Source of the DNA: a virus
Virus record (IMG/VR): IMGVR_UViG_3300027779_000018
Span: 17,952 to 81,951 of that record
Length of the DNA stretch: 64,000 bases
Reading direction: 5' to 3' (one strand)
Shown here: piece by piece, positions 1-64,000 of the stretch
Layout: each line of letters begins with the position of its first letter
How positions within the stretch are numbered: the first letter of the stretch is position 1
Position numbers and translations under genes: made by a program
The notes under the pieces: generated by a model
Seen by the model: only the letters and a program-made list of their open reading frames with translations
Database searches by the model: none
Told to the model about the DNA's origin: nothing

Positions 1-1
1 C

Positions 2-526
2 GGTCACTTCATAGCTGTCAACGAAGAAGACGGTAACAGGATGAAGTATCTAGACCCCATGGGAAGAATTTCTTATAATGTAGGATTTGATAACGCTGAT
101 TTTGAGAAGATCATGTCATGGATAGAGGATGTCATACCATGGAATGAAGATTTCCAAAATGTATCATTCATGCAAATAATCCAGTATCCAATGGACTCTG
201 CTATGCCTTTTCACCAAGATCAAGCAGATAGTAATGATACAGGTACTATTATATTCAACTTAAATGACGATTTTAAGGGTGGACGGCACATGGTTGACGG
301 TCACCAACTGATTCCTTTTACAGGAACAATGATAGCATTTAATAACTCCACTGAACGATGGCATGGAGTTGACCCAATTCTCGTAGGGGAACGATGGGTA
401 CTCGCACTATGGTTTGACCGAGGCGATGATAACGATGATAATGAAGTTCTCGGTGCGATGGAAGCCGCTAACGATGAACAGAACGAAGAAATTAAAGTAT
501 TCCCAAAGGCTATACTTAAACAATAA
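2..526 (+). CDS. 2OG-Fe(II) oxygenase (prolyl-4-hydroxylase-like), probably 5'-truncated
   Basis: HQD...FKGG...H-GVDP..GERW motifs (HxD...H...R). The frame is open from the window start; first ATG at 41. Confidence 0.85.
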   Translation, partial: GHFIAVNEEDGNRMKYLDPMGRISYNVGFDNADFEKIMSWIEDVIPWNEDFQNVSFMQIIQYPMDSAMPFHQDQADSNDTGTIIFNLNDDFKGGRHMVDGHQLIPFTGTMIAFNNSTERWHGVDPILVGERWVLALWFDRGDDNDDNEVLGAMEAANDEQNEEIKVFPKAILKQ

Positions 527-531
527 ACAAT

Positions 532-744
532 ATGCAACACCAAGCGACCATGAAATGTGCAGTATGTTTAGATGATGTCCGAATAGAAGACATCAAATAT
601 CATACCCCCGATGGGGACAAAATATTTTGTGGGCCAAGTTGCAGCCTTAAATATCACCAAGGAAAGGAAAATGAGAAAACAAATAACAATATTAAAGATT
701 TTAACAACACTAACAGCAATAGCACTGACACTACAAGTGGTTGA
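532..744 (+). CDS. small zinc-binding protein (TRASH/YHS-like)
   Basis: CAVC...FCGPSC cysteine pattern. Confidence 0.55.
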   Translation: MQHQATMKCAVCLDDVRIEDIKYHTPDGDKIFCGPSCSLKYHQGKENEKTNNNIKDFNNTNSNSTDTTSG

Positions 745-760
745 ACTGTTTATACTATAG
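671..760 (+). CDS. 29-aa hydrophobic peptide
   Basis: AAGGAAA then ATG; MRKQITILKILTTLTAIALTLQVVELFIL; overlaps the tail of the previous ORF. Confidence 0.45.
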   Translation: MRKQITILKILTTLTAIALTLQVVELFIL

Positions 761-772
761 GAGAAAGACCCG

Positions 773-1027
773 ATGCCCATCAAATTAAGACAATCACAAA
801 CACAGAGGATTGATAGGCGATCAGAGAAAACAACCACAACACATTACTGGATGAAGGGTCAAACAGTAGATGTGTTAATAGAGGAATTGGTCAAATGTTA
901 TGAAACAGATGACCATGGAAGAGAGGTTACCAAGAAGGGTAAGGGAAAACTGAAAATGAAGATACTAAACGAGTTAGTACGAAGAGAAGTTAAACCTTAC
1001 AAAACACACTTTAAGGTAAGTAAATAA
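773..1027 (+). CDS. hypothetical basic protein
   Basis: ORF with AGGAG SD, in operon context. Confidence 0.7.
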   Translation: MPIKLRQSQTQRIDRRSEKTTTTHYWMKGQTVDVLIEELVKCYETDDHGREVTKKGKGKLKMKILNELVRREVKPYKTHFKVSK

Positions 1028-1037
1028 ACAATATATT

Positions 1038-1724
1038 ATGAAGGAGAACAACGTGAAATATATATTAACTGGCCTATTAGCTTTAGGCCTATCAACACAC
1101 GCACTAACAGATCATCTAAGTTTTGATGAGACTAGTTTTAGTGGTGATATCAACTATGCATCAGATTACATCTTTAGGGGTGTATCTCAAGCAGGTAAAC
1201 CAGTCGTATCAGTAAGTGCAGTCGTATCAGACTTGCCCGCTGGTGCATATGTCGGAGTATGGAGTAGTGATGTAGACTTCTCTAGAGACGGCGACAGTGA
1301 AACCACAAGAGAAGTAGATTTCTTTGGTGGATTCGTAACACAGATAGCAGACAACCTTACGGTTGACTTAGGATACATAAGATATCAGTACGATGGAATC
1401 GTAGACGATATTGAAGAGGTGTATGCAGTAGTCAATTGGGGTAACCTGACACTATCGAACTATACAGATACAAACACCCATGACAACTACGCAGAAGTAG
1501 GATACTCATTCGGGTGGTTATTTGGTGATGCATTTGATGTATCATTTATCTATGGTCTCTATGATGAGGATGACACATTTACTATGTTATCGGCGTCAAA
1601 GAATTTTGGTTCATCTGACCAGTGGACATTTGGGGTATTGATTGGTGAAGATGTGCTTGACGGACAAGCATCTAATTCAATCCATGCAAGTATAAATTAT
1701 AACTTCGGATTTACGAGGGGGTAA
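1038..1724 (+). CDS. TorF/Gcw_chp-family outer membrane beta-barrel (putative porin)
   Basis: Signal peptide; SDYIFRGVSQ, YVGVWSS, EVDFFGGF and DLGYIRYQY motifs; aromatic residues near the C-terminus. Confidence 0.8.
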   Translation: MKENNVKYILTGLLALGLSTHALTDHLSFDETSFSGDINYASDYIFRGVSQAGKPVVSVSAVVSDLPAGAYVGVWSSDVDFSRDGDSETTREVDFFGGFVTQIADNLTVDLGYIRYQYDGIVDDIEEVYAVVNWGNLTLSNYTDTNTHDNYAEVGYSFGWLFGDAFDVSFIYGLYDEDDTFTMLSASKNFGSSDQWTFGVLIGEDVLDGQASNSIHASINYNFGFTRG

Positions 1725-1728
1725 CACC

Positions 1729-1941
1729 ATGAGTTGGTGGAATACAGTAACAGACTTCTTTGGGTTTGAATGGGTCAGAGCAAGAGACGAGAAAGGTCGT
1801 TTCGTTGCAGATGATAAATCAACACCTGATGTAGACGAGTCTAAAAAGAAGGTCTACAAGAAGAGAGTACCTAGAACAGGGTATGCAAAACCCAAAAAAG
1901 CATCATCTAAGAAGGAGATGTTGAAGGGTGACTCTAAGTAG
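1729..1941 (+). CDS. small basic phage protein
   Basis: RARDEKGRFVADDxSTPDVDE motif; SD GAGGGG. Confidence 0.7.
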   Translation: MSWWNTVTDFFGFEWVRARDEKGRFVADDKSTPDVDESKKKVYKKRVPRTGYAKPKKASSKKEMLKGDSK

Positions 1942-2035
1942 AATCTAGAATAGTCGGTTCGGGTTCCGACTGCAGTTGTCAGATGATCGATCATTATCAG
2001 TAATGACTGTAGTACAAAAACCCACCATTTTTTAT

Positions 2036-2111
2036 GGGGCTGTAGCTCAGTTGGGAGAGCGCTTCCCTTGCACGGAAGAGGTCGTAGGTTCGATCCCTAT
2101 CAGCTCCACCA
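2036..2111 (+). tRNA. tRNA-Ala(UGC)
   Basis: Full cloverleaf; GGGGCTG/CAGCTCC acceptor stem with G3:U70; anticodon loop CT-TGC-AC; TTCGA T-loop; encoded CCA. Confidence 0.97.
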
Positions 2112-2137
2112 TTATGCTAAACCAAGAGGAAAACATT

Positions 2138-2326
2138 ATGGACGAAATGACATTCGTGGACTACAAGTTCTATCTGAATGGTCAAGGTGACATAGCATTT
2201 GATGAAGGTCTCGATACCCATCAATTGCGTGTAAGACAAGGTGATCTACTCAGAGTGAGTAGAGACGTTGAAGGACGAATATGTCTACAACGGTATGGTC
2301 ATGTCTCACCACACGAAAATGACTAA
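2138..2326 (+). CDS. hypothetical protein
   Basis: GAGGA SD before ATG 2138; the ORF-track extension upstream runs through the tRNA. Confidence 0.65.
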   Translation: MDEMTFVDYKFYLNGQGDIAFDEGLDTHQLRVRQGDLLRVSRDVEGRICLQRYGHVSPHEND

Positions 2327-2408
2327 ATACATTTGAACGAGTAATAACCTGTCGAGACGATCAAAAGTCCAAAGGTTATGAAAGTACATACATAATAAGG
2401 AGATATAA

Positions 2409-2555
2409 ATGCAATATATAGCATCAATGTCTGCCTCGATACATGACAATTACGCCATCTTATCCCGCAGACATCTAAAACCCACATGGAAAAAATTCAA
2501 TAAGTTATTGAAATCTGGCCGGTTCGACAAGGTAGTTAAGACGTTTATCTTATAA
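2409..2555 (+). CDS. 48-aa hypothetical protein
   Basis: Strong SD TAAGGAG; MQYIASMSASIHDNY...KTFIL. Confidence 0.6.
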   Translation: MQYIASMSASIHDNYAILSRRHLKPTWKKFNKLLKSGRFDKVVKTFIL

Positions 2556-2561
2556 ACCCCC

Positions 2562-2590
2562 TTGTCAAAGATGAGTTGGGGTAGTATAAT
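2562..2590 (+). promoter_or_regulatory. sigma70-type promoter
   Basis: TTGTCA-17-TATAAT. Confidence 0.65.
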
Positions 2591-2655
2591 AGACTAATGG
2601 TGGAGTACTAAATACCTCTACAAACAACAACTGAATATATTATTAAGGAACAAGA

Positions 2656-3567
2656 ATGGCGACTAACATTATAATGCATCAGAAGTCTAACATGACTGCT
2701 GAAACAATCAACACCTCATTTGTACGACTCAAGAAACTTAGAGTTCAAATGATTCAAGCAGGACACAATGAAGTATCGTTTTTCTGCCTCAAAGATAGAG
2801 CGTGTCAAACTGGTGGACTACTGGATTGGATTACCCCAATTCTTTACGATGCTGACCCTCTCATTACTGATGAGTCCTATTACCAATTAACGGTCTTAGC
2901 CGATCACCCCCAACTTGCAATAGACCATTGTAAGAATATCTTGTGGAACCCTGCATTAATTCCCCTAGACCTATGTCAAACTGCTATCCTCGCCAACCTA
3001 CCATCAAAAGGGGACATCAAGAATATACCCGATAGCGTAGAGTTAGACGCTGCCACCCTAGTCACCATTAAAGAGAATGCACTACCCTTCATAGAGATGC
3101 CGATGAAATGGTGGGACTTTGAAGATGATGATGACATAGACACTGAATTCAAGGGACAATGGTATTTTGCCTTTGTCAGTGAAGAACTCAAGGACATAAA
3201 AACCACCTTCATGGCTGATATCACAAACACTATAGACACCTATAGTGCAATAGGTGGTGTTCAAGGATTTATAGAATCCCAATACAAGGGAGTTGTCCTA
3301 CCCACCAAATGTGGTCAGTTCACCCCTTACTATATCAACAACGAAGAGAAGAATTTAGAACTTAACGAACAATGGGAAACGAAGATCAGACATTATTTCC
3401 CTACTGAGTGGTATCCACCCGATCAGTCAGAAATGGATGCACCCCTGTTTTCCTATGACCACGAATGGAGAGACGTGTCAAAACAAGTACGATTCTTGTT
3501 CATGGATGACAACAACGGTGAACACGATCAGAAATCTGATTTGTATGCACGACTATGGTTCCTATAA
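2656..3567 (+). CDS. hypothetical protein
   Basis: 303-aa ORF with TAAGGA SD; no recognised motif. Confidence 0.75.
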   Translation: MATNIIMHQKSNMTAETINTSFVRLKKLRVQMIQAGHNEVSFFCLKDRACQTGGLLDWITPILYDADPLITDESYYQLTVLADHPQLAIDHCKNILWNPALIPLDLCQTAILANLPSKGDIKNIPDSVELDAATLVTIKENALPFIEMPMKWWDFEDDDDIDTEFKGQWYFAFVSEELKDIKTTFMADITNTIDTYSAIGGVQGFIESQYKGVVLPTKCGQFTPYYINNEEKNLELNEQWETKIRHYFPTEWYPPDQSEMDAPLFSYDHEWRDVSKQVRFLFMDDNNGEHDQKSDLYARLWFL

Positions 3568-4847
3568 CGCCCTTAAAGTTGCGCCTACCCTCGGGCGAAG
3601 CGCTCGTTAACGGCGTTATAGGAAATAAGGAACATCTAATTTTCGATCAATTCCTCACGGACGAGGAATGCAATCACATTGCTACCATACTCAAACGAGA
3701 CGAACATAAGATTTTGCGTATACCGAATCACGAGGATACTGGTTACACAGGAACCACTTCTAAATATTCGGTATACAATCTGTTAAATCATGGTGATATT
3801 CGCCCCCTGAAACTACCCGATAGACTATTCAACTTATCCCTATTTTCACATTGCACTGAACTATGGGTGCAATGTTGGGGTAACGTATTGCATCAAGGAC
3901 AAGAATTGTCCACTCACATGCATAGCTCCGTAGAACAACCATTGAATTTGTGTGCCACGTCCATATACCTAGAAGGCCCCGAACCTTCTTATACACATTG
4001 GGAAGACACTGGCCAGACCCAAAACATTCAGGGACAACTCAACGTGGTCGGACAACACCACGAACACTCAGTCAAACCCAATATACACACACAACCACGG
4101 ATTTCTATGGCATTGGATATTCATTGGGAGTATAGTCCTCTCATGATCGAAAACAACACCAAACGATTCATGCACATTCAGAGAAAGGAGAAGGTACTGT
4201 ACGAATCAGACTATGAGGGTATGCCCATAATCGTTAAAGAAACTAACGACACCACCAAATTATACTTCGGTCACCAGTCGAAAATAGTCCAAACGATAAT
4301 CTCAAAGAAGAATCCTCTCACACTATGGCACACCTATAGTAAGCAGTTATGTGAAGTGACCAAACGAGTGAAAGACCCAAAAAATGCATTGGTACTTGGA
4401 TTGGGGGGTGGAATCATACCCTCATGGTTACTTGCAAACACTAAGTGTAAGGTTGATGCGGTTGAGATCATACCCGAACTCGAACACATAGCACAAAAAT
4501 ACTTCCACATGCCCAAGAGTATCAATGTCATTATAGACGATGCATTTAAATTCGTGCAGGACACTTCAAACACCTATGATATTATCGTTGTCGATCTATG
4601 GGAACCCACAGGGGACTTTATGGAGAAGTTTGATGATGCATTCTATAATGGATTAAAACAGATTCTCAGAAACCCTAACGGCTGTATTGCAATCAACACC
4701 TTATTTCGTATGGATAGGGAACGCCATGACGAGTACCTACTACGACTTAAAAAGGAATTCACATCCGTAACAGAATGCCTCAACCCTTACCCCAAGAGCA
4801 ACAATTGTGTCATCTACTGCAGTAATAACACCATAAATAACACATAA
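3555..4847 (+). CDS. fusion of a 2OG-Fe(II) oxygenase-like domain and a spermidine-synthase-like class I SAM-dependent transferase
   Basis: N-terminal WGNVL...HMH...H.V.PN...RISMA; C-terminal LVLGLGGG, VDAVEI, DDAFKFV, YDIIVVD. Confidence 0.8.
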   Translation: MVPITPLKLRLPSGEALVNGVIGNKEHLIFDQFLTDEECNHIATILKRDEHKILRIPNHEDTGYTGTTSKYSVYNLLNHGDIRPLKLPDRLFNLSLFSHCTELWVQCWGNVLHQGQELSTHMHSSVEQPLNLCATSIYLEGPEPSYTHWEDTGQTQNIQGQLNVVGQHHEHSVKPNIHTQPRISMALDIHWEYSPLMIENNTKRFMHIQRKEKVLYESDYEGMPIIVKETNDTTKLYFGHQSKIVQTIISKKNPLTLWHTYSKQLCEVTKRVKDPKNALVLGLGGGIIPSWLLANTKCKVDAVEIIPELEHIAQKYFHMPKSINVIIDDAFKFVQDTSNTYDIIVVDLWEPTGDFMEKFDDAFYNGLKQILRNPNGCIAINTLFRMDRERHDEYLLRLKKEFTSVTECLNPYPKSNNCVIYCSNNTINNT

Positions 4848-4862
4848 AGGAAACAATTAAAC

Positions 4863-5231
4863 ATGAAATTTGACAGTAACAACCCCAAAGTATTGGTACA
4901 CTACGAAACGAGCAACCCCTTAGCCTCTGAGATGTTCGAATACCTAACCGACAAAGTCCCCTTCATGGATGAGGTAGGAGATTCAAACACTTACGGAAGT
5001 TGGGTACACCACACGGACGAGCATGGACTCTTTGACATCTACTTCCACCTGATAGACAATCCTACCCTCACAGAACCATGGTTAGAATTAGGAGAGGCCA
5101 TCAGCCACAAAACCTATTTCGTAGACACCACAGGAACGCTGGAGAATATACCCACGAATGCGTCCGTCATCGTAGAAACCACACCCGCGGAGCTATGGGA
5201 ACGAGTCAAACGAGAGTATCTTGAACGGTGA
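4863..5231 (+). CDS. hypothetical protein
   Basis: ORF with AAGGA SD. Confidence 0.65.
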   Translation: MKFDSNNPKVLVHYETSNPLASEMFEYLTDKVPFMDEVGDSNTYGSWVHHTDEHGLFDIYFHLIDNPTLTEPWLELGEAISHKTYFVDTTGTLENIPTNASVIVETTPAELWERVKREYLER

Positions 5232-5590
5232 CCTACAACAATAACTACACCGAACCCAACATAGACAACGGAATAACGGTCAGTAGAAAGAATTCAGAGG
5301 TCATCGGTAATACCTTTACCCCTGATTGGAGTAAAAACACTCACCTTTGCTATGGGGGTGGAGATCACTTCCATGAGGGAACCACAAGAACAAGACGTAG
5401 TACCGTAGAACACTTCAACATCCCCCTAAACTATAAGGAACTCCAACACCTTACCACAGGGGATCATTCCACACTTCACCACCAACTCAAAGAACGTCTA
5501 GGAATAGACCTACACACGGTGTACGATATCGATAGAGTATGGATAGCTCCTCATAACACATGGGAACCAATAGGAAAGGGGTCTTATTAA
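5228..5590 (+). CDS. hypothetical protein
   Basis: GTGA start/stop overlap with the previous gene. Confidence 0.6.
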   Translation: MTYNNNYTEPNIDNGITVSRKNSEVIGNTFTPDWSKNTHLCYGGGDHFHEGTTRTRRSTVEHFNIPLNYKELQHLTTGDHSTLHHQLKERLGIDLHTVYDIDRVWIAPHNTWEPIGKGSY

Positions 5591-5808
5591 CCCAACTGAG
5601 AGAAGTATCGTCTAATCATATAGACCCGACAATAGGCAACCACGGTCATGATTGCCGTCACCGTAGTACCAATGTAAAATGCACTGTCCCATTCGAGGAT
5701 ATTCATGAAGAGAAACAGCAGAGAAAGATTCAGAGGGTAGTTAATTAACAACCCAGTACCTACTGCTGTCATTGTTTCTTTGTGTATTTTACGAGACTTC
5801 TTAGACAT
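5587..5808 (-). CDS. small two-TM membrane protein
   Basis: Two hydrophobic helices then RVYMIRRYF; ATG lies 6 nt after a TATACT box. Confidence 0.7.
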   Translation of the reverse strand: MSKKSRKIHKETMTAVGTGLLINYPLNLSLLFLFMNILEWDSAFYIGTTVTAIMTVVAYCRVYMIRRYFSQLG

Positions 5809-6080
5809 ACCTATAGTATAACACACTGAGAGGCCTATGTATAGGGGGTTTTAATATAATTCTGAGAGTCTTATGGTGAGAGTGATTAAAAGTGGGGAGA
5901 AGTGTGTCAAAGTGGGGGAATAATAATGGAATGTAAGGGGTGATACTGAGAGTATTACTTTTTGGGTATCGGTGATGTTGTTAAGGGGTACAAACACGAG
6001 ATTTAGTCGGGAGTCAAGTCGGAGCGTTGCCTAAATGGTGCCGCTGAGACCCTTATCCCATAGGTATCTCAGAGCGCCTG

Positions 6081-6260
6081 CTAGAGGACAGTGCATTTGG
6101 TGATGTGAATGCACTTAGTGTCATCTATGTGCAGGGCATTCAGCTCCTCTTGAGAGATAAACGTAGCGTCTTCCGTCCATTCTTTGTCCGTCCAGTTCTC
6201 TAGTGTCTCTCCTAGACGGTGGGTTTGTGCAATCCAGTTGTTATATCCTTCTAGTGACAT
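6081..6260 (-). CDS. 59-aa hypothetical protein
   Basis: MSLEGYNNWIAQ...; overlaps the upstream ORF of the leftward operon. Confidence 0.5.
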   Translation of the reverse strand: MSLEGYNNWIAQTHRLGETLENWTDKEWTEDATFISQEELNALHIDDTKCIHITKCTVL

Positions 6261-6418
6261 GATACATAGGCCTCGTCTGAACTCATGGGGGATCGATTGA
6301 GTGCAATTTGTATGTTGACCTTCTCTGCGTACTCATGAGCGGCCATCTTTGTCTTGAATATCTTTGCACATAGGGGTCGGTGAGTGTGTAAGCAGCTGAT
6401 TCGGTAGTAGAAAAACAT
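6251..6418 (-). CDS. 55-aa hypothetical protein
   Basis: TAATG coupling to 6418..6603; MFFYYRISCL... Confidence 0.55.
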   Translation of the reverse strand: MFFYYRISCLHTHRPLCAKIFKTKMAAHEYAEKVNIQIALNRSPMSSDEAYVSCH

Positions 6419-6603
6419 TATACACTCTCCATTTTCAGTTTTGTGATTGCACTTCGTAGTTTTGCTTCCTTACGAGGACTAGCCGGCAGTGATATCCCTC
6501 TATTTTGTCCTATTAGAGGGATGCGATCATCCTCTATAGCCCATATCTCTGAAACCATCTCAGTCCGTTCTTCTTTTGTCATCTCATTCCACTCTTTCAT
6601 CAT
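6418..6603 (-). CDS. hypothetical early protein
   Basis: Directly downstream of a strong leftward promoter. Confidence 0.65.
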   Translation of the reverse strand: MMKEWNEMTKEERTEMVSEIWAIEDDRIPLIGQNRGISLPASPRKEAKLRSAITKLKMESV

Positions 6604-6630
6604 CTTTCTCTCATTATTTAATATACAAGT

Positions 6631-6660
6631 ATTATATCAGAAATGTGGGGTCATTGTCAA
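6631..6660 (-). promoter_or_regulatory. early sigma70-type promoter (leftward)
   Basis: TTGACA(ATG)-18-TATAAT on the minus strand. Confidence 0.8.
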
Positions 6661-6798
6661 CACTTTTCTGCACCTATATTCGTTTTCTTTGCACACTTAT
6701 CTGCACCACGCAGCGCTTTGAGTTTCCCACGGAGAATGTATGCTTCATTGTCGGGTCTTTGTTCCTGAAACCCTTACCACCACTGGGTTTCAGAGCGG

Positions 6799-6828
6799 TT
6801 GACAATGGGTCACACTTTATGTTATACT
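6799..6828 (+). promoter_or_regulatory. early sigma70-type promoter (rightward, reading into the DnaA boxes)
   Basis: TTGACA(ATG)-18-TATACT with extended TG. Confidence 0.8.
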
Positions 6829-6965
6829 ATGTATATAATGGAGATTAAGCGAATGATATAGAGTGACGGCGGTGCGAGGCAATGTCGATACCTCACTGTA
6901 TAGACTGCAAGAGTCTGAATTTTTGGAAACACTACTAGTGTCTCTGAGATTTCTTTGAGCTAAAG

Positions 6966-7012
6966 TTATCCACAGAGTTATCCACAAAAAGTTATCCACA
7001 GAGTTATCCACA
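6966..7012 (+). repeat. four tandem consensus DnaA boxes (TTATCCACA)
   Basis: Exact TTATCCACA at 6966, 6978, 6992 and 7004, all in the same orientation and intergenic. Confidence 0.9.
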
Positions 7013-7143
7013 GGCGCCCCTCGGTTGGCGTATCACCTGTGGCCACAGCTTAAACTGAGTCGGCCTGGTATGAAAATCGAATGAGCGCTCCCTTGATACA
7101 CCTAGTGTACAGGGTACGTCAAACGGTGTCGCAGAAATAACAC

Positions 7144-7173
7144 TTGACAATGCCTCCGATAAACTGTTATACT
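7144..7173 (+). promoter_or_regulatory. early promoter
   Basis: TTGACA(ATG)-18-TATACT. Confidence 0.8.
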
Positions 7174-7179
7174 ATAGGT

Positions 7180-7413
7180 ATGATAAAGAATCAAGAAAAT
7201 AAATTGATCGCGACCCACCTTGCCACAGGTCAGTCTGTAGAGATAGACCTCACTGACAAAGAGATGGTGTATGCAACCTGTAAGGACGTGTGCATCAACG
7301 AGTGCTGGGACTTCTTAGACAGCCTAGTGGACAACAGGACAGGGATTAAGATCATCGATGAATTGCAGATAGACTTCATCGTGGTTAACGGAATTAAAAA
7401 GGTTTTCCACTAG
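7180..7413 (+). CDS. hypothetical early protein (probably leaderless)
   Basis: ATG 6 nt after the -10 box; no SD. Confidence 0.7.
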   Translation: MIKNQENKLIATHLATGQSVEIDLTDKEMVYATCKDVCINECWDFLDSLVDNRTGIKIIDELQIDFIVVNGIKKVFH

Positions 7414-7444
7414 ACACACAGACCTCACCATGGTATAATAACTG

Positions 7445-7564
7445 TATGGTTTAAAGAAATGAATCAAAGGCAATACTAGAGTGCCTATGAAAGTCTAGTA
7501 GGGTGACGGCCGAACGTCATTAAGTTCTGATAGAGCAGAGGGGTTATGAGAGTGACCCCCCTTT
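7445..7564 (+). ncRNA. candidate structured small RNA (pseudoknot plus hairpins)
   Basis: Own promoter TAGACA-17-TATAAT (7411-7439); no ORF; paired segments; terminal GC hairpin. Confidence 0.55.
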
Positions 7565-7590
7565 ACTGTTAGATAAGGATATGATATAAT

Positions 7591-7788
7591 ATGAAGACAA
7601 ACGTAATTGGAGCAGAACGGTGGACTACTGTAGATGTATACAGTATACCAAAGGACTCTACGCGTATGGCAGGAGCATCGATGCTAGAGCGTCGCACTAA
7701 GACCCCTGTAAGCCTCTCTGAGGGACTTGCAGTGTGTCAAGAGTACGAGGGTCAGGGTCATGTCGTAGAGCTCCGTAGAGTGACGTAG
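7591..7788 (+). CDS. hypothetical protein
   Basis: 65-aa ORF with TAAGGA upstream. Confidence 0.55.
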   Translation: MKTNVIGAERWTTVDVYSIPKDSTRMAGASMLERRTKTPVSLSEGLAVCQEYEGQGHVVELRRVT

Positions 7789-7929
7789 AGAGAGAGCGTC
7801 TTAAAACAGTGCTGTGGGACTCCTAGACTCTTTTAGAAGCGACCTAGACCCCCACCCTAATTGTATTCAAAGATTATTCTAAGTGATATCAAAAAATTTC
7901 TCAGGTAAAAATTATGACTAAAAACAAAA

Positions 7930-8085
7930 ATGAATAATTCAGAGCAATGGAAAAAGAACTCCGATGAATGGGTCAAGACCATGGAAGCATCAAGAATTAA
8001 AAAAGAAGAATACAACAAGTATCGTATCACCACGAAGAACCCATTATCCTACAGAGATTGGTTGGCCATGGGAGAAATATCATGA
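7930..8085 (+). CDS. 51-aa hypothetical protein
   Basis: MNNSEQWKKNSDEWVK...; ATGA overlap with the next gene. Confidence 0.55.
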   Translation: MNNSEQWKKNSDEWVKTMEASRIKKEEYNKYRITTKNPLSYRDWLAMGEIS

Positions 8086-8357
8086 GTCACAGTGCAATGT
8101 TTAAAGCAATGAATCGAGAGAAGTCTGCATGGATTCTTAAATGGGTCGCAAGTGTATGTCTAGTGATAGGAATGAGTGTTCGTGCAAGTGGTATACCCGA
8201 ACTCGCTATATTTGATTTAACATTTTCCTTCGTGGGTATATGTGGTTGGTTGACGGTGAGTATTATATGGAATGACCGTGCATTGATATTATTAAATGCA
8301 ACTGGGTTTCTGATTTTATTGACTGGTTTAATTAAATACTTTTTCGTGGGAGTCTAA
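8082..8357 (+). CDS. small three-TM membrane protein
   Basis: WILKWVAS...GWLTVSIIWNDRALILLN hydrophobic pattern. Confidence 0.75.
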   Translation: MSHSAMFKAMNREKSAWILKWVASVCLVIGMSVRASGIPELAIFDLTFSFVGICGWLTVSIIWNDRALILLNATGFLILLTGLIKYFFVGV

Positions 8358-8365
8358 ATAATATC

Positions 8366-8644
8366 ATGATAGATTTTTTATTAAGTATACTGACCTTTCC
8401 TTTTTGGTTAGTGTCTACCTTTTTCATTTACGCTTTTGGAATTGTGTTTTACTATGGCATCTATGTGTTGTGTCGTGTGTACATCTACGAGGCACATTGG
8501 GATACCATTAAAGACAAGGTCTTTACAAGAACAGAAATGAAAACCCATAGGGAGCCCTCTCGTGTCTACACCAAGGCAGAAGATTATAAGACACCAAAGG
8601 ACTACTCACCGAAACACGATGATATAGAGGATTATATAAATTAA
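8366..8644 (+). CDS. membrane protein
   Basis: Hydrophobic N-terminus. Confidence 0.65.
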   Translation: MIDFLLSILTFPFWLVSTFFIYAFGIVFYYGIYVLCRVYIYEAHWDTIKDKVFTRTEMKTHREPSRVYTKAEDYKTPKDYSPKHDDIEDYIN

Positions 8645-8645
8645 T

Positions 8646-8849
8646 ATGCAAGACGCAAATATTTTAATACACATAGGATACGTTGTCGCACTCGTGTGGT
8701 TTGTATTCCGTAACGGCCGTAAGAGTGGTCGTAAAGAACTTTGTGAGGAATTCATGGAGAAGGGACTCATTACAGAAGCTAAACTCATGAAACACTACCC
8801 ACCACCCCCTGAAATTAAAGACGATTTGAAAAACCCCCCGAAAGAATAG
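8646..8849 (+). CDS. small single-TM protein
   Basis: TM helix followed by basic residues. Confidence 0.65.
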   Translation: MQDANILIHIGYVVALVWFVFRNGRKSGRKELCEEFMEKGLITEAKLMKHYPPPPEIKDDLKNPPKE

Positions 8850-8858
8850 GACAGTATA

Positions 8859-10169
8859 ATGAATGAAACAAAGAAAGACAGTGAGAAAGTCATTTCGGAT
8901 GAGACTCAGCAGAACATAAGAATCCTAGGGATTAATATTTCACATGACGCGTCTATTGCAGTCATCGATAACGGTGTCGTAACCAGTGTCTACGAAGAGG
9001 AACGCTGTCGCAGGACGAAGTACTGGGCTCCCCATGGGGATAAGGAAACACTCTACCAGTGTATCGAGCAGAAGAACCTAGAAGAGATTGATGAGGTGGT
9101 CTTCACTTCATTTGATCGCAGGCAGTTTAATGTTGTGGTCTCACCCACGATCAGTCTCGACAGAATGAAGTCTCGTGAGTTTATTAGAAAATTAGAAACA
9201 CAACAATTGTCTCGAGCTCGGTTAGAAGAGTTGGTAGAAGAATACCCCGATGATTTCTCTATTGAGAAAATCTATGAGAACGATGAAGACCAAAGAATCA
9301 TGGATGACATCGCAACCAATCAGTTAGGATTATCTTCAGAGGAATACCTCTACAATGTAGATCACCATGTCCACCATGCCTATTGTGGATTCGTTCAGTC
9401 AGAGATGGAGAATGCATTGGTCATTGTCATGGACGGTGGTGGCTGTCAGAAATATTACGACACACATCCTGCTTACCAAGAAATTGAATCCATTTATTAT
9501 GCTACCAAAGGTGGGATGGAACCCTGTTGGAGTCGATTGTCGAACAGTCGTTTCATCGGGGACTTCGATGAGTTCTTCCCCAACGAATGTCACGCAGCTG
9601 GTCTCTGTTACTTAGATGAAGAGGAACATAGGGATGGGGTTGATCTTTGTTTTACTTCTCGTCCTAGCGCTGGTATGAACTTCAGTAACATGTCTCTAGC
9701 ACTAGGGACGGATGACCAAGGTCGAGCAGCTGGAAAAGTGATGGGTATGGCATCCTACGGAAAACCTTCTCAGAATATATTCAACAAGTATAATGTCAGT
9801 CAACAATTGGAACTCGATTCCTACGACCATACGGTGGAGATCATCAAACGTGCTATTGACTATGCACCTGATTGTAGGAACATTGTTCTCAGTGGTGGGT
9901 ACTCTTTAAACTGTACCAACAACTACAAGTACTTAGAGGCCTTCCCTGATTATCAAATCTTCGTTGACCCTATTCCCCATGATGGTGGAACGGCAGTCGG
10001 AGCTGCATTGCAGATGTGGGAAAATATTAATAGTAATAATGTTTCTAATAATGTACAAAGTACATTTAATGAAACAAATGAAGAGGATAACGACACTTTA
10101 CCCGACTGGCCAGAGATAAAAGATGATGAACCACAGATCACCCCTTTAGAGTGGAGTGCAGATAAATGA
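8859..10169 (+). CDS. NodU/CmcH carbamoyltransferase, N-terminal (Kae1-like) domain
   Basis: LGINISHDAS, EEERxxRxK, HHVHHA, DGGG, GKVMGMASYG, SGGYSLNC, HDGGTAVGAA. Confidence 0.9.
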   Translation: MNETKKDSEKVISDETQQNIRILGINISHDASIAVIDNGVVTSVYEEERCRRTKYWAPHGDKETLYQCIEQKNLEEIDEVVFTSFDRRQFNVVVSPTISLDRMKSREFIRKLETQQLSRARLEELVEEYPDDFSIEKIYENDEDQRIMDDIATNQLGLSSEEYLYNVDHHVHHAYCGFVQSEMENALVIVMDGGGCQKYYDTHPAYQEIESIYYATKGGMEPCWSRLSNSRFIGDFDEFFPNECHAAGLCYLDEEEHRDGVDLCFTSRPSAGMNFSNMSLALGTDDQGRAAGKVMGMASYGKPSQNIFNKYNVSQQLELDSYDHTVEIIKRAIDYAPDCRNIVLSGGYSLNCTNNYKYLEAFPDYQIFVDPIPHDGGTAVGAALQMWENINSNNVSNNVQSTFNETNEEDNDTLPDWPEIKDDEPQITPLEWSADK

Positions 10170-10786
10170 TTACAAGAATAGTAAGAGACTTAGATGACAT
10201 CGTTGATTTAATTATTGATGAGAAACAAATCGTTGCGATCTTTCAAGGTGAAGGTGAGTGGGGCCCTAGAGCGCTAGGTAACCGTTCTATTCTATTTGAC
10301 CCTAGACATAAGGAAGCTAAACAAATCGTCAACAGTGTGAAGAAGAGAGAGTCCTACAGACCTTTTGCAGGGAGTGTCATGGCAGAACATGCTCATGAGT
10401 ATTTTCACATGTTGCAATTAAAAGAATCCCCATGGATGTCCTTTGCGATTCAAGCAAAAGATATTGCCTACGAAAAAGTACCGACACTGGTACACGCAGA
10501 TGGGACTTGCAGAATTCAAACGGTCACAAGAGAACAGAATAAAAACTATTACGAATTAATTGAAGCCTTCTATGAGAAGACTGGTGTCCCGATGATTTTT
10601 AATACTTCGTTTAACTTGGGTGGTGAAGCACTGGTTGAAACAATTCAAGATGCTATTGACACTTGCAACCGTTCTGAAATTAATTACCTCTATATTCCTG
10701 AAGACCAAGACTTTGATATCCCCTTTGAACAATTGAAATATAAATCATTGGAAGAGATAAACAAAAATAAAGGGGACATGGAATAG
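10166..10786 (+). CDS. NodU/CmcH carbamoyltransferase, C-terminal (YrdC-like) domain
   Basis: EWGPRALGNRSIL, KKRESYRPFA, HADGTCRIQTV, NTSFN. Confidence 0.95.
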   Translation: MITRIVRDLDDIVDLIIDEKQIVAIFQGEGEWGPRALGNRSILFDPRHKEAKQIVNSVKKRESYRPFAGSVMAEHAHEYFHMLQLKESPWMSFAIQAKDIAYEKVPTLVHADGTCRIQTVTREQNKNYYELIEAFYEKTGVPMIFNTSFNLGGEALVETIQDAIDTCNRSEINYLYIPEDQDFDIPFEQLKYKSLEEINKNKGDME

Positions 10787-10826
10787 ATGATTTCAATTCG
10801 TTTGGTTTTAAATACTAAATAGTAAG

Positions 10827-11162
10827 ATGATAGAAGTTACAGACATTGCAATTGCAAAACTCATAGAGAAGAAAGTAGACTCAGTTAGAATGGGTGTTAC
10901 TGGTGGTGGGTGTAGTGGTTACGAATACGTTTTTGTCGAAGACGAATTTAAAGACGGAGACGAAGTAATTGATTACGGTAAGTTTAAATTTCTGATAGAT
11001 AGAATGAGTCAACCCTTTTTAAGAGGGGTGACATTAGATTATATTAAAGAAGGATTGAATGAAACATTTACGTTTCAGAATCCAAATGAAGAAGCCAGTT
11101 GTGGCTGTGGAGTGAGTATTACATTTAATGAAGACATCGTCAGCGAAAGCCAAAGGGCGTAA
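10827..11162 (+). CDS. iscA: HesB/IscA-family Fe-S cluster carrier
   Basis: GGGCSGYEY and NPNE..SCGCGVS motifs. Confidence 0.9.
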   Translation: MIEVTDIAIAKLIEKKVDSVRMGVTGGGCSGYEYVFVEDEFKDGDEVIDYGKFKFLIDRMSQPFLRGVTLDYIKEGLNETFTFQNPNEEASCGCGVSITFNEDIVSESQRA

Positions 11163-11478
11163 ACTACAACAGTGGTTTGCCCAAGTAATGGTTAATACAC
11201 TTAACCTACATGAGGAAGATTTAGAATCTAGACCGATGGGGTCACAGGGTGAGGATATTATTATGGGTCGAGAGTCAAGGGAACAGTTTCCGTACTCAAT
11301 CGAATGTAAAAACCAAGAAGCTGTTAACGTATGGAAAGCTTACGAACAAGCTGAAACAAATTGTAAGGGGTACGAACCCCTAGTAGTGATTAAACGAAAC
11401 CGAAGTAAACCACTAGTGTTAGTGGATGCTGAACACTTCGTTGCACTACACAAAAGAGAAACGAATGAAATCATTTAA
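11128..11478 (+). CDS. PD-(D/E)xK endonuclease (Holliday junction resolvase-like)
   Basis: KAKGRKLQQW...GEDI...IECKN...PLVVIKRNR. Confidence 0.75.
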   Translation: MKTSSAKAKGRKLQQWFAQVMVNTLNLHEEDLESRPMGSQGEDIIMGRESREQFPYSIECKNQEAVNVWKAYEQAETNCKGYEPLVVIKRNRSKPLVLVDAEHFVALHKRETNEII

Positions 11479-12508
11479 CGAGTCAAGAATAGTCCAAGAG
11501 GCACCTGAGAAGAACTACAAGTTAGTTCTCATTTCTCATGATGATCCTAATGACACTAATGATACTGGTGTCCTGATTAGAGACACCGCTAAGAAGATGG
11601 GCATTGAAGTACACCTATGTGAATTCATGGGAGCTTACCTTACTAGGAAGGGGAAGAAGACATTCCTCAATTCATTTAAAGTCAACAAGGAAGGTGATAT
11701 AGAAACATTAGGTGGTGATAAAGGTATCACCGATGGTAAAGATCACATGCAAGAACCTATCGAACTGGATGACAACACTCTCATCATGGTCAGAGGTATC
11801 GGAACAAGTGGTATCAGTGGTAACGCATCGTGGAAGAACTTAGCATTTCAACTTGAACAAGAAGGACATTCAGTCGTTAACTCTACCCAGTGTCATTGGT
11901 ATTGTGCAGACAAAGACCTCAATCAATATATGTTTGAGAAAGAACACTTCACCACCCCCATTACTACAAGGATGACTCATTCAGAAGATGGTGTTGAAGC
12001 CATGAAACGAATTGGTGATGAGTTCCCTGTAATATTAAAAACAGGAACAGGAAGTCGTGGTATAGGTGTAGTGTACATTGAGTCTCATAAAACCCTTAGA
12101 GCAATCGCACAATTATTATATCGTGAGTCAGAGTGGACAGATATTCTTTTACAAGAGTTTGTAAAATGTAAATACGATGTTCGTGCAATTGTTTGTTGTG
12201 GTGAAGTGATCGGTGCAATGAAACGTCCAATCGTGGATGGAGATTTCAGAAGTAATGTTTCACAAGGTTCAAAAGCAGAAGCAATGGAGTTGACCGAAAA
12301 AGAAATTGCAGAATGTATCAGAGCTGCAGATTGTGTCGAAGCAAAAATATCAGGAGTGGATTTTATTCCTGCGACAGACAGAGAGAAAGGTGAACCAATA
12401 TTCATTGAAGTAAATTCAACGCCAGGCTTAAAAGGAATTGCAGAAGTCATTCCAAACATAGTGAAGGATGTCCTGAAGTGTTTTTATAATAGAGAGTTTT
12501 GGAAATAG
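11465..12508 (+). CDS. rimK: RimK-family ATP-grasp ligase
   Basis: PVILKTGTGSRGIGV, LLQEFV, DVRA, DFRSNVSQG, GVDF, IEVNSTPG. Confidence 0.88.
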   Translation: MKSFNESRIVQEAPEKNYKLVLISHDDPNDTNDTGVLIRDTAKKMGIEVHLCEFMGAYLTRKGKKTFLNSFKVNKEGDIETLGGDKGITDGKDHMQEPIELDDNTLIMVRGIGTSGISGNASWKNLAFQLEQEGHSVVNSTQCHWYCADKDLNQYMFEKEHFTTPITTRMTHSEDGVEAMKRIGDEFPVILKTGTGSRGIGVVYIESHKTLRAIAQLLYRESEWTDILLQEFVKCKYDVRAIVCCGEVIGAMKRPIVDGDFRSNVSQGSKAEAMELTEKEIAECIRAADCVEAKISGVDFIPATDREKGEPIFIEVNSTPGLKGIAEVIPNIVKDVLKCFYNREFWK

Positions 12509-12510
12509 AC

Positions 12511-12540
12511 TTGACAATGGGTTGAACATTTTGATATACT
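12511..12540 (+). promoter_or_regulatory. early promoter
   Basis: TTGACA(ATG)-18-TATACT. Confidence 0.8.
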
Positions 12541-12572
12541 AGATACAATAAAACTTCAACTAGAAAATATAT

Positions 12573-13274
12573 ATGATGACAAACACAATATCAATACAAG
12601 ACCGATGTGCAAATAAAGCCTTAGATGCTTTCGGTGAAATAGAATACCAAATAGACGAATACCTTGCACGACCCTTTGGAAGTGACTGGGAGTGCATTAG
12701 GTATTTAAATAAACTTGCATATTCCCCCATGGTAATAAAATACATGAGGGGTCAATTATCTGACATGGTCACCGAAGTAAAAAATAAAGAAGGGTGTGAA
12801 CAGTTAGAGGAAGCCTACAGCTTCCTAAACAAATCAGAAAAGAAAAAATTCCTAACATTCCTAGATTCAATCGAAAGTGATATTGCACGATACCTTGTAA
12901 CTAATAAAACAAGACGTAAAGCAAAAATTAAAACCCCTGCACAGATGGTTGCTAAACTCCCTTACCTTAAACAAGACCACGAGCTGGTGTCGATTAATCC
13001 TGAAGAGATTATTCGTGCAAGGATGTTATACACTTATAATATTAAGACAAGGAGACTAGCATCTTACACTGGACATTTATCTGTCAAAGCAACCAGTATT
13101 ATAGGATTTGATAAGAGTGAAGAAAAGACCTTGACAGATCGTAGGCTTCTTGATAGAATGGTACAAGGTGGTAATATAATTGCATCGGGTTTCATGGACG
13201 AATTAAAAACCAAGTCATATGAACCCAGTAAGATAATTACCAAAAATACAATATTATTAAAAGTGATTAAATAA
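12573..13274 (+). CDS. conserved T4-like hypothetical protein upstream of RNase H
   Basis: 233-aa ORF with LVSINPEEII motif; TAATG coupling to rnh. Confidence 0.7.
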   Translation: MMTNTISIQDRCANKALDAFGEIEYQIDEYLARPFGSDWECIRYLNKLAYSPMVIKYMRGQLSDMVTEVKNKEGCEQLEEAYSFLNKSEKKKFLTFLDSIESDIARYLVTNKTRRKAKIKTPAQMVAKLPYLKQDHELVSINPEEIIRARMLYTYNIKTRRLASYTGHLSVKATSIIGFDKSEEKTLTDRRLLDRMVQGGNIIASGFMDELKTKSYEPSKIITKNTILLKVIK

Positions 13275-14110
13275 TGATTCTAATAGATTTTACCCAAACC
13301 ATAATAGCAGGTTTGATGGCACAGCTCAAGATGAACAATGGTGAGGTGTCAGAAGATATGTTACGACATATGATATTGAACTCTGTTCGTGTTTATCAGA
13401 AACGATACTCTAATGAATATGGTGAGATCACTTTATGTACGGATGCACCCAATACATGGAGAAAAGAATTCATGCCATTGTATAAAGCAAACCGTAAGAA
13501 GACTAGAGATAAATCAGACCTAGACTGGGGTATGTTATTCGAAACACTTAATAAAGTTAAACAGGAAATCAAAGAGAACTTCCCATACCGATATATGTAT
13601 GTTGAACGTGCAGAGGCAGATGACATCATCGCCATCCTAGTTAAACATGCAAAAGAACCAGTGATGATAGTCAGTGGAGATAAAGACTTCCAACAGTTAC
13701 ACAAGTATGACTATGTGAAACAATGGAGTCCCAACCTAAATAAACTAATAGATTGTCCCAACCCTGAATTGTTTCTTAGGGAACATATTCTAACTGGGGA
13801 CAAATCAGATGGCATTCCAAATATATTATCTAATGATGATTGTTTTGCAGAAGGTATCAGACAGACACCTTTAAGAAAAGGTATAAAAGATAGTTACCTC
13901 AGAATGACCATTGAAAAAGACGATAAATACTATCGGAACTATTTAAGAAACCAAACTCTTATTGACCTAGAGTTCATTCCTCAAGATTTAGAGGATTGTA
14001 TCTTAGACGAGTTTTCAAAGACTGCACCTGTAAGAGGGAAAGTATTTGATTACCTAAGAACACATAGGTTGAATGAGTTATTAAATCATGTAGAGGACTT
14101 TACGTTATGA
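13274..14110 (+). CDS. rnh: T4-type RNase H (5'-3' exonuclease)
   Basis: ILIDF, WRK..YKANRKK, EADDII, SGDKDF.QL, GDKSDGIPN. Confidence 0.93.
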   Translation: MILIDFTQTIIAGLMAQLKMNNGEVSEDMLRHMILNSVRVYQKRYSNEYGEITLCTDAPNTWRKEFMPLYKANRKKTRDKSDLDWGMLFETLNKVKQEIKENFPYRYMYVERAEADDIIAILVKHAKEPVMIVSGDKDFQQLHKYDYVKQWSPNLNKLIDCPNPELFLREHILTGDKSDGIPNILSNDDCFAEGIRQTPLRKGIKDSYLRMTIEKDDKYYRNYLRNQTLIDLEFIPQDLEDCILDEFSKTAPVRGKVFDYLRTHRLNELLNHVEDFTL

Positions 14111-14619
14111 CAGAAAAGAAAGGAAGAGGGCGTCCCAAGGGAGCTCCAAATAAACCGTTAATGGAAATTGATACAAAAAGAAATACACTTCTAAACAATG
14201 CAGATGTTGTTGAAATTTTGAGTCAAGCAAACCTAGTTGCACCTGAGAACGAAACCCATGCAGTCAATGGACTTATGGTATTCGGTAAAAAGAATGGTGC
14301 AATCAAACCAATCCTACAGTGGGTCTTCTCTTCGAAGATCAACTCAACCTTGCCTGAAGGCAAGACTCCGTACAAAAGTAATGATGCACCAGCAACAGAC
14401 TTAGCTGAAACCAGTCTAAGGTTTGAACACAGGTTATTCAAGTATTTTGTAACAGAGCAGATTCCTATGACAAAGCGTGAAGCTATGTGGATAGGTATGT
14501 TGGAAGGAATACCTACTAGGGAAGCAGAATTGATGGACTTAGTAAAAGACGGTAAGTGGCCGTTTAAAAATATCACTGGTGAGATCGCGAAGAAAGCTTT
14601 CTCTGACATTAACATTTAA
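14107..14619 (+). CDS. hypothetical protein with an N-terminal AT-hook-like motif
   Basis: KKGRGRPKG; LPEGKTPY...KRE...LEGI..EAEL. Confidence 0.7.
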   Translation: MTEKKGRGRPKGAPNKPLMEIDTKRNTLLNNADVVEILSQANLVAPENETHAVNGLMVFGKKNGAIKPILQWVFSSKINSTLPEGKTPYKSNDAPATDLAETSLRFEHRLFKYFVTEQIPMTKREAMWIGMLEGIPTREAELMDLVKDGKWPFKNITGEIAKKAFSDINI

Positions 14620-14729
14620 TAAATATAAGAGTAGTTCGAGACTATAGATATAATTAGGACTGGATTGAACGAGTCAATAAAAACTTTTTTAGTCGTATAC
14701 TGCTCCATGGGAATTGAGGAAATTTAATA

Positions 14730-16223
14730 ATGAATGACATGGATAAAAATCAAACAATGTTCGCTCAAGAGCAGGTTGTTTCTGAACCTACAGAAATAGA
14801 AAAAATACAAAACAGAGTAGCTAACTTTGCTGTCAGGGTAAAACCTAATACGGCCGAAGCAATTAGTGCTACTCTACAAATGTGTTTATCTAAAGGTATG
14901 TTTGGAATAGACGATCTAGATGCAGTGGTTACAATTCGTGAAGAGATCACAAAGGGGTTAATTGAGTACCGTAGTACAGTTGAAAATGCACAGAAACAAT
15001 TAGACAGTGCAGTAGAAGAACAACAAAAAGTATTACAGGCAGAAGCAGAAGCTAGAGTTGAAGCAGATAGACAAAGGTTAATTGACGAAAGACTTCTAAG
15101 AAAAAGAACTGAAGATCGTGTAGCACAAATGGAAGCAGCCCTTGCGAAAGCAGGATTGCACATAGACTTAAATGGTGACGGCATTGTTGGATTACAACAA
15201 GGACAACCTGAAGATACTCTAACTGCAAACGAACAATCACAAGTTGCTGAAATGTTAGCACAGTCTAAAGAAGCTGTTCATGCACCAGTTGATTCTTCTC
15301 CATATAAACACACTATGCCTGTACCACCAGTTGCACCAGTAGAACCAACCAAACCTCATCAAACTAGTAATGCATTTAAATTAGCACGGATGTTAAATCC
15401 TGTTAGTGAAGTTCCTGAACCTAGTGAATCAGAGATTATGCAATCGGAGCTAGAACCGATCTACCACCCAACCGAACATGACGAGTCTGATGATCTAGAA
15501 GATGCCAAACAAATTGAAGCAGAACTAGATGCAGTCCTTTCAGGAGAAAGAGTAATATCTGAAGACCCTGAATTTGTGGAACGAATAGAAAAGGCAACCA
15601 AGTCCTTTAAAGATTTTGTTCCCTCTGATGTAGTAGCAGGTGGTGTAGATACTGAATCCTTTATGGAAGAAGTTGCAAGTGTTGATCCTGATGTTGATCC
15701 CGATTCAGACTTCGAAGACTCTGCAGAATTTTATAATGGTGAAGAAGAAACTACCAAGACACCTATTGCAGCTGGAGTCTATGTTGAACATACAGAAACC
15801 CCTGATGAAGAACCTACCTTAGACATTGGGTATTCATCAAGTAACCCAATGGTCACAGCTGGTAATGCACCCAACATAACAGGTGTTGAAATTGGTGAGA
15901 ATGATGTAGTCATTCGATCAGATGCAATTAAAATTATGGATGAAATTCCTACCCCTTCAGTTCAAGAAGAGGATGAGTTTGAAGAAGTTGTAATTCCTAA
16001 TCGTGCAGAACTAAATGCAATGACTAAGAAACAACTTTCCAATTCAGCTGAGAAGTTGAGTTTCACTATAGACAAAAAATTAACTAAAGCGAAAATGGTT
16101 GACTCTTTTGAAGAACAATCCAATGTGTTGATTGAAGAATTAACAGCTGGTGAAGAATTCGTGAGTGCAACTGAGGAAGATGTCGATGGTGATGAGGATA
16201 GGAGAGACGGCGGATACTTTTAA
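14730..16223 (+). CDS. acidic protein: coiled coil, disordered tract and HeH/Rho-N-like C-terminal motif
   Basis: Amino-acid composition; DLNGDGIVG loop; LNAMTKKQL...TKAKMVD. Confidence 0.75.
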   Translation: MNDMDKNQTMFAQEQVVSEPTEIEKIQNRVANFAVRVKPNTAEAISATLQMCLSKGMFGIDDLDAVVTIREEITKGLIEYRSTVENAQKQLDSAVEEQQKVLQAEAEARVEADRQRLIDERLLRKRTEDRVAQMEAALAKAGLHIDLNGDGIVGLQQGQPEDTLTANEQSQVAEMLAQSKEAVHAPVDSSPYKHTMPVPPVAPVEPTKPHQTSNAFKLARMLNPVSEVPEPSESEIMQSELEPIYHPTEHDESDDLEDAKQIEAELDAVLSGERVISEDPEFVERIEKATKSFKDFVPSDVVAGGVDTESFMEEVASVDPDVDPDSDFEDSAEFYNGEEETTKTPIAAGVYVEHTETPDEEPTLDIGYSSSNPMVTAGNAPNITGVEIGENDVVIRSDAIKIMDEIPTPSVQEEDEFEEVVIPNRAELNAMTKKQLSNSAEKLSFTIDKKLTKAKMVDSFEEQSNVLIEELTAGEEFVSATEEDVDGDEDRRDGGYF

Positions 16224-16644
16224 TTCTGTTGTTCGTGGTTTACATTTAAATGAAGTAAGTCCTCTCCATGAGGATAAACTTCGTGGTATCGAAGAGGATG
16301 TATTGAGATTCGATTTACCACACGATCATTCTATAAGGTTAGGAACTCTTCACAATGGAGAGTATATATTTGTTGTGCAAGAAGGAAGTCACATTCTTTT
16401 CTCAGCACACCAGTTAAATAAAAACCCCCTTAGATCAGGAGTTCTAAAAACCTTCTTACACAAAGAAAGGGGATTCCCTCGATCTGTAGAATTAGATGTC
16501 AATGAAGACGCACAGTTTGTTTGTATTCCTAAAGACCTAGCAGAAGGATTTGTTGTGGACAATAAAATTAATTATGAACTTATTAAAGAAACACCTGAAG
16601 TGGAACGACACATAAGATGCACAAGGATTACTAGTGTCGAATAA
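16165..16644 (+). CDS. hypothetical protein
   Basis: Fills the gap between flanking genes; start uncertain. Confidence 0.6.
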   Translation: MQLRKMSMVMRIGETADTFNSVVRGLHLNEVSPLHEDKLRGIEEDVLRFDLPHDHSIRLGTLHNGEYIFVVQEGSHILFSAHQLNKNPLRSGVLKTFLHKERGFPRSVELDVNEDAQFVCIPKDLAEGFVVDNKINYELIKETPEVERHIRCTRITSVE

Positions 16645-17563
16645 CATCCCAACAACTGCAGTTGACCAACATGACTTTCTTGCTCACAGAAGAGAACAGG
16701 AAAAGAAACATTGGGCGAAAAAAACTGGAGAGTTAAATGAATTGGATTCAATCCTTACTGTTGAAGTTAACACTACTGAGTTGTGCAATCGTACCTGCGT
16801 ATTTTGTCCAAGACACGACCCTAAAGTTTTCCCCAACAGGAATCTTCATCTTACGGTTAAAGGTGCTTGCACCATTGCGACAGAGTTAGGACGAAATAAC
16901 TTTAGTGGTAAAATATCCTTTAGTGGATTCGGAGAGAATTTACTTAACCCAAACTTCCAAACAATCGTGAGAGAGTTCAGAACACATTTACCAAATGCAA
17001 CACTAGAGTGTAACACTAACGGTGACAAACTTACTGTTGAATATGCAAGAGAATTAATTAACAACGGACTAGACTTGTTGTACATTAATCTATACGATGG
17101 GATTGAACAGATGACTCCCTTCGAAGATATGATGAACCTCGCAGGACTCAATGAGACACAATATAAATTTAGAATGCACTGGGGAGACTTTGATACCCAT
17201 GGATTGATTCTAAACAACAGGAGTGGAACGGTTGACTGGGTTGGAATAGAAGAATCTAGTATAACCAGTCTAAAAGGAAAGCCCTGTCACTACCCTTTCT
17301 ACAAAATGTTTGTGGACTGGAATGGAGATGTACTTTTCTGTTCTAACGATTGGGGAAGAGAACATGTTGTGGGTAACTTATTACAATCTACCCTACATGA
17401 AGTGTGGTTCAGTAAACCCATGAACAAGATCAGAAAGAGATTGATGAGGGGAGATAGATCACACTCACCCTGTAACAAGTGTAGTGTAGATGGTTCACTA
17501 TTCGGCAAACAATCTTTTGAGATCGTCAAGGAGTATTATGAAAGTTCTAATAACAGGAAGTAG
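16634..17563 (+). CDS. radical SAM protein with SPASM/twitch domain
   Basis: CNRTCVFC (CX3CX2C), TNG, C..PF...GDVLFC..D, CNKC. Confidence 0.9.
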   Translation: MSNNIPTTAVDQHDFLAHRREQEKKHWAKKTGELNELDSILTVEVNTTELCNRTCVFCPRHDPKVFPNRNLHLTVKGACTIATELGRNNFSGKISFSGFGENLLNPNFQTIVREFRTHLPNATLECNTNGDKLTVEYARELINNGLDLLYINLYDGIEQMTPFEDMMNLAGLNETQYKFRMHWGDFDTHGLILNNRSGTVDWVGIEESSITSLKGKPCHYPFYKMFVDWNGDVLFCSNDWGREHVVGNLLQSTLHEVWFSKPMNKIRKRLMRGDRSHSPCNKCSVDGSLFGKQSFEIVKEYYESSNNRK

Positions 17564-18110
17564 TGGACTAGCAAAAGTTATCGGGGATATGATAGCCGCA
17601 ACTCCCTATGTTGGTTCTATACACATAATCAACCATGCTCGTATCGAAGATTTATTAATGTGGACTCCACCTGAGTGGAACGAGTATGATGCATTTATTA
17701 ATTGTGCTCATTTAGACTTTCAGCAATGCAATCTACTAATGTTGGCCTACGAAGCATACAAAGAAGATGATAGTAAAACAATAATCAACATCTCATCTCG
17801 TGCAAGTCAGCCTAACATATCTAAGGGATACCTCTATGCGGCTCAGAAAGCCGCTCTACTGCATTTAAATAACAACCTAGTGTACAACTCAGACAAGAGA
17901 TGTCGTATCACTACGATGAACCTAGGACTCTTAAATCACACTGACCTTCCTAGTATCTCACACAATGAGGTTGCAAGTTGGATATACAGTCACCTCACTA
18001 CATCTAAACATGTAGACATACCTGAGATCACCCTTCAGAATAGGGCAAACTACATGACCATTCAACGTGATAAAGAAACACTTAGAGAACTAGAGAGATA
18101 TACTAAATAA
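17538..18110 (+). CDS. short-chain dehydrogenase/reductase-like protein
   Basis: VLITGSSGL, FINCA, IINISS, YAAQK (YxxxK). Confidence 0.75.
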   Translation: MKVLITGSSGLAKVIGDMIAATPYVGSIHIINHARIEDLLMWTPPEWNEYDAFINCAHLDFQQCNLLMLAYEAYKEDDSKTIINISSRASQPNISKGYLYAAQKAALLHLNNNLVYNSDKRCRITTMNLGLLNHTDLPSISHNEVASWIYSHLTTSKHVDIPEITLQNRANYMTIQRDKETLRELERYTK

Positions 18111-18114
18111 TATT

Positions 18115-18363
18115 ATGACTACAGAATATAACGACTTTGGTTTTACCGCTATGGATGCAGATGAACTTGCGTCCATTGATTCTAAGATTATCGAGAAGAC
18201 TACTACTGCAACGGAAGTAATCAACAAACTCGATGATTTCGTAAGACCCCTACTTGAGAATCTTGCAAAGGATTCAGACAAGGACTATATCTATTGGCCC
18301 AATCGAGTAGAGATCATAAACAAGAAATTAAAAGAATTAGACGAAATTCAAAAAACCCTCTAG
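18115..18363 (+). CDS. hypothetical protein
   Basis: DFGFTAMDADEL...YIYWPNR; late-type box upstream. Confidence 0.7.
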   Translation: MTTEYNDFGFTAMDADELASIDSKIIEKTTTATEVINKLDDFVRPLLENLAKDSDKDYIYWPNRVEIINKKLKELDEIQKTL

Positions 18364-18528
18364 ACAGAGAGTTGGGTTTATGTTATACTAAATACATATG
18401 ATGATTAAAGGGGATTAGCTCCTTTAGCTTCAAAGCAGACAAACCTATTTCGAAAGATACCATGGTGAGTCGATACAAAGAACGACTTAATTGTCAATGT
18501 TCCGAGTATTTAAAAAGAGGAAAAACCC

Positions 18529-19746
18529 ATGAGAGCAACAATCAACGCTTTTAAAACAGTCGTACCGTTTCAACAACCGACATTCAATAACAACCCACAC
18601 TATCAACTAGACTTAACAATGAGTCTCGCGGAGAGTGGCTATCCAATTTATAAGACCAAAGAGTTCCTTCTTAAGGTACTAGCTGGTGCAATAAAAACAG
18701 GACAAGTTAATAAAGATTATGATATCTTAAGTAAACTTCGTGCAAGAAAGTTTAATTTAATGAAAATGATCTCTGCAGCAGCCGAGAAGGATTTACAAAC
18801 CAAAGGTTATTCTTCAGGTAACCAAGATGTAAAAATATTGCAAGAGGTTCTCGGAGAAGGTGGTACATTTTTATATAGTTCACCATGTCCTATGGTGGTA
18901 ACTAATCCAACATCCTCAAAAGATGTGTTAGCAATTGGTGACAATAGATTTGCAGCCAAAGGAAAACTTGGATGGAAGTATGATATCACTGATGTTATAG
19001 AATTGGATTTAACAAACACAGAAGATTTTGCAATCTATAAGATGATTTCGTCTAACAGTAACAACCATCCACATCAAACTTCAATGAAAACTAAAGAAGT
19101 GACTGCATTGGTCTATGAGATGGTTTGTAGGGATACTCAATTAATTGATATGTTCAATCCAAAGAAAAATACATTTGATAAAAACAAATGTTTTGATTTC
19201 ATTAAATCATACAAAGAACCTATTACCTCAACTTCACTAAAAACAGTTCTAAAAAATGTACAAATAAAATTGAGTGAAGGAAGTCAGATTCGAGGAATGT
19301 TTAAAACCATGACATCTGATGGAGAGACTTTAAAACAAGCAACTGCTCTAGGTACAGACAAGAGAGACGATATCATAACTGTAGAAAAGGGTATGATTGA
19401 TAGGTATCTATATGACAACATCGTTAAATTAGCTGGGACTTTTAATAAACTATATGTCATTATGAAAGTAAACACTTCCGATTTTAGTATATCAGTAGAT
19501 AAGTTAAATCAGAGCAGACGTGATGCCGCACATTCTCTAAAAATAATCTCGTCAGCTGCAAGTGCAATAGCTGGATTTAAAAAAGTGGGAATCAAACAAG
19601 CATACATAGACAATGTAGTAATCTTAGGTTACTGGTCACAACACTCATCAGAGTCAGCAGAACTTCTTCAAAGAGTGGATGTTAATGGTACGATTACAAG
19701 TGTGAGTCTTGATGAAGCATTGAACCTACCATCAATGGTTGTTTAA
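18529..19746 (+). CDS. hypothetical protein, possible ParB/Srx-like domain
   Basis: P..PMVV...GDNRFAA..KLGW resembles the ParB-N G.xR motif; has its own promoter (18361-18389) and terminator. Confidence 0.6.
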   Translation: MRATINAFKTVVPFQQPTFNNNPHYQLDLTMSLAESGYPIYKTKEFLLKVLAGAIKTGQVNKDYDILSKLRARKFNLMKMISAAAEKDLQTKGYSSGNQDVKILQEVLGEGGTFLYSSPCPMVVTNPTSSKDVLAIGDNRFAAKGKLGWKYDITDVIELDLTNTEDFAIYKMISSNSNNHPHQTSMKTKEVTALVYEMVCRDTQLIDMFNPKKNTFDKNKCFDFIKSYKEPITSTSLKTVLKNVQIKLSEGSQIRGMFKTMTSDGETLKQATALGTDKRDDIITVEKGMIDRYLYDNIVKLAGTFNKLYVIMKVNTSDFSISVDKLNQSRRDAAHSLKIISSAASAIAGFKKVGIKQAYIDNVVILGYWSQHSSESAELLQRVDVNGTITSVSLDEALNLPSMVV

Positions 19747-19761
19747 TTCAAAATAAAGTTT

Positions 19762-19792
19762 AAAAAGGGGTTTACAATGACCCCTTTTTTTT
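19762..19792 (+). terminator. intrinsic terminator overlapping the next promoter's -35
   Basis: AAAAAGGGGTT-loop-GACCCCTTTTTTTT; TTTACA-18-TATAAT overlaps it. Confidence 0.8.
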
Positions 19793-19836
19793 CGTATAAT
19801 GGTATCTACTATGAAACAATACAATAAGGAAAAAAT

Positions 19837-20109
19837 ATGAATAAAGCAGGAGAATATTACGCAGAAGACCCAAAGGTCATGCAAGTCGTAAAGTTAGGTC
19901 AGGAACTAATAGCAAAAGCAGAAGATGGAACACTATTCAATGGTAATGACGATGAGTCATATAAACTATGGAATGCAGCCGTCACAGCAGGAAATCGAAT
20001 GACTACATTCGGTATGGTTTGGAGCAACTTCAAATCAATGTCACAGTTAACTAAGATCGAAGCATCAGCAGTGTTACAATATTTAGATATTAAGAGAAAG
20101 GATAAATGA
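19837..20109 (+). CDS. hypothetical early protein
   Basis: TAAGGA SD. Confidence 0.7.
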   Translation: MNKAGEYYAEDPKVMQVVKLGQELIAKAEDGTLFNGNDDESYKLWNAAVTAGNRMTTFGMVWSNFKSMSQLTKIEASAVLQYLDIKRKDK

Positions 20110-20279
20110 GGCTGATATTAGAAAACTATGGAGATGCAAGAATATTCTCAGAACGGCCCTATGGTTACAAGCGATATATCGTGGAATACAAGGATGGACG
20201 AACTGTAATGTACAGTAGTCTTTGGTATTCTCTAGAGAAAGTTAAAAAATTTGTGGAGAAAGACTTAAATGGAACCTGA
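20106..20279 (+). CDS. 57-aa hypothetical protein
   Basis: ATGA coupling; MRLILENYGDARIF... Confidence 0.6.
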   Translation: MRLILENYGDARIFSERPYGYKRYIVEYKDGRTVMYSSLWYSLEKVKKFVEKDLNGT

Positions 20280-20346
20280 AGACCATAGACCACTACTCTT
20301 ATTAGGGTTAGCTTTAGTCATAATTTATGTAGTTATTTACCTCTAA
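20269..20346 (+). CDS. 25-aa single-TM peptide
   Basis: MEPEDHRPLLLLGLALVIIYVVIYL; GGAG upstream. Confidence 0.4.
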   Translation: MEPEDHRPLLLLGLALVIIYVVIYL

Positions 20347-20350
20347 ACAC

Positions 20351-20380
20351 TTGACAATGCCCTCACTTTTTTGTTATACT
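20351..20380 (+). promoter_or_regulatory. early promoter
   Basis: TTGACA(ATG)-18-TATACT. Confidence 0.8.
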
Positions 20381-20413
20381 ATGTATATAATGAAAAATCA
20401 AGAGGAAACAAAT

Positions 20414-20818
20414 ATGAAATTATCAGAACTAGTTGAAGAAGTCAACTCAGAACAGAACCTATTAGAAAAAGTCCAACTATTATGTGATGGACTAACAGCA
20501 CAGATACATGCCGCGTATAAACATACTGCGAATAACTACTACGGCTATACAGTCGGTAAAAAATACATCAAGGTCATCTCTTATGGAAATCAGACTTCTG
20601 TTTGGGGTTTTATCAACATCAATGAATTCACTAAAGTCAGGAAAATGGAAAGAGTGAATGGTATTGTCAACAAAGAAATTACTTTCAAAGAAGGTGATGT
20701 GTTAATGTCAGCAGGTTGGAACACTCCAGCACTGAATATGGCAAGAGGAAACCTTTTAACCACCGCAGGATATCCTGTTCATCAAGGTAACCAACACGGC
20801 CCTAGTTACCTAATATAA
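20414..20818 (+). CDS. conserved phage early protein
   Basis: GKKYIKV...SVWGFI...GDVLM.AGW.TPA..ARGN; GAGGA SD. Confidence 0.75.
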   Translation: MKLSELVEEVNSEQNLLEKVQLLCDGLTAQIHAAYKHTANNYYGYTVGKKYIKVISYGNQTSVWGFININEFTKVRKMERVNGIVNKEITFKEGDVLMSAGWNTPALNMARGNLLTTAGYPVHQGNQHGPSYLI

Positions 20819-20820
20819 AC

Positions 20821-20850
20821 TTGACAATGGGTGTCACTTTTTGGTATACT
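20821..20850 (+). promoter_or_regulatory. early promoter
   Basis: TTGACA(ATG)-18-TATACT. Confidence 0.8.
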
Positions 20851-20883
20851 AGTAGAGTAGAGAAATAAAGAGATAAACAAATT

Positions 20884-21111
20884 ATGATAACATTAGAAAG
20901 ACAATCCATGTTAACAGGTAACACCAGTTCAATGGAATTAAACACAACACAGGAGAAGATCGATATCTTCTTTGATGAATCTCAGAGACAAACAAGACCC
21001 TTTATTCAAGACTTGTTCTCAGAGTTGACTCAAGATGAACGAGAGTTTATTCAAACAGGAGCAACTCCGAAAGAGTGGTCAGATTTAGAGCAAACAGTGA
21101 GAGCAATATGA
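20884..21111 (+). CDS. hypothetical protein
   Basis: IQDLF..LT.DEREFI.TG.TP.EW motif. Confidence 0.7.
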   Translation: MITLERQSMLTGNTSSMELNTTQEKIDIFFDESQRQTRPFIQDLFSELTQDEREFIQTGATPKEWSDLEQTVRAI

Positions 21112-21452
21112 ATATAGAAAATGCAAATAAAGAAATAAATAAATTAGAAGACAAGTCTTGGGACTTGGAGTTATTGATATCACAAGTGAACGATAAGACT
21201 AAGGAAATCAAATACAATGATGTTCCTAGTGATATCTATCTTTCGATTATGACTCTCGCAGAAGAGGGTGGTATTGACGAATCAGAACTTGAGTACAAGA
21301 TTGACGAAGTCAGAAAAAAAGTCAATGCACTTGAGTCTGCAATTTACGATTTAGTCGAACCCTTTGACGATAAGAAAAGAGAGATCGATAATGCAAAAGA
21401 TGAAATCGAGTGTGACATCTCAGATTACGAATACGAGAAGAAGCATTGTTAA
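21108..21452 (+). CDS. acidic coiled-coil protein
   Basis: ATGA coupling; heptad pattern. Confidence 0.7.
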   Translation: MNIENANKEINKLEDKSWDLELLISQVNDKTKEIKYNDVPSDIYLSIMTLAEEGGIDESELEYKIDEVRKKVNALESAIYDLVEPFDDKKREIDNAKDEIECDISDYEYEKKHC

Positions 21453-21482
21453 ATACAACTGGAATAGTTAGAGGATAGAGTT

Positions 21483-21851
21483 ATGAGTCATATACCAAGT
21501 AGCAAAGTTTTTGTCTTAGGTGGGGTACAGAAAACCTACCACTTCTCAAATGGATACGGTGCAAGTGTAGTGTGTCATAATGGTTCTTATGGGGGCCCTT
21601 ACATTCAGAATTCAGATAAAAACTTATGGGAACTTGCAGTACTAGATGGGGATGATATCACATATCACACACCTATAACACAAGATGTTGTTGGTCACCA
21701 ATCTGAATCTGAAGTTGAAATTTTACTCAAAGAGATATCAGAGTTAACACGAGAAATAGTTGAGAAAGAAGAACAGGAATATCAGTTCGCAGCTCAACAC
21801 GCAGAACAAGATTACATTGATGAATATGGAGAAGACGATGTCAACCGATGA
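21483..21851 (+). CDS. conserved phage protein
   Basis: FSNGYGASVV...SYGG...LWELAVL...TPIT.DVVG. Confidence 0.75.
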   Translation: MSHIPSSKVFVLGGVQKTYHFSNGYGASVVCHNGSYGGPYIQNSDKNLWELAVLDGDDITYHTPITQDVVGHQSESEVEILLKEISELTREIVEKEEQEYQFAAQHAEQDYIDEYGEDDVNR

Positions 21852-22029
21852 TAAAAAAGTAGAAGCATTTAAAAAACAGCAGGTTGATGATGCAATTAAC
21901 CGATTGCTTTATGGAACAGCCAATGCACAAGACATGGCACCTGAAGTTTCAGACGTTCCTAATAGTAATTGTCTATGTGGACACTTTAATTGTCCTGATG
22001 AATATGCACATACAACGAGTGGGTATTAA
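21838..22029 (+). CDS. hypothetical protein with a Cys/His-rich C-terminus
   Basis: CLCG...C..EYAHTTSGY; GGAG SD. Confidence 0.6.
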   Translation: MSTDDKKVEAFKKQQVDDAINRLLYGTANAQDMAPEVSDVPNSNCLCGHFNCPDEYAHTTSGY

Positions 22030-22030
22030 T

Positions 22031-22546
22031 ATGTATTGCTTTAACAACATGCAGAAGTACAAATACCTAAGTCTTTTTATACTGGGTTTTGGTTTTGGAT
22101 TTTTCACAGGGAATGCTCAAGCATCTGATGAAAACGGTGATGCATTTTGTCTTGCACAAAACATCTATTTTGAAAGTGGTAATCAACCTCTTGCAGGGAA
22201 GATCGCAGTTGCACAGGTAGTGCAAAACAGGATGAATGACTTTCAGTTTCCTGATACAATATGTGATGTAGTGTATCAATCCTACACTAGGGTTAACTGG
22301 AAAGGTAACGTAGTTCCACAACGTGGAAGGTGTCAGTTTAGTTGGTATTGTGACGGCAAGTCAGATGAACCAGTTGACTCAGTTACTTGGATTGAATCCA
22401 TGGGAATTGCACGAAGGGTTCTAGCTGGTGAATGGGGTGACATCACAGAAGGTGGCCTTTACTATCACGCAGATTACATCTATCCTTACTGGGCATCCTC
22501 TTTAAATGAAACCGTAATTATTAACAACCACATATTTTACAAATGA
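22031..22546 (+). CDS. SleB/Hydrolase_2 cell wall hydrolase
   Basis: CLAQNIYFES, AVAQVVQNR, ICDVVYQ, CQFSWYCDGK, YYHADY..PYWA, HIFY; N-terminal TM. Confidence 0.9.
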   Translation: MYCFNNMQKYKYLSLFILGFGFGFFTGNAQASDENGDAFCLAQNIYFESGNQPLAGKIAVAQVVQNRMNDFQFPDTICDVVYQSYTRVNWKGNVVPQRGRCQFSWYCDGKSDEPVDSVTWIESMGIARRVLAGEWGDITEGGLYYHADYIYPYWASSLNETVIINNHIFYK

Positions 22547-22842
22547 AACAATTAGATTTATTAGACTCACTTAAACCACCAAGGGGTGGCATAGACAAAC
22601 AAGAATTTGCACTGATATTAGATGCCGAAGGTAACTTCAAACAGTATGCACATGGAACCTATGAAGAGATTGAGTATTATTGTGAACAGAATAACTGTTG
22701 GGTAGATAAGTATCTTAATTATGTTGCACCACATGTAGTGAGGCAAGGATTTGATTATATCGGTAGTGGGCCAGGCCATTATGAACTACAAAGAGGATTT
22801 AATTACGATACTTCCGAAAAGGTAGTTGACGATAGCTTCTAA
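22543..22842 (+). CDS. hypothetical protein
   Basis: ATGA coupling. Confidence 0.65.
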   Translation: MKQLDLLDSLKPPRGGIDKQEFALILDAEGNFKQYAHGTYEEIEYYCEQNNCWVDKYLNYVAPHVVRQGFDYIGSGPGHYELQRGFNYDTSEKVVDDSF

Positions 22843-22878
22843 GTATGTTATACTTGATGTAACAAAAGGAAACAACCC

Positions 22879-23187
22879 ATGCCAATTTATGAATTTGAGA
22901 ATCTAGAGACTAATGAATGTTTTGAACTTCTCTTATCCTTTTCAGGAAAAGATGAATACCTGAAAGACAACCCCAATATTGCACAACGACATTTTAAAGC
23001 ACCTAATATTGTAGGTGGTCATGGTGATCGTGTAAAGGTAGATGATGGGTTTAAAGCAGTTCTATCAAAAGTTGGTGAAGCATATCCCGGCTCAAATTTA
23101 GATAAACAAGTAAACAAACAAACAGCCAAGTCCATAAAGACACGAGGTATTGTCGAAAAACATATGGACATACAGGGTAAAAAGTAG
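22879..23187 (+). CDS. FmdB-like small regulatory protein
   Basis: MPIYEF...YL..NP N-terminus typical of T4-like marine phages. Confidence 0.65.
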   Translation: MPIYEFENLETNECFELLLSFSGKDEYLKDNPNIAQRHFKAPNIVGGHGDRVKVDDGFKAVLSKVGEAYPGSNLDKQVNKQTAKSIKTRGIVEKHMDIQGKK

Positions 23188-23199
23188 TAAAATATAACT

Positions 23200-23862
23200 A
23201 TGGAAAATTTAATAGCATTAGGTGATTTAGAATCACTACCAATGAATCGAATATCAGAGAACGGTAAGAGATTTTATCTTACACCTGAAGGTCAGAAATA
23301 TCCAAGTGTCACAACTGTCACTGGATTACTTTCAGGAGATCATATCAAGTTGTGGAGAGAACGAGTCGGTGAAGAAGAAGCCAACCGTATCTCAAATGCA
23401 GCTACAAAACGAGGGACAAGAATGCACTCGTTGTTTGAACAGTATCTTCGTGCAGAAGAAGATGTTACATTTGATAACATTATGGAATCATCTATGTTCG
23501 AAGCTGTCCAACCTATGTTGGATGAGATTATTCCAATTGCATTGGAAGCACCATTACACTCTAATTATTTACAGATGGCAGGACAAGTAGATTGTGTTGG
23601 TATCTTTGATAACCAGTTATGTGTAATAGATTTTAAAACCTCATCCAAGTACAAGGAAGAGTACATGGCAGAACCGTGGTTTCATCAGATGACTGCATAT
23701 GCAATTATGGTAGAAGAACTTACAGGTGAAGAGGTAGCAGAAATTATAGCTATCGTTGGAGTCGATGGTGGTGGGTGTCAGGTGTTTACAGCCGACCCAA
23801 GAGAGTATGTGGACAAACTCACTGAGTTGAGAAACAGATATAGAATTTTATATGGAGTATAA
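23200..23862 (+). CDS. PD-(D/E)xK exonuclease (Cas4/RecB-like)
   Basis: YPSVTTV, WRERVGEEEA, RGT.MH, AGQVD, IDFKTS, Q..AYA. Confidence 0.88.
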   Translation: MENLIALGDLESLPMNRISENGKRFYLTPEGQKYPSVTTVTGLLSGDHIKLWRERVGEEEANRISNAATKRGTRMHSLFEQYLRAEEDVTFDNIMESSMFEAVQPMLDEIIPIALEAPLHSNYLQMAGQVDCVGIFDNQLCVIDFKTSSKYKEEYMAEPWFHQMTAYAIMVEELTGEEVAEIIAIVGVDGGGCQVFTADPREYVDKLTELRNRYRILYGV

Positions 23863-23864
23863 AG

Positions 23865-24098
23865 ATGATAAGTAAAAAAGAATTCACAGAGCAGGTCGAA
23901 CAGATTCTTCTCAGATCAAACACAGACGTAATGGACGCAATCATTACAGTGTGTGATAAGAATAATATGGAACCTGAATCTGCAAAGAGATTTATATCAC
24001 AACCCCTGAAGGAGAAACTTGAAGCAGAAGCACAAGGTCTCAATATGGTTAATCGTGGTAAGTCAGGTCGTGGTAGTATAGTTGGTTTTTTCGAATAG
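23865..24098 (+). CDS. 33: gp33 late-transcription co-activator
   Basis: F...VE...DAII..C..N..EPES....IS..LKEKL..EA..LN; sits before gp59. Confidence 0.85.
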   Translation: MISKKEFTEQVEQILLRSNTDVMDAIITVCDKNNMEPESAKRFISQPLKEKLEAEAQGLNMVNRGKSGRGSIVGFFE

Positions 24099-24107
24099 GA
24101 GTTAATA

Positions 24108-24386
24108 ATGAAAAAAGGTGATATCGTAACAGTGGTTACAATTAGTGGAGAGTACGTTGGAAAACTAGTCTCACTTGAAGACGCAACAGTAGAGTTGAAA
24201 GACCCTAAAATGATTTTATCAAATCCAACTGATGGTAGTATGGGATTTGCAAAAGGACTAGCTGCAACAGGAATGGAAAATCCTACATCAGCAGTATTCC
24301 AACAAGTAGTATTTGTAGTTCCTACAAATGAGAAAGTAGCAGAGGCCCACTTAACTGCAACAAGTGGATTGGTGTTAGCGAAGTAG
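24108..24386 (+). CDS. small beta-rich (Sm-like) hypothetical protein
   Basis: GDIVTV....GEYVGKL; C-terminal TSGLV. Confidence 0.65.
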   Translation: MKKGDIVTVVTISGEYVGKLVSLEDATVELKDPKMILSNPTDGSMGFAKGLAATGMENPTSAVFQQVVFVVPTNEKVAEAHLTATSGLVLAK

Positions 24387-24980
24387 ATGACGAGTCGTGA
24401 TGGTTACGATGCATACACATTATACCTTGGTATAAAATTGCACTTCCATTCTGAGAGTTACGATTTCGTTAAGTATAACGGAAAGGTTAAATCAGACATC
24501 AACTCATTTTTAAAAAGAAAGGACAAATACCATTTCGGTAAGTTGTTCAAAACTTATAAACAAGACCTACAAGATTTTTATATAGCAAACCTATCCTTTA
24601 AAGATTATTGGGCAGGTGACTTGTTGGATAAAGAATGTGACAAACGGTACAAGGAATGGAAGAACCGTAATCAGAAACTTGGTTACATGTTTGAAACCGA
24701 AGTGTCCGATCTGTTGGGGAAGTTTAAAATTGAGACACAACTTAAGGTTGTCAATGGTCAACATCCTCGTCTACTCAAAGCATACATGAGTAAACAGATA
24801 AGTCTAGAAACTATTTGTATCATGGATGAGATAATAGGTTTCACTAAAGATTGGGACACACTTATATCTGAACAGATAGTGTATCCTGATTTACGAATAA
24901 AGATAAACAAGTACAAGTCATTCCTTACATATGACCAATCCAAATACAAGACTAAACTTATAGAATTATGTACGAAGTAA
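24387..24980 (+). CDS. 59: gp59 helicase loader
   Basis: Y..YL.IK.HF...YDF.KY.G....F.KRKDKY.F.KL; ISLET; synteny 33-59-32. Confidence 0.85.
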   Translation: MTSRDGYDAYTLYLGIKLHFHSESYDFVKYNGKVKSDINSFLKRKDKYHFGKLFKTYKQDLQDFYIANLSFKDYWAGDLLDKECDKRYKEWKNRNQKLGYMFETEVSDLLGKFKIETQLKVVNGQHPRLLKAYMSKQISLETICIMDEIIGFTKDWDTLISEQIVYPDLRIKINKYKSFLTYDQSKYKTKLIELCTK

Positions 24981-25690
24981 CAATTGTAGGAAACGGCCCA
25001 AGTCGATTGGGTTGTGATCTTAGTAATATAACCCATGAAGTGTGGGGGTGTAATGCAATCTTCCGTGACACTAAAGATTGTGATATAGTGTTTGCAGTTG
25101 ACATGCCAATGCAGAAAGAGATAGTCGAGTCGGGTTACTATAGAGGTAACCTAGTTGCATTCGCAGATATAGAACCATTGGATATTATGATGATGGAGTT
25201 GATGAAGCCCGGCTTTGAATATACACATAGTGTCAATGTTAGTGTCAAAGATGATGATACTCATTTTATTATTCAGGGAAATGCAACCGAAACAGATTTT
25301 TTGGGTCTTGTAAATCCCCATCTCATTGTTACATATAACGATACAATGTTAAGAAATTTATTGACTGGAATGTCTGCATTAGGATTTGCAATGTTACAGG
25401 GATATGAAAGAATCAACCTAATCGGGTTTGATGGTTTGGAACACTTAGGTGAACCAGCAAATATTTATGAAGGTAGTATTAACTATCCGACTAAATACAC
25501 AACAGAGGATTCTGTACTTAGTGTACAGAGGTCTCAGTTCATAGCACTACTAGAATGGTACTATGGAAAAGGTTCAATATACTGGCAAAACCCTCTAGAC
25601 AAAGAGGACGAAATCAAGTATAATGAACTATCTTATTATGAAATAAGTGAAGAATGGATTTTAGGTCAAGGCTTGAAATCTTTAATATGA
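24968..25690 (+). CDS. Rossmann-like protein (DUF115/sialyltransferase-like)
   Basis: IVGNGPSR, WGCNA, FAVD, I.LIGFD motifs. Confidence 0.65.
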   Translation: MYEVTIVGNGPSRLGCDLSNITHEVWGCNAIFRDTKDCDIVFAVDMPMQKEIVESGYYRGNLVAFADIEPLDIMMMELMKPGFEYTHSVNVSVKDDDTHFIIQGNATETDFLGLVNPHLIVTYNDTMLRNLLTGMSALGFAMLQGYERINLIGFDGLEHLGEPANIYEGSINYPTKYTTEDSVLSVQRSQFIALLEWYYGKGSIYWQNPLDKEDEIKYNELSYYEISEEWILGQGLKSLI

Positions 25691-25730
25691 TAAAATTGTT
25701 AATAAAATTGTAATACAATAGGAGAATACA

Positions 25731-26630
25731 ATGTCAAGTAGTTTAGATAAACTAAGAGCAGCAATGGAAACTGCTTCCCCATCTGATGGTGGAAAACAAA
25801 AATCCTTTAATGACGAAAGAGTGTGGAAACCTGAACTGGATAAAACTGGTAATGGATATGCAGTAGTTCGTTTTTTACCAACCCCCGATGGAGAAGAGAT
25901 GCCTTGGGTATCTTATTTCGATCATGGCTTTCAAGGGCCAGGTGGATGGTATATTGAGAAGTCTTTAACGACTCTTAATAAAAAAGACCCTGTAAGTGAA
26001 TATAACACTTCGTTATGGAACACTGGAATTGAAGCAAACAAAGAGATTGCAAGGAAACAAAAACGCAGACTGCATTATGTTTCTAATGTCTATGTTGTTT
26101 CTGATCCTAAGAATCCTGATAACGAAGGTAAAGTGTTCATGTATAGGTTCGGAAAGAAAATCTTCGAACAGTTAAAAGAAGCAATCTCACCAGCATTTGA
26201 AGATGAGAAAGCAATCAATCCTTTTGACTTAAGAGATGAAGGTGCAAACTTCAAAATCAAAATTAGAAAAGTTGATGGTTATTGGAACTACGACAAATCT
26301 GAGTTTGATGCAACAGCACCTTTGTTTGATGATGAGGCAAAACTAAACTCAGTGTTTAGTCAAGTGCATTCATTGTCAGGTGTAATTGCCCCAAGTGAAT
26401 TCAAGTCTTATGAAGAACTCAAAGAGAAGCTTCAACGAGTACTTGGAACTGTTGGGTCAACATCTACTGCTGAATCAGTTGCAGAAGACATGGACGAAGT
26501 TCCGTGGGCTAATGTGAATACTGAGACAGTAGCAGTTGAACCAGTAATTGAAAGTGTATCCCCTTCGGCTGGAACTAGTTCCGATGAAGTAGATGCAATG
26601 GATTACTTTAAGAAGTTAGCTCAAGACTAA
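25731..26630 (+). CDS. 32: gp32 single-stranded DNA-binding protein
   Basis: DKTGNGYAVVRFLP, HGFQGPGGWYIE, FGKKIF, GANFKIK, NYDKSEF, acidic tail YFKKLA. Confidence 0.97.
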   Translation: MSSSLDKLRAAMETASPSDGGKQKSFNDERVWKPELDKTGNGYAVVRFLPTPDGEEMPWVSYFDHGFQGPGGWYIEKSLTTLNKKDPVSEYNTSLWNTGIEANKEIARKQKRRLHYVSNVYVVSDPKNPDNEGKVFMYRFGKKIFEQLKEAISPAFEDEKAINPFDLRDEGANFKIKIRKVDGYWNYDKSEFDATAPLFDDEAKLNSVFSQVHSLSGVIAPSEFKSYEELKEKLQRVLGTVGSTSTAESVAEDMDEVPWANVNTETVAVEPVIESVSPSAGTSSDEVDAMDYFKKLAQD

Positions 26631-26638
26631 CTTCGATT

Positions 26639-26802
26639 GGGGTGCATAGGTTTTAATTATGAATATTTGTGATAAGTCTATGCATTCACTGAGACCGTGG
26701 ATTAAGGGGGTACTCAGTAAGGGTAAGGTTGACAGCATTAAAGCGGGTCAATCGGTGTGGAGCGGGTATGCTGTAAGGCGTGGGGCGACTACACACTTTT
26801 TT
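26639..26802 (+). ncRNA. candidate structured RNA between gp32 and bS21
   Basis: GC-rich intergenic region with four stems, ending in a T-run. Confidence 0.5.
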
Positions 26803-26826
26803 AATATAGATAGAATAGGACTTTAA

Positions 26827-27069
26827 ATGCCACAAGTAACACCGAAATACAATCCTAAGACGAGACAGTCAGAATCGTTTGATGGATTATTACGGCGTTT
26901 TAAAAAGGCATGTGACAATGCAGGGATTATTCAAGAAGTCCGTGACAGGGAATATTACGAGAAACCTAATCAGGTTAAACATAAGAAACTTCAGCAACAA
27001 AAGAGACGTAAGAAACTTGAAGCAATTAAGAAATCTAAAGAGAGTGGTCGTTCTCGACATCCTTGGTGA
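26827..27069 (+). CDS. rpsU: ribosomal protein bS21
   Basis: MPQV...[12 protein letters not shown]....[15 protein letters not shown]. Confidence 0.92.
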
Positions 27070-27075
27070 TAGATC

Positions 27076-27282
27076 ATGAATCCCATCAATGGCAAGGGGT
27101 CTAAGAGAAGACCCGAATCAGGTAATTCCTACGGTGATAATTGGGAGTTAATCTATGGAAAGACAAATCCAGTTAAAAAGAATATGGATAAATTTCATAA
27201 ACCTTCAACCCATCCTGATAAAACTAAGTATAACCGAAAGGTAACTAAAGCAGATATCCTTAAAGGGCCTGACTTTAGCTAA
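27076..27282 (+). CDS. small basic hypothetical protein
   Basis: GKGSKRRP...NWELIYG...HPDKTKYNRK. Confidence 0.65.
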   Translation: MNPINGKGSKRRPESGNSYGDNWELIYGKTNPVKKNMDKFHKPSTHPDKTKYNRKVTKADILKGPDFS

Positions 27283-27283
27283 C

Positions 27284-29257
27284 TTAATTTGCGTATTGCA
27301 ATGTATGGTCTTGGTCAGTGGTAACTTGGTGGCCAATAACTGTTTGACCCCCAGTCACAATTGAAGAATTATCAGCAATTGATGAGGTATTAATGTTGTT
27401 CATATTCAATTCTTTTCTTTCTCTTGCATCTTCGGTAGCGTTTGCTAAATCATCTCCACCACTAACAGTTTCTTTCACTGCTTTCCAACCTTTGCTTAAG
27501 TTAGTTTCAACTTCAATGGAATTGTCCATTAGCGCTTGGTCAATAACTGCTTGAGAGTTCTCACCCCCTACAACGGCTTCCCCTAAGTCAGTAGCCATGT
27601 CATCACCTGCTTTACCACCTAGAAGACCACCTACAATTGCACCACCAACTCCACCAAGGAAACCACCTATTGCAGTTCCTATGCCGGGCCCGAAGAAAGA
27701 ACCAATAAATGCACCAGCTTTAGCACCAGCGGCTCCACCTGCGAGGGCCCCTGCGAACGCACCAGTAGCTTTACCAGTTGAACCCACTAAATTAGCTTCA
27801 TGAGCAGTTTCGAGTTTTTCAAATTCATCATCAGACATGTCTCTCATCTCACCATCGGCACCTTTAATTTTGAGTGTTCCTGCTTCTCTTTGTTTCTTAA
27901 GTGCTTCAAACTTAGACATTTGTTCATCTACGTCAACGGCACCTTCTACAACTGCACCGATGATCGGTAACTTTTTAACTATAGCACCTAAACCTTTTTT
28001 AAGACCACTCCACATTCCACCTGATTTAGCAACTTCTTTAACAACATCATCACCGGCTTTTAAACCTTGTCCTTGTCCTTTAAATCGTTTGTCGGGTGTG
28101 CCATCTGCTTTTAATTTGACACCTTTAGGCACTTTGTCCATCTTCGGTTTTGGTGGGAAGAGTTTAGAAAATCTATTTTGTAACCCTTTCCAACCTTTAG
28201 CAACCATGTCAGCGCCTGACTGAATAACTTTACCAGCACCCTCAATAGCCTTCTTTACTGCGGTAGCTGCACCAGTAAATGCGCCTGCCTCAAACGCAGC
28301 CAAAATCAGACCAATTGCGGCCCCAATTGCTATAATGGGTAATAAAATACCAGCAGATATCAAGAGCAATGAAGTAGTGATACCCAACAATAAGAAGCCA
28401 AGTCTTTTCGATATCTTCTCTAGTGTTCCAGTATTATCCTCTTGTTGATCTATGCCATCCTGCTGACCTTCCAATCGTTCCTCATCCATTTCTAAACTTT
28501 TATTCATGAAACCACCCAACTTTTTAATTGGGGTAGCAAGAAAACCAACCACATCCTTAGCTGCTGACCATTGTTTTGTAATTGCATCTAGGGGCGCAGC
28601 GATATCAACGAGACCACCAGTCATGGTTTTTATACCAGCAGTGAATTTATCAAACCCATCACTGTTGTTGGCCTCTTCCATCTGTTTGAGTTTCTCATCG
28701 TTTATTTCTTTGGCAGCTAACTGATATTTTTCTGATTCCTTTTCTTCAATCTCAATTCTTTTATCTACACTAGATAGAATTTGTTCTTCTGTTTTTTTTC
28801 TTTTATCTTGTAACTCTTCAATAGATTTCATCTGATTATTAAGAGCTGCCCCCTGAAGCTTCGCACTCACTTCAATTTTATCAGCAATTTTTTTATCGAG
28901 CTCACCAAGTTTATTAGTCGATTTAAGTGCAGTTTCAAGTCTGTCTGTTCTTTCTTGTTCCAAGGTCTCTCGTATTTTGAGGGAGTCCTTAACAGCTTGA
29001 TTAACTTTTATGAACTCAGAGTCGTTTTTAAATTTCTCTTGAACTTTTAGAGATTTACGAGCAGCTAGTGCAGACGCGAATGTATCAGAAGAGTTGTTAG
29101 CGATGTCAGCTGCAGCTTTAGCCACATCAACATTGATATCTTTTAAGTTATTAATAACACCTTTAAATGCAGAAGGAAGCTTGGCACTAACCTTGGTTAA
29201 TTCCTTAGTGTTCTTTAATATCTCTTTATTTTGATCTGCTACTGAGTCCTTGGCCAT
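27284..29257 (-). CDS. tape measure / gp29-like baseplate hub protein
   Basis: Long helical region, TM segment and Gly-zipper GAAAGAKAGAFIGS; lies downstream of gp26/gp51. Confidence 0.7.
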   Translation of the reverse strand: MAKDSVADQNKEILKNTKELTKVSAKLPSAFKGVINNLKDINVDVAKAAADIANNSSDTFASALAARKSLKVQEKFKNDSEFIKVNQAVKDSLKIRETLEQERTDRLETALKSTNKLGELDKKIADKIEVSAKLQGAALNNQMKSIEELQDKRKKTEEQILSSVDKRIEIEEKESEKYQLAAKEINDEKLKQMEEANNSDGFDKFTAGIKTMTGGLVDIAAPLDAITKQWSAAKDVVGFLATPIKKLGGFMNKSLEMDEERLEGQQDGIDQQEDNTGTLEKISKRLGFLLLGITTSLLLISAGILLPIIAIGAAIGLILAAFEAGAFTGAATAVKKAIEGAGKVIQSGADMVAKGWKGLQNRFSKLFPPKPKMDKVPKGVKLKADGTPDKRFKGQGQGLKAGDDVVKEVAKSGGMWSGLKKGLGAIVKKLPIIGAVVEGAVDVDEQMSKFEALKKQREAGTLKIKGADGEMRDMSDDEFEKLETAHEANLVGSTGKATGAFAGALAGGAAGAKAGAFIGSFFGPGIGTAIGGFLGGVGGAIVGGLLGGKAGDDMATDLGEAVVGGENSQAVIDQALMDNSIEVETNLSKGWKAVKETVSGGDDLANATEDARERKELNMNNINTSSIADNSSIVTGGQTVIGHQVTTDQDHTLQYAN

Positions 29258-29269
29258 TTATTTTTCTCT

Positions 29270-29653
29270 TTATTTTCCGAATGCTTTTCCAGCTTCTGAT
29301 ATACCGAATGCACCTAGTGTAACTACAACAAATGATGTGTAGATAGTTTCAGATACTTTCAAGTCCATATCAAATGCTAATGCTGTAACTAAATCTGTTA
29401 TTCCAAACACGACCATCAATGCAAATGAAGTGAATCCTATGATTGCTTTTTCATTAACATCGTTATCATCTAAGAACAACATTCCAAATGTTCTCTTAGG
29501 TGGTTCAAGTTGATTTCGTGCTTTAACAGCATCTTCCTTCATCTCCTTGATTCGATCTTCTTGGTCATCGAGTTTTTCGATAAGTGCCATGTACTTATCT
29601 AAATCTATTTCAACTTCATTGCCACCCGATTTCTTATCGTCATCGTCGCTCAT
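29270..29653 (-). CDS. two-TM membrane protein with N-terminal coiled coil
   Basis: Two C-terminal hydrophobic helices; GAGGA SD. Confidence 0.7.
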   Translation of the reverse strand: MSDDDDKKSGGNEVEIDLDKYMALIEKLDDQEDRIKEMKEDAVKARNQLEPPKRTFGMLFLDDNDVNEKAIIGFTSFALMVVFGITDLVTALAFDMDLKVSETIYTSFVVVTLGAFGISEAGKAFGK

Positions 29654-29730
29654 TTTTATTCCTCTATATTAAAAATTAAAAAATCACTTCACCGACACAT
29701 AATTAATCTATTACTATCATTTGATCGTAC

Positions 29731-29919
29731 CTACTGGTTACGAGCTTGTGTTTGTCTATCCTTTTCTTCCTCTAGCCAATTCAGCAACAGAGAAATGTAT
29801 ATCTCTCTTTCCCATGGTATCATACTTTCTAGTTCTGTTAAACTGTACTTATGATGTTGCATCAATTGAAAGTTAGTTTTATAATAGTTTACTAAACTTT
29901 CATGAGAAAGAGATATTAA
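29731..29919 (-). CDS. 51: gp51-like hub assembly protein (missed by the ORF track; first ATG at 29862, probably reached by frameshift)
   Basis: SLVNYYKTNFQLMQHHKYSLTELESMIPWEREIYISLL motif. Confidence 0.8.
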   Translation of the reverse strand, partial: LISLSHESLVNYYKTNFQLMQHHKYSLTELESMIPWEREIYISLLLNWLEEEKDRQTQARNQ

Positions 29920-30620
29920 AAAAAATCTGATAGACCTCTAAGTGTTGAGGTATTTTTAGTACCACAAACATTACAGTCAAATTCCACCACCTCTTCAATG
30001 GTAGGAATTTGTTCGAAGAAGTCATTCAACTTCTCCATCTGATCTATTGTTAAACTCTCAATGAATTCAACAAGTTCTGCATCCTGAATTTCATCAGCTG
30101 TATATACAGTTTCTTCATCATATATACTTTCAATTCCGTATTTTAACAACTCAACAATTCTATCACTTGTCTCTTTCGAGTCAACCATTGCTAATTGTTT
30201 GGTTGATGGATAACGAAGAGTGACACCTAGTGTATCGGATAGTGCAATTGTTGGGTCAACAACTTGGTCAGAGAATTTAACTTTAACTTCTGATAAATCA
30301 ACTTCAACTTCTCCTGAACCTACACATCCTGTTTTATTACAGTACAATGCTACCTTAGTTGTTTCTCCTATCGACTTTGCTCTAATTTGTAAAAACAAAT
30401 ATTCCAAGTCAAAGATAGGTAGTTTATCCGAATCAACCTTTCCATCTGTAACAGCTGTAACTAAACTTTTAACTGCACCAAGAGTTTCCATGTTGTCTTG
30501 ACTTTCTTTTGCAAGTAGCAAGTACTTTTGTTCTTTCACTAGAAAAGGTCGAAACTCAACTTCCCTTCCCCCGCTTAATTGACACTTAAACTTAGGTGCC
30601 TTTTGGATTGGTAATCCCAT
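29916..30620 (-). CDS. 26: gp26-like baseplate hub subunit/chaperone
   Basis: MGLP, FRPFLVKEQK.LL.A.E, FDLEYLFLQIRAKSIGE, CxxC, GLSDFF. Confidence 0.88.
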   Translation of the reverse strand: MGLPIQKAPKFKCQLSGGREVEFRPFLVKEQKYLLLAKESQDNMETLGAVKSLVTAVTDGKVDSDKLPIFDLEYLFLQIRAKSIGETTKVALYCNKTGCVGSGEVEVDLSEVKVKFSDQVVDPTIALSDTLGVTLRYPSTKQLAMVDSKETSDRIVELLKYGIESIYDEETVYTADEIQDAELVEFIESLTIDQMEKLNDFFEQIPTIEEVVEFDCNVCGTKNTSTLRGLSDFF

Positions 30621-30639
30621 AATTTACTCCATATTGTAA

Positions 30640-31434
30640 TTAACCACCACCACCGAATAAATTATTAATCTGTGTGGTTCTCGTATCTAGATTTGATAAA
30701 GTCTTGTTAAATTTTCCACCTTTACCAAATCGGTCTAATATTTTTCCACCCTCTAATAGTGAATCTAATATTACTCGTCCTTTATTTAGTGCAGACCGTT
30801 CAGGTGCAGCCACATATTCTGACTCCCAATTCCTAAACGCAATCGTACATGTAAATTTCATTATTTCGTCACTAGTTCCCCGATTCAACTCTTGAGGTTC
30901 AAACTTAATAGGGTATGCTTCATATAGATTAACCTTTAAGGCCTTCTTCCCATCCAGTCTATGTTGAATGATCTCAACTTTGCCAATGTAATCATCGTAC
31001 CATGACATACTTGGATTAAGTACACTACCAGTTTCATCATTTGTAGTACCTATAACATTTCCCTCTACATCTTTTTTCATAGTGGATGGTGCAGAACTGA
31101 ATACTATTTGTTGCCATGCTTCAATGATTAATCTATCTGCAAAGTGTTGGTCACATATAAAGGTAAAATCCATTGAACCACCTGAACCATCTATTGTACC
31201 AGTTGGCATTTGTCTTACTTGACCATACTCAGAAAATGATTTAACTTCAAGTTCTCTGCCTGGCAATTGACATGATTCTAATCTTACACCCATTAATTTT
31301 GATTCGGTCAACACATCATTGGAAAAACTGTTTGGTAGAAAGAAGTTTGCATCGAAACGGTTCGGCCTTGCACCCGAATCAAAATTATATTTTAGTTCGT
31401 CTATACTGGTGCCTTTTCTTGTAAAAATTGACAT
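30640..31434 (-). CDS. 54: gp54/gp19-like tail tube initiator
   Basis: GARPNRF, LPGR, YDDYIG, LYEAYP motifs. Confidence 0.7.
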   Translation of the reverse strand: MSIFTRKGTSIDELKYNFDSGARPNRFDANFFLPNSFSNDVLTESKLMGVRLESCQLPGRELEVKSFSEYGQVRQMPTGTIDGSGGSMDFTFICDQHFADRLIIEAWQQIVFSSAPSTMKKDVEGNVIGTTNDETGSVLNPSMSWYDDYIGKVEIIQHRLDGKKALKVNLYEAYPIKFEPQELNRGTSDEIMKFTCTIAFRNWESEYVAAPERSALNKGRVILDSLLEGGKILDRFGKGGKFNKTLSNLDTRTTQINNLFGGGG

Positions 31435-32000
31435 TAAAATTGTTTCCTAGATTCGGCATACACCGTGTTTGCATTAGTTCCTTTAAAATTTGAGGTTGGT
31501 AACATTGCAGCTACATCCCAATAATCTAAAGATATTTTCATTGGTTTTCTTATGATATGACTGTAGAGATATTTCTTAATACAGGGTTTTGCAAAACTTA
31601 ATCTACTTACCTTCTGTATGTAATGATATTCTGCAAACACACCCTCATCCTTATTCTTTATCTTATATAATTCTTCTAACAACAAAGTTCTATGTCTTGG
31701 AGCAATGTAGTGTAAGTTCAACCCATAGAAACTATCTATAGGACTAATGTCAAATGGAATTACTAGTGGAAATCTATCCCAGTATGGTAATTTCTTTTTT
31801 GTTTTTGCATCATAGAACATCATGTACATGTTACCTTCTATGAGTTGAGAGGTCTTAGTACCCTCTTGATATAGGCTATCCCTTATCATGGGTTTATAGA
31901 TATTTCTAATTTGTGTTCTAAACCATTCTAAAGATTCTTGAGAATGCACCCTGATTTCAGCGGGTTTTAGTTTTGTTAGGTTTTCGAATAAATCTGCCAT
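31434..32000 (-). CDS. 2: gp2 DNA end protector
   Basis: YDAKTKKKLPYWDRFPL, GLNLHY, CIKKYL..H. Confidence 0.88.
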   Translation of the reverse strand: MADLFENLTKLKPAEIRVHSQESLEWFRTQIRNIYKPMIRDSLYQEGTKTSQLIEGNMYMMFYDAKTKKKLPYWDRFPLVIPFDISPIDSFYGLNLHYIAPRHRTLLLEELYKIKNKDEGVFAEYHYIQKVSRLSFAKPCIKKYLYSHIIRKPMKISLDYWDVAAMLPTSNFKGTNANTVYAESRKQF

Positions 32001-32014
32001 ACTACTATTTATAC

Positions 32015-32446
32015 TCAGGTGAGGTGATCTTCCGTCAATATCCTGAAAACAAATTTACGATTTTTACAATATTCTTCTGCAGCCTTGAACTTTGCTTGGT
32101 TAACAGCATAAGTTGCTACCTCATTTAGGTATCTCTTGGTTTTTCTTTGGGGTGTTTTGGGGGGTTTACATTGTCTTTTAGGTTTTACTTCAATGATTTC
32201 ATGGACTGATTTACCCATAGTGTCTACTTTCTTGATATAGAAGTCAGGAAAGTAACGATGTGTTCGGTTATCTATGGGAGATATGTACGGTATTACGACT
32301 TCTTCACTGTTCCATTCAACAATACTGGGGTTCTTATCACAATATAACATGAATCTTCTCTCCCACAGAGATCGATAGAAGACCTTTGTGGGGTCTCCTT
32401 TGTATTTTTTATAATTCTTTGGTGTAAACCTACCTTTATAAGACAT
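32015..32446 (-). CDS. 4: gp4 head completion nuclease
   Basis: KY.GDP...YRS.WE..FM..CD.NP...W.SEE, HRYFPDF, IEVKP, NQAK. Confidence 0.92.
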   Translation of the reverse strand: MSYKGRFTPKNYKKYKGDPTKVFYRSLWERRFMLYCDKNPSIVEWNSEEVVIPYISPIDNRTHRYFPDFYIKKVDTMGKSVHEIIEVKPKRQCKPPKTPQRKTKRYLNEVATYAVNQAKFKAAEEYCKNRKFVFRILTEDHLT

Positions 32447-32490
32447 AAATAATAAAAACTCTAATAACTTCTTTCAGGTATTTATAATCC

Positions 32491-33606
32491 ATGGGAACAA
32501 TCAGTAAAATTCTAGGTAAGATCAACAAGGCAAAGTCTGCAATCAATTCGTTGAAAGGCATCGGTGCTAAACTTGAAAGTCTCAACTACACAAGTCAAGT
32601 TGACAAACTTGGAGAACAAGCAGAATATGCACAACAGATTCTAAAAGATCGTAGAGCTTCCTTGGCGGCATCCATGGATTCTGCAAACAAAAGAAGGGAC
32701 TTAGCAAAAGCCAGTCCTAAATCAGTGCAAGAAGAGTTGATATATCCAGTTAATGATTTATTACCTAACTATATTGTTTTTACTACTAGACCTAGAAAAA
32801 AAAGAGTTGGTGTAAATAATCTTTTAGCTGACTCATCTACTGAGATTATGTTATATGTTCCCGATGGAATTACCAGTGATTCAACAGTATCATTCCAGTC
32901 ACAGGGTGTTAGTAAAAGGGGCAAAAATATAATGCGTGCCATTGATGGAATGCAGTCAGCCACTACTATAGGACAGAAGTTTGATAAAGGAAAGGATGTT
33001 GTGCTGGGGGTGGTGGAAGATCAGCTGGTTACCATGGGTAATGCCCTAACAGATAATGTGAGTAATATCAGAGCTGGTAGAGCAGTCAACCCTATGAAAG
33101 AACAAATGTTAGATGGAGTCGATTTTAGAAGTTTTGATTTTGATTATGAGTTCTGGCCAAAGAACGAAATGGAAGCAATTATGGTCAATAAAATTATATG
33201 GACATTTAGAACTGCAATGTTACCTGATACTTTTGGTGCTACAACTGATGGTGAGATTGAAAACTACTATAACTACCCTAACATATTTGATGTAGAATTT
33301 GAAGGAGAGTTAGCAGGAAAAATAGATGGGTTCTTACCTATGGTTTGTACTGGATGTTCAGTTGACCATTTTAATGGTAATAAAGTTTCCACATTTGCAA
33401 ATGGTCAACCAGTATCTACATCAATGAAATTAAGTTTCTCAGAAATTAAAGTTCTTTCTCAAGAATCATATCAACAGATTTCTCCATTAGGGAACAAAAA
33501 TATCGGTTCGGACAGAACTAGTCTAATCAACGAAACTCAGACAGAAACGGATATTACAAGGTCGGCCGGTATAAAACCCCCCACGCAAACAGGAACAGGT
33601 GGATAA
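32491..33606 (+). CDS. 48: gp48 baseplate tail-tube cap
   Basis: NP..EQM..GV.FR.F.F...F.PKN..EA; L.FSE; synteny. Confidence 0.8.
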   Translation: MGTISKILGKINKAKSAINSLKGIGAKLESLNYTSQVDKLGEQAEYAQQILKDRRASLAASMDSANKRRDLAKASPKSVQEELIYPVNDLLPNYIVFTTRPRKKRVGVNNLLADSSTEIMLYVPDGITSDSTVSFQSQGVSKRGKNIMRAIDGMQSATTIGQKFDKGKDVVLGVVEDQLVTMGNALTDNVSNIRAGRAVNPMKEQMLDGVDFRSFDFDYEFWPKNEMEAIMVNKIIWTFRTAMLPDTFGATTDGEIENYYNYPNIFDVEFEGELAGKIDGFLPMVCTGCSVDHFNGNKVSTFANGQPVSTSMKLSFSEIKVLSQESYQQISPLGNKNIGSDRTSLINETQTETDITRSAGIKPPTQTGTGG

Positions 33607-33608
33607 CC

Positions 33609-34328
33609 ATGGCAAACGAATTATTTAAAAACTTCCCACAATTACAGTACACTCTTAACACTGGTAAGATTGTTACTATTAAGGATTTCTTCCGTAAAGT
33701 ACAGGTTGAAAAGTCTGCGCAAGATAGTCTAATTGATTATGAAAAATATGAAATATTAGATGGAGAACGACCCGATGTAGTTGCAGCTAAACTTTATGGT
33801 AATGGTGATTTACATTGGACTATTTTTCTAGTCAATGAGTTTACAAACTATTATGATTGGCATATGGATTTTCAAACCTTTCAAACATATATAACTGCAA
33901 AATTTCCTGGCCAAAGTCTAACTGCCTTAAACACCACTGATATAGTTTCGTCCTCAAGTAAGTTTTTAATTGGTGAGGAATGTACATCTAACCTAGGAAA
34001 TACTGGAAGTGTAACACAAGTAGAACCAACATATAGTAGAATCAGTATAGAAGGTGCAGATACCTTTGCAGCTGGAGAGACGGTTACAGGTAGTAGAAGT
34101 GGTAAATCATTTGTAATACAATCTGTTACTGAACATAGAGACTCAGCTCATCATTATAAAGATGCAGACGGTAACCGAAGGAATAACGGTGGTACTGGGT
34201 GGACTGCAGTATCTAACTTCATCGAAGAGTCAGAAGACAATGAAAGGAAAAGGAATATTAAAATTATTAGACCCAATAAAATCAAAACTGTTGTAGCAGA
34301 ATTTGAACGACTGATGGCAAATGAGTAA
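33609..34328 (+). CDS. 53: gp53 baseplate wedge subunit
   Basis: DGERPDVVA.KLYG...LHW.I...N; NE.KR.IK. Confidence 0.88.
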   Translation: MANELFKNFPQLQYTLNTGKIVTIKDFFRKVQVEKSAQDSLIDYEKYEILDGERPDVVAAKLYGNGDLHWTIFLVNEFTNYYDWHMDFQTFQTYITAKFPGQSLTALNTTDIVSSSSKFLIGEECTSNLGNTGSVTQVEPTYSRISIEGADTFAAGETVTGSRSGKSFVIQSVTEHRDSAHHYKDADGNRRNNGGTGWTAVSNFIEESEDNERKRNIKIIRPNKIKTVVAEFERLMANE

Positions 34329-35796
34329 TTATAAAGCAGGTGAATTTCAAACTGAAGCAATCCACATAGTCAATCAAGAGGGTGATACCTTAGACATTAG
34401 TGGAAGTGTTGCAAACTTTCGTCTGTATGAAAGTATTCATAAAAAGTTTGTTACAGGAGATGTTTCGATAATTGACGGTTTGAACCTATTAAAGAACTTT
34501 AGGTTTACTGGTCAGGAATTCATCCGTATATCAATTCGTCAAAAAGAAGGTGCTGGAGATGACGGAGCTAATGAGTTTGCTATTAATAAGGACTCCATTA
34601 ATAAGACATTTAGAATCTTCAAGGCTACATCTGTAGAACGAATTAAAGATGCAGTACAAACATACCAACTCAAAATTTGTGATCCTTCCTTGTTTTCTGC
34701 AAGACGAACACGACTTAGTAAAGTCCTCACAGGTTCTTACAGTGATATGTTAGGTGAAGTGATGTTAAATCATTGTCATGTTAAAAAAGAAGAGATTGAT
34801 AATTGGGAAGCTAGTGTTCCACCTAACCAACAGTTTATTGTACCTAACTGGAACATCTCTAAGTTTATTGATTATGTCTGTATGAATGCAAACATCGGGC
34901 CAACAGCATCATACAGGAATGGGATGTTTTTCTACCAAACACTAAATGGTGGATTTAGATTTAGATCAGTTGACACGATGTTTGGGGAAGAGTTCCCAAT
35001 ATCTTTTTCATACTTACCATTGTCATCAGAAAGTACAGAAAATATTCATATCAATGCACCTGGCGGATTAAACTCTCAGATTCAAGGAATTACTCGCCCT
35101 CAAATGTTTGATTCACTTAAGGGAACAATGGGTGGTGCATATGCTTCAAGTGCAAAGGTGTACGATCCAATTAGAAAACTCGAAGAAGATATCAACTACG
35201 ATATGGAAGAAACCTTTGCACGAAGTAAATTGCATGTCTCAGGATATCCTATGACAAGAACAAGTAAGATGTTGCAGAATAACCAAGAAAGAATGTTATC
35301 TACTAACAATATGCAAGATAAAAATGTGAGTCCTACAGTTAATGAAATAGGTGTTGATCTTCCCCCAAACAAATCAAACACAGCTGTAGTTGTTTATGAT
35401 TACACTACTAACCACGATTTTGATGATAGTAAAGACATCTCAACCAATTCACCTTTTAGTGGAACTACCTTTAAGACCAATGGACTTCTAGAGAGACGAG
35501 CATTACTTGAAATATTTCAACAACATAGAATTACAGTAACCATACCATTAAGAACAGATTTATCAGTAGGCACTGTCATAGATTTAAATATACCTGAACC
35601 TGAACTATATGATGACTCTAGTTCCCCGAAGGATAAAATTAATGACCATAGATATCTAATTATTAATTTATGTGTTAATGCAAACCCAATTCAAAGATCG
35701 GGTACTTTAGATTTGGAGTGTGTTAAAGAAAGTTATGCGAAAGATATATCAAAGGCAACTCCACTAGCTGATGCAAGTCGTGGGGAAGAAGTATAA
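34321..35796 (+). CDS. gp27-like baseplate hub protein
   Basis: YESI...F.TG...I.D, G.E; lies between gp53 and gp5. Confidence 0.65.
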   Translation: MSNYKAGEFQTEAIHIVNQEGDTLDISGSVANFRLYESIHKKFVTGDVSIIDGLNLLKNFRFTGQEFIRISIRQKEGAGDDGANEFAINKDSINKTFRIFKATSVERIKDAVQTYQLKICDPSLFSARRTRLSKVLTGSYSDMLGEVMLNHCHVKKEEIDNWEASVPPNQQFIVPNWNISKFIDYVCMNANIGPTASYRNGMFFYQTLNGGFRFRSVDTMFGEEFPISFSYLPLSSESTENIHINAPGGLNSQIQGITRPQMFDSLKGTMGGAYASSAKVYDPIRKLEEDINYDMEETFARSKLHVSGYPMTRTSKMLQNNQERMLSTNNMQDKNVSPTVNEIGVDLPPNKSNTAVVVYDYTTNHDFDDSKDISTNSPFSGTTFKTNGLLERRALLEIFQQHRITVTIPLRTDLSVGTVIDLNIPEPELYDDSSSPKDKINDHRYLIINLCVNANPIQRSGTLDLECVKESYAKDISKATPLADASRGEEV

Positions 35797-35797
35797 C

Positions 35798-36859
35798 ATG
35801 AAAACATATTACGGAATAGTTGAAGATAGACAAGACCCACTTAAGATAGGTAGGGTTCGTGTTCGTGTGCATGGTATTCATACTGATAAGAAAGATGAAA
35901 TTGCAACACCCGACCTTCCATGGGCCCAAGTGATTCTTCCTACTACCTCTGCAGGGTTGTCAGGATTTGGAACACAACACGGACTTGTGGAAGGGTCTAC
36001 GGTGTTGTTATTTTTCAGAGATGGTGATCTATGTCAACAACCAGTTATTATGGGTTCAGCTGCAGGAATACCTCAAGCTGGTTATAGGGAGACTGCAACG
36101 GATGAAATGTTGACTCGTCAAGTAGATCGAGGATTTAATGATCCTAGACAACTTACAGTAGCAGATTACAATGACACCCCCGATGGCCCGAACCCCGATC
36201 ATTTTCCACAAAGGGGACATGGTCTAACTTCTTCACTGAAAGAAGCACCTAAAATTTATGAATCTAGAGGTATTAGTTACATAGGGAAGGGGTCTTCAAT
36301 TGAAGAACCTACACTTACCGAAAAACAGTTACCCTACTATCCTCTATACACGGATAAGTCAGATTTATCTGCACTCGCTGATACTACGGATGAAACAGGT
36401 CTTCATGCAGGAAGAGATATACCTAAAGACCTTCTTCCTAGTAAAAAGGAAATAAAATCTCCTGCTAAACCAGTCTACCCATACAACAAAGTTATACAGT
36501 CAGAGTCAGGTCATGTTATAGAGATGGATGATACACTAGGTGCTGAACGACTTGCAATAGAACATAGGTCAGGAACTTTTCAGGAGATTCATCCTGATGG
36601 CTCTATGGTGACTAGAGTTGTAAATGATAACTATACTATTATTTGTAGGAACGAAGAAGTACTCATTGGTGGAAAGGTTAACATTAAAGTTCTAGGTGAT
36701 GCGAAGGTTGAGGTCATCGGTGGACTTGAACTTAAATCTTTTAGTGATGCTAAGATTGATATTGTGGGTAAACTCGACATTGAAGCTGGTGGAAATATAA
36801 CCTTAAAATCTGGCAAAGGTGTAATAGTAAAAGCACCTAAATTTAGACCGAACTCTTAA
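35798..36859 (+). CDS. 5: gp5 baseplate spike (OB-fold plus beta-helix, no lysozyme domain)
   Basis: GIVEDRQDPLKIGRVRVR.HG, LPWA, YPYNKV..SESGHV.E.DDT.G.ER...HRSGTF.EIHPDG. Confidence 0.92.
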   Translation: MKTYYGIVEDRQDPLKIGRVRVRVHGIHTDKKDEIATPDLPWAQVILPTTSAGLSGFGTQHGLVEGSTVLLFFRDGDLCQQPVIMGSAAGIPQAGYRETATDEMLTRQVDRGFNDPRQLTVADYNDTPDGPNPDHFPQRGHGLTSSLKEAPKIYESRGISYIGKGSSIEEPTLTEKQLPYYPLYTDKSDLSALADTTDETGLHAGRDIPKDLLPSKKEIKSPAKPVYPYNKVIQSESGHVIEMDDTLGAERLAIEHRSGTFQEIHPDGSMVTRVVNDNYTIICRNEEVLIGGKVNIKVLGDAKVEVIGGLELKSFSDAKIDIVGKLDIEAGGNITLKSGKGVIVKAPKFRPNS

Positions 36860-36861
36860 TT

Positions 36862-38763
36862 ATGACTGAGACAAGTGAAGTTAAACCTTTAGAAGAAACC
36901 ATATCAGATTCGTTCCCATGTCCTGAAGGGGACATATTTGACCTACCAACAAAAGAAGAAATTGTAAACGCATTTAATGAAATAGCTGCGTTGCCTGGCA
37001 AGATGGTTGGAAAAGTCCAAGAGATGAAGGCTGAGAAGGAAAAGGAAATTGCAGCTTTATATAAGTCTTTAGAGGATGCAGATACAGAAGAAGCTAGAGC
37101 TGCGATAAACAAACAGATTGCAGAGAAAGAAAATTACATCAAGACTCAAATCGAGGGTGTGATACAGAAAGAGATTGATGACGTTGTAGAAACTGTTGAA
37201 GAATTTGTTGATGTACTAAGTGACATCTTATCCCCATATTGGGATAAAGAAGGTTTAAATCGTGACTGGCAAAAAGAGGCAAGAGATGCCTTTGAACAAT
37301 TACTTCAAGAGTTCCATCTTTATATACCAGTAAAAATTGCTGAATTATTGTCTAAGTTAGTTCCTATTAGTTTTGCAATTAATGTTTTGGGTATTCAGAT
37401 TGATGTGTTAAAACTAGTCAGCAGTCCTTCTTATCAAAAAGAATTGCAAGACCAAATTTCGGGTATCAATTTTGATTTACAAATAGTAGAGAAGTTTAAA
37501 GAACTTCAAAAGATTAATGATAAAATAACAAAACTGGTGGAAGAGTTAGCAGACCCCGACATTAGTATGGAAGACCATATAAAGAAATCGGAAGAATTGT
37601 TTGCACTAGAGGAAGAAAAGAAAACAATTCTTGGGGCGATTGATATAATCTACGATTTAAAAGATGGGTTTATTGATAAGTTTTGGCAACTTGTTCCTGA
37701 AGAGTTTAGACAATTTGATGGTGAATTCGGAGTAGTAGACAACAAAGCAAAAGCAAAGATAATTTGGAAATGGATTAAAAAGGAAATTAAAGAGTGGTTG
37801 CAGAATTGGTATCTTAAAGCAATCCAAAAGTTACTAAGTCTCTTTGAGACGATTTGGAACTTGTTAGGTTTACCCGAATTACCCATCCAAATATTAATAG
37901 ACATTATCAATTTTGATGTAAAGGCATTTATAACAAGTGCAATCAAAGCCATGAAAGATGCATGGAAAAAGTTGAAAGAAAGTTTACAGACAGACCTACA
38001 AAAAATAGAAGGTAAGATTGCAAAGGTTAAAGAACAATTAGCAGACCCCGACATTAGTATGGAAGACCATATAAGATTATCAACAGAGTTAGATACACTA
38101 GAAAAAGAATACAAAAAGAAACAGGAAGAGATACTTTCAGCTAAAGATGCATTTGTAAAACTGATTAAAGATACTATACTAGACCTTCAAATCTTTGGTT
38201 TTAGTATAGGAAAAATTTTAGGTGCTTCAATAAAATCAACTACTGAATCAATTGAAGAAGAAATTTCTGAAATGTTATTCGCACTGGAAGAATTTAAAAT
38301 AAATTTCCATAAGAAGATACTGTTTGAATGGGTAACGCTAGTTAAGAAGTTTTTCTCAGCAATAGGATTGGGTGCAATTTTTGATTTCTTAACGATCACC
38401 TTATGTGACTTCTTAAAATTAATCGGTATGCCCATGGGAATTAATTTACAGTTACCAGCGATAGCAGGTGTTATAAGTGTGGTCACAAAAGAAACTGTTC
38501 ATAAACCTCACCCACAAAAAGACTATGGTAGTGACGATGGAGTTGCATTTACTAAAGTGAAGGTAGAAGATGATATAGATAAAACAGAATTCTCAGTCAC
38601 AACTGGAAGTGGAACAATTCATGCATTTGTTGATGGAGTGGAAGTTGAAGCAGGAAGTGGAATGTCAGTTTCAGGAAACACAGTGACGTTTGATACTGCA
38701 CCATTGACTCAGTTGGAATATGATGCTGGAATTACAAAAGATGTTTCATTAATTAAGATATAG
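36862..38763 (+). CDS. large helical protein with an internal duplication, probably virion-associated
   Basis: Coiled coils alternating with hydrophobic helices; LADPDISMEDHI twice; small C-terminal beta module. Confidence 0.75.
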   Translation: MTETSEVKPLEETISDSFPCPEGDIFDLPTKEEIVNAFNEIAALPGKMVGKVQEMKAEKEKEIAALYKSLEDADTEEARAAINKQIAEKENYIKTQIEGVIQKEIDDVVETVEEFVDVLSDILSPYWDKEGLNRDWQKEARDAFEQLLQEFHLYIPVKIAELLSKLVPISFAINVLGIQIDVLKLVSSPSYQKELQDQISGINFDLQIVEKFKELQKINDKITKLVEELADPDISMEDHIKKSEELFALEEEKKTILGAIDIIYDLKDGFIDKFWQLVPEEFRQFDGEFGVVDNKAKAKIIWKWIKKEIKEWLQNWYLKAIQKLLSLFETIWNLLGLPELPIQILIDIINFDVKAFITSAIKAMKDAWKKLKESLQTDLQKIEGKIAKVKEQLADPDISMEDHIRLSTELDTLEKEYKKKQEEILSAKDAFVKLIKDTILDLQIFGFSIGKILGASIKSTTESIEEEISEMLFALEEFKINFHKKILFEWVTLVKKFFSAIGLGAIFDFLTITLCDFLKLIGMPMGINLQLPAIAGVISVVTKETVHKPHPQKDYGSDDGVAFTKVKVEDDIDKTEFSVTTGSGTIHAFVDGVEVEAGSGMSVSGNTVTFDTAPLTQLEYDAGITKDVSLIKI

Positions 38764-38787
38764 AGTTAACTAACCCCTCACTCATGG

Positions 38788-38795
38788 TATAAATA
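38788..38795 (+). promoter_or_regulatory. T4 late promoter
   Basis: TATAAATA; also at 45356, 58747, 62566 (+) and 32006-32013, 32479-32486 (-). Confidence 0.85.
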
Positions 38796-38800
38796 GATAT

Positions 38801-39223
38801 ATGGCAATAGATATAACCAACGAAGCAAAAACCGTAGCTACCTCTAAAGGCACATACAGGGATTTAGATTTACTTTTTCGTGCGCACCCTCAGACTGGAG
38901 ATGTAGTGGTACGAACCGATGCCGAGGCAGTTAAGAGATCAGTTAGAAATATCATATTAACCAATCATTATGAACGACCATTTAAGCCAGGCTTTGGTGG
39001 TTCTATCAGAGACCTTCTATTTGAGTTGAATACGAGCAGACAGTTAAAGAAGGTACAGAGAAGACTTAAAGATATGTTGGAAGCATTTGAACCTAGAGTT
39101 AAGGATGTAGTGGTGAGTATCTTAACTCAAGATAGTAATGAAGTTAATTTAAACATACAGTATTCGATTATAAATATAGCACGCAACCAAGCGTTAGACC
39201 TCACAGTAACAAGGGCAAGATAA
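38801..39223 (+). CDS. 25: gp25 baseplate wedge subunit
   Basis: YRDLDL.F..HP, AVKRSVRN...T...ERPF.P.FG, FEPRV. Confidence 0.92.
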   Translation: MAIDITNEAKTVATSKGTYRDLDLLFRAHPQTGDVVVRTDAEAVKRSVRNIILTNHYERPFKPGFGGSIRDLLFELNTSRQLKKVQRRLKDMLEAFEPRVKDVVVSILTQDSNEVNLNIQYSIINIARNQALDLTVTRAR

Positions 39224-39224
39224 C

Positions 39225-41096
39225 ATGGCAATTAAAAGTTCACAAATAAACGTAACCGATTTAGATTTTGATGATATAGCAACTAATTTAAAAGGGTTTC
39301 TACAAGGACAAACCCAGTTAAAGGATTACGATTTTGAAGGTTCAACCATGTCAGTATTGGTTGACCTACTTGCATATGCATCACACATTAGTGCAGTCAA
39401 TACTAATATCGCAGGAAGTGAATTGTTCTTGGATTCTGCTCAGATCAGAAAGAATGTAGTTTCTCGTGCAAAGGACTTGGGATTTATCCCTGCGTCTGAA
39501 ACAAGTGCAACTGCAATTGTAGATATAGCCATAAAGAATGTTAGGAATGCAGATGGAACTTACCCGACAGTTAGTGAAATGTCTCTTCTAAGAGGAAGTC
39601 AATTTAGAACAATATATGATGGGAACCAATATTTCTTTGTTGTTCCCAATACAGTAAAACCAATACAAAATGGTGGGACATATAATCTAACAAGTGTTCC
39701 ATTAGTACAAGGAACATATGCTTCGGATACATTTGTTTTTGACAACCAAGTTGGTAATCCAAAATTTGTATTATCCAACGAAAGGGTTGACAGATCAAGA
39801 TTAGAGATAGCCGTAAACTCAGGTGGGGTTTCAACAACTTATACACTATCTACTGATGTGTCAATGATTAAAACCACTTCAAAGGTTTATTACGCACAAG
39901 AGAATGAAGATGGGTTTGTTGAAATTTATTTTGGAGATGGTACACTAGGTGCATCTCTAGTAGATGGTGACATTATCGAAGCCACTTATGTTATTGTAGA
40001 TGATACCCATTGTAATGGAACAAAAACTTTTACACAGATAACAGCTGTTAATGGTTATACAGATTCAACAGTGACTATAAAACAAGCTGCAGAAGGTGGT
40101 ATAGAGAAAGAGTCCATTGAATCAATCAAATTTAAAGCAACAAAGTTCTATACATCTCAGAACAGACTGGTAACACTGAATGACTACAAAGCAAAGGTCA
40201 GTGAGTATTACCCGAATGCAGATGCAGTTGCAGTATGGGGTGGAGAAGATAATGACCCACCACAATACGGAAAAGTGTTTCTTGCAATCAAACCTCTAAA
40301 CTCAGATTATCTTTCAGACACAGAGAAGAAAAACATTACCTCTAAGTTAAAAAGTTTGAACATGTTAACAGTAAGGCCTGAGATAATTGATGCAGAGATA
40401 ATTAAAGTTCTTATATCCTCAACTTTTAAATACAACGAAAGAGGAACAACTTTATCAAAAGGTGAATTAGAATCATTGGTAACAACAACTATCAATAATT
40501 ATGATAACCTTAAGTTAACAAACTTTGATTCAATCTTTAGACACTCAAATTTAGTTAAAGACATTGATGAGGCTCATGGAGCAATCATGAGTAACACTAC
40601 TAACATTAGATTGAAAAAGAGTTTACCTGCGAAGACAGGACAACTCTTAAGTTACACTATACTCTTTGGAAATGGATTATACAATCCTAACTCAGGGTAC
40701 AATGCAACTAGTGGTGGTATAACAACCACAACAGGATTTTATGCACTTGGTGATGCAACCAATATCCATTACTTCGATGACGATGGTAATGGAAATTTGA
40801 GAAGGTATTACCTCTCAGGTGCAACAAGAATATATGTAGATAAGACAGCTGGAACAGTTGATTACACTACAGGAAAAATTTCGATTGAAAGCATCAGTTT
40901 TACTTCAACAGTAAATGCAGATGCAACAATTGACTTCACAATGATACCTCTCAGCAGTGATGTTGTTGCAACGCGAGGAATCTTAGTTGATATCTCGTCT
41001 GCTGATATAAAGGTAGCAGGTGAGATAGACACCATCGCAAGTGGTGAATCGAGTGCTGGTGTAGGGTTTAATTCTACATCGAACTCAACATATTAA
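39225..41096 (+). CDS. 6: gp6 baseplate wedge subunit
   Basis: LDFD.I..NL, DYDFEGS, FLDSA..R..VVS.AK.LG, QNR.VT..DY, WGGEDN.PP.YGKV. Confidence 0.95.
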   Translation: MAIKSSQINVTDLDFDDIATNLKGFLQGQTQLKDYDFEGSTMSVLVDLLAYASHISAVNTNIAGSELFLDSAQIRKNVVSRAKDLGFIPASETSATAIVDIAIKNVRNADGTYPTVSEMSLLRGSQFRTIYDGNQYFFVVPNTVKPIQNGGTYNLTSVPLVQGTYASDTFVFDNQVGNPKFVLSNERVDRSRLEIAVNSGGVSTTYTLSTDVSMIKTTSKVYYAQENEDGFVEIYFGDGTLGASLVDGDIIEATYVIVDDTHCNGTKTFTQITAVNGYTDSTVTIKQAAEGGIEKESIESIKFKATKFYTSQNRLVTLNDYKAKVSEYYPNADAVAVWGGEDNDPPQYGKVFLAIKPLNSDYLSDTEKKNITSKLKSLNMLTVRPEIIDAEIIKVLISSTFKYNERGTTLSKGELESLVTTTINNYDNLKLTNFDSIFRHSNLVKDIDEAHGAIMSNTTNIRLKKSLPAKTGQLLSYTILFGNGLYNPNSGYNATSGGITTTTGFYALGDATNIHYFDDDGNGNLRRYYLSGATRIYVDKTAGTVDYTTGKISIESISFTSTVNADATIDFTMIPLSSDVVATRGILVDISSADIKVAGEIDTIASGESSAGVGFNSTSNSTY

Positions 41097-41179
41097 TTAT
41101 GTATAAAGTGGTGTGAGATGGTAGGTTCCATGCTCACAGTAGCATCCCATTAACTTGGTTTTTATAGGAGAAAACAACA

Positions 41180-41668
41180 ATGGCAGATAAAAAAATAAGT
41201 GCATTAACACAGGTTTCTGATTCAGATATCGGTGCTGATGATTTACTACATATCGTAGATAATCCCGGCGGAACGCCCGTCAACAAGAAAATGACTATTG
41301 GTCAAATGTTTGAAAATATCCCTACTCACTTAGCAGTAGATGATATTACAACTTTGACTGCAACTGCATCAAACCTTGCCTCATCATTCGCAACCGCGAT
41401 TAATTTGTCAGGTGCGTCAGGAAACGTAGCATTTACATTAGACAATGGAACAGATACAGGACAATTGAAAGTAATTTATGCTTCTCATGAACCTGCCTCT
41501 TCTTATGTCGCAAATATTACTGTAACCTCTTGGGGTTCGAGCGGAACTGGTACAAACCAAATCGTTCTTTCAACTTTAGGTGAATCAGCAGTATTAATTT
41601 GGAATGGTTCAAACTGGTTTGTAATTGCAGACTCAGGAATCACTTCATCAAGAGCAGCCATTACTTAA
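41180..41668 (+). CDS. virion structural/fibre protein
   Basis: MADKKISALT...DD...IVD...VNKK.T N-terminus; W.G.NW C-terminus. Confidence 0.7.
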   Translation: MADKKISALTQVSDSDIGADDLLHIVDNPGGTPVNKKMTIGQMFENIPTHLAVDDITTLTATASNLASSFATAINLSGASGNVAFTLDNGTDTGQLKVIYASHEPASSYVANITVTSWGSSGTGTNQIVLSTLGESAVLIWNGSNWFVIADSGITSSRAAIT

Positions 41669-41682
41669 TACGAGTATAATCT

Positions 41683-44600
41683 ATGTCACATGAAAAATAT
41701 GTCAAGGAAAGACTCTCACACAGACTTCCCTCTTTACTCCCTGAGTATTTAAGAGAAGAATCTCCTGCGTTTGAGGCCTTTCTAAAAGCATACTTTGAAT
41801 ACCTTGAGGCAGAAGTATTAGTACTTAAATCTCAAAGTGATATAGATGGTTTCTTATCCGAGGACGGTACTGGTAGTCTACTCCTAGAGAAGGCCACCAG
41901 TCACCCCTCACCTGATGAAGATTCATCAAAAATTCGTCAAGAAAGAAATGCACTAAATCCTATTCAGGATGCAGACCCTTTCAAGCTTGGTGAATACATT
42001 GTCGGAAAGACAAGTAAGTCCGTTGCAAAAATCGAGGTAATCAACGGTAATACACTTTACCTCAAATCAATTTCAGGTAATGGTTTTGCATCAAATGAAA
42101 CTGTTACAGGAAGGGTGTCTCAACAAACAGGTATAGTTAGTACATTTAAAGAGAATAACATCCTTGCCAACAATCGACTATTAGATTATTCTGATATCGA
42201 TAACACGACAGAAGACTTCTTAGAGTATTTCCAAAAGGACTTCATGCCATCATTAGATTTGGCATCTCTAAAGAACAAACGATTAACAATCAAAAATATC
42301 AAAGACCTTTATAAAAAGAAAGGTACAGCCGAGTCAATAGAATTCTTAATGAGAATTTTGTATGCTCAAGACGCAACAATAAGATATCCAATCAATGAGA
42401 CAATCCATTTAAGTGAGTCGGGATATACACAGCAAAGAAGACTAAGAGTAACAATGGATTCAGGAATTCCTGAAGCAAACGATAGAATTACTGCATACGA
42501 TGGGACTGCCATTATTGCACAAGCTGTCATTGAGAATGTATGGATTGATGATGCTGATGCTGGACTGTATGCATTTGAAATAATGAACAACCATATAGGA
42601 ACCTTTACTAAGGATCAAGCAGTAACAATTTTAGATCGCGATGGTGTAACGACACTTACTGGAAAAATCAATGGTATTATTTCAGATGTTACAACAGGTT
42701 CATCGACTTACTTCGATCATGAAGATAGTGGTGACATACTTTTAGAATCAGGTCTAGCTGCAGTCTATAGTGGAACTTATGACGGAAGTCAATTAAATAC
42801 AGAAGCTACTCATGGTGGTGGTGCATTACTAGAAACTAAAACATATCCTTTTGGTTCACTGTACACCATGAACGACAAGATAAACATTGTTGGTGGTAAA
42901 TCTGATACAGATACTACAGAATGTCTTGCAGTAATTAATGGATTAATTGAAGGTCAAATTTCAGAAATCTTGATTGAAACCGCAGGTATAAATTATGAAG
43001 CAGGTGACATGGTTGTATTTGAAGGTGGAGAAGGTGGCAATGCAGAAGCAGTCATTGGTTCTACTGGAGATGAGATTCTATTAGAAGGTGGTTCAACATT
43101 TGGACACTACGAGATCACCACAATTACAAACCAAACCCAAATAGGTGGAGCTGGTGTTAAAGATAACAATGGACACTTTATCATCTTCAATGATAATGCA
43201 CTCGATGTATATCTTGATGGTATTCTTAAAACTCCAACCGTAGATTACACTTGGAAAAATGACAGGGTAGTGTTTGGAAGTGCGTGTTCAGCAGGTCAAT
43301 TAGTAGAACTTTATACTGAGTATAACAGAGTTGTATACGAAGATGGAAGTTCCATCGACTATGACGGTTATATGAATGGTGCAACTAGAGTTGCTGATGA
43401 TGGAAGAATCAGAAGTATCCTCATTAAGGACGGTGGAAAATTTAAAGAGATTCCTAAAATATATCCCGGCGGATACATTTATTGTGCAGACCCATCATTG
43501 TTTGAAAAAGGTGAAGTAGTCACAGGAACAACCTCAGAAGCAACTGGAACTATTGTAAGATTAGACAGTGAAAACAAACGACTTCTTATCAAAAGACTCC
43601 CAACAGACACAGGAGTGTTTGCAGTTGCAGAATTAATAACAGGTGGAAGCTCTGAAAATACTGATACTATAGTACAAACAACTGTATCCAGTGGAACAGG
43701 TGCAAAACTTTATTGTTATTCAGATACCATTGGTGGTGTTGGATCAATAAACATTAGAAACCAAGGTAACAAGTTTGATGCTGACGGACTCGTGTCAGGA
43801 ACTTCATACTTCCCTATGTTGATTAAGACACCTAGTGCAAACTTAACAAAAGGTTTAGTTCTTACTGGTACGTTATCGGGAACCACTGCTGAAGTTATCA
43901 CATACAATAGTGATACACACATTCTAACTTACACAACTAATGCTGGTGGCTTCTATGATAACGAGAAAGTTACCTATAACATTTCCGATTCCTTCCAAAC
44001 ACTTAAATCCAATACCTTTGATGGTCGTGGTTTATTTGCAGGGGAAGGTATCATTGAAGAACAGATGGTTGGAGATTATGGAACACTTAATGCAGAGGCA
44101 TCAAGAGTTCAAGACAGTAAATTCTATCAATCACATTCATATGTAGTTAAGGTTGGAGAGTCTATTAATAAGTGGAGAGGTATTGTTAAAGACTTACTTC
44201 ACCCTGCTGGCCATGTATTCTTTGGTGAGGTTGCACTTAAACAATCAATCAACACAGTTGTAAGTGAACAGTTCAGATTTATGCCGACTATCATCATTCA
44301 TGGCGACCCAACACTAGCTGTACCAACACCGTTTTCAAATTCATCTAGAAAGATAATGTTCTATACCCTTTCGGATGAGATGAATGATCCATTCACAGTT
44401 CTAAAAGAAGCAGGACAACCAGCATACAACACAGACCCTACAACTGGTGGTGCTTTATCAGCATTCGCAATGGTAGCGGGAGTACAGACAGGAGAGGGAA
44501 CAGAATTCTACGACTCTATGATGAGAAGTAGACACATGAACGTCCACAGAATTAAGTCTGTTGATGTAGCAAGTGTACAAACAGGTACTTATTCACATGA

Positions 44601-45348
44601 CGGTATTCCAACAGTTCTTTCATTAGACTGGAATGATAACGGATGGTTGAATGGTCGAAGTGAAATGTTATACAGGAAAGCACAAGACGGAAAAATTATA
44701 CAACTGTATAATCCTAACCACGAAAGTCTAATATTAGAGGATGGTGGTTTAATAGAACAAGAATCCGTTCCAAACTATTTAAGGTTTGATGAAAGAATAG
44801 CAGGAGAAGTATACTTTCAGGGAGACTATGGAGAACGTATAGTAACAGAAGATGGTTTAGATTTGATTAACACAGAAGATGCAACGGTACTTAATGAAGT
44901 ACAGCATTTTGTATCAGAAAGATCAATAGAATTAGAGTCTGGCGGAATATATTTTGAGGACGGAGACAGAATAGCAACTGAATCAGGACAAGCATTCATC
45001 CAAGAGGACATGTCCGAAATAGGAATTACTTCGTATGTTCCATTAGGAAGTACTTTAAGGAGTCTAAATACCATTACTGGTCAAAGAATATTTGATATTT
45101 CATATTATCTAAAAGATGAAACAGATAATGATGATATTGCATTAGAAGACGGTATACCTAATGGTGCATCGGGATACAGTAGTGCAGGTAGTTCATTCTT
45201 AATGAGTGAATTATCAAAGGCAGAGGGATTAAGGATTCAAGATTTAACATCGTATTACCCCAACTTCTTTATACCCGAATATGAGAATCAAGAAAGAAAA
45301 CGAACAAATATTACATACAGTGCATACATTAAGTCTGCAACTGCATAA
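41683..45348 (+). CDS. 7: gp7-like baseplate wedge initiator
   Basis: F..FL.AYFEYLE, IK.IKD.Y..KGT, QDS.FYQ..SYVVK, HPAG..FFGE; lies between gp6 and gp8. Confidence 0.8.
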   Translation: MSHEKYVKERLSHRLPSLLPEYLREESPAFEAFLKAYFEYLEAEVLVLKSQSDIDGFLSEDGTGSLLLEKATSHPSPDEDSSKIRQERNALNPIQDADPFKLGEYIVGKTSKSVAKIEVINGNTLYLKSISGNGFASNETVTGRVSQQTGIVSTFKENNILANNRLLDYSDIDNTTEDFLEYFQKDFMPSLDLASLKNKRLTIKNIKDLYKKKGTAESIEFLMRILYAQDATIRYPINETIHLSESGYTQQRRLRVTMDSGIPEANDRITAYDGTAIIAQAVIENVWIDDADAGLYAFEIMNNHIGTFTKDQAVTILDRDGVTTLTGKINGIISDVTTGSSTYFDHEDSGDILLESGLAAVYSGTYDGSQLNTEATHGGGALLETKTYPFGSLYTMNDKINIVGGKSDTDTTECLAVINGLIEGQISEILIETAGINYEAGDMVVFEGGEGGNAEAVIGSTGDEILLEGGSTFGHYEITTITNQTQIGGAGVKDNNGHFIIFNDNALDVYLDGILKTPTVDYTWKNDRVVFGSACSAGQLVELYTEYNRVVYEDGSSIDYDGYMNGATRVADDGRIRSILIKDGGKFKEIPKIYPGGYIYCADPSLFEKGEVVTGTTSEATGTIVRLDSENKRLLIKRLPTDTGVFAVAELITGGSSENTDTIVQTTVSSGTGAKLYCYSDTIGGVGSINIRNQGNKFDADGLVSGTSYFPMLIKTPSANLTKGLVLTGTLSGTTAEVITYNSDTHILTYTTNAGGFYDNEKVTYNISDSFQTLKSNTFDGRGLFAGEGIIEEQMVGDYGTLNAEASRVQDSKFYQSHSYVVKVGESINKWRGIVKDLLHPAGHVFFGEVALKQSINTVVSEQFRFMPTIIIHGDPTLAVPTPFSNSSRKIMFYTLSDEMNDPFTVLKEAGQPAYNTDPTTGGALSAFAMVAGVQTGEGTEFYDSMMRSRHMNVHRIKSVDVASVQTGTYSHDGIPTVLSLDWNDNGWLNGRSEMLYRKAQDGKIIQLYNPNHESLILEDGGLIEQESVPNYLRFDERIAGEVYFQGDYGERIVTEDGLDLINTEDATVLNEVQHFVSERSIELESGGIYFEDGDRIATESGQAFIQEDMSEIGITSYVPLGSTLRSLNTITGQRIFDISYYLKDETDNDDIALEDGIPNGASGYSSAGSSFLMSELSKAEGLRIQDLTSYYPNFFIPEYENQERKRTNITYSAYIKSATA

Positions 45349-45381
45349 ATAGTATTATAAATATCTAGGAGATAGAAACAA

Positions 45382-46848
45382 ATGGCAGCAATAATCACAG
45401 AAAAGTTTAGAGTGCATAACGCTAGACAATTCAAAGAAGACTTTGGAGAAAGTGCTTCTTCAACATACATATTCATAGGTCGATCAAATTCGTGGCCTAT
45501 AGATACATCCCCCCCAACACCAGTAAACGGAACTTCAGAGGAAGTTGATGCGTTTTCTGATATGATTGCACTTAAGAAAGTAGCAACTGCTGATGTGTCT
45601 CATGGATTAACAAGATACGACTGGACTACAGGAGTTACATACGATGAGTACGCACACGATTACTCAGCAAGTAATACTTCTCCTTCAGGTGCAACAAGTT
45701 TGTTTGCATCAAAGTTCTATGTTATGACAGACGAGTATCATGTTTACAAATGTCTCAGAACTGGAAAAGATTCAAATGGTGCTAATGTTGCTTCAACAGT
45801 TAAACCAACAGGAACTTCCGCAACGACATTAGTATCAACCTCAGATACAGGTGCAACTCGTTATGGTTACGTTTGGAAATATATGTATACTGTTACTGCC
45901 TCAGATACTATTAAATTCGTAACTAACGATTTCATCCCAGTTAAAACATTGGGAGCTCAAACAGAAATCAATGGAGACCTAGGTGCTTACGGTTCAGCTG
46001 GAACAGATGACGGTTCATCTCAGTATGATGTCGAAGTAGCAGCAGTAGATGGTGGAGTTCACCATGGAGTAGTTACTGCTGGTGGTTCAGGTTACACCAA
46101 TGGTGATGGTTCATATGAATCAGTTCCTATCGTAGGAGACGGTTCAAATGGAGTATGTACAGTCCATATCGCTGGTGGTGCAGTAACACATATTACTGTA
46201 ACAAATCCCGGCACTGGGTACAAACGAGCTCAAGTTCTTATTGCAACAACCACATCGGGTCTTTCGGGAATCGGTTCAGGAACAGGTGCAGTAGTCAATT
46301 GTATTATTTCACCATCATACGGCCATGGTGCTGATATGGTTTCAGAATTAGGTGGAAACTACATCATCGTTAACTCTAGATTAGAGTTTGCTGAAGGTTC
46401 AGGTGACTTCCCAACTGATAATGACTTCCGTAGAATTGGACTGATCCAAGACCCATTCACAGTTGGCACTACTGCAGTTGCAACAGCAGCTTCAATGGCA
46501 GCTTATAGTCAAATGACCTTATCATCAGTAACAGGAATTGCAGTAGACAGTATTATTGCAAATGCAAGTGCAGATGGTTCAGGTGTAGCAGTATCAAGAG
46601 TTATTTCAATAACAGGAACAGTAGTTTCACATATCCCAATAGCAAATAGTGCTGGTGGTTTTGCTAACTTCGCAGCATCGGCTGCGGTTTATGTTGGTTC
46701 TTCTCAGAAAGCAACAGTGTCATCCGTGAACGGTGCATTCCCTGAAGTACAGAGATACTCAGGTCAGGTAATGTACATTGAGAATCGTGGTGCTGTTACA
46801 AGAGCGGCAGACCAAATCGAAGATATTAAATTAATTATTGAAATGTAA
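45382..46848 (+). CDS. 8: gp8 baseplate wedge subunit
   Basis: MAAIIT..FR..NA, R.DW..G..YD, VYKCL, Y.WKYMYT, NDFRRIG, YIENR....R..DQ.EDIK. Confidence 0.92.
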   Translation: MAAIITEKFRVHNARQFKEDFGESASSTYIFIGRSNSWPIDTSPPTPVNGTSEEVDAFSDMIALKKVATADVSHGLTRYDWTTGVTYDEYAHDYSASNTSPSGATSLFASKFYVMTDEYHVYKCLRTGKDSNGANVASTVKPTGTSATTLVSTSDTGATRYGYVWKYMYTVTASDTIKFVTNDFIPVKTLGAQTEINGDLGAYGSAGTDDGSSQYDVEVAAVDGGVHHGVVTAGGSGYTNGDGSYESVPIVGDGSNGVCTVHIAGGAVTHITVTNPGTGYKRAQVLIATTTSGLSGIGSGTGAVVNCIISPSYGHGADMVSELGGNYIIVNSRLEFAEGSGDFPTDNDFRRIGLIQDPFTVGTTAVATAASMAAYSQMTLSSVTGIAVDSIIANASADGSGVAVSRVISITGTVVSHIPIANSAGGFANFAASAAVYVGSSQKATVSSVNGAFPEVQRYSGQVMYIENRGAVTRAADQIEDIKLIIEM

Positions 46849-46902
46849 TATCGGGAATTCAATTTCCCCTTTTACATAAATTAAAAACTAGAGTTAAGGA
46901 AT

Positions 46903-49900
46903 ATGACAGAAAAAACTGATCTAAATGTATCGCCCTATTATGACGATTTTTCGGAAGACAAAAACTTTCAGAAGGTATTGTTTCGTGCAGGACGGGCGTT
47001 GCAGTCTCGTGAATTAACTCAATCACAATCTATTCTACAAAACCAAGTCGAAAGATTTGGTAACCATATCTTCAAAGAAGGTTCTATCGTTGAAGGAGCT
47101 CAGACTGGATTAGATTTAGAACTATACTATGTTAAAGTAAAATCTGCTAACCCTAATGCATCAGGTGATGCAAATGCGGCAGACTACAGAACTGCGTCAG
47201 TTGGAAAATATTATATTGGTAAGAGTACAGGAGTAGTTGGTAAAGTCATATCTACTTCAGCAGAAACAACTGATGACAAACTTACCCTGTTTGTAAAATA
47301 TGCAAGACAGGGAACAGATACAGGTAACTCATTTACCTTCGCTGCAAACGAAGAACTACAACAAGTAACACTTAATGCAGCTGGATCAACAACCATTGTT
47401 TCTTCAGACTTAAATGAATACACAGTTAACACTAAAACTGATGCAGATAACCCTAATGGTCTTGCTTCGATAGCAAACATTTCAAAAGGTATTGTATATG
47501 TTAGAGGTTTCTTTGTTAAAGTTCCTGCTCAAGAACTTATTCTTGAAAAATATTCAGGAGCTCCTTCATACAGAATTGGTCTGACTATCACGGAATCAAT
47601 TGTTAGTTCGACAGGAGACACTTCACTATTAGATAACTCTCAAGGTACTTCAAACGAAAACTCGACTGGAGCAGATCGTTTAAAATTCTCATTAGTATTA
47701 AGTAAGTATGCACTTACTACCACTGATGATACCGACTTTGTTGAGTTAGCAAGAGTTAATAAAGGTCTTACTGAACTTACTATTAACCGTCCAATATACG
47801 GAACTATAGAAAACACAATGGCTCGAAGAACATTCGATGCAAATGGTGACTTCGTATTAAACCAATACACATCTAGTTTAAGAGAACACTTAGACGATAC
47901 AACTAATAGAGGATTCTACACTTCCGCAAATGGTGGTGATGAAGCAAAAGTTGTAATGCAAGTGTCGCCGGGCAAGGCCTATGTTAAAGGGTACGAGATT
48001 AATAAGATTGCAACATCAACAATTGGTCTTAAAAAAGCAAGAACAACTACCTCATTAGATAACGCAAATACACCTATTCGTATAGGAAACAGTATTAGAG
48101 TTAAAAATACACACTCATTACCTGAATTTGGAAACGAAAGTGGTAGTGAGGCAATGGCACCATTTAAAGAGTGTGAATTATGGGATACTGCCATATCAAC
48201 CGCTGGTGTTGTGCCAACTGGGTCAGCAAATCAAATCGGTTTTGCTAGAGTTAGAAATATCGATTTATACAGTGGAACAGATACAAGTAATGTTTACACA
48301 GATATATCCATATGGAATCTATATCTGTTCGACATTAAAATGTTTACCAAAATTACTGGGCCAACCTCGGCAGCTTCTTTTCAAGCAGGAGATAAGGTTG
48401 TAGGTTCTAGTTCAGGTGCAACAGGTATTGTTGCAAATACAGTTGCTTCAGGACAAGCATCTATATTGGTTCACGATGTTGTTGGTACATTTACAGTGGA
48501 CGATGCTCTATCAACAGTAGGTTCAACAGCAGCTGTAATAGTAGATGTCACTGCAGTAAGAACATACAACGCAGATAGATCAAGGTCTATTACACAAACT
48601 CCTTTGGAAAGTGGTAGAGAAATATTTACTGCAGATATCTATGCAGATCAGAACACTACACTAACTGGAACAGTCACAATCGCTGGGACTGCAATGACAG
48701 GTTTTGGAACTAAATTTGTTGCACAACTTACAGTTGGTGATATCATTCTTGATGGTGGTGGTGTAGAGAGGATCGTTCAATCGATTACCGATGGTACAAA
48801 TGCAGTAATCGCTAGTGGAACATCGATGGTAAATGCAAATTGTGTAAGACGAAGAGTGCAATTATACAACCAAGATCAAACAGCTGCAATCGCATCATGG
48901 CCTAGAGACTGGGTTGCAACACACACTGGTGAATCTGTTCAAGTAAGAAGACAAAAAGTTGTTACCGTAGCATCGGAAGCAGTATCATTAGACACTGGTT
49001 CAAATGCAACCTTTGGTGCAATTAATACCGATAACTTCAGTATTGCAGTTGTAGAAAAAGGAAGTGGTGGTGCAGCTAAAGCACAAGGTGATTTACTTAA
49101 CATAGAAGACTATGCCGATTCAAACGATATCACCTCTTCAGGTTCGGGGCAAACGATCGCAATATCAGGATTTCATGCAGATGATAACGGTGCGAGACTA
49201 AAGATTACATATACATTAACTATTACAGACCCAGTTAATAGAGACAAAACATTAAGACAATCTAGAGTATTACAAGTAAGTGGAAACAGAGCAGCTGCTT
49301 CTCCTTATGTTGGGTTCTATGGAACGGCCTTTGGTGATAAAGATATTACACTAGGTGTTGCAGATGTATTCAAAATCCGTGGAGTTTATGAAGGAACTGG
49401 TGGAACTACACCATTACCACCCTCTGCAACATTTACAGTATCAAGTGGAACCTTTCAAAACTACGAGAAAGTTATAGGTCAAACTTCAGGTGCTCATGCA
49501 ATAATCATCTCAACAGGTGGTACAACATACTTCTATTACATCTCAGGAACATTAGTAAATACTGAGAATGTGGTTGGACAGACTTCAACTGCAGTTGCAC
49601 AATTAAGTAATGTATCAGCAGGTAGTTCTAATATTACTTCAAGATACTTCTTTGACAATGGTCAGAGAGATGGTTTCTATGATCTTGCAAAACTTCAATT
49701 AAAAACTGGAGCTCCAGCACCCTCTAATGCAATTGCAGTAGTATTTGATTATTTCACACCATCAGGTGGTGGAGACTTCTTTGATGTAAATTCATATTCA
49801 GGTATCCCTTACAGAGATATACCCACCTATTCCCCAACAAAAGTTGACTTGGGTGGATTAGAACCTGATGGAACATTTGAACTTTCAGATTGTATCGACT

Positions 49901-52900
49901 TTAGATCAGTTGTAGGACAGATTTTAGGAACATCAACATTCGGAACTAATAATTCACAAACTGTTGCTTCACCAATTGATCTGAGTAATAGTACAAGTGG
50001 AGCAGTTTTTGCACCCTTTGGATACACATCAGGTAGAGATTTTAGATCAGTAAGAACTGGTGTATCATCTACAGGTGCTAATCCTATAGACACCCCAGTA
50101 ACAGGTTCAAGTTTTGTGGGTGACATTTCATTCTATGTTGGTCGATACGATAAAATATTCTTACATAAGTCAGGTAACTTCCAAGTATCAGAAGGAACAC
50201 CCGCATTATCACCAACTAAACCAAAAGCAGTTGACGATTCAATAGAGTTGTTTGAAGTTTATATACCACCTTATACGTTAAATCTAAAGAACATTAGAGT
50301 TAGATCACAAGACCATCGTAGATTTACGATGAAAGATATCTCTAGGATTAATAATCGTGTTACTAACCTAGAACGAATTACATCTCTATCTTTATTAGAG
50401 AGAGATACCCAATCAAAACAAATTTTAGACGGAGACGGATTTGATAGATTCAAATCAGGTTTCTTAGTAGATAACTTTAGGGGACACAGAGTTGGAGATG
50501 TAAACCATCCTGATTATGAGTGTGCTATTGATACAAAAGCAGGTGCAATGAGACCACAATCTTATTCACAATTTTGGGACATATCTTTAAACACTGGTAG
50601 TTCTTCTAGTTATAAAAAGACTGGTGATCTACTAACATTACCATACACAACAAAAACCTATGCAGCTGTTGATAAAGCATCTCGTACAATTAATGTAAAC
50701 CCATACAGTGTATTCTCATTCATGGGAACACTTAAGTTAACGCCGGGCTCTGATGTTTGGAAAGACACTTTCCACCTTCCTGATGTTAGAATCAGTAGAG
50801 AAGGAAACTTTGATGCAATTACATCTTCAGTAGCGAACTCATTAGGAACTGTTTGGAACGAATGGCAAACAACATGGGTCGGAGAACCTACAGTTGTATC
50901 CGAAGAGATACAATCAACTTCCAATGGTTCATGGGCAGGTGACCCAGCACAAGGGGGAACATGGATTGCAGGGGAAGAAGTAACTAGAGAGGTTACCGAA
51001 ACCGTTGAAACACAAACAAGAACAGGTGTTACAACAAGTGTCGTAGAAGACTTTGTTGAAACTAGAGCTGATAGAATGGTAAGTGTAACACTTATACCTT
51101 TCATTCGTGCAAAAACAATTGAAGTTGACGGACAGAACTTAAAACCTAATTCAAACCATTATTTCTATTTCGATAATATCGATGTAAACAAATATGTAAG
51201 ACCTTACAGTACAGATTATTCACAAGATAGTGGTACAACAGTTACTTCAGGTCTTAAAACAGATGGCAATGGAAGACTAAGAGGATACTTCGAGTTACCC
51301 AACACATCTACACAAAGATTCCCAACAGGAATGAGAGAGTTAAGAGCAACTTCAAGTTTCTATAATTTACCAAATCCCTCATCGGCCGCTGGTGAAATAT
51401 ATCAAGCACAGGGATTACTACAATCTTCTCAAACTGAAATTACATCTACAAGAAATGGTAGAGTTGTTTATGAAAGTCTTTCGGGTGAGAGACAAATTAC
51501 CTCGACAGGTGAGAGTTGGAACACCGACCCAGTTGACGAGACAGCACCTGAGTGGATTGATCCAATTCCAGTTGACCAAACACCACCAGTAGTTATCACT
51601 GACCCTGCTGATCCAGTAATTCTGACACCACCTGATCCACCAGTGGTGTCTCCAGTGATACCCATACCTGAGCAAGATATGTGGCTCCCTATCCGCTTTG
51701 AGAGAGAAATCAGAGGTTGGAGAGACCCTCTTGCACAATCATTTATGGTTGATTCAGTCGGTGGGATGTTTGCAACATCAGTTGAAGTATACTTTGAAAC
51801 TAAAGATACAAGTATGCCTGTATCTGTAGAAATCAGAACAATGAATAATGGTTATCCTGCGAACATAGTGATGCCATTTTCAGAGGTCACTAAACTTCCT
51901 GCGGATGTCAACATTTCAGCAGATGGTTCAAGTGCTACTGTATTTACATTCGACTCACCAGTCTTTTTAGACCACGAAGTGGAATATTGTTTTGTAGTTT
52001 CTTCAAACTCAAATGAGTACAATGCCTTTATCTCAAGAATGGGAGAGAAAGACCTTGCAACTGGACAAACAATTTCAGAACAACCATATGCTGGTTCATT
52101 GTTTATGTCTCAGAATAACTCTACATGGACTGCAGAACAAACAGATGACTTGAAGTTTGCATTAAAGGTAGCAGAATTTGATACAACTAAGACGGCAACA
52201 CTCAAATTTGATAACGCGGCAATCCCTACACAAGTATTGCAGAGTAATCCAATACAAACATTCAGTGGTGCGAACTATGTGAAAGTTTACAGTTACACTC
52301 ATGGTATGTACCACACTTCAGGTAACACTACTATTGCAAATGTAGTTGGAGATAAAACAGGTGCAGTATTAACTATCGGTGCTATAGGAAGTGTATCGTC
52401 AACACCCTCAAACGGAACTTATACCAATGTAGCTACCACAACTAGTGGAACAGGAACAGGGTGTAAAGTAGATATCGTGGTTGCGGGTGGGACAGTGACA
52501 TCAACCCTTGTTAGTACAGCAGGTACAGGGTACGCTGCGGTCGATTCATTAACAGTTACAAACTTTGATGGTGGAACTGCAGACGGAACAATTGCAATTG
52601 ATACTATTGGTGACACTTTAGGTGGAATACCGATTGGTGCGATTAACGCAAGCTTTGGAGCAATTTCCAATATTGGAATTGACTCTTTCTGCGTCACACC
52701 TGATCTTTCTGCATACGACTTTGTTTCAGGTTATGATGCAGATGACTCTACAGTTGGTGGCGGTCTCCGTACTGAACCACTAAAAGCAAATGGTGTAGTA
52801 CAGGTGGCAGCGTCAGGAGTAACTTGTACAAGGGATTACTACTTTGATACATTACATACACTGATACCTAGTTTAGCACTACAGGGAACTAAGATCGCTG

Positions 52901-53592
52901 CACATGTAAACACAACAGCAATGAATTCACCTGAAGGTATCATAAGTGGAACAGTTTACACTAAGAGAGCAACAAACACCTACATTACCTTAAATGATAA
53001 TGCATGGATGGGTACTCCTTGTATCGTTGCATCACAAGAAAATGAAACCAACGAAATGGCAGGAACTAAATCATTCACTGCAACACTACAACTGCAATCC
53101 AACAACAAACGTATATCACCAGTTATTGATATTGCTACAATTGGTTGTCTTGGTGTTGCAAACAGAATTAATAATATCGATGTTGTTGGGGATGTTCCAA
53201 CTGGTACAACTTATATTCCATCAACAGCTCCCGATGGTGACAGTAATGTGATGACTTACATAACAAGAAAGGTAAATCTAAAAACTCCAGCTGCAGCAAT
53301 TAGAGTAACAGCAGATTTCTTTAGACCACCGACAACTGATCTTAAAGTGTTATACAAGGTTCTAGAAAACGATAATGCAACACCATTTGACGAGCTTCCA
53401 TGGACATACTTTAATACCACAGGAGCTCCTGATACAACAACAGAAGCAGATGCAAGAAATTATAAAGAGTACGAATTCTCTGTTAATGATCTTCCTGAGT
53501 TTAGTGCATTTTCAATCAAAATTGTAGGACAAGGAACAAGTACTTCAATCGTTCCACAAGTATCTGCATTAAGATGTTTAGCACTAGCATAA
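46903..53592 (+). CDS. VrlC/DUF4815-like large virion structural protein
   Basis: LNVSPYYDDF..KNF..VLF..G..LQ.RELTQ.QS.LQNQ, DRFKSGF.VDNF, DPLAQSF. Confidence 0.88.
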   Translation: MTEKTDLNVSPYYDDFSEDKNFQKVLFRAGRALQSRELTQSQSILQNQVERFGNHIFKEGSIVEGAQTGLDLELYYVKVKSANPNASGDANAADYRTASVGKYYIGKSTGVVGKVISTSAETTDDKLTLFVKYARQGTDTGNSFTFAANEELQQVTLNAAGSTTIVSSDLNEYTVNTKTDADNPNGLASIANISKGIVYVRGFFVKVPAQELILEKYSGAPSYRIGLTITESIVSSTGDTSLLDNSQGTSNENSTGADRLKFSLVLSKYALTTTDDTDFVELARVNKGLTELTINRPIYGTIENTMARRTFDANGDFVLNQYTSSLREHLDDTTNRGFYTSANGGDEAKVVMQVSPGKAYVKGYEINKIATSTIGLKKARTTTSLDNANTPIRIGNSIRVKNTHSLPEFGNESGSEAMAPFKECELWDTAISTAGVVPTGSANQIGFARVRNIDLYSGTDTSNVYTDISIWNLYLFDIKMFTKITGPTSAASFQAGDKVVGSSSGATGIVANTVASGQASILVHDVVGTFTVDDALSTVGSTAAVIVDVTAVRTYNADRSRSITQTPLESGREIFTADIYADQNTTLTGTVTIAGTAMTGFGTKFVAQLTVGDIILDGGGVERIVQSITDGTNAVIASGTSMVNANCVRRRVQLYNQDQTAAIASWPRDWVATHTGESVQVRRQKVVTVASEAVSLDTGSNATFGAINTDNFSIAVVEKGSGGAAKAQGDLLNIEDYADSNDITSSGSGQTIAISGFHADDNGARLKITYTLTITDPVNRDKTLRQSRVLQVSGNRAAASPYVGFYGTAFGDKDITLGVADVFKIRGVYEGTGGTTPLPPSATFTVSSGTFQNYEKVIGQTSGAHAIIISTGGTTYFYYISGTLVNTENVVGQTSTAVAQLSNVSAGSSNITSRYFFDNGQRDGFYDLAKLQLKTGAPAPSNAIAVVFDYFTPSGGGDFFDVNSYSGIPYRDIPTYSPTKVDLGGLEPDGTFELSDCIDFRSVVGQILGTSTFGTNNSQTVASPIDLSNSTSGAVFAPFGYTSGRDFRSVRTGVSSTGANPIDTPVTGSSFVGDISFYVGRYDKIFLHKSGNFQVSEGTPALSPTKPKAVDDSIELFEVYIPPYTLNLKNIRVRSQDHRRFTMKDISRINNRVTNLERITSLSLLERDTQSKQILDGDGFDRFKSGFLVDNFRGHRVGDVNHPDYECAIDTKAGAMRPQSYSQFWDISLNTGSSSSYKKTGDLLTLPYTTKTYAAVDKASRTINVNPYSVFSFMGTLKLTPGSDVWKDTFHLPDVRISREGNFDAITSSVANSLGTVWNEWQTTWVGEPTVVSEEIQSTSNGSWAGDPAQGGTWIAGEEVTREVTETVETQTRTGVTTSVVEDFVETRADRMVSVTLIPFIRAKTIEVDGQNLKPNSNHYFYFDNIDVNKYVRPYSTDYSQDSGTTVTSGLKTDGNGRLRGYFELPNTSTQRFPTGMRELRATSSFYNLPNPSSAAGEIYQAQGLLQSSQTEITSTRNGRVVYESLSGERQITSTGESWNTDPVDETAPEWIDPIPVDQTPPVVITDPADPVILTPPDPPVVSPVIPIPEQDMWLPIRFEREIRGWRDPLAQSFMVDSVGGMFATSVEVYFETKDTSMPVSVEIRTMNNGYPANIVMPFSEVTKLPADVNISADGSSATVFTFDSPVFLDHEVEYCFVVSSNSNEYNAFISRMGEKDLATGQTISEQPYAGSLFMSQNNSTWTAEQTDDLKFALKVAEFDTTKTATLKFDNAAIPTQVLQSNPIQTFSGANYVKVYSYTHGMYHTSGNTTIANVVGDKTGAVLTIGAIGSVSSTPSNGTYTNVATTTSGTGTGCKVDIVVAGGTVTSTLVSTAGTGYAAVDSLTVTNFDGGTADGTIAIDTIGDTLGGIPIGAINASFGAISNIGIDSFCVTPDLSAYDFVSGYDADDSTVGGGLRTEPLKANGVVQVAASGVTCTRDYYFDTLHTLIPSLALQGTKIAAHVNTTAMNSPEGIISGTVYTKRATNTYITLNDNAWMGTPCIVASQENETNEMAGTKSFTATLQLQSNNKRISPVIDIATIGCLGVANRINNIDVVGDVPTGTTYIPSTAPDGDSNVMTYITRKVNLKTPAAAIRVTADFFRPPTTDLKVLYKVLENDNATPFDELPWTYFNTTGAPDTTTEADARNYKEYEFSVNDLPEFSAFSIKIVGQGTSTSIVPQVSALRCLALA

Positions 53593-53593
53593 G

Positions 53594-53806
53594 ATGAGTG
53601 ACTATATTAAAGTAGAGGGACACTCCAACCTTTTAAGAGATGGTGGTTCAACAGCAATAGTTAATAATGATGTGGCGGCATATCGTCTACAGAAGAGGCG
53701 AAAGGAAATATTTAAGAACCAAGTTAAAGAGATAAATACATTAAAAGATGACGTAACAGAGATCAAAGCTTTACTTCACACATTAATAGAGAAAATACAT
53801 GGCTAA
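53594..53806 (+). CDS. small coiled-coil virion-module protein
   Basis: KVEGH..L.RD..S.AIVN...EI..LK.D..EIK.LL. Confidence 0.75.
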   Translation: MSDYIKVEGHSNLLRDGGSTAIVNNDVAAYRLQKRRKEIFKNQVKEINTLKDDVTEIKALLHTLIEKIHG

Positions 53807-56012
53807 GACAGTAGACCAATTCAGCACGATAGAAGACTTCAGATTGAAGCACAACGAGCTCGCAATAGATGTGGGTGACAAGTCGGGCCTTAGAACTACT
53901 AATTCCACAACAGTTGTAGATGCACTTAATAGTTTAGAAGATAAATCATTCTTCTTCCAAGAGTTTATCTATACTGCTTCAGCTGGTCAAACAACATTTA
54001 CTGGTAACGATGAGTTTGCTAATTCTCTATTGATGAGAAAGAACAAGATTCAGGTATACAAAAATGCAGACTTGATACTTGAGGATACGGACTATACTAT
54101 CACAAGTCTTGATTCTAAAGGAAACTATCTTTCCCTAGCATTGACATCAGGTGCGTCTGTAAATGATAAGATTGTCATATACTCTTTCACAGGTTCATAC
54201 TTGGGTGCAGAGGGTGGAGATGCAAGGCCTGGCCAGTTCACAGAAACCGCAGCAGAAACAATTTATAATGTTAACACTAATGGTGTTATTCTAAATGGAG
54301 ATGGTTCTCCGTACCAAACACTTTCGCTTGAAAGTGGATATACTATTCAATTAGCTGGTGCAACATACGGTGAAGAAAACTTAACACTTGCGGCAGGTAA
54401 AACTTTAGCTGCACCTACTATAACAGACAACACACTTTCTGTCAATAGTGGTAACATAACAAGTGGAGTATCGGGTACATTCTCAGGTGCTTTAACTGCA
54501 GGGTCATTTACAGACGGTATAATGACTGCGACAGGTGGTGATATAACTGGTGTTGACGATATTACAGGAACAGCAGACTCTACATTCACTGCATTTAAAT
54601 TTATAGACAAAAGTGGTGCAAACTTAACTGGTGGTGTATTAACCGCAGGTAGTTTAGACATCTCAGGTAATGCAGATGTTGATGGAACGATGGAAGCAGA
54701 TGCGTACACGGTTGACAATATTCCTCTTAATGAGTACATTTCAGATACCGTTGGCGCCATGGTCACTTCTAATAGTGAAGCAGGCATTAGTGTAGATTAC
54801 CAAGATAGTGATAACACACTAGACTTTAATGTTGCTGACCCAACACTTACCTTTACAGGGGATGTTGCTGGTTCAGGACAAATAGTAAATTTAGGTAACG
54901 TATCCATTGGGTTGACAATTCAACCCGACTCTGTTGCACTAGGAACTGATACTACTGGTAACTATGTAGCTACTATTGTTGACGCAGGTAACGATCATAT
55001 TACTGTTGCAAATAGTGGTACAGAAACCGCAGGAATAACCCTAAACATTACTGATGATGCTGTTGATTCAGATCAGATAGCACCTAATGCTGTTGCACTA
55101 GGTACACAAACTACTGGAGCTTATGCGGCAACAGTTGTTGGTACAGCAAACGAAATAACAGTATCGGGAAGTGGTGGAGAAACAGCAGCTATAACGGTAA
55201 GTCTACCCGATGATGTTACTATAGGAAACGATTTAACAGTTACAGGTGACTTGACTGTAAACGGTGATACAACTGCAATTTCGACTACAAATTTAGAAAT
55301 AACCGATAAGTTAATTGTATTAGGGAAAGGTTCTAGTACTTTAGCACAGACTGATTCTGCTGGAATCCAGTTAGGTGAAAATGCGTCTGCACCTACAATT
55401 ACTTGGGATAATGGAAATGTTAGATTATCTATAAACAAAGGACTCTATTCTTCTGTAGGATTTACAGGAAACGTAACAGGTGATGCAACAGGTAACGCAG
55501 GAACAGTCACTAATGGAGTTTATACTACTGGTACTCAAACTATCGGTGGGGCAAAAACATTTAGTTCTTCCATTGTAGGTGCTTTAACAGGCAATGCAGA
55601 CACCGCTACTACCCTAGCAACTGCTATAACTATCGCAGGGAACAGTTTTAATGGTTCAGCAAATATAGCCATCGCTGTAGAAGATTTATCTAATTTTAGT
55701 TCAACAGGTGCTTCTACAGGGCAGGCCCTAGTTTGGGATGGTGGGGCAGGGGAATGGGAACCTACAACACTAGGTTCAACTACCGATTCATATACTGAAG
55801 GAACAAACAATAAATACTTTACAGATGACCGAGTCAATGACATACTTGTTTTACAAGACGGCCTAAAGAAGGTCTATGTTGATAACCCTGATGGGGGTGC
55901 TGATACTCCTATTGATGGACGTGCTACCCTCTCACTAGATTACGAAACTGTAAGTGTTGCTCCGACAGTAGTTGGTTCTACTGCGACTGGACACTTATGG
56001 TTCGTCATATAA
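53799..56012 (+). CDS. tail fibre protein
   Basis: G/T/S/A-rich; GDLTVNG, VALGT.TTG repeats; EGT.N.YFT..R. Confidence 0.8.
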   Translation: MAKTVDQFSTIEDFRLKHNELAIDVGDKSGLRTTNSTTVVDALNSLEDKSFFFQEFIYTASAGQTTFTGNDEFANSLLMRKNKIQVYKNADLILEDTDYTITSLDSKGNYLSLALTSGASVNDKIVIYSFTGSYLGAEGGDARPGQFTETAAETIYNVNTNGVILNGDGSPYQTLSLESGYTIQLAGATYGEENLTLAAGKTLAAPTITDNTLSVNSGNITSGVSGTFSGALTAGSFTDGIMTATGGDITGVDDITGTADSTFTAFKFIDKSGANLTGGVLTAGSLDISGNADVDGTMEADAYTVDNIPLNEYISDTVGAMVTSNSEAGISVDYQDSDNTLDFNVADPTLTFTGDVAGSGQIVNLGNVSIGLTIQPDSVALGTDTTGNYVATIVDAGNDHITVANSGTETAGITLNITDDAVDSDQIAPNAVALGTQTTGAYAATVVGTANEITVSGSGGETAAITVSLPDDVTIGNDLTVTGDLTVNGDTTAISTTNLEITDKLIVLGKGSSTLAQTDSAGIQLGENASAPTITWDNGNVRLSINKGLYSSVGFTGNVTGDATGNAGTVTNGVYTTGTQTIGGAKTFSSSIVGALTGNADTATTLATAITIAGNSFNGSANIAIAVEDLSNFSSTGASTGQALVWDGGAGEWEPTTLGSTTDSYTEGTNNKYFTDDRVNDILVLQDGLKKVYVDNPDGGADTPIDGRATLSLDYETVSVAPTVVGSTATGHLWFVI

Positions 56013-56021
56013 GATTATGAT

Positions 56022-57842
56022 ATGTCAGACGAAATTTTTATAAACACAGGTACTAGTTTTCAACAACAGTATACTGCGAGACAACCAGCGATAGGAACAG
56101 CTCCTACGATAGGAAGTGTTATTGCACAAGCAATTGCAACGACTCAGACTCCGTTCACCTATCAAAGAAGAAGTCCAGCTAATTATAACGCAACTGGTCA
56201 GACTCCGTTCACCTATCAACATAGAACACCGAGTATCTATCAACATCCAACGATTGGTCAACAACCGTTTACCTATGATAATAGACAACCTGCGACATAT
56301 CCTAGGATTGCACGGCAACCCGCTACTTATGCTAGACAAGGAAGACTACCATCTACCTATGATAATAGACAACCTGCGACATATCCTAGGATTGCACAAG
56401 TTACTTATCAGCATCCATTTACTTATCAACATAGAACACCGTCTACATATGCTAGACAAGGTCAAACACCTTATCCTTATATAGCAAGTGGACAACAGCC
56501 GACTGCTAATCAGAATACAGCTTCTGCACAGGCTCCAAGTATTGCGAATGCACAGACAACTTCACAACAACCTTATGCTTATCAGGCAGTAAGTCAGACA
56601 CCTTATATTGCACAAGGAAGAACACCAAGTATCTATAATGCAACTGGACAAGTGGCATATAACTTTCAGCAGCCAGCACAACAACCGTATCCTTATATTG
56701 CTCAAGGAAGACAACCAAGTACCTATCAACATAGGAACCCATTCACATATGCTGTGACACAAGCTCAATCAACTTATTCTTTTCAACAACCTGCGATAGG
56801 TCAACAACCTTATATCTATAGTGATACAATACAAACTTACTTTAGTGGATATTCTTATGAAGAGGATGAAGGTGCATTTGCAATAAATAATAGTGGTCAT
56901 TTCGGTTGTAAATATGTGGGAAATGATATTATACTATATTTCCAAGGTGACGGTAACCAAGAGAACTCAGGAAGTACTGGGACTTATGGAACTGGGACTG
57001 ACACAAGTGTCACTTATTTTAGTAGCTACGCAGAAATAGGAAGAATTAGGGATGCCGCTTCAGGATACACGGTTAGACGAACTACTGCCTATTGGAGTGG
57101 ATTTTCTACATATGACGGTGGGGACGGCTCTACTTCATTTAGTGGCACCATAACAACATCAGCTACATCAGTCACCTCAAGCATGAGAGAGTGTAATTTG
57201 AATAAAGTGTGTATTGGTGCCGGTGAAGGAGAAAGTCGTGCTAGATTTTCATTAATCTTTGAAAAGTCAGGAGATACAACACATACACTGAACTTGGATA
57301 TGTTAATTGATGTTAACTTAACGGAAGAAGAATGTCCAGGCTGTTGTGTCCATGTAAATATGACCGTAGAGACAGCAGATGGAGAAGTTAATGTTAGTAC
57401 ACTATCGGTTGGAGATATGGTTTATGCATATGACTTCTTAGGTGGTGGTAAGATGTTAACTCCAATAGTCCATAAGGTTCTGATCCCAAGAGATTGTGAG
57501 TACCAAGTTAATGACTTGTTACTAACAGAAGATCACCCAATATACTTATCAGACGGAATGCGTAGACATAAAATGGATGGGTCAGCAGGTTTGAGTGGTG
57601 GAAGACGAGCATCGGTTAATCCTGAACTAACAATGGTAAACTATGGACTAGAGGTAGATCAACTTGTAATTGGTGATGTTATGATGAAGGGTGATGGAAC
57701 AACAGAAGAAGTTACTAGTATAACTGCATATGCAGGCACACATGATAACTATGCATTACTAACAAAACAGGGTAACTGGTATGCAAATGGTGTAATGGTA
57801 GATAGTGTTGTTAAAGACTTAAACATTGAGGACATTGCATAA
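56022..57842 (+). CDS. Gln/Pro/Tyr-repeat protein with a C-terminal Hint domain
   Basis: QxP(Y/F)xY repeats over about 270 aa; Hint blocks CVHVNMTVETADG..LSVGD.V, LTEDHP, YANGVMVDS. Confidence 0.82.
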   Translation: MSDEIFINTGTSFQQQYTARQPAIGTAPTIGSVIAQAIATTQTPFTYQRRSPANYNATGQTPFTYQHRTPSIYQHPTIGQQPFTYDNRQPATYPRIARQPATYARQGRLPSTYDNRQPATYPRIAQVTYQHPFTYQHRTPSTYARQGQTPYPYIASGQQPTANQNTASAQAPSIANAQTTSQQPYAYQAVSQTPYIAQGRTPSIYNATGQVAYNFQQPAQQPYPYIAQGRQPSTYQHRNPFTYAVTQAQSTYSFQQPAIGQQPYIYSDTIQTYFSGYSYEEDEGAFAINNSGHFGCKYVGNDIILYFQGDGNQENSGSTGTYGTGTDTSVTYFSSYAEIGRIRDAASGYTVRRTTAYWSGFSTYDGGDGSTSFSGTITTSATSVTSSMRECNLNKVCIGAGEGESRARFSLIFEKSGDTTHTLNLDMLIDVNLTEEECPGCCVHVNMTVETADGEVNVSTLSVGDMVYAYDFLGGGKMLTPIVHKVLIPRDCEYQVNDLLLTEDHPIYLSDGMRRHKMDGSAGLSGGRRASVNPELTMVNYGLEVDQLVIGDVMMKGDGTTEEVTSITAYAGTHDNYALLTKQGNWYANGVMVDSVVKDLNIEDIA

Positions 57843-58741
57843 TGCCTACAGGTCAACAACCATATCCTTATACAATTCCAGCAATAGGTCAAACCCCATA
57901 TGGGTATACTGCTAACGCACAACAACCCATTATTGCAAATGCACAGTCTCCATTTACTTATGCGAGACAAGCTCAAGCTGTGGTGCAAGCGATTGCTGTT
58001 GGCCGAATACCTTATCCATATATAGCCTCTGCACAGTCTCCATTTACCTATTCTAATAGACAGCCAGGCACATATCCTAGGATTGCACAGGTTACTTATC
58101 AGCATCCGAGTACCTATCAACATAGAACACCGAGTATCTATCAACATCCAACGATTACTCAGACACCGTTTACCTATGCTAGACAAGCACAGACTACATA
58201 CCCTTATCAGGCCTCTGCACAGACTCCAAGTATTGCAAATGGACAATCGACTTCACAACAACCTTATGCTTATCAGGCAGCTTCACAGACTCCATATATC
58301 GCGAATGCACAACAACCGTATCCTTATATTGCTAATACACAGTCCCCTTATGCTTATCAAGCAAATTCACAGACTCCATATATTGCGAATGGTCAGACTA
58401 ATATCAATGTACAGAATACTGCAAGTACACAGACTCCAAGTATTGCAAACGGACAACAACCTTATCCGTATATAGCCGGTGGACAACAACCTTATATTGC
58501 AAATGGACAACAACCAACTATCGTCCAACAGCCTTACATAACACAGTATAGTTTTCAACAACCTTATGCTTATCAGGTTACATACACTAATACAAGAACA
58601 ATCGGGCCACTTGCAAAAGTCAAGGGAGTATTTGTAAATAAGGCTGGAAGTGTAGAAAAAGTAGACGAAGTATTTACAAATTCTAGTGGATCATTAGAAA
58701 AAGTTCATCAATCTGTTCCTTCGGCACAGTATCAAACTTAA
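57842..58741 (+). CDS. Gln/Pro/Tyr-repeat protein (paralogue of the upstream N-terminus)
   Basis: ANAQQPYPYI and QTPFTY repeats; TAATG coupling. Confidence 0.82.
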   Translation: MPTGQQPYPYTIPAIGQTPYGYTANAQQPIIANAQSPFTYARQAQAVVQAIAVGRIPYPYIASAQSPFTYSNRQPGTYPRIAQVTYQHPSTYQHRTPSIYQHPTITQTPFTYARQAQTTYPYQASAQTPSIANGQSTSQQPYAYQAASQTPYIANAQQPYPYIANTQSPYAYQANSQTPYIANGQTNINVQNTASTQTPSIANGQQPYPYIAGGQQPYIANGQQPTIVQQPYITQYSFQQPYAYQVTYTNTRTIGPLAKVKGVFVNKAGSVEKVDEVFTNSSGSLEKVHQSVPSAQYQT

Positions 58742-58759
58742 GGTGGTATAAATAGTATT

Positions 58760-59092
58760 ATGGCAATCATTGCAAACATATTCATAGATCAAGGTGCGGA
58801 CTTCAGTATTACTGTAGATGTATCTGATGCAGACGGAAATGTATTGAGTCTCACTGGTTATACTGCAGCGGCACAAATAAGAAAAACTTATAGTTCTTCT
58901 AGTATATCTAAGACCTTTTCGAATTCAATTAATGCAGCTGCGGGTCAGGTAACTTTAACTCTAACGGATACACAAACAGCTGCTATTGAAGCAGGACGTT
59001 ATGTATATGACTTAAACGTAACGAGTGGTGGTGGAACAACTACAAGAGTAGTGGAAGGTCAGGTAATTGTAACGCCTGGCGTAACGAGGTAA
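58760..59092 (+). CDS. Ig-like virion adaptor protein
   Basis: IDQGADF, LTGYT..AQIRK, GRYVYD, RVVEG...VTPGVT. Confidence 0.8.
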   Translation: MAIIANIFIDQGADFSITVDVSDADGNVLSLTGYTAAAQIRKTYSSSSISKTFSNSINAAAGQVTLTLTDTQTAAIEAGRYVYDLNVTSGGGTTTRVVEGQVIVTPGVTR

Positions 59093-59098
59093 TTCAAT

Positions 59099-59338
59099 AT
59101 GGCAATTAAAGGAACATTAAGTAGAGTAGCCACAATTGGTGGTAGCATTGTTGGGGCCGGAGCAATTCGTGCGAAACAAGTAGCTATTGGGACAAGTGGT
59201 GACACAAATATTTCAGCAAGATCAATCAATGAACTTGCAGATGTAAACGTGACGGAGAGCGATGACGGTCTTCTTTCATATGATGCAGCGACAGATAAGT
59301 GGGTAACAACTACCACACTTGACGGTGGAACATTCTAG
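59099..59338 (+). CDS. small fibre-linker protein ending LDGGTF
   Basis: L.DV.....DG.L.YD....KW repeat unit plus DGGTF. Confidence 0.75.
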   Translation: MAIKGTLSRVATIGGSIVGAGAIRAKQVAIGTSGDTNISARSINELADVNVTESDDGLLSYDAATDKWVTTTTLDGGTF

Positions 59339-59364
59339 TTTACTAAATAACTATATCAAATCAA

Positions 59365-59447
59365 GGTTGTCAACCAGTGAGACAACGACCCACATTGTGA
59401 GTGGACAGTATATATTATGCAATCACGGCCTCGACAGTGACAGGTCA
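59365..59447 (+). promoter_or_regulatory. structured 5' leader with three GUGA-loop hairpins
   Basis: GTTGTC/GACAAC, CCAC/GTGG and GGCCT/AGGTC stems downstream of ACTAAATA (59342). Confidence 0.5.
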
Positions 59448-59483
59448 TAATTAAATAAATCAAATTTTATAGGAAATATAAAA

Positions 59484-61232
59484 ATGGCAACAGTAATTCA
59501 AATCAAAAGAAGTACAGGTTCCAGTGCTCCTTCTACTACTAATCTTAGTGAAGGTGAATTGGCATATGTACAAGATAGATCGAATTCAGGTGCTAGTGCA
59601 AAACTTTACATTGAATCCGTAGATTCAGATAACTCTACACCCCTAATCCATGCGATTGGTGGTAAGTATTATACTGATATCTTAGGTGGTTCAAGTGCAA
59701 CTCCTGCTGACTTATTAGTCGGTAATGGTGCAACTACTGGTGGTAGTGTTAAGTTTATGGAAGATTCAGACAACGGAACTAATTTCGTTGCATTGAAATC
59801 ACCCAATACACTAGGTTCATCTTTAACATTCGAACTCCCCTCAGCTGATGGTTCTGCAAACCAAGTACTTGGTACTAGTGGTGCAGGAGTCTTAAGCTTT
59901 ATATCAACAACATCCACAGTCGCAGGTGCTTCTGACACAACTTATTCAGGCCTTGCAGATGCAGACCTAAGTGTGTATGACACTGCAACTTCTAAGTGGA
60001 TAAACAAAGCAGTATCAGGTGATGTTACTATGTCCGACCTTGGAGTATTTACTCTTGGCGCAGACGTAGCAGACGGAACTAATATTGCAGACGATTCTAT
60101 TAACTCAGAACATTATGTAGATGGTTCGATTGATCTTGCACACATGAGTGCAAATTCAGTTGACTCAGATCAGTATGTTGATGGTTCAATAGACACAGCT
60201 CACTTTGCAGCAGACGCTGTTGATGCAGCTGCCTTAGCATCCAACGCGGTAGTATTTGCTTCCGTAGACGGTGCAGCGGTAGTTAATGCAACTGAAACAG
60301 TTGCAGGCAACTCAACATCTGATGTTACATTCCCAACAACTAAAGCAGTATACGATTATGTTTCTGCAATTGATGTTGATGATGATCTAACAGTAGCAGG
60401 TGACAGTGGATCAGGTACAGTTAACTTTGACGCACAATCACTTACAATTGCTGGTACAGCAAACGAAGTTGATACAGCAATGTCAGGACAAACTCTAACA
60501 GTTGGTCTTCCTTCAAACGTAACAATTGCAAATAACTTGACAGTTTCAGGTAACTTAATATCAGACGATATTACTACAGCTACTTTGACAACTTCAGGTA
60601 ACTTGACAGTTACAGGTGACTTAGCAGTCAACGGAACTACTACTACAGTAAACTCTACTACAGTCTCTATTGCAGACCCAGTTTTTCAAATTGGTTCAGA
60701 TGCTTCAGATGACAACTTAGACCGTGGTATTAAGTTTGAATATAACGATGGAACTGCGAAAGTTGGTTTCTTCGGTATGGACGACTCAAGTGGTAAGTTC
60801 GTAGCTCTTTCTAGTGCAACAGATTCCTCTTCAGTATTCTCAGGTACAGCTATGGCTGCAACCTTTGGTGCAGTAGAAGCTTCAGGTTTAGCACTTTCAG
60901 GTTCAATTACTTCTCTAGACGGTTCAGCTCCAACAGCTGGCCAGTTAATGATTGGTACTGGTTCTGACTTTGCAGCTGGGACAGTAACAGCTGGTGAAGG
61001 TATTGATGTAACTAATGCTTCAGGTAGTATTACTATCGCAGCAGAAGATGCAACAGTGTCTAACAAAGGTATAGCTTCATTTGCAACTGCAATATTCGAT
61101 GTTACATCGGGTGCAGTGTCAATTAAAGACTCAACTGCTACAGTAAAAGGAATAGCTTCATTTGCAGCTGCTAACTTTACAGTAGCATCAGGTGCGGTCT
61201 CATTAACAGCAATAGACGGCGGTACGTTCTAA
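59484..61232 (+). CDS. fibre protein (Mtd-N-like IQIKRS start, IDGGTF end)
   Basis: MATVIQIKRS..GELAY, YVDGSID repeats, KGIASF repeats. Confidence 0.82.
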   Translation: MATVIQIKRSTGSSAPSTTNLSEGELAYVQDRSNSGASAKLYIESVDSDNSTPLIHAIGGKYYTDILGGSSATPADLLVGNGATTGGSVKFMEDSDNGTNFVALKSPNTLGSSLTFELPSADGSANQVLGTSGAGVLSFISTTSTVAGASDTTYSGLADADLSVYDTATSKWINKAVSGDVTMSDLGVFTLGADVADGTNIADDSINSEHYVDGSIDLAHMSANSVDSDQYVDGSIDTAHFAADAVDAAALASNAVVFASVDGAAVVNATETVAGNSTSDVTFPTTKAVYDYVSAIDVDDDLTVAGDSGSGTVNFDAQSLTIAGTANEVDTAMSGQTLTVGLPSNVTIANNLTVSGNLISDDITTATLTTSGNLTVTGDLAVNGTTTTVNSTTVSIADPVFQIGSDASDDNLDRGIKFEYNDGTAKVGFFGMDDSSGKFVALSSATDSSSVFSGTAMAATFGAVEASGLALSGSITSLDGSAPTAGQLMIGTGSDFAAGTVTAGEGIDVTNASGSITIAAEDATVSNKGIASFATAIFDVTSGAVSIKDSTATVKGIASFAAANFTVASGAVSLTAIDGGTF

Positions 61233-61247
61233 TTATAGGGGCATAAC

Positions 61248-62072
61248 ATGGCAACAGTTATTCAATTCAAAAGGTCTAGCACTCAAAATGCAGTGCCACT
61301 CACAGGTGATTTATCACTAGGTGAATTGGCAGTAAATACCTACTCAGGTAGATTTTACACCGAGAAAAATGACGGTTCAGCTGCCATAGTTGAGGTGGGG
61401 TCAAATCCATCTTCACTAACTATCAATGGAGCGGTATCTCTTCCTACAAGTGATGGAACAAATGGACAATTACTTTCTACAAACGGTTCGGGAACAGTTG
61501 GATGGGCAGATGCAGCGTCAAGCTCATTATCAACATTCATCTATACAGTTACGAGTTCAACTCAAACTGTATTCTCAGGATCGGATGACAACAGTGCAAC
61601 TTTAAGTTACACAGTTGGTTTAGAAGGTGTTTATCTAAACGGTGTTAAATTAGTAAGTGGTGACGATTATGTTACTACTTCTTCTACCGTAGTTACATTA
61701 CAGGCGAATGCCGTAGATGGAGATGTCTTACAGGTTGTAGCGCAAACTTCAGTGTCAAACTTAGTGCAAGGTAATTATACTACCTCTGCATTGACAGCGA
61801 CAACTGCAGACCAAGTGTTATCTTCGAATGGAGTCGCAAATAAAGCGATTAAATATGTCGTAATGGCAACCCATTCAAGTGGAACACACGCTGCTGAAGT
61901 ATTATTAATAAATAACGGTACAAATGCGTATTTCGTTCAATATGGTGATGCATTCTCTGCTTCCTCATTATTTACATTCAATTCGGATGTGAACAGTGGG
62001 AACATGAGATTGTTAGTTACCCCTGCGAATACAAATACAACATTTACTACCTTTCAAATTAGATTAACATAG
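61248..62072 (+). CDS. fibre/adaptor protein (IQFKRS start, C-terminal beta-sandwich)
   Basis: MATVIQFKRS..GELA; VYLNGV...DY module; shared C-terminal domain. Confidence 0.8.
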   Translation: MATVIQFKRSSTQNAVPLTGDLSLGELAVNTYSGRFYTEKNDGSAAIVEVGSNPSSLTINGAVSLPTSDGTNGQLLSTNGSGTVGWADAASSSLSTFIYTVTSSTQTVFSGSDDNSATLSYTVGLEGVYLNGVKLVSGDDYVTTSSTVVTLQANAVDGDVLQVVAQTSVSNLVQGNYTTSALTATTADQVLSSNGVANKAIKYVVMATHSSGTHAAEVLLINNGTNAYFVQYGDAFSASSLFTFNSDVNSGNMRLLVTPANTNTTFTTFQIRLT

Positions 62073-62084
62073 GAGAATTAACAA

Positions 62085-62495
62085 ATGGCTAAGACAAATA
62101 GTTTTAAAATAGCAGAGTTAATTCGTGGAATACAGTTTGATATCGAGAACGATGTCATTACAACTTCCAAACATATTAACTCTAAGAGTAAAAAGGTCGG
62201 AAGGCAGACTAAAACATCCGTGTCACAATTTTCTCTCGATACATTTGCGAAAGCAGATTATCGTGCAGCAAGATACATCATTGCAATGGCAGAGGGGACT
62301 AATTTCCACTCTACAGAAATAATGTTGGTACACGATGGTTCAGTTGTAACTTTAACCGCGTACGGAACATTGAAAGACGGAACACTTGCATCAATAGATG
62401 CAGATATCAGTGGTTCAAATGTTCGTTTATTGGTAACACCTGCGAGTACAGCATCTACTATCATTAAATTTGATAGGACTCTAGTTGAAGCGTAA
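62085..62495 (+). CDS. small beta-sandwich virion protein
   Basis: YR.ARY, EI..VHDG, YG, DISG..VRL..TPA (paralogous domain). Confidence 0.78.
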   Translation: MAKTNSFKIAELIRGIQFDIENDVITTSKHINSKSKKVGRQTKTSVSQFSLDTFAKADYRAARYIIAMAEGTNFHSTEIMLVHDGSVVTLTAYGTLKDGTLASIDADISGSNVRLLVTPASTASTIIKFDRTLVEA

Positions 62496-62518
62496 ATTAT
62501 CAGATATATTATAAATCT

Positions 62519-62547
62519 AAAGGGGACTTTCGAGTCCCCTTTTTTTT
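62519..62547 (+). terminator. intrinsic terminator
   Basis: AAAGGGGACT-TTCG-AGTCCCC followed by T8. Confidence 0.9.
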
Positions 62548-62578
62548 ACATGAGACTCTTTAGGGTATAAATAGTATT

Positions 62579-63412
62579 ATGGCAACTCAATCAAAATTCT
62601 ATGCCGATCTAGGCATCAAATCTCTAACTCATACTGAGATTGATGGCAATCTTCAAGTTAGTGGAAACCTAACTGTAACTGGCTCACAAACGATTATTGA
62701 TTCAACAACAAGTTCAGTTGTTGATTCTATGATGGAACTAGCTAGTGGGAACACTTCTGCAGATTTAATTGACATTGGGTTCTATGGAAACTATAATGAT
62801 GGTCTGTCAGGTGAAGGTGACGTATCAGAATACACAGGTTTATTCAGGGACGCAAGTGACTCAACATGGAAGTTATTTGATGGTCTAGAAACAGAACCAA
62901 CTACAACAGTAGATTTATCGGGTGGAAACTATGCACTTGCAGATTTAACGGTTGGTGATCTAACTGCAACTACCTTGACTGCAACCAATGGACTTACAGG
63001 TTCATCTATAACTTACCCAACCAGTGATGGAACAAGTGGACAGTTTATTAAAACGAATGGTAGTGGTGGGTTATCTTTTGATGATGCAGGGGGACTTACA
63101 GAGGGAAATCTAACAACTACTGCAACCACACAAACAACTTTAGACTCATGGTCAACTTCGACATACAGAAGTTCTAAATACCAAATTCAAGCAAGTGATT
63201 CGACTTCGGGTGAATACCACGTTATCGAAATCCAAACAATACATAATGGAACTACAGCGTACCATGTTCAATATGGAGAGATGCACACAGGGTCTTCTCC
63301 ACTTGCAACATTCACTGTAGATATAAATATAGGAACATTAAGGCTCAGGGTTACTCCAGCCTCTACAAATTCTACTGTATTTAAATTTAAAAAGATCGAA
63401 CTCGTAGTTTAG
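62579..63412 (+). CDS. fibre protein with the shared C-terminal beta-sandwich
   Basis: GNLTVTG, DIGFYG.Y, GLFRDASD; YRSSKY..HNGT..YG..RL..TPA. Confidence 0.8.
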   Translation: MATQSKFYADLGIKSLTHTEIDGNLQVSGNLTVTGSQTIIDSTTSSVVDSMMELASGNTSADLIDIGFYGNYNDGLSGEGDVSEYTGLFRDASDSTWKLFDGLETEPTTTVDLSGGNYALADLTVGDLTATTLTATNGLTGSSITYPTSDGTSGQFIKTNGSGGLSFDDAGGLTEGNLTTTATTQTTLDSWSTSTYRSSKYQIQASDSTSGEYHVIEIQTIHNGTTAYHVQYGEMHTGSSPLATFTVDINIGTLRLRVTPASTNSTVFKFKKIELVV

Positions 63413-63514
63413 TCAAAATATTTTCAGATTCTTTATAAGAAGTGGTGTCGGGAACAACTGATATGACTAAATAATTACATAACAAATTAATTACCATTCA
63501 CAGGATATAATCAA

Positions 63515-63748
63515 ATGGCAACTCAAAACAAATTCGTAATCGAATATGGTCTTAAAGTGGGAACTTCAGATGTTATCGATAGTGCAGGAAAGTTGGCGGC
63601 GGCGGCAATCACTAACCTAGACTCCGATGATCTTTCAGAAGGTTCTACTAACCTTTATTATGCTAATTCAAAAGTTGGAACATATCTTGCAGATAGTGGT
63701 CAAGCAAAAACTATAGCTAATGCGGCTATTGATGGGGGCACAATCTAA
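63515..63748 (+). CDS. small fibre-linker protein ending IDGGTI
   Basis: DDLSEGSTNLYY motif. Confidence 0.75.
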   Translation: MATQNKFVIEYGLKVGTSDVIDSAGKLAAAAITNLDSDDLSEGSTNLYYANSKVGTYLADSGQAKTIANAAIDGGTI

Positions 63749-64000
63749 TGGCAGGTGAAAAGAATTTTAATGTAAAGAATGGTTTATCCGTTGGTGGTGT
63801 AGAAGTAGTTGATTCATCTGCTGATCTAGTCGTAGGTGCATTTGGAACAGCTGCAAAAGAAGCAATCGATGATCAAGTTAATACCTTACTAACAGCAGGT
63901 TCAGGTGTATCATTATCTTATGATGACACTGCTGGAACACTTACAATTACAAGAGATGCGGAAACAGGTGACATATCAAGTGTTGTCGCTGGTTCGGGTC
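63748..64000 (+). CDS. fibre protein, 3'-truncated by the window end
   Basis: TAATG coupling; MAGEKNFNVKNGLSVGG...LSYDDTAGTLT...GDISSVVAGSG. Confidence 0.75.
   Translation, partial: MAGEKNFNVKNGLSVGGVEVVDSSADLVVGAFGTAAKEAIDDQVNTLLTAGSGVSLSYDDTAGTLTITRDAETGDISSVVAGSG

Follow-up and report, generated by a model that had tools for sequence, protein, structure and literature searches.

A covarying, pseudoknotted RNA domain behind an early-type promoter in uncultured marine T4-like phages

Introduction

Among phage transcripts, the gene 32 mRNA of T-even phages is known for a compact H-type pseudoknot in its 5' leader. HK022 put and lambda nut are promoter-proximal antiterminator RNAs of lambdoid phages. 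ToxI-type antitoxin RNAs are pseudoknotted small RNAs, of which phages are known to carry mimics. Myoviruses of the T4-like type that are related to pelagiphages belong to the ocean's most abundant viruses. To our knowledge, almost nothing is known about the control of their early gene expression, and we know of no antitermination RNA in T4-like marine phages. Rfam, finally, holds orphan structured RNA motifs of marine metagenomes and phages (PMC2864571, PMC2704228). Like the element presented here, these come from comparative analysis of marine or phage intergenic DNA and have covariation support and no assigned function.

The locus described here occupies positions 7440-7567 on the + strand of the window, by which we mean the whole stretch of 64,000 nucleotides analysed. 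It is the 5' domain of an uncatalogued family of structured non-coding RNA and lies behind a sigma-70-type promoter with an extended -10 box. With the gene 32 leader it shares the crossing stems, the very short loops 1 and 2, the longer loop 3 and a place near the 5' end of a transcript of a T4-like phage; it differs in that no gene 32 follows and that two further conserved hairpins are joined to the pseudoknot. With put and nut it would share the structured RNA just behind an early promoter, the co-orientation with long gene arrays and, if our proposal below is right, the action through a fold. Here, however, the carrier is a T4-like lytic phage, and the likeness is one of position, any likeness to boxA/boxB being putative.

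From the orphan motifs of Rfam the element is set apart by the models themselves: none of the 4227 families of Rfam 15 matches the window or the loci of nine relatives, tRNA aside. At the gathering threshold the whole window yields tRNA-Ala only and the nine loci tRNAs only; positions 6500-8000, searched with E up to 10, return nothing beyond two snoRNA rows, chance hits on the opposite strand. The titles and abstract beginnings covered by a literature search contain no description of the element. It is a new RNA family. Its general kind, the covariation-supported structured non-coding RNA motif of phages, is familiar, whereas its architecture is distinctive.

The Phage and Its Cultured Kin

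The source record in IMG/VR comprises 81,951 bases, and its completeness according to CheckV is 45%. The window, positions 17,952-81,951 of this record, carries T4-type structural genes. Its homologue of the baseplate wedge protein gp6 (39225-41096) shares 40% identity with that of the Methylophilales phage Melnitz and 37-40% with those of the Pelagibacter phages Mosig and HTVC008M, which their records assign to the family Kyanoviridae. Dozens of related ocean phages carry the RNA, all of them T4-like myoviruses that have not been cultured. The element is absent from cultured relatives. A blastn search of 50,697 GenBank phages with the window region and the regions of two relatives gave no match, and in the whole records of Melnitz-3, Mosig and HTVC008M the covariance model R2 (see below) reached a best E of 0.035, at a site inside a coding region. 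Most genes on both sides of the RNA are co-directional with each other, and the long gene arrays downstream are co-oriented; gene orientation therefore does not mark the head of an operon.

Anatomy of the Locus

The features of the locus, all on the + strand, are the following:

7180-7413, +, small ORF of 77 aa from ATG 7180 (ORF list), with the family's C-terminal end NG..K.FH before the stop
7411-7439, +, sigma-70-type promoter with extended -10 (TAGACA, 17 nt, TGgTATAAT), 11 of 12 matches, TG present
7447-7466, +, 5' hairpin of the MFE fold, in this phage only
7468-7472, +, 5' strand of the pseudoknot stem S1, AGGCA
7474-7480, +, 5' strand of stem P1 (S2 in the initial annotation), TACTAGA
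7482-7486, +, 3' strand of S1, TGCCT, inside the P1 loop
7494-7500, +, 3' strand of P1, TCTAGTA, with a conserved AAG just before it
7501-7520, +, conserved GGG(U) junction and hairpin P2 (GTGACG, loop GCCGAA, CGTCAT), which covaries in relatives
7521-7539, +, clade-specific insert separating P2 from P3; the model alignment has it as an insertion relative to every other clade
7540-7559, +, hairpin P3, GGGGTTAT-GAGA-GTGACCCC, with a G-rich 5' and a C-rich 3' strand
7560-7590, +, C/U-rich tail, shared in part with a second promoter-like site (TTTACT, 17 nt, TATAAT), 10 of 12 matches, TG present
7591-7788, +, ORF of 65 aa, its product 58% identical to that of the relative L002
7805-7857, +, conserved 3' element, AACAGT-N5-GGGACTCCTAG (7805-7826) plus a C-rich box (7844-7857)

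The stop codon of the 77-aa ORF overlaps the -35 box of the RNA promoter, and in most relatives a homologue of this ORF is the immediate upstream neighbour of the RNA. The predicted structure of its product (AlphaFold2, pLDDT 90.3) has the order strand-strand-helix-helix-strand-strand. It found no match in the PDB at E<=0.001 and no usable one in the ESM Atlas; nor did the ORF match Pfam, PHROG or PADLOC, and as a single-protein query it retrieved no relative from IMG/VR. The protein is a candidate partner of the RNA.

The region 6600-7600 has five near-consensus promoters, this one included; transcription from it is predicted to start near 7446. A TGnTATAAT box precedes the element in the relatives, too. 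According to the ORF list, no + strand ORF of at least 25 aa starts within 7440-7590; the next one is 7591-7788. The initial annotation had already described a promoter followed by no substantial ORF, and in this it was right. The second promoter-like site abuts ATG 7591 with its -10 box, and L002, L004, L005, L009 and L015 have a consensus promoter at the same place. The 65-aa ORF itself is limited to some clades and is missing from the compact relatives (L003, L010, L014 and the L032-type loci).

Three hairpins had been proposed to follow the pseudoknot. Two of them, GTGACG/CGTCAT (P2, strands 7503-7508 and 7515-7520) and the one with the GAGA loop (P3), covary in relatives. The third, GTTCT/AGAGC (7524-7528 and 7532-7536), lies in the clade-specific insert; since it is absent from the MFE fold and the stretch is absent in other clades, it is not counted, and it is not supported as a structural part. 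The loop of P3 holds a conserved AUGAGA (7546-7551). A peptide starting from the AUG in this loop was considered and rejected: the short ORFs vary in length and sequence between relatives.

Relatives of the Element

With the downstream 65-aa ORF as query, IMG/VR yielded a single relative, L002. It has the window's order of parts: a small ORF with the same FH end, a promoter, about 150 nt without an ORF, a second promoter and the ORF. The non-coding part is little alike in the two, and a 22-nt word after the ORF is identical. This word occurs exactly in 13 IMG/VR stretches, and in all 13 a TGnTATAAT promoter and the same three hairpins lie 240-420 nt upstream. The exact 33-nt pseudoknot word and the 19-nt P2 word were found in none of the IMG/VR stretches.

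A degenerate pattern derived from these loci retrieved 34 stretches from IMG/VR, of which 27 are true and have the full context and seven are chance matches in GC-rich coding DNA; the same pattern retrieved at least 117 from metagenomes. Metagenome stretches were kept if P1 paired at 7/7 positions and the GC content was below 0.5, and were then read individually. The seven chance matches were left out and so were L074, L081 and L151 after reading, which covariance model R1 does not match either. With identical rows counted once, IMG/VR and the metagenome contigs together hold at least 40 distinct versions of the domain. Among the relatives, the flanking ORFs are homologous and the promoter is identically placed.

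Two covariance models were built, R1 with the window included and R2 with the window left out. Applied to the 64-kb window, R2 picks out 7430-7567 with 36.5 bits and an E of 2e-7, the runner-up having an E of 0.65, while R1 matched none of six chance pattern loci. There is one copy of the element per genome: one in the 82-kb record, and one strong copy (110.5 bits) in a relative of 146 kb. Among 120 stretches listed from a collection of bacterial and archaeal genomes, one is a true member. It sits on a phage-like contig of 11.9 kb that was binned with a Sphingobacteriales MAG, which we do not take as a host assignment.

Conservation of the Fold

The 130 nt from 7446 fold with -41.4 kcal/mol, as compared to -27.25 +/- 3.48 kcal/mol in 200 shuffles, none of which was as good (z -4.07). 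The S1 duplex of the window, taken from two 16-nt neighbourhoods, has -10.0 kcal/mol versus -2.48 +/- 1.78, and none of 500 shuffles was as low. The words quoted in the initial annotation, the promoter, the absence of an ORF and these two comparisons with shuffles together indicate that the observation is real and not a chance product.

The nested stems are kept by compensation. In a structure-free MAFFT alignment of 15 versions, none of the 105 cells of the seven P1 pairs is broken, and five of the seven pairs have changed on both sides; P3 also covaries there. The model alignment of the 40 versions collected (38 distinct rows, 17 pairs) has 96.0% of the cells paired versus 65.2% after shuffling and a covariation score of 0.811 versus 0.226, a value reached by none of 500 shuffles, although alignments fitted by a model lean towards structure. 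Sliding the partners by 1-3 columns reduces the score to 0.04-0.17. P2 is rich in U-G pairs (in 16 and 14 of 38 rows). Read from the opposite strand these would be C-A mismatches, which means that it is the + strand that folds.

The pattern used for collecting had fixed AGTC, GG.T, CCGAR and ATGAGA, and the invariance seen in the set of 40 versions is therefore partly circular. For this reason the family was sampled independently, through the 3' element only, as a control for ASCERTAINMENT. This yielded 56 IMG/VR stretches with 34 new loci. In 14 of these loci R2 recognises the 5' domain, with an E of 1.5e-11 or better. The remaining 20 comprise five in which fewer than 300 nt are available ahead of the word, 13 that have the word in another context, and L288 and L317, which hold divergent versions of the domain that were recognised by eye. 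This independent set has 11 distinct rows, with 90.9% of the cells paired versus 59.6% and 16 of the 17 pairs changed on both sides; the score is 0.839 versus 0.209 (0/500 shuffles), and P1 covaries at all of its seven pairs. Most of the independent rows, but not all, retain CCGA in the P2 loop and AUGAGA in the P3 loop, and exceptions at each of the AGTC, GG.T, CCGAR and ATGAGA positions are seen. All nested stems covary, and a structured RNA domain is conserved.

The Pseudoknot

Loops of 1 nt (7473), 1 nt (7481) and 7 nt (7487-7493) connect the two crossing stems S1 and P1 in the window. As a steric rule, 1-2 nt can cross a stem of 6-7 bp and at least 3 nt can cross a stem of 5 bp; the loops of the window and of L288 are thus long enough for an H-type pseudoknot. 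Nearest to the window's version is that of L288, which in the pairwise alignment lacks a 21-nt stretch of the 7447-7466 region. The two read:

Window: AGGCA-A-TACTAGA-G-TGCCT-ATGAAAG-TCTAGTA
L288: AGGTA-A-CACGATA-G-TACCT-GCGAAAG-TATCGTG

The pairing and loop lengths that the initial annotation had given are exact, and L288 has the identical geometry, 5-1-7-1-5-7-7. All 12 pairs are kept (24/24 cells paired), with four compensatory pairs, one in S1 (C-G to U-A) and three in P1; the shuffle control is weak for two sequences, as 30 of 500 shuffles reach the observed value. Further members of the clade were seen at the ends of RNA-library contigs, with P1 as CACATGA/TCATGTG and a 13-nt loop that holds TACCT.

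Beyond this clade the sequences are entirely different, yet the 16-nt stretch preceding P1 always forms an S1-like helix with the first 16 positions of the P1 loop: the helix has at least 4 bp in all 29 distinct combinations, and it is present in 12 of 12 distinct relatives of the independent set. Close relatives show compensatory changes in S1: TACGG/CCGTG versus TACAG/CTGTG, CACGG/CCGTG versus CACGA/TCGTG, and ACGGT/ACCGT versus ACGGC/GCCGT. At the level of clusters, cognate S1 strands pair with -8.71 kcal/mol and mismatched ones with -4.94 +/- 0.51 kcal/mol, none of 7286 derangements being as low; the 16-nt limits of this and the other S1 comparisons were chosen after the helix positions had been seen. 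The independent set gives -8.1 versus -4.39 (mean z -2.25), and the p-values of single sequences are often only 0.03-0.3. If the whole P1 loop and a 22-nt flank are admitted, the S1 duplex energy of the cognate partners is not separated from that of other partners.

The P1 loop pairs with the 5' flank in an H-type pseudoknot, and both stems are evolutionarily kept. The compact geometry emphasised in the initial annotation is real in the window and L288. It is not general, as in most clades the S1 strands are 4-7 nt away from P1, which is a further difference from the gene 32 leader; the textbook form is confined to the window's clade and a few others.

Extent of the Transcript

Six metatranscriptome runs contain parts of 7100-8000, and four of them were compared in detail. 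Their contigs are X15 (471 nt, 7428-7898), X16 (360 nt, 7427-7786), X17 (327 nt, 7474-7800) and X18 (252 nt, 7279-7530, with two differences), the last of which crosses the promoter. In three RNA libraries, contigs extend from the element into the ORF that follows it. This shows that the element is present in RNA libraries, assembled contigs being silent on start, end, strand and level, and open to DNA carry-over. Parts that are uncovered, such as the upstream ORF in X16 and X17, and the contig ends at 7427/7428 and 7898 were not used as evidence. The starts at 7427/7428, before the predicted start near 7446, and the crossing of the promoter by X18 make read-through from the promoter at 7144 possible.

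The locus had initially been described as a stand-alone early RNA of about 120 nt. Taken to its end, this would be a trans-acting small RNA that starts near 7446, ends at P3 and acts on targets of the host or the phage. A non-coding, strand-specific, structured element behind an early-type promoter is indeed what we find, and this promoter is strong and its own. In the window P3 followed by CCTTTACTGT scores terminator-like, so that a short RNA ending near 7565 is possible in this phage, and in many relatives the downstream gene has a consensus promoter of its own directly past the element. Several observations speak against a discrete 120-nt RNA. In most relatives P3 is followed by a C-rich and not by a U-rich tail, without a conserved U-tract or terminator; RNA-library contigs span the element together with the ORF; and the compact relatives lack a second promoter ahead of the 3' element. 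We consider the stand-alone small RNA rather unlikely.

These compact relatives are instructive. In ten of them (L032, L041, L048, L051, L055, L101, L131, L133, L137 and L149) the 3' element begins 83-89 nt past the P3 loop, with no ORF and no evident promoter in between, and about 55 nt further on there is an A/T hairpin with a T-run. A promoter and the 65-aa ORF stand between the 5' domain and the 3' element in the window's clade and in that of L002/L004/L005/L009/L015/L024. Judged from this anatomy, the domain is probably not a self-contained 120-nt small RNA but belongs to a longer early transcript, as its promoter-proximal module. In the compact relatives the transcript would measure about 300 nt and run through the sequence-conserved 3' element to the A/T hairpin with its T-run; in this phage and one other clade, the promoter plus the 65-aa ORF would have come between the two modules.

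The 3' element also occurs in other phage contexts and is thus a separate module. Its conservation is one of sequence: RNAalifold, run on 30 sequences, finds three invariant G-C pairs only and no covariation. Two kinds of pairing suggested by eye, of the GGGU junction with the C-rich box and of G-rich with C-rich tracts, were dismissed as inconsistent across clades.

Possible Functions

The stems drift freely and few loop and junction nucleotides are fixed, which suggests that the module may act through its shape. Our best guess is a folded recognition module of the early transcript; antisense pairing is less likely as a mechanism. Tentatively, the three-dimensional fold may serve as a platform that binds a protein or the transcribing or translating machinery. 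In that case the domain would decide what becomes of the early transcript to which it belongs, be it read-through, stability or delivery of the 3' element. Bolder, and rather unlikely, is a new cis-acting class of RNA that would reprogramme host machinery on the phage's own early transcript, either as a processive antiterminator similar to put and nut or as an aptamer that couples early expression to a host metabolite. On either reading AACAGT-N5-GGGACTCCTAG would be a second functional module.

A riboswitch leader in the proper sense would use the pseudoknotted domain as aptamer and P3 or the next hairpin as expression platform. Covarying stems combined with fixed junction and loop nucleotides are typical of aptamers, the domain is promoter-proximal, and variable hairpins follow P3. 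What follows further downstream is, however, not constant, being the 65-aa ORF with its own promoter in some relatives and non-coding sequence in others. No riboswitch class of Rfam matches, and neither a conserved terminator/anti-terminator nor an alternative fold sequestering an SD sequence was recognised. We regard this possibility as improbable.

A small self-cleaving ribozyme, which the compact pseudoknotted fold with its few fixed loop and junction nucleotides might bring to mind, is very unlikely: 6500-8000 matches no ribozyme family of Rfam at E up to 10, and contigs from the RNA libraries cross the domain unbroken.

The initial annotation had also suggested an anti-defence decoy that mimics the antitoxin RNA of a type III toxin-antitoxin system. 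Beyond the pseudoknot and the early promoter little speaks for it; unlike ToxI, the element has no tandem repeats (0 in 7000-8100 at a minimum score of 30), no toxin gene beside it and a single copy, the neighbouring ORFs lack any Pfam or PADLOC match and any resemblance to ToxN or a defence family, and no chromosomal bacterial counterpart appears among the 120 stretches listed from the genome collection. With neither tandem repeats nor a defence or toxin neighbour, a ToxI-type mimic is unsupported, and we find it hardly credible. An origin-priming (R-loop) transcript tied to DnaA boxes, equally far-fetched, could appeal to four DnaA-box words at 6966-7012, 470-508 nt upstream, in a promoter-dense region; these boxes lie upstream of the promoter and hence outside the transcript, the conserved stems, compensatory changes and U-G pairs indicate a folded RNA, and such an array is near the RNA in none of 39 relatives (two have one isolated box each, 0.9-1.9 kb away), so that the boxes are peculiar to this phage and a conserved origin role is unsupported; an origin-associated RNA had also been proposed initially.

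Taken as a whole, the explanation we favour, i.e., the 5' domain of a new family that is a module of a longer early transcript and acts through its fold, appears reasonably likely to us.

Implications

The RNA has no carrier in culture. The domain is a concrete handle for in vitro transcription, structure probing, pull-downs and read-through assays, and a seed alignment and a covariance model now exist for the new RNA family. Dozens of phages have the domain at one and the same position after an early promoter, and metatranscriptome assemblies contain it as well. The family also illustrates the modular evolution of a non-coding transcript, in which a promoter and a small ORF would have been inserted between two conserved RNA modules.

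Genomic Surroundings of the RNA Domain

The structured RNA domain (window 7440-7567, + strand) is flanked on both sides by further elements, listed here by their window coordinates.

6799-6828: second strong promoter
6966-7012: four perfect DnaA-box words, TTATCCACA, co-oriented and 12-14 nt apart
7180-7413: member of a conserved protein family of 72-88 aa
7562-7591: second promoter-like site
7591-7788 (+): ORF of 65 aa
7805-7826 and 7844-7857: 3' element, made up of AACAGT-N5-GGGACTCCTAG and then a C-rich box

The immediate 5' neighbor of the RNA domain in most relatives is the small protein family, its invariant residues being L, W, G and a C-terminal FH. The protein encoded in the window is predicted by AlphaFold2 with a pLDDT of 90.3; it found no match in PDB, Pfam, PHROG or PADLOC. 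Farther upstream, the roughly 300 nt 3' of the second strong promoter (6829-7143) contain no ORF longer than 31 aa, and a contig assembled from a metatranscriptome run is identical to window 6862-7059. This stretch may be another non-coding transcript, which would run into the DnaA boxes. Among the RNA-bearing loci, the DnaA-box words at this place are confined to the phage of the window.

On the 3' side, the second promoter-like site has a -10 box whose last base, 7590, directly precedes the ATG of the 65-aa ORF at 7591. If read from this site, the ORF would therefore be leaderless; otherwise it would be translated from the longer transcript. The 3' element, which is also present in the loci sampled through it (L286-L319), is more conserved than the adjoining coding sequence. 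It is carried by 56 IMG/VR stretches, in some cases in a quite different context. No covarying structure was found in the element. It contains a CUCC word, which may resemble an anti-Shine-Dalgarno sequence.

Family Members, Inserts and Mosaicism

A true member of the RNA family from the genome collection (L261) resides on an 11.9-kb contig that was binned in a Sphingobacteriales MAG. The contig is probably a phage fragment. The binning was not taken as a host call, because it is at odds with the sigma-70-type promoters.

An identical 19-nt insert, ACTACTATACAGTCGGGGA, is seen in several phages at differing places of the RNA domain: in the loop of the pseudoknot stem P1 in locus L009, and 5' of P1 in L014, L086, L102 and L317. 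This short sequence is possibly a mobile insert. The P1 loop of L016 and L076 carries an inserted hairpin that exposes GAGACTCCTATCG, which nearly duplicates the 3' element's core. Finally, L137 is a mosaic. Its 5' half, comprising the pseudoknot (S1 and P1) and hairpin P2, is L004-like, while hairpin P3 and the downstream part are L131-like, which suggests recombination within the RNA gene.

What the first reader, a model, noticed from the sequence alone, without database searches (positions are those of the whole stretch)
56022..58741. Paired Gln/Pro/Tyr-repeat virion proteins flanking a globular domain and a Hint autoprocessing module
Seen: two translationally coupled genes are built from 7-11 aa units (QTPFTYQHR, RQPATYPRI, ANAQQPYPYI) that are almost free of acidic residues. 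Gene 1 continues into a roughly 170-aa globular domain, then CPGC|CVHV..., a Hint domain starting at 57345. Cys1 and the TxxH block B are intact, but it ends VDS rather than HN. Established: Hint domains lacking the terminal Asn cannot splice, but can still form an N-terminal thioester and cleave or transfer it to a nucleophile, as Hedgehog does. Inference: this may be an undescribed fibre type in which the two repeat chains co-assemble into a long beta-ribbon or amyloid-like stalk carrying a tip domain whose C-terminus is released or covalently ligated by the Hint.
Basis: partly seen in the sequence, partly recalled or inferred. Interest (0 to 1): 0.8.

Follow-up and report, generated by a model that had tools for sequence, protein, structure and literature searches.

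The report
Two-armed phage fibre with self-cutting cap
An uncultured marine T4-like phage encodes a tail-fibre-like appendage as two length-matched Gln/Pro/Tyr repeat proteins, and the first ends in an intein-like (Hint) domain that has lost its splicing residue and most likely just cuts itself off.

Summary
Gene 1 (56022..57842, 606 aa) and gene 2 (57842..58741, 299 aa) overlap in ATAATG. Both carry about 250 aa of acid-free Q/P/T/A/Y repeats.

Gene 1 continues into a variable domain of about 155 aa, then CPGC|C and a genuine Hint fold (VIA-align Z 21.6 to Tetrahymena BIL2). Cys442 sits at the Cys1 position, T502/H505 form block B, and Ser595 takes the place of the terminal Asn.

New findings:
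- **Repeat register.** The repeats keep a strict two-residue register with 8/10-aa units (gene 2: Tyr 31 of 31 at even positions), which points to a β-type rod.
- **Split and fused forms.** Relatives encode the same parts either as one gene (arm, central break, arm) or as a split pair with length-matched arms. A sister pair gives r = 0.98.
- **Hint is optional.** It occurs on 25 of 112 gene-1-type proteins and comes from at least three Hint lineages. A 60%-identical homologue simply stops two residues before the Hint.
- **Asn-less Hints.** They form one clade, always sit at the C-terminus, and always keep Cys1 and TxxH.

Best reading: a removable, BIL-type, N-cleaving cap at the tip end of a two-armed fibre. 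Ligation remains possible. No chemistry, virion presence or arm structure has been shown.

The parts
53799..56012 (+). Upstream fibre-like gene (737 aa, ends ..GHLWFVI). It is the conserved neighbour directly before gene 1, or before the fused gene, in related loci.
   Evidence: ORF. The same N- and C-termini stand before the repeat gene in L001-L006 and in many LtfC-anchored loci. It has no Pfam or PHROG family at the thresholds used.
56022..57842 (+). Gene 1 (G1), 606 aa: N-terminal anchor, repeat arm 1, variable tip domain, CPGC, Hint, 11-aa tail.
   Evidence: Of 345 database relatives of its arm, the best 120 were classified: 112 have the G1 architecture and 25 of those carry a C-terminal Hint.
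56022..56081 (+). Conserved N-terminal anchor (residues 1-20, MSDEIFINTGTSFQQQYTAR).
   Evidence: M1, Q14 and Q15 are invariant and I5 nearly so in 21 G1 homologues (A2). The same N-terminus heads the single-gene fused forms.
56082..56858 (+). Repeat arm 1 (residues 21-279): parity-locked 8/10-aa Q/P/Y units.
   Evidence: It is colinear with arm 2 at 46% identity over 259 columns, E 1e-39.
56859..57332 (+). Variable 'tip' domain (residues 280-437), β-rich and G/T/S-rich.
   Evidence: AF2 predicts β-strands at pLDDT 30-77 only. The domain differs between homologues (A2). It is shared, always next to the Hint, with proteins that have other N-termini: P0012 E 1e-7, P0016 E 3e-7. A population variant shows 14 differences in 449 nt here against 0 in the Hint.
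57333..57344 (+). C438-P-G-C441, the CxxC motif directly before the nucleophile, preceded by an acidic run.
   Evidence: C-x-x-C|C occurs in 13 of 13 Asn-less Hint junctions on G1-type proteins. In the 83-copy family alignment, 22 copies have Cys at position -4 and 22 have Pro at -3.
57345..57806 (+). Hint (BIL-type) domain, residues 442-595: Cys442 = Cys1; T502 and H505 = block B; ends D594-S595 where relatives have H-N.
   Evidence: Profile against PDB: BIL2 6y75 E 1.3e-10. AF2 pLDDT is 90-98. Foldseek E 2e-10, TM 0.86. VIA Z 21.6, rmsd 1.6 Å. Column statistics are and the tree. Pfam hits on the query itself are below threshold.
57807..57842 (+). 11-residue non-conserved tail (VVKDLNIEDIA) and the stop codon, which overlaps the gene 2 start.
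   Evidence: Tails of Asn-less family members are 0-25 aa and unrelated to each other.
57842..58741 (+). Gene 2 (G2), 299 aa: repeat arm 2 (residues 1-251, nt 57842..58594) and a conserved C-terminal domain (residues 252-299, nt 58595..58738).
   Evidence: The C-domain is conserved in 20 homologues: R252, A258, V260, K261, K287, H289, Q290 and P293 are invariant (A3). The same C-terminus ends the fused forms. It has no Pfam, PHROG or PDB relative.
58760..59092 (+). LtfC-like 110-aa protein, the conserved downstream neighbour used to anchor the related loci.
   Evidence: Pfam LtfC 29.5 bits against a cut-off of 27. phrog_3304 'L-shaped tail fiber protein assembly', E 8.9e-24. There are 211 relatives in IMG/VR, of which 80 were fetched.

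Best explanation
G1 and G2 are the two halves of one fibre-like appendage of a marine T4-like myovirus. Each contributes a β-type repeat arm of about 250 aa, and the two arms are matched in length.

Other phages of this group encode the same thing as a single chain: N-anchor, arm, short central break, arm, C-domain. Both termini are conserved and the middle is variable. I therefore infer that the two arms run side by side, with both conserved ends at the virion and the break at the far end. In the window the chain is split at that far end, and G1 has gained a hypervariable tip domain there.

The Hint behind the tip domain is a bacterial-intein-like (BIL-type) autoprocessing domain that has lost the Asn step. 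After translation, Cys442 attacks the C441-C442 peptide bond (N-S acyl shift, helped by T502 and H505). The thioester is then resolved by water or a small thiol. This releases the Hint with its tail and leaves G1(1-441) ending in ..EEECPGC.

The Hint is an optional, exchangeable cap that must remove itself. It is not a building block of the fibre.

Shown: the anatomy, fold, residue conservation, split and fused forms, and length matching. Inferred: cleavage, arm pairing and orientation, and virion location.
For: Hint identity:
- Profile E 1.3e-10 to BIL2. The model has pLDDT 90-98. Foldseek TM 0.86. VIA Z 21.6, with intein residue 1 on C442 and the terminal Asn position on S595.
- More distant members of the same family pass Pfam cut-offs for Hint_2, PT-HINT, Hint and Intein_splicing.

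Catalytic residues for the first step are kept. Across 83 domain copies, Cys1 is C in 65 of 66, block B T in 75 of 78 and H in 77 of 78.

Asn-less copies (DS 31, HS 13) all sit at the extreme C-terminus, with tails of 0-25 aa (one fragment has 45). HN copies are mostly internal. The Asn-less copies form one group with SH-aLRT 99.

Removable cap:
- L033 G1 (418 aa, no Hint) is 60% identical to L055 G1 (562 aa, Hint) over 419 aa. It ends aligned to the residue two positions before L055's Cys1.
- Only 4 of 32 split loci and 25 of 112 G1-type database proteins carry a Hint.
- G3-type proteins without a Hint stop a few residues after the poly-Gly that precedes the Hint in the others.

Recurrent gain: three separate Hint lineages sit on these fibre genes.

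Two-arm fibre:
- There are 21 fused and 32 split non-identical forms.
- The central break lies at relative position 0.35-0.65 in 19 of 21 fused proteins.
- Arm1 against arm2 gives Spearman 0.77, with ratio 1.08 ± 0.13, n = 32.
- For the sister G3/G4 pair, Pearson is 0.984, n = 31. In the 13 pairs with a Hint, pre-Hint length minus G4 length is 38.5 ± 2.2 aa, while G4 ranges from 206 to 358 aa.
- Parity lock holds at 90-97% for G1/G2 and 98-99.7% for G3/G4.

Context: baseplate genes stand upstream and an LtfC-like gene and fibre genes downstream. In HTVC008M, the fibre gene in front of its LtfC-like gene ends in a different self-cleaving module, Peptidase_S74.

The stretch is held nearly identically in 14 DNA runs of 14 studies. 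One contig spans tip, Hint and junction with 0 differences.
Against: - No cleavage product, thioester or virion protein has been observed. Everything on function is inference.
- The query's own Pfam Hint hits are below threshold (Hint_2 15.7 bits against 28.4).
- Because homologues work without a Hint, its benefit, if any, is unknown. It may be neutral or selfish.
- AF2 gave no usable model of a fused protein (mean pLDDT 32). The Atlas model of G2 is poor (pLDDT 0.47). The complex prediction could not be run.
- Arm orientation is not determined.
- Some G3-type proteins with a tip domain have no second-arm gene beside them, so a single arm can stand alone.
- A sequence-level test found no general own-partner preference between arms (ranks 1-28 of 31).
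- Three of 31 G3/G4 pairs break the length rule, at about 44, 45 and 88 aa off the usual 45-aa difference.
- The loci are related, so the correlation p-values overstate independence.
- Contigs from RNA libraries cover parts of both genes, but this does not prove transcription.
Confidence: 0.6

Rival explanations
1. Ligation rather than simple cleavage. The thioester at C441 is attacked by an amine: the N-terminus of G2, which lies next to it if the arms form a hairpin, or a lysine of a neighbouring subunit. This would covalently close or cross-link the fibre, as the Tetrahymena BIL2 domain does when it joins a ubiquitin-like domain to lysines.
For: - The closest solved structure is BIL2. It forms a Lys-εNH2 to C-terminus isopeptide without ATP (passages of PMC8616854).
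- The Hint sits exactly at the break between the two arm genes in G1/G2 and in G3/G4. The genes often overlap by one base.
- Single-chain forms exist, so covalent continuity is compatible with function.
- In G3 the Hint follows a flexible poly-Gly run.
- An unexplained Cys lies 4-5 residues before Cys1 in 23 of 25 G1-type junctions.
Against: - Most split pairs have no Hint (28 of 32 G1/G2 pairs; 18 of 31 G3/G4 pairs). Ligation therefore cannot be required.
- The N-termini of G2 and G4 are the same with and without a Hint.
- The expected N-terminal residue after Met removal is Pro or Ala, with no Cys, Ser or Thr.
- No adduct has been seen.
Confidence: 0.15
2. Intramolecular-chaperone role. The Hint is needed transiently to fold or oligomerise the tip domain it travels with, and is then cleaved off, like the Peptidase_S74 C-terminal chaperone of endosialidases and other fibres.
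For: - Tip domain and Hint move together as a cassette onto different N-terminal scaffolds: P0012, P0016 and P0005 share tip plus Hint.
- A related phage uses S74 on the fibre gene before its LtfC-like gene.
- The Hint also caps a lambda gpI-like protein and a minor tail protein.
Against: - L033 carries the same tip domain as L055 (60% identity) with no Hint.
- G3-type Hints follow bare repeats and poly-Gly, with no tip domain to fold.
- No chaperone activity is known to me for any Hint domain. This is from recall and I did not search for it.
Confidence: 0.12
3. Inactive relic or structural or binding domain. The Hint no longer reacts and stays on the fibre tip as a globular knob.
For: - The Asn and the penultimate His are lost.
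- The query scores below Pfam thresholds.
- The related AXH module of eukaryotes, which the family also matches, is known to me as a non-catalytic binding domain (recalled).
Against: - Cys1, T and H of block B are kept in every Asn-less copy that reaches them. This covers a clade with long branches and is not expected for a relic.
- In a population variant the Hint has 0 differences, against 14 in the tip domain.
Confidence: 0.1
4. The repeat regions are disordered low-complexity linkers or sticky 'hairs', not a paired rod.
For: - Composition resembles adhesive or prion-like low-complexity sequence.
- AF2 and the Atlas give no confident structure.
- No solved relative exists.
Against: Disorder would not preserve residue parity over 250 aa in dozens of diverged homologues. 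Nor would it match the lengths of two neighbouring genes to within a few residues.
Confidence: 0.05

Closest known systems
Bacterial intein-like (BIL) domains, A and B types (Amitai 2003; Dassa 2004, as summarised in PMC7765530 and PMC7664689; C. thermocellum BIL, PDB 2lwy)
   Same: - Hint fold (2lwy: Z 17.6; profile E 1.9e-7).
- No +1 nucleophile.
- Sits in a hypervariable, non-conserved protein.
- Expected products are cleavage rather than splicing. According to the review passages read, B-type domains keep all intein motifs except the C-terminal one.
   Different: - It stands at the very C-terminus of a phage fibre protein with only an 11-aa tail.
- The C-terminal motif is D-S within a clade of H-S and D-S.
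- It has a C-x-x-C directly before Cys1.
- I could not compare it with the published A- and B-type motif definitions, because those primary papers were not read.
BIL2 of the Tetrahymena thermophila BUBL1 locus (PDB 6y75, 6tmm)
   Same: It is the best structural and sequence match: Z 21.6, rmsd 1.6 Å over 142 residues, 20% identity; profile E 1.3e-10. Its cargo lies N-terminal of the Hint and is activated as a thioester.
   Different: BIL2 keeps His-Asn, stands between ubiquitin-like domains, and ligates its cargo to lysines with Zn activation (PMC8616854 passages). Here Asn is absent, no C-extein exists, and no ligation has been shown.
Hedgehog / Hog C-terminal autoprocessing domain (PDB 1at0)
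   Same: The layout is cargo followed by a Hint at the C-terminus. Only the N-S acyl shift step is used and no Asn is needed. Z 16.0, with Hh Cys258 on C442.
   Different: There is no sterol-recognition region, only 11 residues after the Hint, so no dedicated adduct-recruiting part. It is a prokaryotic virus protein. The Pfam Hint (PF01079) hit is 12 bits against a cut-off of 29.7.
Peptidase_S74 intramolecular chaperone of endosialidases and tail fibres
   Same: This is a functional analogue: a C-terminal module of phage fibre proteins that cleaves itself off. It is present on the fibre gene before the LtfC-like gene in Pelagibacter phage HTVC008M (51 bits).
   Different: The fold and chemistry are unrelated. 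There was no S74 hit in G1. A chaperone role for the Hint is not supported by the Hint-less homologue.
β-helical and β-spiral phage fibre shafts with short sequence repeats (for example the octapeptide repeat of the T4 gp5 C-terminal triple β-helix; recalled, not tested)
   Same: Short units (8/10 aa) with strict in-out alternation, in a T4-like baseplate and fibre gene block.
   Different: - No sequence or profile relative among solved structures.
- Acid-free Q/P/Y composition.
- Two arms of matched length, encoded in one gene or in two.
- No confident model.

Membership tests
Hint (Hedgehog/intein) superfamily | Hint fold (horseshoe of two pseudo-symmetric β subdomains) | tested here: met
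   AF2 pLDDT is 90-98 over residues 439-602. Foldseek gives E 2e-10 and TM 0.86 to 6y75, with 30 matches at E <= 0.001 (inteins, a BIL domain, Hedgehog). VIA gives Z 21.6 to BIL2, 17.6 to 2lwy and 16.0 to Hedgehog.
Hint (Hedgehog/intein) superfamily | N-terminal nucleophile (Cys/Ser 1) and block B T-x-x-H | tested here: met
   C442, T502 and H505. Their columns hold C in 65 of 66, T in 75 of 78 and H in 77 of 78 copies. Structural alignments start at C442.
Hint (Hedgehog/intein) superfamily | Score above the curated cut-off of a Pfam Hint-clan model | tested here: not met
   Query scores: Hint_2 15.7 bits (cut-off 28.4), Hint 12 (29.7), AXH 19.1 (33). Relatives found by the query pass: P0018 scores Hint_2 111.7, PT-HINT 101.1, Hint 85.9 and Intein_splicing 73.5 bits. 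Membership therefore rests on transitive homology and on the fold.
Inteins (protein splicing elements) | C-terminal His-Asn and a Cys/Ser/Thr at +1 of a C-extein that is ligated to the N-extein | tested here: not met
   The domain ends D594-S595. Val is at +1, and only 11 non-conserved residues follow before the stop.
[quoted passage not shown]
   +1 is Val or Glu in the clade. The host is a hypervariable fibre tip. The definition is taken from review passages.
Bacterial intein-like (BIL) domains | Match to the published A-type or B-type motif sets | not tested
   The primary papers (Amitai 2003; Dassa 2004) are not in the library that I read. Only review summaries were seen.
Bacterial intein-like (BIL) domains | Autocleavage at the N-terminal junction | not testable with these tools
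   This needs expression of the wild type against C442A.
Hedgehog-type Hog domains | Hint followed by a sterol- or adduct-recognition region that recruits the nucleophile | tested here: not met
   Only 11 residues follow the Hint. Clade tails are 0-25 aa and unrelated to each other.
Peptidase_S74 fibre chaperone | Match to PF13884 | tested here: not met
   There is no hit in G1 or G2 at E <= 1. The model does hit HTVC008M gp059.

The most novel reading that the evidence does not exclude
The Hint is a one-sided protein ligase for the fibre. Once the two arms have zipped up, the thioester at the end of G1's tip lies next to the free N-terminus of G2 (or a nearby lysine). Aminolysis then re-creates in trans the covalently closed arm-tip-arm hairpin that sister phages encode as one gene. 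The Cys placed 4-5 residues upstream (CPGC) would act as a relay or redox gate. If so, this would be a natural 'expressed protein ligation' step in virion assembly.
Probability: 0.12. Interest if true: 0.9.

Novelty: new variant of a known kind. Interest (0 to 1): 0.72.

Why it matters
Three points would interest specialists.

1. **An uncharacterised fibre building block.** It has a parity-locked 8/10-aa Q/P/Y repeat and two arms whose lengths are matched to within a few residues, whether they are encoded in one gene or two. I found no structure, family name or paper for it. It is common in marine T4-like phages: about 300-345 database clusters per query, and the window's stretch is held in 14 DNA runs of 14 studies.

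2. **Non-intein Hint domains as recurrent, exchangeable C-terminal caps of phage tail proteins.** One clade has given up the Asn step but kept the thioester-forming residues. This is a natural case of Hedgehog-like chemistry in phage morphogenesis. It is testable with one construct and one point mutant.

3. **Tools.** If the thioester is used for ligation, it would be a new assembly principle and a ready-made tool for C-terminal protein activation.

The tip domain between arm and Hint is the likely host-range determinant of an abundant, uncultured phage group.

Tried and rejected
- **Cultured phages.** The G1/G2 DNA (distant blastn), G1, the Hint alone at E <= 1, G2 at E <= 1 and family member P0038 were all searched. 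The only return was a chance-level hit in two Desulfovibrio phage records, E 0.1.
- **PHROGs.** Nothing for G1, G2 or the upstream fibre.
- **First word-indexed protein search.** The C-terminal half found only 2 relatives. The exhaustive search found 68.
- **The search for related loci with alignment A1.** I used the single protein instead.
- **Metagenome scan with tip plus Hint.** One distant locus, not used.
- **AF2 of a fused protein (L063, 18-sequence alignment).** Mean pLDDT 32, with only the C-domain at 55-62. No information on arm pairing.
- **ESM Atlas for G2.** Own model pLDDT 0.47. Nearest clusters are unnamed viral proteins with scores <= 0.85.
- **Profile of G2 homologues against PDB sequences.** 0 hits at E <= 1.
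- **Complex prediction (G1 1-290 with G2).** The job was never accepted: queue full, too-early bounces or no answer. No verdict exists.
- **Concerted-evolution test.** The window's arm 1 matches its own arm 2 best (rank 1 of 31), but most loci do not (ranks up to 28). I make no claim of sequence-level co-evolution.
- **First heuristic for the central break of fused proteins.** It failed in about 10 of 21 and was replaced by a windowed score.
- **Programmed frameshift or read-through joining G1 to G2.** Rejected, because the gaps between the two genes vary from -20 to +14 nt among loci.
- **Reads skipping the Hint.** None were seen. The listed joints have short sides in repeats and look like assembly artefacts.
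- **L001 against L016 tips.** Not homologous, so they give no second with/without pair.
- **Literature.** Searches for Hint with tail fibre or structural proteins, BIL, BUBL, repeat fibres and AXH with Hint or intein found no paper describing this architecture. These are word searches of an open-access library, not proof that nothing is in print.
- **Tree.** The careful tree search did not finish, so the quick tree was used.


Full report
**What is there**

The window is the right-hand 64 kb of an 81,951-bp IMG/VR virus record. It encodes T4-type baseplate proteins: gp6-like phrog_219 at E 1e-154, gp8-like phrog_438, gp5-like and gp7-like. The gp6-like protein is about 40% identical to those of Methylophilales phage Melnitz and Pelagibacter phages Mosig and HTVC008M. 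The phage is therefore an uncultured marine T4-like myovirus.

Downstream of a 2229-aa VrlC-like gene and a 737-aa fibre-like gene lie gene 1 (G1, 56022..57842, 606 aa) and gene 2 (G2, 57842..58741, 299 aa). They overlap in ATAATG, and a GAGGA stands before the G2 start. An LtfC-like 110-aa gene follows (Pfam LtfC; phrog_3304 'L-shaped tail fiber protein assembly'), and then further fibre-like genes.

**The repeats**

G1 residues 1-279 and G2 residues 1-251 consist of Q, T, A, Y and P with almost no acidic residues. They are not simple tandem DNA repeats. They do keep a strict two-residue register:
- In G1, Tyr is on odd positions 27 of 30 times and Pro on even positions 28 of 30 times.
- In G2, Tyr is on even positions 31 of 31 times and Pro on odd positions 30 of 31 times. 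The binomial p values run from 8e-6 to 9e-10.
- Self-similarity peaks only at even lags (8, 10, 18, 20...), far outside 1000 shuffles.
- The same holds in 32 related gene pairs: Tyr is on the majority parity in 775 of 844 and 784 of 850 cases.

A register kept over 250 residues and across diverged homologues is what a continuous β-type structure built of 8- and 10-residue units would need. It argues against a disordered linker.

The two repeat regions are colinear paralogues, 46% identical over 259 columns. No Pfam or PHROG family, solved structure or named Atlas cluster matches them.

**One gene or two**

I anchored on the conserved LtfC-like gene and fetched 80 of 211 related IMG/VR loci. 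Adding the loci found with G1 and G2, I read the genes upstream of the anchor.

- **Split loci.** Thirty-two non-identical loci have the window's split layout. G1 is a conserved N-terminus, a repeat arm and a variable C-terminal domain. G2 is a repeat arm and a conserved C-terminal domain.
- **Fused loci.** Twenty-one have a single gene instead. It carries the G1 N-terminus and the G2 C-terminus, with 300-500 aa of repeats between them. The least repeat-like 30-aa window of these fused proteins lies at relative position 0.35-0.65 of the repeat region in 19 of 21. In one (L086) a globular domain of about 270 aa sits there.
- **Arm lengths.** In split pairs the two arm lengths co-vary (Spearman 0.77, ratio 1.08 ± 0.13, n = 32).
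- **A sister system.** Searching with G2 uncovered a related pair in the same phage contigs. G3 has a different N-domain, the same repeats and a poly-Gly run. G4 has repeats and its own conserved C-domain. Here the match is striking. Pearson is 0.984 over 31 non-identical pairs. In the 13 pairs with a Hint, pre-Hint length minus G4 length is 38.5 ± 2.2 aa, while G4 ranges from 206 to 358 aa. Three pairs deviate, at about 44, 45 and 88 aa off the usual 45-aa difference.

The loci are related, so these are not independent samples. Even so, many distinct length classes are covered.

I read this as two arms that pair along their whole length. Both termini are conserved, the middle is variable, and the fused chain breaks mid-way. 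The simplest topology is therefore a hairpin, with the break or tip domain at the far end. That orientation is inference. AF2 gave nothing usable (mean pLDDT 32), the complex prediction could not be run, and some G3-type proteins with a tip domain have no second-arm gene next to them.

**The Hint**

Pfam sees only sub-threshold hits in G1 (Hint_2 15.7 bits, AXH 19.1 bits). An exhaustive search with residues 270-606 found 68 relatives.

- **Family alignment.** In a local profile alignment of 83 domain copies, the query's C442 falls in the Cys1 column (C in 65 of 66). T502 and H505 fall in block B (75 and 77 of 78). D594-S595 fall in the columns where more distant members have His-Asn. Those distant members pass Pfam cut-offs for Hint_2, PT-HINT, Hint and Intein_splicing.
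- **Solved structures.** A profile of 51 members hits solved Hint domains: Tetrahymena BIL2 at E 1.3e-10, NrdJ-1 intein at 1e-7 and C. thermocellum BIL at 2e-7.
- **Model.** The AF2 model of this part has pLDDT 90-98. It matches BIL2 with Foldseek TM 0.86 and VIA Z 21.6, rmsd 1.6 Å over 142 residues. Inteins follow at Z 13-18 and Hedgehog at Z 16.0. Intein residue 1 and Hedgehog Cys258 align to C442. The last intein residue aligns to S595.

The domain is therefore a true Hint that keeps what the N-S acyl shift needs and lacks what Asn cyclisation needs.

**What the family pattern says**

The terminal dipeptides are D-S in 31 copies, H-N in 18, H-S in 13 and S-N in 4, with a few others.
- All D-S and H-S copies sit at the very end of their protein, with tails of 0-25 aa (one fragment has 45).
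- H-N copies are mostly internal, in tandem Hint arrays.
- In a quick ML tree the Asn-less copies form one group (SH-aLRT 99, 45 rows). The window lies inside a D-S subclade (96) that also carries C-x-x-C directly before Cys1.
- Every Asn-less copy that reaches those columns keeps Cys1, T and H.
- The same Asn-less Hint caps proteins with other N-termini, among them a lambda gpI-like tail assembly protein and a minor tail protein. In several of these it is preceded by a relative of the window's tip domain.

This is the signature of a working, exchangeable C-terminal module that needs only the first reaction step.

**The Hint is optional**

- Only the window, L055, L001 (= L032) and L062 among the 32 split loci have one.
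- Among the best 120 of 345 database relatives of the G1 arm, 112 have the G1 architecture and 25 of these end in a Hint. Eleven are Asn-less, 13 are of a different 'HNK-stop' type and one ends H-D.
- Of 42 distinct G3 proteins, 12 have a third type, H-N plus a short tail.
- The three types are separate lineages in the tree.
- L033 G1, without a Hint, is 60% identical to L055 G1 over 419 aa and ends aligned two residues before L055's Cys1.
- G3 proteins without a Hint end a few residues after the poly-Gly that precedes the Hint in the others.

The mature, processed protein would thus equal the natural Hint-less protein. This is what one expects of a cap that removes itself. It argues against an essential structural or chaperone role.

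**Mechanism proposed**

1. After translation, Cys442 attacks the C441 carbonyl, with T502 and H505 assisting. This step is inferred from established intein, BIL and Hedgehog chemistry, as summarised in the passages read.
2. Water or a thiol resolves the thioester.
3. G1(1-441), ending ..EEECPGC, stays on the fibre, and the Hint leaves.

Why these fibre genes acquire Hints again and again is open. The free, exposed C-terminus at the tip end of arm 1 may simply tolerate a self-removing passenger that rides on frequently exchanged tip cassettes. Alternatively the thioester may be put to use.

The second possibility is the main rival:
- The closest solved relative, BIL2, transfers its cargo's C-terminus to lysines.
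- The Hint sits exactly at the break between the two arm genes.
- 23 of 25 G1-type junctions carry an unexplained Cys 4-5 residues upstream of Cys1, in two independent Hint lineages, against 0 of 30 G3-type junctions.

Against it, most pairs do without any Hint.

**Population data**

The stretch is held at a word share of 0.69 or more in 14 DNA runs of 14 studies, mostly seawater, and partly in RNA libraries. One DNA contig spans tip, Hint and the gene junction without a difference. A variant strain differs at 14 of 449 positions in the tip domain and at 7 positions in the linker before CPGC, but nowhere in the Hint. RNA-library contigs cover parts of both genes, which does not prove transcription.

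**Comparison with what is known**

By fold, residues and context, this is a BIL-type Hint with a Hedgehog-like layout (cargo, then Hint, with no C-extein) and without an adduct-recognition region. It is not an intein. Its functional analogue in phage fibres is the unrelated Peptidase_S74 C-terminal chaperone, which HTVC008M carries on the fibre gene before its own LtfC-like gene.

UniProt-derived viral models include many 'Hint domain containing protein [uncultured Caudovirales phage]' entries, some with collagen or FN3 annotations. Such proteins are therefore in databases. My literature searches found no study of Hint caps on phage fibres or of this repeat fibre.

Earlier AI notes of this scan describe similar Hint caps on fibre proteins of other uncultured phages. 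One is followed by a single conserved Lys, as in L001 and L062. Another has a tip split into two genes at a Hint. These notes are leads, not independent evidence.

**Verdict**

The Hint is a new variant of a known kind. The two-armed, parity-locked repeat fibre it sits on appears undescribed. None of the chemistry, assembly or virion location has been shown.

Noticed in passing
window 57345-57806, and proteins P0018, P0068, P0054, P0063, P0042: The Pfam AXH model (ataxin-1/HBP1 module, PF08517) matches this Hint family. It hits 33 of 51 alignment members at E <= 0.01 (best 3.4e-18) and scores above its 33-bit cut-off in five relatives (41.9-61.5 bits). The family profile also hits solved HBP1 (1v06, E 1.4e-4) and ataxin-1 chains. 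AXH may be a Hint derivative. Two library searches found no paper on this.
   Followed up: partly
related contigs, e.g. L099-L178 (G3 at about 5001 of each locus); expected beyond the window's right end: There is a sister two-gene system. G3 has an 'MATG.Q.VKTP' N-domain, the same repeats and a poly-Gly run, with or without a canonical H-N Hint. G4 has repeats and a conserved '..RWD..SQQWPATP..' C-domain. Their lengths are matched at r = 0.98. In relatives it lies about 6 kb downstream of the LtfC-like gene, which would be past the end of this contig.
   Followed up: yes
proteins P0018 (1353 aa), P0048, P0055: These proteins carry 3-5 Hint domains in direct tandem, with H-N followed after a few residues by the next C-C-F or G-C-F. 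The last copy of P0018 lacks the Asn. Their function is unknown.
   Followed up: no
L096 3836-5716 (Pelagibacter phage HTVC008M gp059): In this cultured relative, the fibre gene standing before the LtfC-like gene ends in a Peptidase_S74 self-cleaving chaperone (51 bits). Different self-removing C-terminal modules are thus used at this place in the fibre block.
   Followed up: partly
window 57333-57347, and 25 G1-type junctions: A Cys lies 4-5 residues before the Hint nucleophile in 23 of 25 G1-type junctions from two independent Hint lineages. It is absent from all 30 G3-type junctions. A redox gate, an acyl relay or a metal site are possible, and none was tested.
   Followed up: partly
window about 57558-57602 (G1 residues about 513-527): The window's Hint has a private insertion of about 15 residues (MRRHKMDGSAGLSGG) in the loop after block B. 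It is absent from all aligned relatives and coincides with a pLDDT dip.
   Followed up: no
window 56210 / 58112: One 288-nt contig of an RNA library joins G1 codon 63 in frame to G2 codon 91 through a 45-nt stretch shared by both genes. This is either an assembly collapse between the paralogous arms or a recombinant that would make a short fused form.
   Followed up: no
window 8859-10169 and 2036-2111: A carbamoyltransferase-like auxiliary gene (phrog_1601, E 6e-46) and a tRNA-Ala(TGC) lie in the left part of the window.
   Followed up: no
proteins P0013, P0008: The Asn-less Hint also caps a lambda gpI-like tail assembly protein (phrog_32, E 5e-39) and a minor-tail-protein relative. The cap is therefore not restricted to the repeat fibre.
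   Followed up: partly
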